Source: a virus
Taxonomy: Duplodnaviria; Caudoviricetes
IMG/VR virus record: IMGVR_UViG_3300034063_000291
Coordinates: 1-24,878 of that record
DNA length: 24,878 nt
Direction: 5' to 3' (one strand)
This document shows positions 1 through 24,878 of the stretch, in pieces (position 1 is the first letter of the stretch; each line of letters starts with the position of its first letter). Position numbers and translations under genes: made by a program. The notes below the pieces were generated by a model, which did no database searches, had not been told where the DNA came from, and saw only the letters and a list, made by a program, of their open reading frames with translations.

Positions 1-312
1 TTCCCACCGTTCTTCCCACCACACTTCCCACCGTTCTTCCCACCGTTCTTCCCACCATTCTTCCCACCATTCTTCCCACCATACTTCCCACCGTTCTTCC
101 CACCGTTCTTCCCACCATTCTTCCCACCATTCTTCCCACCGTTCTTCCCACCGTTCTTCCCACCACACTTCCCACCGTTCTTCCCACCGTTCTTCCCACC
201 GTTCTTCCCACCGTTCTTCCCACCGTTCTTCCCACCGTTCTTCCCACCACACTTCCCACCGTTCTTCCCACCGTTCTTCCCACCGTTCTTCCCACCGTTC
301 TTCCCACCACAC
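1..312 (+). repeat. 12-bp tandem repeat TTCCCACCR(TTC/CAC/TAC), 26 copies in the window, probably continuing upstream
   Basis: Read directly: 21 FPPF units, 4 FPPH units (units 2, 14, 21, 26) and 1 FPPY unit (unit 7), with no spacers. Confidence 0.98.
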
Positions 313-378
313 TTTGTTGGCGGCGGAAACTATTACTGCCCTTGCTGTTGCTGTTCAGGTAATAACTGGTTCTGTTAA
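1..378 (+). CDS. 3' end (5'-truncated) of a Pro/Phe-rich repeat protein: (FPP[F/H/Y])26 followed by [21 protein letters not shown]; probably a virion-associated protein
   Basis: Frame 1 is open from base 1 to TAA at 376-378. Variation among repeat units is synonymous (CCG/CCA) or aromatic-conservative (TTC/TAC/CAC) in this frame. The stop is followed by a hairpin and a new promoter. It is absent from the ORF track because the start lies outside the window. Confidence 0.8.
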
Positions 379-388
379 TTAATATTGA

Positions 389-412
389 TGGGGCGATAGA
401 AATATCGCCCCA
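389..412 (+). terminator. GC-rich stem-loop, probable terminator or mRNA-stabilising hairpin
   Basis: TGGGGCGATA-GAAA-TATCGCCCCA: perfect 10-bp stem with a GNRA loop, 10 nt after the stop codon. No clear U-tract follows. Confidence 0.6.
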
Positions 413-416
413 GGTA

Positions 417-445
417 TTGATTAAATTAAAAGGTTAATGTATAAT
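417..445 (+). promoter_or_regulatory. sigma70/SigA-type promoter for the oxygenase operon
   Basis: TTGATT (417-422), 17-bp spacer, TATAAT (440-445). RBS AAGGAG at 452-457 precedes ATG 463. Confidence 0.75.
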
Positions 446-462
446 TCTATAAAGGAGAAAAA

Positions 463-909
463 ATGTCGTATTTCGCATATGTAAAAGACGCAAAAGTTGA
501 ACATGTTCAATTTGTTAGCACCTCTACGCCAGCTGGAGAAAAATGGGTAGCACTGTATAGATCAGGAGTTACATTAAAATATTCAAGTAATTATGACGTA
601 ATGCCAGGAGACGTATATGTAGATGAAAAATTTTACAAAAAGGATATAGAGACTGGCGAAACTACTTTATTAGAAGATGGAGCTTGGACGCATCCAAAAG
701 CAGTAAGATTTGCAGGAATTATGGATGGAGAAATTGTTGGCCAATGGGGATCAGGCAAAGAAAATTTTGCAAGCCAAGAAGAAATTGATGAATTTGTTGC
801 TATGGTAGAAACTTCAGATGTAGTGGAGTTAAAGTTAGATGAGCAGTTTGTTGTTGAAAAAGGTTGGCTCTATGATGGAGTTAATTTTACTAATCCAGAT
901 AATGCTTAA
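463..909 (+). CDS. hypothetical phage protein with two internal repeats
   Basis: Good RBS. The halves resemble each other: FAYVKDAKV...VMPGDVYVDEKF versus FAGIMDGEI...VEKGWLYDGVNFTNP. The G-W-x-Y-D-G-x-x-F-x-x-P ending resembles small proteins found near phage tail-fibre genes (inference). Confidence 0.75.
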   Translation: MSYFAYVKDAKVEHVQFVSTSTPAGEKWVALYRSGVTLKYSSNYDVMPGDVYVDEKFYKKDIETGETTLLEDGAWTHPKAVRFAGIMDGEIVGQWGSGKENFASQEEIDEFVAMVETSDVVELKLDEQFVVEKGWLYDGVNFTNPDNA

Positions 910-1157
910 TGAGCGCAGAAGAAAATAGCAAAAGCGCCTGGCAAAAATATAAAGAAAATCTGGGCACAACAAGGCCCTGGGATTTTATAGACCCAAATAC
1001 AGAATATGCAGAAGAGTCTATTTCTCAAGAAAGATATAGCATTTGTTCGGCTTGCCCAGAATTTATGAAATCTACAAAACAATGCAAAAAGTGTGGTTGT
1101 TTTATGGCGCTAAAGACTAAACTTAAAGACGCTGAGTGTCCAATAGGGAAATGGTAA
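909..1157 (+). CDS. small Cys-rich putative metal-binding protein (DUF6171-like)
   Basis: Motif R-x3-CxxC-x9-CxxCGC-x11-CP-x-G-K-W. TAATG overlap with the upstream gene. Confidence 0.75.
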   Translation: MSAEENSKSAWQKYKENLGTTRPWDFIDPNTEYAEESISQERYSICSACPEFMKSTKQCKKCGCFMALKTKLKDAECPIGKW

Positions 1158-1166
1158 GTAAAAATA

Positions 1167-1829
1167 ATGTATGAAAAAGAAGAGTTGTTCCCAGGACTTT
1201 GGGTATATAGAAATGTAATCACTCCAGAATTAGATGTAATTAATAGACTTGAGAACGCAATATCCAATTCTAAGGGCATGCATACTTGGAAAGAGGCAAC
1301 AGTAGGATATAGAGAAAAAATGCCTGACTATAGAGATTGTGTAGATTTTAAATGGAAAAAGTTTGAAGAAAGCAATCCCCTAGATAAATATAATAAAGAT
1401 GTAGATGCAATTTGGCAAGATGTGCATGACGTACAACTTGTTGCACTAAACGATTATTCTTCTTTCTACAATATTGAATTAAAATATTGGGAAGCTATGA
1501 ATTTTATTAAATACGGAGAAGGCCAACATTTCTCCTATCATTCAGATCATGGATGGTCATATATATCAACAGTATCAATGGTTGCATATATCAATGATGA
1601 TTATGAAGAGGGTGGTCTAAGATTTGATAAGCTTGATTTAACTATAAAGCCAAAAGCTGGAGACCTATACATATTCCCATCAACATATCTGTTTTCACAT
1701 GCTGCCCTCCCAGTAAAATCTGGATTAAAATATTCAATTGTTACAATGACAGACTATAACGATGCAACTCATACAGAATCTTTTTACAGACAATTCATGT
1801 CTGATAAATCAATGAAAGATGGGTACTGA
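1167..1829 (+). CDS. 2OG-Fe(II) oxygenase, prolyl 4-hydroxylase-like (#1)
   Basis: HSD (HxD), YINDDYEEGGL, PKAGDLYIFPS, distal H in SHAALPV, 2OG-binding K in GLKYS. Confidence 0.9.
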   Translation: MYEKEELFPGLWVYRNVITPELDVINRLENAISNSKGMHTWKEATVGYREKMPDYRDCVDFKWKKFEESNPLDKYNKDVDAIWQDVHDVQLVALNDYSSFYNIELKYWEAMNFIKYGEGQHFSYHSDHGWSYISTVSMVAYINDDYEEGGLRFDKLDLTIKPKAGDLYIFPSTYLFSHAALPVKSGLKYSIVTMTDYNDATHTESFYRQFMSDKSMKDGY

Positions 1830-2563
1830 TGAACTTTGATGTTTATAAAGTTTATCCAAACCAATCAGCAAATATTCAACCTTTAGGTGTAAAAAGAGAG
1901 TGGATGGATGAAACTTTTGACAAGCATGCATACCACTGCTTCCCAGTAAGTCTATCTAATACATTAGGTTGGGGAGTTTCTTTTCCAGTAGATATATCAT
2001 TTATATGGGACGGGATATCAGACTCCACAGATACACACGTTAAAGTTTTAAAAGGAAACGAATATGTATCAACCTCAAGAGCCAACGCAACAATTAGTTT
2101 CAATACAAATATAGTCATAAGAACTGAAGAAGATGTGACCATGTTGGCAATGCCAACACCAAATTGGCCCATAGAAGGTGTTTGGCCTTTTACTACATTA
2201 ATAAGCACTTCATTTTTTAAAGGGGCATTTCCAATTGCTTGGAGAATAACTAAAGCAAATGAAATCATTACTATTCCAGCAAATACACCAGTTGCAGCAA
2301 TAATGCCAATCTCTTTGGCAAGCTTAAATAATTCAGTGGCGGTAATAAAAGGGTATAAGGATTTACCAGTAGACTTTTTCCCAAAAGAAGATTATGGCAA
2401 AATTGTTAGTGATATTAATAAGTCTGGAAAATGGACTGACTTTTATAGAAATGCTGTAGACCATAAAAATAATAAAATAGGATCCCATGAAGTTAAATCG
2501 TTAAGACTAAAAAATGACGACACCGCTTTAAATGGGCCAGAAGGTTGTGGAATACCAGAATGA
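1829..2563 (+). CDS. DUF6065-like protein
   Basis: KREWMD...HAYHCFPVSLSNTLGW N-terminal signature and IPANTPVAAIMPI C-terminal motif. TGATG coupling with the upstream gene. Confidence 0.7.
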   Translation: MNFDVYKVYPNQSANIQPLGVKREWMDETFDKHAYHCFPVSLSNTLGWGVSFPVDISFIWDGISDSTDTHVKVLKGNEYVSTSRANATISFNTNIVIRTEEDVTMLAMPTPNWPIEGVWPFTTLISTSFFKGAFPIAWRITKANEIITIPANTPVAAIMPISLASLNNSVAVIKGYKDLPVDFFPKEDYGKIVSDINKSGKWTDFYRNAVDHKNNKIGSHEVKSLRLKNDDTALNGPEGCGIPE

Positions 2564-3279
2564 ACAAAATAACATTTCACTCAAATAAGCATTACAATGA
2601 TGTTGAAACAGCACCGTGTCCTACAGCAAAAGTTATACCAAAATGGTGGCATGATGCAGATATGTACGTAAAAGATTTTTATGGGAATCCAGTTTCTAAC
2701 GCAACTAAAGATGGTGGCAAAATGCTTAATTTTAAAGCATGCCCAGCAATGCTAGATACATTTACAACAGGGTACACTTTAGTTACACCATGCGATATAG
2801 AGTTTTATCAAAAAAATAACAGGATAAAGGCTAGAGTTCCATTAAAGTTTGACGACTTTGTAGGAGAAAGACCAGAGTCTGCTGGATTTCAAGTTCCTGC
2901 TGGATATGAAAAAAATCATTTTCACTGGTATGCAAATTGGGCGCCAGAGCTTCCAGATGGCTACAGCTCTCTCTATATCCAACCCATTAATCACTTTGAT
3001 TTACCATGGCTTACCGTTGGTGGTATAATAGACAGTGACAAGGTTACAACATCTGGATTGATACCATTTTTTATACAAAATGGATTTACTGGAGTTGTGC
3101 CTGCTGGAACTCCTTACTTACAGATAATACCATTCAAGAGGGAAGACTGGGAATCAGATTTTATTTTTCATAAACCTGTAACTATTATGAGAAAAGCAGC
3201 AGAGACATCAGAAACTTTTAGAACACCAGAAGGTGGAGTCTATAAGAAAAAATTTTGGACTAGAAGGAGATATAAGTAA
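2560..3279 (+). CDS. conserved phage protein of the K-x-C-P type, distantly similar to the preceding gene (possible dUTPase-like beta fold)
   Basis: IPKWW...FKACPAMLDTFTTGY...GIIDSD...VPAGTPYLQIIPFKREDW. Start moved to ATG 2560, which overlaps the upstream stop as ATGA, rather than TTG 2545. Confidence 0.75.
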   Translation: MNKITFHSNKHYNDVETAPCPTAKVIPKWWHDADMYVKDFYGNPVSNATKDGGKMLNFKACPAMLDTFTTGYTLVTPCDIEFYQKNNRIKARVPLKFDDFVGERPESAGFQVPAGYEKNHFHWYANWAPELPDGYSSLYIQPINHFDLPWLTVGGIIDSDKVTTSGLIPFFIQNGFTGVVPAGTPYLQIIPFKREDWESDFIFHKPVTIMRKAAETSETFRTPEGGVYKKKFWTRRRYK

Positions 3280-3280
3280 A

Positions 3281-3970
3281 ATGGAAAATAGATTAAATAC
3301 TAATAACACTCACGACTACAGATCATTGGGCTCTATAACTCCTTCTGGATTTTATGGTGCAGGCCCAGAAAATATTGTAGAGCTAAAGAATTTTTTAACG
3401 GATGAAGAAAGAGTAAGGCTGACAAACTTTGCTAGAAATAACACAACATGGGATATTACTGATTCTCATGTCAATGAAAATGGCACAGTTATATATGATG
3501 CTAATGCTTGGCACGATAGAGTTTGCACACGCAGATCTATGGAGATTTCTGCAGAACCATCTATAGTCGGTGTTGTGGACAATTTGATAGCAAGACTACA
3601 GGTTGAAGTAGAAAAGTTTTTTAATGTTAAGGTTCAGGCAACTGGCCCAGCTATTGTGAGATGGCCTGTTGGAGCAAGACAAGACCCTCATGCAGATAAA
3701 GAGCTCCACGAGGGGCCAGATGCTGGTACGCCAAATGATTTCCCTCATTATGATATAGCATCATTATTTTATTTTAACGATGACTATGAGGGCGGCGAAT
3801 TATTTTTCCCAGTTCAAGGAATAGAGTTTAAGCCAGTTGGTGGATCAGCTTATTTTTTCCCAGGTGATAAAAATTATATCCATGGGGTCAGGCCCGTTAT
3901 TGCTGGCGGAAGATACACGTCCCCATTCTTTTGGCAGATACTTGAGCATACTGGAGACCGAAAGCCATGA
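3281..3970 (+). CDS. 2OG-Fe(II) oxygenase, P4H-like (#2)
   Basis: HAD, YFNDDYEGGEL, IHGVRPV, GGRYT. Start moved to ATG 3281, with AAGGAG at 3264-3269 and immediately after the upstream stop. Confidence 0.9.
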   Translation: MENRLNTNNTHDYRSLGSITPSGFYGAGPENIVELKNFLTDEERVRLTNFARNNTTWDITDSHVNENGTVIYDANAWHDRVCTRRSMEISAEPSIVGVVDNLIARLQVEVEKFFNVKVQATGPAIVRWPVGARQDPHADKELHEGPDAGTPNDFPHYDIASLFYFNDDYEGGELFFPVQGIEFKPVGGSAYFFPGDKNYIHGVRPVIAGGRYTSPFFWQILEHTGDRKP

Positions 3971-4821
3971 ATCTACAATACAAAGAAATATACCCAAAGA
4001 TATGGGTTTTTAAAAATCCATGGAAAGACATTGATTTACTAACACAAACAATTATTGACTCTGAGCAAAACCCAGAAGGGTCTGCTTTAAACTGGCATGG
4101 ATGGTACACATTTGGCAAGGAAGCCGATCAATTTGATTATTCAGTTTCTTCGTCTGAAAGAACCCAGATGGAAAAAGGTTTCTGGGATGAAATAATTGAA
4201 GTGTTTAACAAAACAACAAATCAGTATGCGGAAACATTTGGTGTTCCAATTGATTCAGAGGCTCAGGTTTTTAATGAAGAAGAAGATTCAATGACACAGC
4301 TATGGAAAAGAATGGGTCCTTCTATATGTAAATATGAAGTAGATGGCGGCATAGAAGACTCGGACTTTGCTATGCATGTTCACACTGACTATCAAAAAGA
4401 CTATCATGATTTTAGAGGATATAAATTTACATTTACATGCACAATGTACTTAAACGGAGATTATGAAGGCGGAGGACTTACATTTTTAGTAGACAATAAA
4501 ACTCTTTACTATAAGCCAGAAAAGGGTGACATATTGTTGTTCCCAGCAGGTGACCCAGACTTTCTTTCCGATGCTGGTCAATTTTATATGCACGGTGTTG
4601 AAAAAGTAAAGGGGTCACCTAAGTATTTTATAAGAAATCACTGGGTTAGGTTTTATCCTGGATCAGAAGAGTGGCTAAAAAATGAAAAGCTTTATGGTAA
4701 AGAAATATGGAAAGAAATGGAAATTGCCAGGACTAAAGAAGAAAGAAGATCTGGAGTATATCAAACAATAGATTATGAAGAAATGAAAAAGCTAGAAAGG
4801 ATTAGTTTAAATGACATTTAA
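3967..4821 (+). CDS. 2OG-Fe(II) oxygenase, P4H-like (#3)
   Basis: HTD, YLNGDYEGGGL, PEKGDILLFP, MHGVEKV, PKYFIR. ATGA overlap. Confidence 0.9.
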   Translation: MNLQYKEIYPKIWVFKNPWKDIDLLTQTIIDSEQNPEGSALNWHGWYTFGKEADQFDYSVSSSERTQMEKGFWDEIIEVFNKTTNQYAETFGVPIDSEAQVFNEEEDSMTQLWKRMGPSICKYEVDGGIEDSDFAMHVHTDYQKDYHDFRGYKFTFTCTMYLNGDYEGGGLTFLVDNKTLYYKPEKGDILLFPAGDPDFLSDAGQFYMHGVEKVKGSPKYFIRNHWVRFYPGSEEWLKNEKLYGKEIWKEMEIARTKEERRSGVYQTIDYEEMKKLERISLNDI

Positions 4822-5575
4822 TTTAGAAAATCAAAATCGTGTAAAAGAAGACATTGTGTTTTTTGAAAATTTTCTTAGTCCAGAAGATTGTGAAAGAGTT
4901 ATTAAATATTGGGAGCATTCCGTAGAAAAAGGAACTCTTCCATGGGCACCTATATCATTCTACGACTCATTTGCATCTAATCTGCCAGATGATGAAGATA
5001 AAGAAAAGTTTGGTTTAGCACCTGATTTTTTTACTACTCTTCAGGATAAAATTCAGGAAGCTACAGAAATATGCAGAGGAGACAAGCTAAGGCTTGTTAG
5101 CTATCATGCACAGAAATGGGTGGAAGGTGCATATGCAGGATACCATTCAGATAATACACCAATAGATTCTCCAGAGTACAATTCGTTTGAAAGAAGTAAG
5201 TGGGCAGCATTTCTTTATCTAAATGACGATTTTGAAGGCGGAGTTCTAAACTTTAGAGATCATGATATTTCTTTGCAACCTAAAACTGGAATGCTAGCGG
5301 CATTTGCTGGCGGTCACCATAACATTCACGAAGTTCAGATGATTACCAAGGGTACTAGATTAACAATAGGATCATTTTGGGACAATGAAGAGGTTACTTA
5401 CAGCGAAGAAAAGCAGGCTTTATGGGAAACCGATATTGCAGAGCAAAGAAAAAGACAGGCAGAAGACGCCGAGCTTTGGGCAGCACTTAAAGAAAAAGGC
5501 GAAAGATTGAGACCAGGCCCAGATCAAACTGCTAAAAAAGATGTGGCTTTAAAAATTGAGGGGGAATATAAATGA
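4811..5575 (+). CDS. 2OG-Fe(II) oxygenase, P4H-like (#4) with a charged helical C-terminal extension
   Basis: HSD, YLNDDFEGGVL, IHEVQMI, GTRLTI. Confidence 0.9.
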   Translation: MTFNLENQNRVKEDIVFFENFLSPEDCERVIKYWEHSVEKGTLPWAPISFYDSFASNLPDDEDKEKFGLAPDFFTTLQDKIQEATEICRGDKLRLVSYHAQKWVEGAYAGYHSDNTPIDSPEYNSFERSKWAAFLYLNDDFEGGVLNFRDHDISLQPKTGMLAAFAGGHHNIHEVQMITKGTRLTIGSFWDNEEVTYSEEKQALWETDIAEQRKRQAEDAELWAALKEKGERLRPGPDQTAKKDVALKIEGEYK

Positions 5576-6381
5576 TAAAAACAACTGTGTTAGAAAATGG
5601 AATGATTAGGGAAGAACTTCACCCTCAAGTGTATTATTATAAAAATGCAATACCTAACGTAAAAGAGTGGCTAGAACTTGTAAACGATTCTGAAAATAAT
5701 CCAGATATGTACCCCGTATTAACTCCATGGAATCAGTGGGACGTAGATGAGAACAGGTCTATGGGGCATCCATATGTTTATGGTTATAAAAAACTATGTC
5801 TCTTAAATAGCGTCTACAATATAGACAAAGACGTTTCGGAAGAAACAAAGGAAGCGTTTATTAAAATAAGAGACCCACTGTTTAATGCTATACGAGCTGT
5901 GTGCGAAGATTATAAAAAAGAGCAAAATATACAAGAAGAATTAATACTATTAGAACAATTTGGAGTTCACAGATATCGTTCTGGAAAGTTTATGGGAGTT
6001 CACCATGATTCTCAAGAAGGAGATACACGACTACTTTATTCATTAGTTGTTTGGCCAAATGATGATTACGAAGGCGGCGAGCTTTCTTTTTCTATTAAAA
6101 ATGGTGTACTGACTGGTACAGAAAGTGCTCTTTTTGCAGACATTGATGATCCTAGAAATGAGGGCCAGTATGATTTTTTCATTAAGCCTGAAGCTGGAAG
6201 CATTGTAATATTCCCTTCACCATCACCATTTAGTCATACTGCACATGAGGTAAAATCTGGATGGAAATACATGTTGCCAATGTTTTGGATAGACCCATCT
6301 GGAGAAGATGTTCTTTTTAAGCAAGACCCAGACTTTAAGCTAGAATTTGTGTATCCAGATAAAGAGGATCTATTTAAATGA
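5572..6381 (+). CDS. 2OG-Fe(II) oxygenase, P4H-like (#5)
   Basis: HHD, WPNDDYEGGEL, PEAGSIVIFPS, SHTAHEV, GWKY. ATGA overlap. Confidence 0.9.
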   Translation: MIKTTVLENGMIREELHPQVYYYKNAIPNVKEWLELVNDSENNPDMYPVLTPWNQWDVDENRSMGHPYVYGYKKLCLLNSVYNIDKDVSEETKEAFIKIRDPLFNAIRAVCEDYKKEQNIQEELILLEQFGVHRYRSGKFMGVHHDSQEGDTRLLYSLVVWPNDDYEGGELSFSIKNGVLTGTESALFADIDDPRNEGQYDFFIKPEAGSIVIFPSPSPFSHTAHEVKSGWKYMLPMFWIDPSGEDVLFKQDPDFKLEFVYPDKEDLFK

Positions 6382-6388
6382 TTGACAA

Positions 6389-6397
6389 TGGTATAAT
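6389..6397 (+). promoter_or_regulatory. extended -10 promoter (TGnTATAAT) inside the oxygenase array
   Basis: TGGTATAAT at 6389-6397, then AAGGAG at 6412-6417 and ATG at 6423. Confidence 0.55.
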
Positions 6398-6422
6398 TAG
6401 AGATAAAATAGAAGGAGCACAA

Positions 6423-7139
6423 ATGATATCTGAAAAATTGCATGAAAAGGTTTACTACTACAAGAATGTTGTTTCTGACCCAAAGCACCTAGTTAGTTTG
6501 ATTGAAAGAACAGACTCTGAAAACTATTCAAAGTTTGTTACACCTTGGGAAGAGTGGGGTGCCTGCAGTGGAGAAATGTATATCTACGGACAGCACAAGA
6601 GAATTAAATACCTAAAGCTAGATGAACTTTTAGAAAAATGTCCAAAAGATATTTTAGAAGATGCCAAGTATATTTTTACTGAAATTTTTGACGGCATGAA
6701 AAAGGTTTGTTTGGATTATGCAGAAAAGGTGGATGAAAAGTCTAAGCTAATTTTAATGACAGATACTGCTATTAAGCGTTACGAGACTGGTACTTTTATG
6801 GGCTCTCATTTTGACCAGCAAGAAGGGGACAAAAGATTAAAGTATTCTTTAGTTATGTACCTTAATGATGACTACGAGGGCGGAGAGCTTTCATTTAGCA
6901 TTAGAGACGGAGTTCTTACTTCAACCGACTATGCAGCCTCAGAAGATATTGAAGATGATAGAAACAAAGAAAGAATTACTTTTTCAATAAAGCCAGAGGC
7001 GGGAAGCGTAATAATCTTCCCATCAGAACCACCATATAGTCATACAGCACATTTAGTAAAAAGCGGATTCAAATACATGGTTCCGTCATTTTGGTTGAAT
7101 AAAGGCTCATTTGTTGATGGAGTCTTTGTTCCAGAATAA
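6423..7139 (+). CDS. 2OG-Fe(II) oxygenase, P4H-like (#6), close paralogue of #5
   Basis: HFD, YLNDDYEGGEL, PEAGSVIIFPS, SHTAHLV, GFKY. Start ATG 6423 is preferred over 6378 because of the RBS and because MISEKLHEKVYYYKN aligns with MIREELHPQVYYYKN of #5. Confidence 0.88.
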   Translation: MISEKLHEKVYYYKNVVSDPKHLVSLIERTDSENYSKFVTPWEEWGACSGEMYIYGQHKRIKYLKLDELLEKCPKDILEDAKYIFTEIFDGMKKVCLDYAEKVDEKSKLILMTDTAIKRYETGTFMGSHFDQQEGDKRLKYSLVMYLNDDYEGGELSFSIRDGVLTSTDYAASEDIEDDRNKERITFSIKPEAGSVIIFPSEPPYSHTAHLVKSGFKYMVPSFWLNKGSFVDGVFVPE

Positions 7140-7150
7140 AGGGTTTTAAA

Positions 7151-7705
7151 ATGGCAATGTATGTTTTTCAAGAGTTATCCCCAAAAGTTTTTTACTTCAC
7201 CTATTGTCTTCAAGAGATTGGCAACTACATCCAGTTTATTGAAGAAACGGAAGATGATTCAAAAACAAATAGATCTCTTATAGGAAAGTGGTCCCATAAA
7301 GAATCTCATTCCGAAAAGAATATTTCTTCAGATCTATCTGGACAAAATGATGTAGTAGACACCAGAAGCCTTTTTGTAATCAATAACCTAAAGGCAACAT
7401 TCCATCATTGTTTTACTCAGTACAAGCTATACAATAATATAGAAGAGCCTGTAAACCTAAACACAGATTACTCTATTCGTAAGTACTACGAAAACTTTGA
7501 AGATAGTGATTTGCCTCATGGTAAATATACAGCAAAAATGTATATAAATTGTTCTTATGATGGTGGAGAAGTTGAGATTCCCAATTCAAATAAAAAGATA
7601 AAGCCAGAAGCAGGCAGCATGTTGATATATCCTTCAGATTACAATATAAAGTCTTTGCCAGGGGTCAATAACTCTAGATATGTCGCAACAGGATATTGGA
7701 TTTAA
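7151..7705 (+). CDS. degenerate 2OG-Fe(II) oxygenase-fold protein (#7), metal ligands apparently lost
   Basis: Keeps ELSPKVFYF, YINCSYDGGEV, IKPEAGSMLIYPS and SRY. Has no HxD after IRKY and no distal His. Confidence 0.75.
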   Translation: MAMYVFQELSPKVFYFTYCLQEIGNYIQFIEETEDDSKTNRSLIGKWSHKESHSEKNISSDLSGQNDVVDTRSLFVINNLKATFHHCFTQYKLYNNIEEPVNLNTDYSIRKYYENFEDSDLPHGKYTAKMYINCSYDGGEVEIPNSNKKIKPEAGSMLIYPSDYNIKSLPGVNNSRYVATGYWI

Positions 7706-7723
7706 CACTCTTTCTGCTATAAT
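7696..7723 (+). promoter_or_regulatory. extended -10 promoter, probably giving a leaderless mRNA
   Basis: TGCTATAAT at 7715-7723 and possible -35 TTGGAT at 7696-7701. ATG 7730 lies 6 nt after the -10 box with no RBS. Confidence 0.65.
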
Positions 7724-7729
7724 TAAAAT

Positions 7730-9493
7730 ATGTCCTACTATATAGATGTGGTAAAAGATTCACCAATTGGCTTGTGGAAACTAGATGAGTCATCTGGCTC
7801 AGTGGCCTATGATATTTCTGGTTGTGGCAATCATGCATCTTATATCGGTCAAATATCTAAAGCGGGTATGCCTATAGTTTCTGGCGGTGCACATTCAAAT
7901 AAGATTGACACATCTAACTATATTCAGTTTACCATGTCAAAGGATTTTTCTGGAACAACTGGCACAGGTGGATTTGGAACATTTGATACCTATGATAATG
8001 ATTTTTCCATTGAAGCTTGGATACACCCAAAAACAATTACATCTTTGACTCCAATCTTAGCAGACTCCAACGGAATTGGTTTATATTGGGATAATGGAAA
8101 TATTGTTTTTAAATTAGAGTCAGAGCGAATAGATTATTCTGTTCCAAACCCAAACAGAGTTCTTCATGTTGTTGGAGTGTACTCTGTAAACTCAATGAGC
8201 CTATATCTAAATGGTGTTTTAGTGGCTACACAATCAATATCAATTAGGTTTTCGAATACAAGTATTTCTTTGTTATCTGGACCTGCACTGTCTGGAGAAT
8301 ATTTTTTAATTGATTGTCCAGCCGTCTACAGATATGCTTTACCTCAAAGAGCAATATTATCTCACTACAATAATTTATTTTTAAATAATGATGAGCAGGT
8401 GTCGGTACCAGACCTAGGTGAGTTATTTAAAGCTGGAGAAAGATATCAAGAAGTAGAAACTAAGTATGTTTATCCAGCTCAAGTAGCATGGGATACTCTT
8501 ATCTATGATAATAATGCTCTTTCTTATAGCAAAAATAATAATAGCATTTATTTAAATTCAGGATTTACTTCTGGAGAATTTGTAGAAGATATGGTTTTGA
8601 ATATAACAAAAAACTATGTATCCTCTAAGATTGACTGGGTTGCTTCCAGCGGAGTCTCTGTTTATGTTTCTGAAACTTCTGATTCTGGTCCGTGGACACT
8701 TTGCGTAAATGGATCTTCTATACCAGGATTTACTCAAGGTTCTAGCTTTTCCTCAACAAAGATTCTATATTTTAAATTTGTTTTTAGTTCTACAAATTCA
8801 GATGTATATTTACCAGAACTATACTCATTAAAAATTTATTTTTATTCTACAAAAAAAATGTTAGGGCACAGCGGTGGCAGTACTCTTTCTATATCTCAGC
8901 CAACAAGCGGGTCTATTTGGGATATAGATATAGCAAACGACAGTTACCCTATAAGACTTAGAGAAAGCAAAAGCGGGATAAGACCAAAATCTTCAGCATT
9001 CTATATTGATGCAATAAGCGAAAATAGAAATGTTGAAATGATATTTACTCCAAAATCTTTATCTAGCGGGCATCTAATATTTAATAAAACTGGATCTGTT
9101 GAGACAGCATTATCGTGGGCGGCAGGCGGAGCAATAACAAAGTCTAATATTAGCAATTTATATATAAATGGGCAGGACGCCTCATCTGCTACAAACATAT
9201 CATCTTACCTATATATAGGAGAGCCAAACTATATACTAATAAAAACATCTAGTAATATAACTGGGCAAATATGGTTTAATGGTAAACAGTTATTGGGTGT
9301 AAGATCTGGCGTATTAGACGATAATTTATATCAAAATATAGCTTTGTATGCCAACCCGTCAATTAGCCATCAAGAACATTATGACCTATATATTGGAAAA
9401 TCTGCCTCTATTGCTCAAGGATCGTCCATGGAGATGACAGAAGAGTCGGTGGCAACCTACTCTAGAGACAGAATTTTGTTCCAGGTAATATAG
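7730..9493 (+). CDS. LamG/concanavalin A-like domain virion protein (minor structural)
   Basis: SPIGLWKLDESSGSVAYDISG, FSIEAWI, HVVGVY...LYLNGVLVA, ID-x-PAVY-x-YAL...I-x2-HY are typical Laminin_G_3 motifs. Ser/Thr/Asn-rich, beta-type composition. Confidence 0.8.
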   Translation: MSYYIDVVKDSPIGLWKLDESSGSVAYDISGCGNHASYIGQISKAGMPIVSGGAHSNKIDTSNYIQFTMSKDFSGTTGTGGFGTFDTYDNDFSIEAWIHPKTITSLTPILADSNGIGLYWDNGNIVFKLESERIDYSVPNPNRVLHVVGVYSVNSMSLYLNGVLVATQSISIRFSNTSISLLSGPALSGEYFLIDCPAVYRYALPQRAILSHYNNLFLNNDEQVSVPDLGELFKAGERYQEVETKYVYPAQVAWDTLIYDNNALSYSKNNNSIYLNSGFTSGEFVEDMVLNITKNYVSSKIDWVASSGVSVYVSETSDSGPWTLCVNGSSIPGFTQGSSFSSTKILYFKFVFSSTNSDVYLPELYSLKIYFYSTKKMLGHSGGSTLSISQPTSGSIWDIDIANDSYPIRLRESKSGIRPKSSAFYIDAISENRNVEMIFTPKSLSSGHLIFNKTGSVETALSWAAGGAITKSNISNLYINGQDASSATNISSYLYIGEPNYILIKTSSNITGQIWFNGKQLLGVRSGVLDDNLYQNIALYANPSISHQEHYDLYIGKSASIAQGSSMEMTEESVATYSRDRILFQVI

Positions 9494-9516
9494 TTTTGTC
9501 ATCTTGAGTGACAAAA
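9494..9516. promoter_or_regulatory. inverted repeat TTTTGTCA-N7-TGACAAAA (operator or weak terminator)
   Basis: Perfect 8-bp arms at 9494-9501 and 9509-9516, directly upstream of a -35 box. Confidence 0.45.
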
Positions 9517-9519
9517 AGC

Positions 9520-9548
9520 TGGACTTGTAGACATAAAGATGGTAAAAT
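9520..9548 (+). promoter_or_regulatory. promoter for the portal operon (very short leader or leaderless)
   Basis: TGGACT (9520-9525), 17-bp spacer, TAAAAT (9543-9548) with a TGn extension. ATG 9557 lies 8 nt downstream with no RBS. Confidence 0.6.
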
Positions 9549-9556
9549 AATTAACT

Positions 9557-9901
9557 ATGGACATAAAAAGAATTAATGCTCAAATGAAATCTGGCGATAC
9601 CAGATTAGGTGTCTATGTTTGGGAAATGCCAGACGGTAGATGGGTTGGAGACGAAGACAATAACTTCCTTTCCATAGCATCTATGATTGGCAATAAAGAA
9701 AGAATTGCTTTGCTTGCTTCAGCTGTAGCACACTATGGAATAGATGTTGGGCAGCCTAAGTTTATTGAGGGAAGCAGACAAATTGATGATGAAGAGTTTG
9801 AGTATCAAAAGCAAAGATTAAGATGGGGTCTTACTCCAGATCCTTTGGATATTAGCGTACATAAAGAAGAAATGGCTAAGCTGAATGGTGGTAAAAAATG
9901 A
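9557..9901 (+). CDS. hypothetical protein preceding the portal
   Basis: 114-aa ORF with its own promoter and an ATGA overlap with the portal gene. No function recognised. Confidence 0.8.
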   Translation: MDIKRINAQMKSGDTRLGVYVWEMPDGRWVGDEDNNFLSIASMIGNKERIALLASAVAHYGIDVGQPKFIEGSRQIDDEEFEYQKQRLRWGLTPDPLDISVHKEEMAKLNGGKK

Positions 9902-11478
9902 TCGATAGCGAAGACGATATGTCTATCAATAATATAGAAGTTTCTAACGTGGCGGACTGGATGAGATTTAATAATCCAACCACTCAAAAATCAGACGACC
10001 TATTTGATATAGAAGGCGAAGATATTTTAAAGCTTTCGGGCCTAGGAGCTTCATTTAGAAGAAAAGTTTCTAGAGATCTTCAGAAAGCTTTTGTCGGAAA
10101 AGATGGTGCAGTTAGCCAGCAGTTGCAACATCAGCAAGCAGTTAGTGGGTATGCCACTTTTGATCTAATTCAGCCAGAATACAACCTAGACTATCTATCA
10201 ACAATTTATGAGATTTCTCCATACAACTATGCAGCTATAAATGCAAAGGTTGCAAACATTGTTGGATTAGGATTTGATTTTATCGAATCAAAAAAAACAA
10301 CAGATGCGCTAGATGAAATTAGTGATGAAAAGCAATTAGAAAGAGCACGTAAAAAGTTAAATAGAATTAAGCAAGACTTGCACAGATGGCTTGAAGATTG
10401 TAATGATGATGAGACTTTTAAAGAAACACTTATTAAGTTCTACACCGACATAGAGGCTACTGGTAATGGCTACCTGGAGGTCGGTAGAACGACAACTGGG
10501 AAGATAGGGTACATCGGTCATATCCCTTCGAAAACAATGCGTGTAAGACGCCTTAGAGACGGTTTTATACAGCTTCTTTATGGCAAGGCGGTATTCTTTA
10601 GAAACTTCGGGGATACAGAAACAATAAACCCTATAGCGGGTCAAGAAGATAGACCTAATGAAATTATTCATTTAAAGAAGTACACCCCAAAGAATAATTA
10701 TTATGGAATTCCAGATATTATTGCTGCACAAAATGCAATGGCTGGAAATGAATTTGCTGGTAAATATAATCTAGACTACTTTGAAAACAAGGCAGTCCCA
10801 CGATATATTATTACAGTTAAGGGAGCAAAGCTTTCTACAGAATCTGAAAGAAAACTACTTGAGTTTTTCCAAGTTGGGCTAAAGGGCAAAAACCATAGAT
10901 CCTTGTACATTCCCCTGCCACCAGATTCTCCAGACTCAAAGACTGAATTTAAAATGGAGCCAATTGAGGCTGGTACGCAAGAGTCCTCATTTAACGTTTA
11001 TCGTCAATCTAATAGAGACGAAATTTTAATGGCCCATAGAGTTCCAATTAATAAAATTGGCACTCCAGCTGGAATCAATTTGGCTGCAGCTAGAGATGCC
11101 GATAAAACATTTAAAGAGCAGGTTTGCCGCCCAGCTCAGGAAAATCTAGAAAAGAAATTAAATAAAATAATTCAAGAAATGACTGATGCCATGGAGCTTA
11201 AGTTTAATGAGCTTTCCTTGACCGATGCAGATACTCAGTCTAAGATAGATGAAAGATATCTTAGATTCCAGGTAATTACTCCAAATGAAATTAGAGTAAG
11301 AATGGGAATGGTTCCACGAGAAGGTGGAGATGTTCCAGTAGACCTTGCAGCCCAGGCAGCTGAGATTAAGGCTCAGGCTACTCAAAGTAGAGCCCGTGAC
11401 CAAGAGAGATCAGCAAATTCTCCAGATAAATCTGGGGAGGGCAGAAATGCAAAGGGAGATGGAAGACAAGTCAACTAG
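9898..11478 (+). CDS. phage portal protein (PBSX/HK97-like family)
   Basis: TGNGYLEV, EIIHLK...YYGIPD, YFENKAVP, EILMAHRVP, ITPNEIR-x2-MG motifs, and position before the protease and capsid genes. Confidence 0.95.
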   Translation: MIDSEDDMSINNIEVSNVADWMRFNNPTTQKSDDLFDIEGEDILKLSGLGASFRRKVSRDLQKAFVGKDGAVSQQLQHQQAVSGYATFDLIQPEYNLDYLSTIYEISPYNYAAINAKVANIVGLGFDFIESKKTTDALDEISDEKQLERARKKLNRIKQDLHRWLEDCNDDETFKETLIKFYTDIEATGNGYLEVGRTTTGKIGYIGHIPSKTMRVRRLRDGFIQLLYGKAVFFRNFGDTETINPIAGQEDRPNEIIHLKKYTPKNNYYGIPDIIAAQNAMAGNEFAGKYNLDYFENKAVPRYIITVKGAKLSTESERKLLEFFQVGLKGKNHRSLYIPLPPDSPDSKTEFKMEPIEAGTQESSFNVYRQSNRDEILMAHRVPINKIGTPAGINLAAARDADKTFKEQVCRPAQENLEKKLNKIIQEMTDAMELKFNELSLTDADTQSKIDERYLRFQVITPNEIRVRMGMVPREGGDVPVDLAAQAAEIKAQATQSRARDQERSANSPDKSGEGRNAKGDGRQVN

Positions 11479-11496
11479 TCCTACTCAACTAGTTAT

Positions 11497-11525
11497 TTGC
11501 CTTTTGATACAACAATCTCTATAAT
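11497..11525 (+). promoter_or_regulatory. promoter for the protease/capsid genes
   Basis: TTGCCT (11497-11502), 17-bp spacer, TATAAT (11520-11525). ATG 11535 lies 9 nt downstream with no RBS. Confidence 0.75.
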
Positions 11526-11534
11526 ATATAACAT

Positions 11535-12854
11535 ATGATCATAGAAAAGTCACATTGGTCCTCTAATGGAAATGCTATTAATTTATCAGTTCCATTTACA
11601 AAGGTCAATAGAGAAAAAAGAACAGTCTCAGGATTCGCTACACTAGATAACCTGGATCAGACTGGTGATGTCGTTACCCAAGAAGCTAGCATGAAAGCGT
11701 TTGAAAGCTTTAGAGGTAATCTAAGAGAAATGCATCAGCCTCTTGCAGTTGGCAAGGTTGCATCGTTCCGTCCAGAAACTTTTTATGACCCAACAACAAA
11801 AGAATTTTACAACGGAGTTTACGTTGACGCATACATTTCAAAAGGCGCACAGGATACCTGGGAGAAAGTTCTAGATGGAACTCTAACTGGATTTTCAATT
11901 GGCGGAAAGATTCTAGAATCAGATAACGAAGTAAACAAATCAACTGGAGCATCTGTAAGATTTATTAAAGATTATGCACTAGTAGAACTATCAATCGTTG
12001 ATTCACCAGCAAATGAACTATGTAACATTCTATCTATTGAAAAAGTAAACGGACAAATGATTTTTAAGGGCATCGCAGCAGATGTCAAAATGGAAAATAT
12101 TTTTTATTGTGCAGATAGCGATTCTGTTTTTATGTCAACAGAATCAGAATACTTGTCTCCAGTTACTGGAAAGAAAACAGAACTTATTGGATGGGTTGAA
12201 TCTAACGACGTAAACAAAGCAAAAGAAATAGAGAAGATTCTTGATTCACGTAGATCAAGATTGCAAACATTGCCTGACAACACAAATATAAATATGGCAA
12301 TTGCAGAAGGAGGAAATGAAGTGGAAAAGCTTAATGTAAAAGAAGCAACTCCAGTAGTAGAAGAAGCAGTAGCTCCAGAAGCACCTGCAGAAATTATTGA
12401 AGAAGTTGCCCCAGTAGAACAAGAGTCTGCTGAAGTTGTAGCTGAAGAAACTTCTGCCGAAGTTCTGGAAAAATCAGCAGAACTAACAACTCAGGAATCA
12501 CCTGACTTTGTTAAAATGCTAGGCGACCTTAAGGGTTTCTTCTCAGAGACTTTGGAAAAGGCCTCTGAGGCAAACGCTGCTCAGGTTTCAACAATCAAGG
12601 AAACAGTCGAAGCTTTTAGCAAGAATGTCGATTTGAGAATTTCAGAATTAGCAGAAAAGCACACAGAACTCTCAACAGCAGTTGATTCAATTAAGTCCAT
12701 CATGGACACAGTTGAAAAAAGAGTAGACGCAGTAGAATCAGACACTGCAATCAAGAAGTCCTCTGACCTTGGCGGGTCAGTTGGAGTAACAACAATCAAA
12801 AAATCAAAATGGAACGGCACTTTCCTCGGTTCCGTTAGCGAATTAACAAAATAA
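11535..12854 (+). CDS. prohead maturation protease (HK97-type) fused to a C-terminal scaffold domain
   Basis: VSGFAT...DQTGDVV, LREMHQ (His), TGFSIGG (Ser), ELSIVDSPAN. The C-terminus is acidic, Glu/Ala-rich and coiled-coil-like. Confidence 0.92.
   Translation: MIIEKSHWSSNGNAINLSVPFTKVNREKRTVSGFATLDNLDQTGDVVTQEASMKAFESFRGNLREMHQPLAVGKVASFRPETFYDPTTKEFYNGVYVDAYISKGAQDTWEKVLDGTLTGFSIGGKILESDNEVNKSTGASVRFIKDYALVELSIVDSPANELCNILSIEKVNGQMIFKGIAADVKMENIFYCADSDSVFMSTESEYLSPVTGKKTELIGWVESNDVNKAKEIEKILDSRRSRLQTLPDNTNINMAIAEGGNEVEKLNVKEATPVVEEAVAPEAPAEIIEEVAPVEQESAEVVAEETSAEVLEKSAELTTQESPDFVKMLGDLKGFFSETLEKASEANAAQVSTIKETVEAFSKNVDLRISELAEKHTELSTAVDSIKSIMDTVEKRVDAVESDTAIKKSSDLGGSVGVTTIKKSKWNGTFLGSVSELTK
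12321..12854 (+). CDS. nested in-frame scaffold protein (internal start)
   Basis: AAGGAGG at 12307-12313 followed by in-frame GTG at 12321, exactly where the acidic/coiled-coil region begins. Confidence 0.6.
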   Translation: MEKLNVKEATPVVEEAVAPEAPAEIIEEVAPVEQESAEVVAEETSAEVLEKSAELTTQESPDFVKMLGDLKGFFSETLEKASEANAAQVSTIKETVEAFSKNVDLRISELAEKHTELSTAVDSIKSIMDTVEKRVDAVESDTAIKKSSDLGGSVGVTTIKKSKWNGTFLGSVSELTK

Positions 12855-12872
12855 GGGTATGGTGAAAAACTA

Positions 12873-13922
12873 ATGAGTAATGAACTATTAGCAAAAGCAG
12901 CTGAAGCAGGCACAACACTAACAGGTGGAATGACTGGCGCAGCAAACCCTACCGACGGAATTCACGTAGGTTCCGAGGGTAAGGGAGGCTTGCTCAATCC
13001 TGAGCAATCCGCAAGATTCCTAGATTACATGTTCGATGCAACAGTAATCGGTAAAGTAGCACGTACAGTTCGAATGAGAGCTGACACTACAGAGATTGAT
13101 CGTATTGGCGTCGGTGAGAAGCTTATGAAGCTTGCAGCTGAAGCAGAGAACACTGGCTCAAACGCAGCCGTACAGTTCTCAAAGATTTCTCTCACAACAA
13201 AGAAGCTTCGTCTAGATTGGGAGCTTTCAACTGAGTCTCTAGAAGACAACATTGAAGGTGCAGATCTAGAAGATCACATTGCAAGACTTATGGCAACACA
13301 GGCTGGTAACGACCTTGAGGACGTAGTCCTTAACGGTAACACAGCTCTAACTGGAGATGCACTTTACAAGTCATTCGACGGTGTTGTTAAGATTGCAAAG
13401 GCAAACGGCCACGTAGTAGCTGGAGCGGGCGCAGCAATTTCCCGTGAAATCTTCAACAAGGCTCTTAAGGCAATGCCACGTAAGTATAAGCAGCGTCGTC
13501 CAGACCTACGCTTCCTTGCTGGCTCAAACCTAATTCAAGACTACTTGTACTCAACATCACAGAACATCCAGAACGTTAACCCACAAGATATTGCTTCAAG
13601 CATTATCCGTGGAGACCAGGGTGGTCTAGGTGGTCCAGCAGGTTATGTAGCGCCATTCGCATTTGGTATTCCAATTGTTGAAGTTCCACTACTAAAAGAA
13701 ACCCAGACTGGTTCATATGCAACACCAACAGGAGATCACGGAGACGTCCACTTGACATTCCCAAATAACGTTGTTATTGGTATCAAGCGCGATGTAACTG
13801 TTTACCGATTCTTCTGGCCAAAGAAGGACTCAATCGAATATACAATGTATACTCGTGTTGGAACCCAAATTGAGCAGGCAGATGCATGGGTAGTCGTAAA
13901 AGACGTTAAGGTTGCTTCTTAA
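12873..13922 (+). CDS. major capsid protein (HK97 fold)
   Basis: GGLLNPEQSARFLD, WELSTESLEDNIEG, GNDLEDVVLNG, GIPIVEVP. It follows the protease/scaffold gene and precedes a strong terminator. Confidence 0.95.
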   Translation: MSNELLAKAAEAGTTLTGGMTGAANPTDGIHVGSEGKGGLLNPEQSARFLDYMFDATVIGKVARTVRMRADTTEIDRIGVGEKLMKLAAEAENTGSNAAVQFSKISLTTKKLRLDWELSTESLEDNIEGADLEDHIARLMATQAGNDLEDVVLNGNTALTGDALYKSFDGVVKIAKANGHVVAGAGAAISREIFNKALKAMPRKYKQRRPDLRFLAGSNLIQDYLYSTSQNIQNVNPQDIASSIIRGDQGGLGGPAGYVAPFAFGIPIVEVPLLKETQTGSYATPTGDHGDVHLTFPNNVVIGIKRDVTVYRFFWPKKDSIEYTMYTRVGTQIEQADAWVVVKDVKVAS

Positions 13923-13942
13923 TTAAATAAGAAATAACTACC

Positions 13943-13979
13943 GAAAGGCCCCTAATTAATTTTAGGGGCTTTTCATTTT
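13943..13979 (+). terminator. Rho-independent terminator after the capsid gene
   Basis: GCCCCTAA (13948-13955) pairs with TTAGGGGC (13962-13969), followed by TTTTCATTTT. Confidence 0.85.
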
Positions 13980-13989
13980 AATTTTATAG

Positions 13990-13998
13990 TGCTATAAT
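13990..13998 (+). promoter_or_regulatory. extended -10 promoter for the head-tail joining genes
   Basis: TGCTATAAT, then RBS AAGGAG at 14013-14018 and ATG 14024. Confidence 0.65.
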
Positions 13999-14023
13999 TT
14001 ATATACATACCAAAGGAGTATAT

Positions 14024-14422
14024 ATGTCATTTGACACACTTAAAGTCAAGGATCTAAAAGCATTGGCAGCAAACTTTGCAGTTGATGTTGATGGACTAAA
14101 AAATAAAGCAGATGTAATTGCGGCACTTGCAGAAGAAGGGGTAACTTGGTCAGTTTACCAAGGGACACTTAAAAATATAGAAAATGCAAAAGAAGATGCA
14201 GATGAAATTCTTCCTAGACTTGATCCAAGTCAAAAGCTTGATGAAGATATGATTCTAGTAAAGATGGATAGACCAAATGCTAGATATGATGCACTAGGTT
14301 TCACATTTACAAGAGATCATCCATTTGTAGCAATGAAGCCCGATGTGGCTCAAGAAATTTTTGATAAGGAGGAAGGGTTTAGATTGGCTACACCTAGAGA
14401 AGTACAGGAGTATTACAACTAA
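14024..14422 (+). CDS. hypothetical protein with an N-terminal HeH/Rho-N/SAP-like motif
   Basis: FDTLKVKDLKALA-x2-FAVD-x2-GLKNKADVIAAL matches the helix-extension-helix pattern often seen after capsid genes. Confidence 0.7.
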   Translation: MSFDTLKVKDLKALAANFAVDVDGLKNKADVIAALAEEGVTWSVYQGTLKNIENAKEDADEILPRLDPSQKLDEDMILVKMDRPNARYDALGFTFTRDHPFVAMKPDVAQEIFDKEEGFRLATPREVQEYYN

Positions 14423-14431
14423 GCCTAACAT

Positions 14432-15412
14432 ATGGCAGAGATATTATTAAATTCTCAATCACCAATAACGCATCAAGTATTCTGGAATGGTGATATAGGA
14501 ACACCTGTTTCTAACCCAACAGTAAAACTTTATGACGTTACTATTGATCCAACAATAAGTCCATCAATAAGCCCAACTACTATTCTAGAAACCCTAAATT
14601 CTGTTTTGGATGAAAACAATCCAGGAACTTATGTGGTTTACATTCCTTATAATTATACGGATAGAAATAGAACTCTTAGGCTAAAATGGGAGTACTATAT
14701 GGGAGAAAAGTATGTAAGCAGAGTTGATGAGGTTTATGTTGTAACTCCATATGTTGATTTTAACCATGTTCAAGATTTAGGTTTTAGCGTAGATGCCTCA
14801 GACCCTAATTACAAAAGCTACAAGGAATTGATGCTAGCAGAAAGATTCGCTAGAAAGCAAATAGAATCTTACACTTCTCAGAAATTCTTTTTGTACGATG
14901 ACGTAGTTGTTTTAAATGGATTTGATTCAGATGTTTTGCCTTTGCCTAATAAAATAAACGATTTGCATGAGTTGTATGCAGACGACTCCTTGCTTTTGGA
15001 TAATATCTCTGAGATAAACAACTGGGGATTTGCTGTAGAAGTAAGTCCAACAGGCTACGGTATAAAGTTAGACAAGTCTTCTCTTTTAGATAACTACACT
15101 TATATTGCAAATGGATTAGTGCCTCCTTCTTTTTATGACAACCCTGGAGTATTTAGAAGTGACGTTTCTTATAAAGTTCAAGGAAGATTTGGATGGGAAA
15201 AAGTCCCAGACGATATAGAGCTTGCAGCAATAGAATTGATGAAAGACTATTTTGCAAAAGATCATGTCTGGAGAAACAAGTATGTTAAAAAAATATCTAC
15301 TTTTGATTGGGACTTTGAATTTACTTCAGACGTTTATGCAGGAACAGGAAACGCTTACGCAGACGCTTTATTGTCAGACTACGTAATGTCTGCAAAAGTA
15401 CAGGTAATATAA
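14432..15412 (+). CDS. head-tail adaptor/connector protein
   Basis: A-x3-IESYT-x-QKF and GRFGWEKVPDDIELAAIELM...ADALLSDY connector-like motifs, with an extra N-terminal beta domain, plus synteny. Confidence 0.75.
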   Translation: MAEILLNSQSPITHQVFWNGDIGTPVSNPTVKLYDVTIDPTISPSISPTTILETLNSVLDENNPGTYVVYIPYNYTDRNRTLRLKWEYYMGEKYVSRVDEVYVVTPYVDFNHVQDLGFSVDASDPNYKSYKELMLAERFARKQIESYTSQKFFLYDDVVVLNGFDSDVLPLPNKINDLHELYADDSLLLDNISEINNWGFAVEVSPTGYGIKLDKSSLLDNYTYIANGLVPPSFYDNPGVFRSDVSYKVQGRFGWEKVPDDIELAAIELMKDYFAKDHVWRNKYVKKISTFDWDFEFTSDVYAGTGNAYADALLSDYVMSAKVQVI

Positions 15413-15840
15413 TGTTAGACCTAGTAGACTCTATGCTCTCAATGAAGTTTGATTTGTATAGACAGTATGAGGAGCAAGATAAAGATACTGGGGCTATAAA
15501 AAAAGAATGGCATTATCAAAAAACTGTAGATTGTTATGCAAAAGGAATTATAACAAATTCATCAACCACACGTTCAGGAGATAAGCAAAGCTTTAACAAT
15601 AAGTATTCAAATGAACAGATAATCCAAGTTAGAACTTCTGAAAGAATAACTATGCGTGATAAGATTACAAACATAAGAGATTCTTCAGGCACTGTTATTT
15701 GGACAGAACTTAATTATCCAACTGAAACTCCAACTGTTTTTGAAGTTATGGGAGTTACCCCTCTAACAGACCCATTTGGAAGCACGATAGGATACAACTC
15801 TTCGATGAAGAGATCGGAGAATCAGCAAATTGGCATCTGA
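15412..15840 (+). CDS. putative head closure (stopper) protein
   Basis: Size, synteny, and a QD-x2-TG-x4-W motif near the N-terminus. Confidence 0.6.
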   Translation: MLDLVDSMLSMKFDLYRQYEEQDKDTGAIKKEWHYQKTVDCYAKGIITNSSTTRSGDKQSFNNKYSNEQIIQVRTSERITMRDKITNIRDSSGTVIWTELNYPTETPTVFEVMGVTPLTDPFGSTIGYNSSMKRSENQQIGI

Positions 15841-16621
15841 AATTTTAGCAATTAAAGCGGCAAGCGGATTAGTTAATCTTATGGCCAATAAGCCAGCAAG
15901 TGGTGCAATAAAAGACAGTACAGTTGCACAAATATCTGCTGCTCTATTTTATAAAACAAATGTAATGGCTAAGCTCACAGGAAATGCTCAATTTCAATCA
16001 GCATTTAGAAATGTTATATTTGATCAGCTTCAAGTTGATTTTGGAGATTATATCGATGCAAAAGCAAGAACCGCTCCAAGATCTTTTCATCACGTATACG
16101 AGTGGGGAAGAGTTGGCGAAAATGAAGCAAGACTGTTTGAATTAAAGAAACTTCCTTCCGATGGCCTTTCGTTAAAAGTTAATTATGAGTTGCTAGATTC
16201 ACAATCCTTTGTGCCTTCTGAAAACTCTAATAATAAGCACGTCTTTGTCAAGAAAGCTTCAATTATGGAAGAAGGCAAGACTGTAGTTATTTCCCCAAGA
16301 TTTTCTGAGAGGCTTGTGTTCGATGTAGACGGATATACAGTATTCATGCCAAAGGGGCAATCAGTTACTGTTAAAAAGCCAGGCGGAGCGGCAACTAAAA
16401 ATGCGTTCTTTGCACAATATAGATACTTCTTTACTGGACAGCTAGTAAGCATGTCTATAAAAAAATCGGGATTCCAAAGACTATTTAATTCATCACTATC
16501 TAGAGCATTAGGAGTACCAGCACAAATTAAATCAGTTAAATATAGCTTCTCTCCAAATCAATTGGCGAATGAGGCAGAAATTGCAACATCAGCTGCATTT
16601 GCGAGGTTTGTAAATGGCTAA
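15830..16621 (+). CDS. putative neck/tail completion protein
   Basis: TTG start with GGAG upstream. Basic protein located between the stopper and the tail terminator; function assigned by synteny only. Confidence 0.55.
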   Translation: MASEILAIKAASGLVNLMANKPASGAIKDSTVAQISAALFYKTNVMAKLTGNAQFQSAFRNVIFDQLQVDFGDYIDAKARTAPRSFHHVYEWGRVGENEARLFELKKLPSDGLSLKVNYELLDSQSFVPSENSNNKHVFVKKASIMEEGKTVVISPRFSERLVFDVDGYTVFMPKGQSVTVKKPGGAATKNAFFAQYRYFFTGQLVSMSIKKSGFQRLFNSSLSRALGVPAQIKSVKYSFSPNQLANEAEIATSAAFARFVNG

Positions 16622-17123
16622 TTATAAATTAGATGCTATGTTTGAAATAAGAAAGTTCTTATGGAATAGACTCACATGGCTTGGCATATTTGATGAGAGC
16701 GAGTATTACTCAGACAATCTAGGTGAGTCTTTGGTACCAATAGTTCCAGTTCAGCAGCAGCCAGAAATGAATCAGTTCTTTAGCGGAAAAAAGCACATAG
16801 TTTATGATAAGGTTGGAATGTCATATGAGAACAACTGGATGATATGCTGCGAGCAGATCCTTCTTACCCTATATTCACCTGACTTGCTGGATATTGTTGA
16901 GATGAGAAACTTCCTTACAGATGAATTTAGAAGAATGGATGAGTCTGCCAGAGATGTGAATAAATGGGCGGGGCTATCAGATAAATTCAAGTTCCATAGT
17001 ATCCATATAGCAGATATATCATCTACAGCCCCATCAGAAGAAATACAAGGCTTCTATGCAGCAGATGTAATATTGGAAGTAAAGTATTCAAGAATAACAG
17101 ATGGCCAAGGCAGATTTGCCTAA
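16614..17123 (+). CDS. putative tail terminator protein
   Basis: Acidic 169-aa protein immediately before the tail tube gene; function assigned by synteny. Confidence 0.6.
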   Translation: MANYKLDAMFEIRKFLWNRLTWLGIFDESEYYSDNLGESLVPIVPVQQQPEMNQFFSGKKHIVYDKVGMSYENNWMICCEQILLTLYSPDLLDIVEMRNFLTDEFRRMDESARDVNKWAGLSDKFKFHSIHIADISSTAPSEEIQGFYAADVILEVKYSRITDGQGRFA

Positions 17124-17124
17124 T

Positions 17125-17153
17125 TTGCCTTTTATACCCTAGTAGAGTAAAAT
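17125..17153 (+). promoter_or_regulatory. promoter for the tail tube gene
   Basis: TTGCCT (17125-17130), 17-bp spacer, TAAAAT (17148-17153). The TTTGCCTTTT context is the same as at the 11497 promoter. Confidence 0.7.
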
Positions 17154-17226
17154 TAGACTAGAGGAAAGGGCCTAGCCAGCCACATATATATATATCAATT
17201 TCATGAAATCAGGAGGCAATACAATT

Positions 17227-17988
17227 ATGGCATATCAAAATACAGGAGACGCCCGCAACATTCTTGTTGGAGCATCACCACTATTTTTGTCAGTAGAAGA
17301 TTCAACAGTTTCTGGTTATGATTCAAGCATGGATGCAGGCGAAGCAAACGCTTTTGTCGCATCAAAGAATCGTTTCGTACCAGCATTCTCATCAGGAGAG
17401 TCTTACACTACAACACTAAACAAGGTTCTAACAACAACAGGTGCTACACAGACAGCAACGCCTACAGAAAGCACACCAGCAATTGGTGGAGCTTACCGTA
17501 ACGTTGGTTACACAAATAACGGTCTTCAGATCAGCTACCAGCCAACATTTGACTCGGTAACTGTAGATCAGTTGCTAGATACAGCTAAGCTGTTTAAGTC
17601 TGCGATGATGGTTCAAATTTCAACAGAAATGGCAGAAGGTACTCTGGAGAACGTTCTTGCAGTGTTTGGTCAAAAGGGATCAACTCTTACATCATCAGGA
17701 ACTGGCGCAACAGCAGTCGACACACTAGGTTTGGAAGCAGGTGCACTTGGTGCAGCTCCAACAGAGCGTCAGCTAATTGCAGTTGGACAGGCTCCAACTT
17801 CAGAAGCATCAGCAACTGAGCGTGTATACTATGCACGTCGTGTTTTGTCTGTTGAACAGTCACAGTTCTCTTTGGCTCGTACAGCAGCAACTACATTCCC
17901 AGTAACATTCCGCTTGCTACCATCAGGTGACGCAGCGCATGCTGGTTCAGAGTACGGTAAGATTATTGACCGTGTTCTAACAGTTTAA
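17227..17988 (+). CDS. major tail (tube) protein
   Basis: NILVGASPLF, VGYTNNGLQISYQP...VDQLLD, TEMAEGTLEN, FPVTFRLLP. Start moved to ATG 17227 with AGGAGG at 17211-17216. It precedes the chaperones and the tape measure gene. Confidence 0.88.
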   Translation: MAYQNTGDARNILVGASPLFLSVEDSTVSGYDSSMDAGEANAFVASKNRFVPAFSSGESYTTTLNKVLTTTGATQTATPTESTPAIGGAYRNVGYTNNGLQISYQPTFDSVTVDQLLDTAKLFKSAMMVQISTEMAEGTLENVLAVFGQKGSTLTSSGTGATAVDTLGLEAGALGAAPTERQLIAVGQAPTSEASATERVYYARRVLSVEQSQFSLARTAATTFPVTFRLLPSGDAAHAGSEYGKIIDRVLTV

Positions 17989-18007
17989 TTATATTAATAA
18001 TTAATAT

Positions 18008-18040
18008 CAAAGCCCCCAAGAAATTGGGGGCTTTGCTGTT
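18008..18040 (+). terminator. Rho-independent terminator after the tail tube gene
   Basis: CAAAGCCCCCAA-GAAA-TTGGGGGCTTTG: 12-bp perfect stem with a GNRA loop. Confidence 0.85.
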
Positions 18041-18067
18041 GTACCCTTATAATGGTTATGCTATAAT
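18039..18067 (+). promoter_or_regulatory. promoter for the chaperone/tape measure genes
   Basis: TTGTAC (18039-18044), 17-bp spacer, TATAAT (18062-18067) with a TGn extension. RBS AAGGAGG at 18084-18090 precedes TTG 18096. Confidence 0.7.
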
Positions 18068-18095
18068 AATTTAGACGATCCTTAAGGAGGATAAA

Positions 18096-18428
18096 TTGGC
18101 AAGTACAGTATATGATGTAGAAGAGATTGAACTACAAAGCGGAGCTAAAGTAAAGCTCAAGCCATTATCAATCAAGCAACTACGAAAGTTTATGGAAGTA
18201 ATTAAGAAGGTACAAGATGCAGAAGACGAGACAGCAACACTCGGTATTCTTGTTGAGGCATGCGGGGTAGCACTAGAAACTCAGCTACCAGATCTTGTTG
18301 CAGATCTAGACAAGCTTGAAGATGCACTAGACGTTCCAACAATTAATAGAATCCTTGAAGTTTGCGGAGGAATTAAGATGGACGACCCAAACCTAATAGC
18401 GGCAGCGGTACTGGCTGGTCAGAACTAG
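18096..18428 (+). CDS. tail assembly chaperone (lambda gpG analogue)
   Basis: Lies between the tail tube and tape measure genes, has a strong RBS, and carries a slippery site near its 3' end. Confidence 0.85.
   Translation: MASTVYDVEEIELQSGAKVKLKPLSIKQLRKFMEVIKKVQDAEDETATLGILVEACGVALETQLPDLVADLDKLEDALDVPTINRILEVCGGIKMDDPNLIAAAVLAGQN
18386..18392 (+). other. programmed -1 ribosomal frameshift site C CCA AAC
   Basis: X XXY YYZ heptamer in the correct phase. The -1 frame is open from 18377 to the stop at 18764-18766. Confidence 0.8.
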
Positions 18429-18766
18429 ATTTAGCCGCTTTAGAGGGACAAGTTTTTCTTTTAGGACATTGGAAGAATTACGAGGAGTTAGAAGAAAATT
18501 TATCAATGCCAGAATTGATTCAGACCTTAACAGCAATGAATCAAAAAGAACATAACCAGAGAAAGTTTGCAGCATCGCTAAAAGGAATCCAATTAGATGA
18601 TGAGGCAGAAGAAGAAAAAGAAAAAGGTTCTACCTTTGAAGATATCCAAAGAAGAGCTCTTGGAATTAAAACATCAGCAGATGATGTTGTTAGTTTACAG
18701 GGACCCTTCGCAGCACAAGCTGGATTTGGAATTGGCGCAGGGTTAGGATACTCTAGGAGTAATTAG
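18392..18766 (+). CDS. C-terminal part of the frameshifted tail chaperone (gpGT analogue; full product 18096-18766)
   Basis: The -1 frame reads PNSGSGTGWSELDLAALEGQVFLLGHWKNYEELEENLSMPELIQ..., continuous with the listed 18506 ORF. Confidence 0.8.
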   Translation, partial: PNSGSGTGWSELDLAALEGQVFLLGHWKNYEELEENLSMPELIQTLTAMNQKEHNQRKFAASLKGIQLDDEAEEEKEKGSTFEDIQRRALGIKTSADDVVSLQGPFAAQAGFGIGAGLGYSRSN

Positions 18767-21700
18767 TGGCTGACGAACAAATTGTAACATCCATAGTCGC
18801 CAAAGCCGACTTGTCTAGCCTTGTGTCTGAAGTACACAGGGCTAGTGCTAGTCTTCAGCAACTCCAAAGAGAGCTTCTATCATCAAATAGAGCTATTGCA
18901 TCTTCAACAAAATTAGCAAACAACCTATTTAGAGATACACTAACTGGAAGCGGACAGTTCTCTAGCCACTTTGTAAATCTTAATTCAGATGTAGATAAAT
19001 TTGGTAAGAATTTAGATGCAGGTAGATTAAAGCTTAAAAACTATTTCCAAACTTTTAGAGAGCATGCTACTACTCAAAAGGGAATGATTAGAGAACTTGC
19101 CAAAGAGCAAGTTATGCTTCAAAACTCAGTACTGCAACCTTTAGGCAGAAATGCTCAAGGTTTAATGCAGTACAACGTCATGATCCCAAGAGGACTAGAT
19201 GCTGTAAAAAATAGCGCACAGCTAGCTCGCATGGAGCTTCAGATAATGAATCGTGCATTATCTGAAGGAGCAGGATCTTTAATTAACTGGGGTAAGAATA
19301 CTCAGTGGGCAGGTCGTCAGCTTACAGTTGGTCTCACAGTACCATTAACAATGTTTGGTGCTGCAGCAGGAAAAGCTTTCAGAGAAGCAGATCAAGAGCT
19401 CGTAAGACTTACAAAAGTTTATGGCGGGCTAGCAGCAACATCTGCAACAGACTTAAAAGCAATTAGAGAAGAAGTTATTCAAACAGCAAAAGCTTTATCT
19501 CAAACAATGGGTGCATCTTTTAAAGATACTATTGCTTTAGGTGCAGATATTGCAGCAACTGGAAAGATGGGCAACGAACTACTTGGCTCAATAGAAGAAA
19601 CAACAAGACTTTCTATCCTTGGTGAAGTAGACAGACAAGATGCAATGAAGGCTACACTTTCAATTCAGACAGCATTTAAGCAGAACACAGAACAGCTTAC
19701 AGAATCAATTAACTTTCTTAACGCAGTTGAAAACCAGACATCTACAACCCTTAACGATTTAGTAGAAGCTATTCCAAAAGCTGGTCCAGTTATACAGCAA
19801 CTAGGCGGAAGCATTGAAGACCTAGCTCTCTATATGACAGCAATGAGAGAGGGCGGTATAAATGCATCTGAAGGAGCAAACGCATTAAAGTCAGGACTTG
19901 CCTCCTTAATTAACCCAACAAAACAAACAGTCGGAGTTATGTCTGACTTTGGTATAGATGTAATGGGAATGGTTGCCAAAAATACTGGAAATACAACTGG
20001 TATGCTAATGGATCTACAATCTGCTCTTAATAAGCTAGACCCATTGAGCAAAGCAAGAGCTCTAGAGCAAATGTTTGGAAAGTTCCAGTTTGCAAGAATG
20101 AGCGCATTGCTCAACAACCTCGGTAAAGAAGGAAGCCAGACGCTCCAGGTTATGGATTTAATGAAGGCAAGCACTTCAGATTTGGCGGGAATTGCAGAAC
20201 GAGAATTAGGAATGATTACAGAATCTGCATCTGGTAAATATAGAAAGGCTATGGAAAGCCTAAAGGCAGAGCTAGCAAGCGTAGGAGAAGAATTCCTTGG
20301 AATAGGAACTAAGATTCTAAATGCAGCATCAAAGATTTTAAATTTCTTTACTGAGTTGCCAACACCAATTAAAAAAGCTCTTACATTTATGGCAGGCTTC
20401 ACAGCATTAGTAGGTCCACTTATTATGTTAACTGGTGTGCTTGCAAACTTCTTCGGATATATAACAAAGGGAATAGTCCAGCTTAGATCTTTCTTTATGA
20501 GAGCAAATGGATGGAAAATGCTTACGCCAGAAATTATTGCTGCTCAAAAAGCAGCAGAGATGGTTGAGAATGCATTCTATTCAGATGCAGCAGCGGCTCA
20601 AGTTCTACACAACGCACTGCAGAAGCTTGTTTTAGATTATCAAAATCTGCAAGCAGCTTCAATGAAAAATGCAGTTCCAGTTAATGGTGGCGTAAGCACA
20701 GTTGCTGGAAATACAGTGGTTGCAGCTGGAAGAAGAGTGGTTGACCCTAACGATCCATACGTTGGAGATCCTAATACTAGAGCAATGTCTCATATTAGAC
20801 CAAGAGATGTAAACAACCCAGCAACCATATTTGGCGGGGTACCAGGAGCTATTCCAGTTAATAGAGGTATATCAAGAACTCCACAAATGTACATGCATGA
20901 TAGACTTCCAAATATTGAAGGACTAACAAGCGTTAAGGGAATATCCACAGGAATTGTTCCAGGCGAAGCAGCAAAGTTCCATGCATTAATGGCAACACTA
21001 GGAATGCAAACAGAGCAAGAGGTTGCTACATTAAAGAAAACTATTGCTATGGGCGGAACCGTGAGCAGAGAACTCTTAGATACATTTGATGACATACTTC
21101 CTATAACTCAAAGATTTGCAGATAGTGCAGCAACACAATCAGCCTTAATTGTTCAACAAATGAGAAATGCGGAAATTACTGTAGACCAAGCAAAGGCAAG
21201 AATACTTGCACTTAATGCACAGATCGAAGCAGAAATGGGCTCAGCCGTAAGCGCATATGCAGCAGGCAGAGGTCGTGTATTAGATTTAACAAAAGCTCCA
21301 ATGATGAATCAACCAGTTGTTGACGCAAATGGACAATTTACTCTAAGAGATTTGTATAAAAAGCAAGCAAATGCTTCTGTAATGGAGGAGTTTGGAAGAC
21401 TTCGTGGAGTAAGAACATTTGGAGCACCATATAGCATTCAGACAACAAGAATGCCTAAGTTTAATATCGGTGGAGGCATAGAGTCTTTTGGTCCAGGAAA
21501 GACTATGGTATCTGGCCCATCTTCAATTAACTATGATGACAGACTTGGAAGTGTTCCAATCGGCGGATATGTACTAAACCAATCTGCTTCAATGGACCCA
21601 GCAAACGCCCCCCTTGTCGCAATGGCAGATGCTACATATGAAAATGGCGGAGAAATAACAGCAGCGCTTACCCCACGGGAAGTAGTATTTGGACCTAAGA

Positions 21701-24700
21701 TTCAAAGAATGCCTGAGCTATATGCAGCAGTAGATGCAGCAAATAGTGGGTATAATTTTGGCGGGCAGATCATGAGTGGCATTACTGGATATGGAAGACA
21801 AACAGATCAAACTCCTAATGGCATAAATAAAGCTGCATTTAAAAAGCAGATGAAAGAATATTTAAGATTTATCAACAACCCAAGATATGAAGATGATGTA
21901 CGACTAAGAATGATTATGCTTGATGCATCTGAGTTAGTTCAATATACTGGATTGTCTCCAGAAAAAGCAATTAAAGTAGCGTCAAGCAATTTTGATTTAG
22001 CTAAAGCATCTTCAGGTGGGTCTTTAGAAAAATTCATTGAGCAAAGAATTAAGCAGGTAAAGGGCCTTGAAAGAAGATACCCAGCATTAAAGCATCCAAA
22101 TTCTGAAGCAACAAGAACAGCTTCAAGTAAAGGATTAAATAATAATTTAAACAAAGTAAGAGATGCTATGCTAAAAAGCCCAGCATTTAAAGACGTATGG
22201 GATTTAGTTGAAAGAGTAACACCAACTAAAATTAATCCTAACGGAGTTCCCCTTTTAGATCAAAATGTTAGAGGTCATCTATTAAGACATGGTGAGGTTG
22301 GTTATGCAACTAGAGGGCATATGGGAGTTGCAGCAGTACTACCTCATTCAATAAATAGCGTAATGGCTACACTTCAGAAGATAGGAATATCTCCAGACAT
22401 TTTAAACCTAGACTCCTTGTCTGCAAGAAAGAGTCTTGAAATGGCATTAAAAAATGTAGGGTTATCAAAAATTGCAACTCCAGATGATATTTTTACAGCA
22501 TTGCAAGATGATGGATTGTTTAAGAGCAAGGCTCAAATTGAATCTGGAAATATAGTTAGATCAAATAAAAAACAGAGAAGTTCATTAAGCATGTTGCTAG
22601 AAGCTGCAGCAGAAAGAAAAAGATGGGTATTTAGAGGAAGGCCTCCAATCCCCGTTCTTCTTAATAAGGGCGGAATGATTCCAGGTGGACATATATCTAG
22701 AAATAGATCAAGCTATGGGAACGTATCTCCATTATTAAAACTAATTGCACCAGATAAACAATTAAATATTTTAAGAAAAGCTCGTGAAATGTCAATTGAT
22801 ACAGCAACTGGATCATTTAAGGATATGGCCCCAGTTAAATATGGTCATATGGTTGCTCCAAGTTCTGGTATGAGCTATCCAATTCCTGGTGTTTCTGGAC
22901 TGTATAAAGATACAGATGGAAACCTAAAATTCTTTAAGGGTGTTCCAAACGAAATATCTGCTAAAGCCGAAGTATATGGAACTAGAATGGCCAGAGAAGT
23001 TTTTGGTTTAGAGGCACCAGAGCAAACTATTAGAACGATTGCAAACCCTTTAGATCCAAGTGGAAAGTCCAAACTGCTTGGGCTCGAGTCACCTTTTGAT
23101 AAAAAATTTATCGGCGGAGGAACCAAGTTTACAGAAGATCAAATGATTAGGCAAACAATTGCTTCTTTAGTAATGAACAATAAAGATCTTTCTCCTAGCA
23201 ATGTATTTGGAAATGTTTTAGCTGATGTGGGAGCCGCTGGTGTTTTTCCAAAAGCATCAGGGAATACAGAGTTTGCAAAAACATTACCTTCAATGGCTGA
23301 GCAAGGGTCTATAAATCTCCTTGAAGTTAAAGGCGGTGCAAGAAAAGATTTTGCAGTAAATACTGCACCAATTGCTGCTAAAATGTCACCCAAGCAATAT
23401 GAAAGAAAAATGAAAAAAGCAATGGCTTCAATGTACCCAGACCTTGTTAAGTTTGTTGCAGGTATACCAAAAGCAGATAGAGGCCCATATGTAAAGCTTC
23501 TAAAAAGATTTGAAGATGGAATGGAAAACATCGATTTTGCTAAGCTTCATGGGGTACATATCGCTGCAAAAAGGAATAGCGGTGGACCTATTGGTGGGCC
23601 AGTTCAAAGAGGCAGATATGCTTATGGAAGGCCAGGAAACCCAGCTGCTAGAGCTGAGTGGGAAGCTAAACAACGTGCACAAAGAGAAAGAGATGCAGCC
23701 GCTAGAAAAGCTCAAATAGGATCGCATGGAATTACTGGTCAGCAAAAGTTAACAACAGGACTTGGAAGAGAAGCTGTAAGAACTGGAACAACAAGCTTTT
23801 ATAATCCTGGGCAAGTAATGGTTAACAATATGGTGGACCCATTTAAAAATTCAGCAGCAATGAAGGCTCAATATTTATCAGCGGCATTTAAAGCTATGGG
23901 TAATACAATTAAAGTAGACTCAATGCAACTAGCAAAAGCTATAGATATCAATGCAAGAGTCATTGGGCTTTCTATGAAAAACACAGCTACATCTATGAAT
24001 AATAGCGTAAGAGCAGCTGCTACATCAACATTAAATTTTGCTAAGAGGCAGAGAAATTTAATTCTAAGAGAGCAAGCTGCAGTTACAGCAAGACATTATC
24101 CTACAGGAGGATTTGATCCATATCAAAAATCTTACTTTGGTCCTGGCCTTGTCAGCGACTGGAAGAGCACTGGGCAAGACGGAATACAAAAAAGAAAAGT
24201 AGGAAGTTTAGGATTTAGAAAAACAGAGTTTATGGTTGGCGACCAACTGATGACCAGATCTCAGGCAAAAGCTGCTGGCGTTTCCGTTCCTGGAAGAGGA
24301 CCAATGGGCATGGGAGCTCAAATGGGAATTGGAATGGCTGGATCTATGGCTGGAATGGCCCTGATGAGCAAAGAAAAAGTCAATGTTGGAAAATATGAAA
24401 TGTCAGGTATGTCTGCTGGTATGGGTGTTATGGCTGCAAGCAGTATACTTCCATTCCTGCCGTTTGCTAAAATGGGTGGAGGATTAAAGTCTGCAGCAAC
24501 AGGAGCTGCTGGACTAGCAAAAGGATTCTCAGCTGCAATGAAAGCTGGAACAGTTTTGGTAAAAATAGTACCAGCTATATTAAGACTGGCAAAAGGCTTT
24601 GGTCCAATAGGATTAGTGGTAAGCGCACTTAGCATAGGATTAAAGGTATACAAGGATTACAAAGATGCTCAGCAAGACGCCTCTATGGGTCTTTCCATGA

Positions 24701-24878
24701 CTGCTAAGGCAGCAGAGCAAGCTGGAGTAAAGTATTTTAATCTTAAAGAAACAATGCAAGGTTATATAGACAAGGCAAAGCTTGCTGCTGCAGCTGCAAA
24801 AGGATCGGCAGGAAACACGATTGGAATGCCTGGATTACCTAGATCTATAGAAGAGTTAAAGAAGGCCAAAGAAGAAGG
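18766..24878 (+). CDS. tape measure protein (TP901-type core), 3'-truncated, at least 2037 codons, with inserted cargo domains
   Basis: GTG at 18766 overlaps the upstream TAG, with AGGAG at 18755-18759. Frame 1 is open to the window end. The core at about 19380-20300 reads INFLNAVENQTSTTLNDLVEAIPKAG...AMREGGINASEGANALKS. Hydrophobic segments occur at about 20380-20465 and 24300-24645. Confidence 0.93.
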   Translation, partial: MADEQIVTSIVAKADLSSLVSEVHRASASLQQLQRELLSSNRAIASSTKLANNLFRDTLTGSGQFSSHFVNLNSDVDKFGKNLDAGRLKLKNYFQTFREHATTQKGMIRELAKEQVMLQNSVLQPLGRNAQGLMQYNVMIPRGLDAVKNSAQLARMELQIMNRALSEGAGSLINWGKNTQWAGRQLTVGLTVPLTMFGAAAGKAFREADQELVRLTKVYGGLAATSATDLKAIREEVIQTAKALSQTMGASFKDTIALGADIAATGKMGNELLGSIEETTRLSILGEVDRQDAMKATLSIQTAFKQNTEQLTESINFLNAVENQTSTTLNDLVEAIPKAGPVIQQLGGSIEDLALYMTAMREGGINASEGANALKSGLASLINPTKQTVGVMSDFGIDVMGMVAKNTGNTTGMLMDLQSALNKLDPLSKARALEQMFGKFQFARMSALLNNLGKEGSQTLQVMDLMKASTSDLAGIAERELGMITESASGKYRKAMESLKAELASVGEEFLGIGTKILNAASKILNFFTELPTPIKKALTFMAGFTALVGPLIMLTGVLANFFGYITKGIVQLRSFFMRANGWKMLTPEIIAAQKAAEMVENAFYSDAAAAQVLHNALQKLVLDYQNLQAASMKNAVPVNGGVSTVAGNTVVAAGRRVVDPNDPYVGDPNTRAMSHIRPRDVNNPATIFGGVPGAIPVNRGISRTPQMYMHDRLPNIEGLTSVKGISTGIVPGEAAKFHALMATLGMQTEQEVATLKKTIAMGGTVSRELLDTFDDILPITQRFADSAATQSALIVQQMRNAEITVDQAKARILALNAQIEAEMGSAVSAYAAGRGRVLDLTKAPMMNQPVVDANGQFTLRDLYKKQANASVMEEFGRLRGVRTFGAPYSIQTTRMPKFNIGGGIESFGPGKTMVSGPSSINYDDRLGSVPIGGYVLNQSASMDPANAPLVAMADATYENGGEITAALTPREVVFGPKIQRMPELYAAVDAANSGYNFGGQIMSGITGYGRQTDQTPNGINKAAFKKQMKEYLRFINNPRYEDDVRLRMIMLDASELVQYTGLSPEKAIKVASSNFDLAKASSGGSLEKFIEQRIKQVKGLERRYPALKHPNSEATRTASSKGLNNNLNKVRDAMLKSPAFKDVWDLVERVTPTKINPNGVPLLDQNVRGHLLRHGEVGYATRGHMGVAAVLPHSINSVMATLQKIGISPDILNLDSLSARKSLEMALKNVGLSKIATPDDIFTALQDDGLFKSKAQIESGNIVRSNKKQRSSLSMLLEAAAERKRWVFRGRPPIPVLLNKGGMIPGGHISRNRSSYGNVSPLLKLIAPDKQLNILRKAREMSIDTATGSFKDMAPVKYGHMVAPSSGMSYPIPGVSGLYKDTDGNLKFFKGVPNEISAKAEVYGTRMAREVFGLEAPEQTIRTIANPLDPSGKSKLLGLESPFDKKFIGGGTKFTEDQMIRQTIASLVMNNKDLSPSNVFGNVLADVGAAGVFPKASGNTEFAKTLPSMAEQGSINLLEVKGGARKDFAVNTAPIAAKMSPKQYERKMKKAMASMYPDLVKFVAGIPKADRGPYVKLLKRFEDGMENIDFAKLHGVHIAAKRNSGGPIGGPVQRGRYAYGRPGNPAARAEWEAKQRAQRERDAAARKAQIGSHGITGQQKLTTGLGREAVRTGTTSFYNPGQVMVNNMVDPFKNSAAMKAQYLSAAFKAMGNTIKVDSMQLAKAIDINARVIGLSMKNTATSMNNSVRAAATSTLNFAKRQRNLILREQAAVTARHYPTGGFDPYQKSYFGPGLVSDWKSTGQDGIQKRKVGSLGFRKTEFMVGDQLMTRSQAKAAGVSVPGRGPMGMGAQMGIGMAGSMAGMALMSKEKVNVGKYEMSGMSAGMGVMAASSILPFLPFAKMGGGLKSAATGAAGLAKGFSAAMKAGTVLVKIVPAILRLAKGFGPIGLVVSALSIGLKVYKDYKDAQQDASMGLSMTAKAAEQAGVKYFNLKETMQGYIDKAKLAAAAAKGSAGNTIGMPGLPRSIEELKKAKEE
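21751..23628 (+). repeat. three copies of a peptide linker GG-x-[IV]-x6-YG, with N-x-GG at its start, within the tape measure protein
   Basis: YNFGGQIMSGITGYG (21751-21795), LNKGGMIPGGHISRNRSSYG (22660-22719), RNSGGPIGGPVQRGRYAYG (23572-23628). The GG-to-YG spacing is 8 residues in all three. Confidence 0.75.
22840..23560 (+). other. HipA-like/atypical protein-kinase-fold domain inside the tape measure protein
   Basis: GVSGLYKDTDGNLKFFK (Lys 22936), SAKAEVYGTRMAREVFGLEAP (Glu 22969), NKDLSPSN (DxxxxN, 23185-23202), LADVG (DFG equivalent, 23224). Confidence 0.7.

Follow-up and report, generated by a model that had tools for sequence, protein, structure and literature searches.

A siphophage tape measure protein with two independently exchanged, linker-bounded cassettes, one predicted to be an atypical kinase and the other likely a His-Me-type nuclease

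Known cargo of tape measure proteins (TMPs) consists of cell-wall enzymes plus, in a single case, an RNA polymerase. TMP cleavage has been demonstrated for phages T5 and lambda only, and the same source gives the lambda site and the catalyst as unknown (PMC12617516). The T5 protein pb2 is cut after R1127 to yield pb2* and pb2C, which splits off a muralytic domain (PMC10038345), and lambda gpH is matured to gpH* and gpHC, with a published C-terminal fragment starting near residue 690 (PMC12617516). The Tmp of mycobacteriophage TM4 probably undergoes processing and includes a cell-wall hydrolase motif (PMC1796659), and gp96 of Thermus phage P23-45 is a giant TMP with a working cytoplasmic enzyme, a fused virion RNA polymerase (PMC10770324). 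Polyvalent proteins (Iyer et al. 2017, PMC5512222), which are large and string together kinase, ADP-ribosyltransferase, GNAT, metallopeptidase and lysozyme domains, are thought to be delivered early and freed by proteolysis; the word "tape" is absent from the main text of that paper. Our literature search, outside which most subscription papers lay, turned up no publication that describes linker-bounded cassette arrays in TMPs. We assign a probability of about one half to the reading that the TMP described here is a carrier of two cassettes that are swapped independently of each other, one a predicted atypical kinase and the other a likely nuclease of His-Me type. In that reading both are likely to be packed in the tail, to be freed by cleavage at glycine linkers and to enter an actinobacterial host as infection begins.

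The window, i.e., the whole 24,878-nt stretch of DNA that was analysed, belongs to an uncultured lake phage, and all features given below lie on its plus strand. The TMP frame (18766..24876) encodes 2037 aa and is truncated by the window end; complete close relatives (n = 26) are 2795-4711 aa long. The frame matches PF10145 (E 7e-28) and 15 PHROG TMP families and follows the major tail and chaperone genes, in a gene order matching that of Streptomyces phages Wakanda and Bmoc (Stanwilliamsviridae), which are among its closest cultured relatives (37-38% over the N-terminal TMP part). Judged by its core domain and gene position, the protein is a siphophage tape measure protein. As the initial annotation had stated, two inserts (residues 1011-1298, 21796..22659, and residues 1319-1602, 22720..23571) lie between two hydrophobic stretches, at residues 537-568 (20374..20469) and about 1909-1967 (24490..24666). 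A conserved domain of unassigned function (residues 650-898, 20713..21459), with a conserved R-x-x-[SA]-H at His676 (20791), precedes the joint module and travels with the scaffold among relatives, and an Ala-rich variable segment 3' of linker 3 (23629..24150) is also mosaic among relatives. Kinship of the 650-898 domain with cassette 1 was considered and dropped: it has no profile support, and the match of this domain to kinase segments came from rows that included the kinase. Unbroken contigs that include all three linkers exist in two public runs and show 6 and 12 differences from the window (one run may be its source), so the window is not a chimera.

The pattern GG-x-[IV]-x6-YG matches the 2037-aa frame exactly three times (starts 21760, 22684 and 23593), and the positions first reported for a threefold linker, 21751, 22660 and 23572, mark where the wider linker around it begins. 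These define linker 1 (21751..21795), linker 2 (22660..22719) and linker 3 (23572..23628, R-N-x-G-G), the last two with a doubled GG unit. For this pattern, picked after the fact, none of 20,000 shuffled frames held two or more copies. As an independent check, exactly three copies are present in 51 of 90 related TMPs, confirming that the linker is conserved in homologues; two, four or five copies occur in eight, one in four and none in 27. Three further GG motifs had been listed as related. That at 21460 is a fourth full linker (19.8 bits with the linker profile), YENGG at 21637 scores at most 7 bits and is an internal repeat of the joint module, and YPTGG at 24097, scoring not above 7 bits, was discarded as a linker. 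The joint module itself (residues 899-1010, 21460..21795), which is partly duplicated, opens with the F-N-x-G-G linker at 21460, contains the internal repeat near 21637 and closes with linker 1; aligned by hhalign to the common joint, it scores 90% with E 1.5e-6. The motif is not peculiar to this protein and belongs to a joint module common in TMPs, the linker being the edge of a module that matches 1744 phage records; the TMPs of Wakanda, Bmoc and TM4 each contain one. A tblastn search of annotated phages with the window's own joint gave no match. The DNA copies of the linkers share only 6-12 of 18 bases and vary at synonymous positions, and for this reason DNA repeats or site-specific recombination sites were rejected; by these comparisons the linker is a peptide motif rather than repeated DNA.

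The T5 cut site reads R/A-E-G-G-M (slash, cut). A profile of eight joints from related phages, of a subtype absent from the window at these places, matches T5 pb2 from residue 1127 onwards, weakly, at 9.6 bits and E 0.005 (best shuffled score -0.1), whereas a short linker profile reaches only 3.7 at this site, not above chance (shuffled 95th percentile 6.7). The joint profile also places a joint in lambda gpH at residues 754-782, away from the fragment start near 690, which weighs against the proposed cleavage at joints. Transferred from T5, the cuts in the window's TMP would fall after the first motif residue (F899, Y996, L1299 and R1603), and a protease reading the A/N-x-G-G side would make them. 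A rather less probable reading, though one of some weight, is that the cassettes are delivered uncut, the linkers serving as flexible hinges or as chaperone-binding sites for folding on exit and the enzymes staying tethered to the membrane-inserted TMP. The linkers are predicted to be disordered (pLDDT about 32-45, against 80-98 in the cassette cores) and often consist of 8-9-residue tandem repeats, as such hinges might; the P23-45 RNA polymerase is proposed to be active while fused to its TMP (PMC10770324), and PMC5512222 notes cases of polyvalent proteins that are packaged or transferred uncut. However, a mere hinge would not need the near-fixed N/A, G-G, I/V and Y-G positions, and T5 is cut in the same string, as the weak profile match suggests.

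Both inserts are predicted to fold confidently (pLDDT 81-82), rather than as extended helices. Cassette 2 (22720..23571, 284 aa; pLDDT 82) adopts a kinase fold in the model: it superimposes on CotH (Z 11.8, rmsd 3.9, 220 aligned residues), kinase-fold entries make up all 12 chains that reach Z >= 8 as well as the top 50 rows of the fold search, and the best Foldseek E is 0.003. Lys1391 (22936), Asp1474 (23185), Asn1479 (23200) and Asp1487 (23224) are the same in all 33 rows, in which identity falls to 37%. From kinase motifs, we take Lys1391 to be the ATP-binding lysine, Asp1474 and Asn1479 the catalytic D-x4-N, and Asp1487 the metal-binding aspartate. Five helices after the DVG motif show that the model keeps a helical C-lobe. 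With its two-lobed fold and predicted active site, cassette 2 is a predicted atypical kinase, and the "kinase-like" label first given to it holds. CotH, CtkA, PI4K type II, Fam20C and HipA have the same fold and catalytic layout (Z 9.1-11.8), at 9-13% identity; the Z scores of protein kinases and lipid kinases are no more than 2-3 units apart, and the fold does not discriminate between protein and lipid substrates. For cassette 2, PDB searches with sequence profiles brought up nothing credible, and the kinase was found neither in GTDB genomes by a word-seeded scan nor in 50,697 annotated phage records.

Cassette 1 (21796..22659, 288 aa) is modelled as a mostly helical folded domain. His1171 (22276) is invariant in 38 of 38 rows, down to 20% identity, and Asn1197 (22354) is nearly invariant, in at least 90% of rows of the same alignment. 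His-Me fingers have a catalytic His ending strand 1 and an Asn in the helix after strand 2; the cassette 1 model contains strands at model positions 172-176 and 194-198 and a helix at 199-210, and H1171 and N1197 are placed on this predicted strand-strand-helix in that layout. Cassette 1 is thus likely a His-Me-type nuclease and may represent an uncatalogued nuclease family. The earlier term "nuclease-like" is supported by motif and predicted secondary structure but not by a fold or profile match. Foldseek returned nothing credible (best E 0.31 in PDB and 0.19 among viral models; the motif is a small part of the 326-residue model), and VIA gave no credible match (best Z 3.9 and 3.0). Sequence profiles of cassette 1 and of its core against PDB found no credible match, nor did Pfam and PHROGs for either cassette; ESM Atlas gave no usable match to cassette 1, and the cassette was not found in the 50,697 phage records. 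We did not retain the idea of a new fold, which these searches do not show.

That the two inserts are structural filler for tail length or the DNA channel, with enzyme features as relics, is improbable. TMP length does vary from 1855 to 4711 aa across 74 complete relatives, the kinase slot is missing in many related TMPs, and the median dN/dS values of the two cassettes (0.28 and 0.19) exceed that of the scaffold (0.08), all of which filler would allow; the invariance of the kinase catalytic residues and of the cassette 1 His at such low identities argues against it. Both cassettes are under purifying selection.

The cassettes are exchanged independently as whole units, with borders at the linkers. 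Among 30 close TMPs, 2973 of 3165 triplet switches, which are not independent events, fall in linker bins. One relative, L081, is 98% identical to the window in the scaffold and 86% in cassette 2 but only 13-33% per 30-residue window in cassette 1, and another, L114, is 90% identical in cassette 1 and 56% in cassette 2; the identity switches of both are located at linkers. Consistently, 13 of 15 supported splits conflict between the cassette 1 and cassette 2 trees, compared with 2 of 12 and 1 of 13 in controls made from halves of one cassette. It is very improbable that this mosaic arose from assemblers jumping between strains at conserved linkers. The breakpoints do fall in conserved DNA, and 16 of 29 close relatives, L081 included, have no near-identical second contig, but 13 of the 29 recur in separate assemblies; the repeated ones and the window together account for 10 of 14 allele combinations, among them the four possible pairings between two classes of cassette 1 and two of cassette 2 (L114, the window, L045 and L021).

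The initial annotation had expected variable, non-homologous segments between recombining linkers. The segments are variable and swapped at linkers, but in near relatives each slot mostly has divergent alleles of a single family (identity in slot 1 falls to about 20-30%); cargo unrelated to these two families appears only in more distant TMPs, where there is true replacement by an ADP-ribosyltransferase-like cassette, or loss of a cassette. The ADP-ribosyltransferase-like label reflects an R..S-x-S..E-x-E pattern read by eye, and sequence profiles of this cassette against PDB gave nothing credible; several slot-1 families of distant TMPs yielded no link to cassette 1. Recombination points the linkers are, but not dedicated sites, because they are not DNA repeats. 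Swapping would instead be ordinary homologous recombination in conserved linker DNA, with crossovers confined to linkers since those inside a domain would be selected against, and conflict with host defences would drive it.

According to the proposed mechanism of tail delivery, the cassettes would be stored unfolded inside the tail tube and, lying between the two hydrophobic stretches, would reach the cytoplasmic side, where, ahead of phage gene expression, the kinase would modify host proteins and the His-Asn domain would cut nucleic acid. Five of five related genomes contain whiB, a marker of actinobacterial phages (PMC6802176), which points to Actinobacteria as the host. Domains in relatives include CHAP, LysM, lysozyme, NlpC/P60, HAD and a weak GNAT, and the cell-wall enzymes are confined to a second array that follows the second hydrophobic stretch. 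Sorting of cargo by topology is nevertheless weakened because this C-terminal array also carries cytoplasm-type cargo (GNAT below or at cut-off and, by eye, HExxH motifs and a second kinase-like motif set); strict sorting by membrane side was given up, as only half of it holds. It is unlikely, though more credible than filler, that the cassettes are excised in tail assembly and act in the producing cell, in late host control or competitor exclusion, rather than in the next host. In both lambda and T5 the TMP is cleaved while the tail is being built, and some copies of the lambda fragment may be lost (PMC12617516, PMC10038345), TMP processing can excise an internal segment (PMC1796659), and folded 280-residue domains would presumably not fit the tail lumen; however, the T5 fragment remains in the tail (PMC10038345), and a late effector would gain little from lying inside a TMP. 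Going beyond delivery of these two cassettes, we tentatively suggest, at somewhat less than even odds, that A/N-x-G-G joints are a general siphophage-tail cleavage code, which freshwater actinophages multiplied so that the TMP became a polyprotein magazine. Cell-wall enzymes would sit at the end that leaves first, and between the membrane anchors would lie a kinase, an ADP-ribosyltransferase or a His-Me nuclease of a new family; all of these would come free ahead of the DNA, and an arms race with host defences would reshuffle them one cassette at a time.

If true, an exchangeable array of cytoplasm-type enzymes would mean that abundant lake phages can use the tail to deliver effectors made in advance. 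The motif offers a concrete prediction on where and how TMPs are cut, an old question, and the presence of the joint in cultured phages makes this prediction testable now. The analogy first drawn to polymorphic toxins and polyvalent proteins holds in part. As in polyvalent proteins, several unrelated conflict-type enzyme domains share one protein, namely the kinase and His-Asn domain in the window and further domains in relatives; the polyvalent-protein kinase clade, however, has no C-terminal subdomain (PMC5512222), whereas cassette 2 keeps its helical C-lobe. Metallopeptidase, ArdC-N and LPD hub domains are absent from the window's 2037 aa, the C-terminus lying outside the window, and HExxH cassettes were seen, by eye, in some relatives only. 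Polymorphic toxins carry their variable toxin domain at the C-terminus (PMC3482391), whereas here the cassettes occupy an internal position (residues 1011-1602) in a protein about 2800-4700 aa long. Downstream of the TMP in one relative, L081, lie ORFs of 195 and 1087 aa, of tail-gene size, and of 21 protein matches the seven examined looked like TMP pieces.

Among TMPs, P23-45 gp96 differs in having one fixed N-terminal enzyme, and the available part of its description mentions neither a linker array nor exchange (PMC10770324). The Wakanda and Bmoc TMPs have no linker between the N-terminal part and the C-terminal joint. Lambda gpH also has a joint module, a single one in the C-terminal part of a processed TMP, but no known enzyme and no cassettes. 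The T5 pb2 protein comes closest in cleavage, as a TMP cut within an x-A-x-G-G string, at a site weakly matching joints of the window's relatives, with separation of an enzymatic domain; it has a single cut and one C-terminal cell-wall domain, whereas in the window's TMP, where cleavage is predicted, four linkers fence internal, cytoplasm-type, swappable cassettes.

The 24,878-base window is a linear virus record in which portal, head protease, capsid, tail and chaperone genes are followed by the gene for the tape measure protein (TMP), which starts at 18766 and stays open past the window end at residue 2037. Two small ORFs immediately ahead of it (18096-18766) match by position Bmoc's pair of tail assembly chaperones. 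Bmoc and Wakanda, Streptomyces phages of the Stanwilliamsviridae, are among the closest cultured relatives (N-terminal TMP part 37-38% identical), and whiB, a marker of actinobacterial phages according to the available part of PMC6802176, is present in 5/5 related genomes (106-117 kb). The public runs best matching the window are lake metagenomes. At the opposite end of the window, a 12-base tandem repeat of 25.7 copies (1-308) leaves all three forward frames open and reads in frame 1 as (FPPF)n, then a Cys-rich tail ending at 378 (region 1-378, gene start outside the window); seven 2OG-Fe(II) oxygenase genes, six above the Pfam cut-off, form one run with a DUF6065 gene (1167-7702), preceding a lectin-domain protein and the portal.

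Between the two hydrophobic stretches of the TMP (residues 537-568 and about 1909-1967), a glycine linker lies at 21751, 22660 and 23572. Within the TMP, its pattern GG-x-[IV]-x6-YG has only three occurrences, beginning at 21760, 22684 and 23593, and 0/20,000 shuffles yielded two copies. From two scans for relatives (79 and 80 loci) we retained the distinct TMPs no shorter than 1300 aa, 90 in all; 51 of these hold exactly three copies and 27 none, upholding the threefold recurrence described in the initial annotation. Past residue 880, 56 TMPs together contain 225 copies of the shorter core [FYM]-[NASHE]-x-G-G-x-[IVLM], where shuffles give 5.2; a single copy lies ahead of that residue. A profile of this core scores 21460 as a site in the window beside the other three. 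Only 6-12 of 18 bases are common to the copies, a DNA-repeat search of the linkers found no repeat but a single 12-base match between two of them, and synonymous positions vary while N, G-G, I/V and Y-G are nearly fixed in 30 close TMPs. The constraint acts on the peptide. Near residues 1200-1570 of the TMPs from L043, L044, L048, L050, L053 and L055, runs of 2-4 linker copies with 8-9-residue spacing suggest expansion by slippage.

The linkers delimit cassette 1 (residues 1011-1298, 21796..22659) and cassette 2 (residues 1319-1602, 22720..23571), and alleles of these switch at the linkers. The TMP of the related locus L081 is 98% identical to that of the window over the scaffold (residues 150-898), drops to 13-33% per window starting just past the Y-G of linker 1, and regains identity at linker 2, with 86% in cassette 2; L114 shows the reverse (cassette 1 90%, cassette 2 56%). 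In the 30 close TMPs, the pairwise identity of one cassette does not correlate with that of the other (Spearman 0.00), whereas that between halves of one cassette correlates at 0.87 and 0.65; likewise, 13/15 supported splits conflict between the cassette trees, compared with 2/12 and 1/13 between halves. Of 3165 triplet switch points, 2973 lie in the nine bins of 20 residues that surround the three linkers, compared with 17 within cassette 1 (1040-1279) and 5 within cassette 2 (1360-1579), although one event is counted many times and the scaffold has few informative sites. The 6 and 4 allele classes of the two cassettes form 14 combinations, ten of which are seen in separate assemblies; the L081 pattern depends on one contig, and in two public runs single contigs span all three linkers with 6 and 12 differences to the window. 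Median dN/dS is 0.28 for cassette 1, 0.19 for cassette 2 and 0.08 for the scaffold (72, 145 and 416 pairs past the divergence filter, respectively). These comparisons establish the boundaries of the cassettes, the exchange of the cassettes and the selection on them.

Among near relatives, alleles are exchanged within a slot. The segments between conserved linkers are variable, as anticipated, but their expected non-homology holds only for distant TMPs. There, the cassette 2 slot carries an ADP-ribosyltransferase-like cassette in L048, L055, L056 and L058 (motif by eye, no match in a PDB search), which in L058 directly follows a cassette 1 allele; in others it carries a small domain of unassigned type or nothing (L031, L033-L035). 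In L068 and L143-L148, whose N-terminal TMP part is only 41-47% identical, the kinase comes after a joint near residues 750-790. A HAD phosphatase cassette lies immediately after the kinase in L068 (L068:10778-11335).

Cassette 2, earlier called kinase-like, is indeed predicted to adopt a kinase fold (AlphaFold2, 33 sequences: pLDDT 82, pTM 0.79, both linkers near 32). Its best structural match is CotH (Z 11.8, rmsd 3.9, 220 aligned), followed by MavQ and CtkA (9.8), PI4K II alpha (9.7), Fam20 (9.2) and HipA (9.1); Foldseek ranks the same group with a best E of only 0.003, and the ESM Atlas returns PI3/PI4-kinase and HipA-like clusters at 0.92. The catalytic-type residues K1391, D1474, N1479 and D1487 are invariant in 33/33 rows. 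Protein kinases cannot be distinguished from lipid kinases by the fold and, since Actinobacteria make phosphatidylinositol, the substrate of the modelled enzyme could be either. The cassette 1 model (38 sequences: pLDDT 81, pTM 0.78) is a helical domain in which one strand stops at His1171 and is followed by another strand and a helix bearing Asn1197; His1171 is the sole invariant column and Asn1197 is nearly invariant. Many alleles carry D/E-R-G/A-H or S/T-E-H at the His, motifs that resemble those of His-Me finger nucleases. The proposed nuclease-like character has a candidate active site, but fold, profile and Pfam searches gave no confirming match. Profiles join six sequence clusters (59 slot-1 segments) into one cassette 1 superfamily, and link no further slot-1 families to it.

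Complete TMPs of close relatives span 2795-4711 aa (26 sequences), many of them carrying another array bounded by linkers close to the C-terminus, which L081 lacks. In a Pfam scan of 52 representative segments, CHAP with or without LysM (4/52), lysozyme, NlpC/P60 and OmpA (one each; the OmpA-family cell-wall-binding cassette is L073:15608-16396) and weak GNAT matches (3/52) lie downstream of the second hydrophobic stretch, and a HAD domain upstream. By eye, the C-terminal array also holds HExxH motifs (L016:14121-15167, L017:14606-15862, L020:19490-21358, L037:18857-20569, L054:14170-15981, L084:17623-19155), candidate self-processing peptidases that relatives such as L081 lack, and a second kinase-like type (L082:14417-15892, L084:15016-16353, L085:14945-16609; D-G-H-D-G-N and D-F-G in L082, Pfam ABC1 only at E 0.16). 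In the C-terminal cassettes L021:19649-20917, L082:13490-14416, L011:13668-15143 and L105:14561-15526, the motif spacing, judged by eye, recalls ADP-ribosyltransferase folds, with no Pfam match. A conserved non-helical domain lies in the window's TMP ahead of the first linker (20713-21459); most relatives retain its R-x-x-[SA]-H (His676) and its P-Q-x-[YF]-M, and it might serve as a third cargo that is fixed or as the processing element.

Our preferred reading, which we hold at about even odds (0.5), is that the cassettes would travel unfolded inside the tail, be released by cuts at the linkers as the tail matures or upon ejection, fold inside the host into the predicted enzymes and act ahead of phage gene expression; here we infer packing, cutting, topology and targets. 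Residues 899-995 form a partly duplicated version of a joint module of ~55 residues with a linker at its edge (hhalign 90%). At E <= 1, a single copy from L003 matches 1744/50,697 phage records, with almost all of the matches listed falling in TMPs, and profiles from these phages match lambda gpH 754-782, Bmoc, Wakanda and TM4 702-750. T5 pb2 is cut after R1127, separating its muralytic domain (available part of PMC10038345), where the sequence of the T5 record is R|A-E-G-G-M; a profile of 8 second-subtype joints matches T5 with its start at residue 1127 (9.6 bits at E 0.005; the best of 100 shuffles reached -0.1). Two points count against this: the site is missed by the short linker profile, and for lambda gpH the accessible text of PMC12617516 gives the cut site as unknown and places the fragment from about residue 690. 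That of PMC10721106 says nothing on cleavage. The main rival, that the cassettes are delivered but not cut, seems to us about half as probable as release at the linkers.

The initial annotation likened this protein to polymorphic toxins and polyvalent proteins. The first likeness fails in the strict sense because the cargo here is internal; the array does work like polyvalent proteins, although "tape" is absent from the main text of PMC5512222, whose supplements may list TMP architectures. Our literature search found no paper on linker-bounded cassette arrays in TMPs. Three things are new with the window: crossovers mapped to the linkers in a quantified, rate-independent way, a test for chimeric assembly and, for cassette 1, a candidate active site. 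The TMP cassette array is real, and it extends the TMP enzyme fusions of T5, TM4 and P23-45, as described in the available parts of PMC1796659 (TM4) and PMC10770324 (P23-45).
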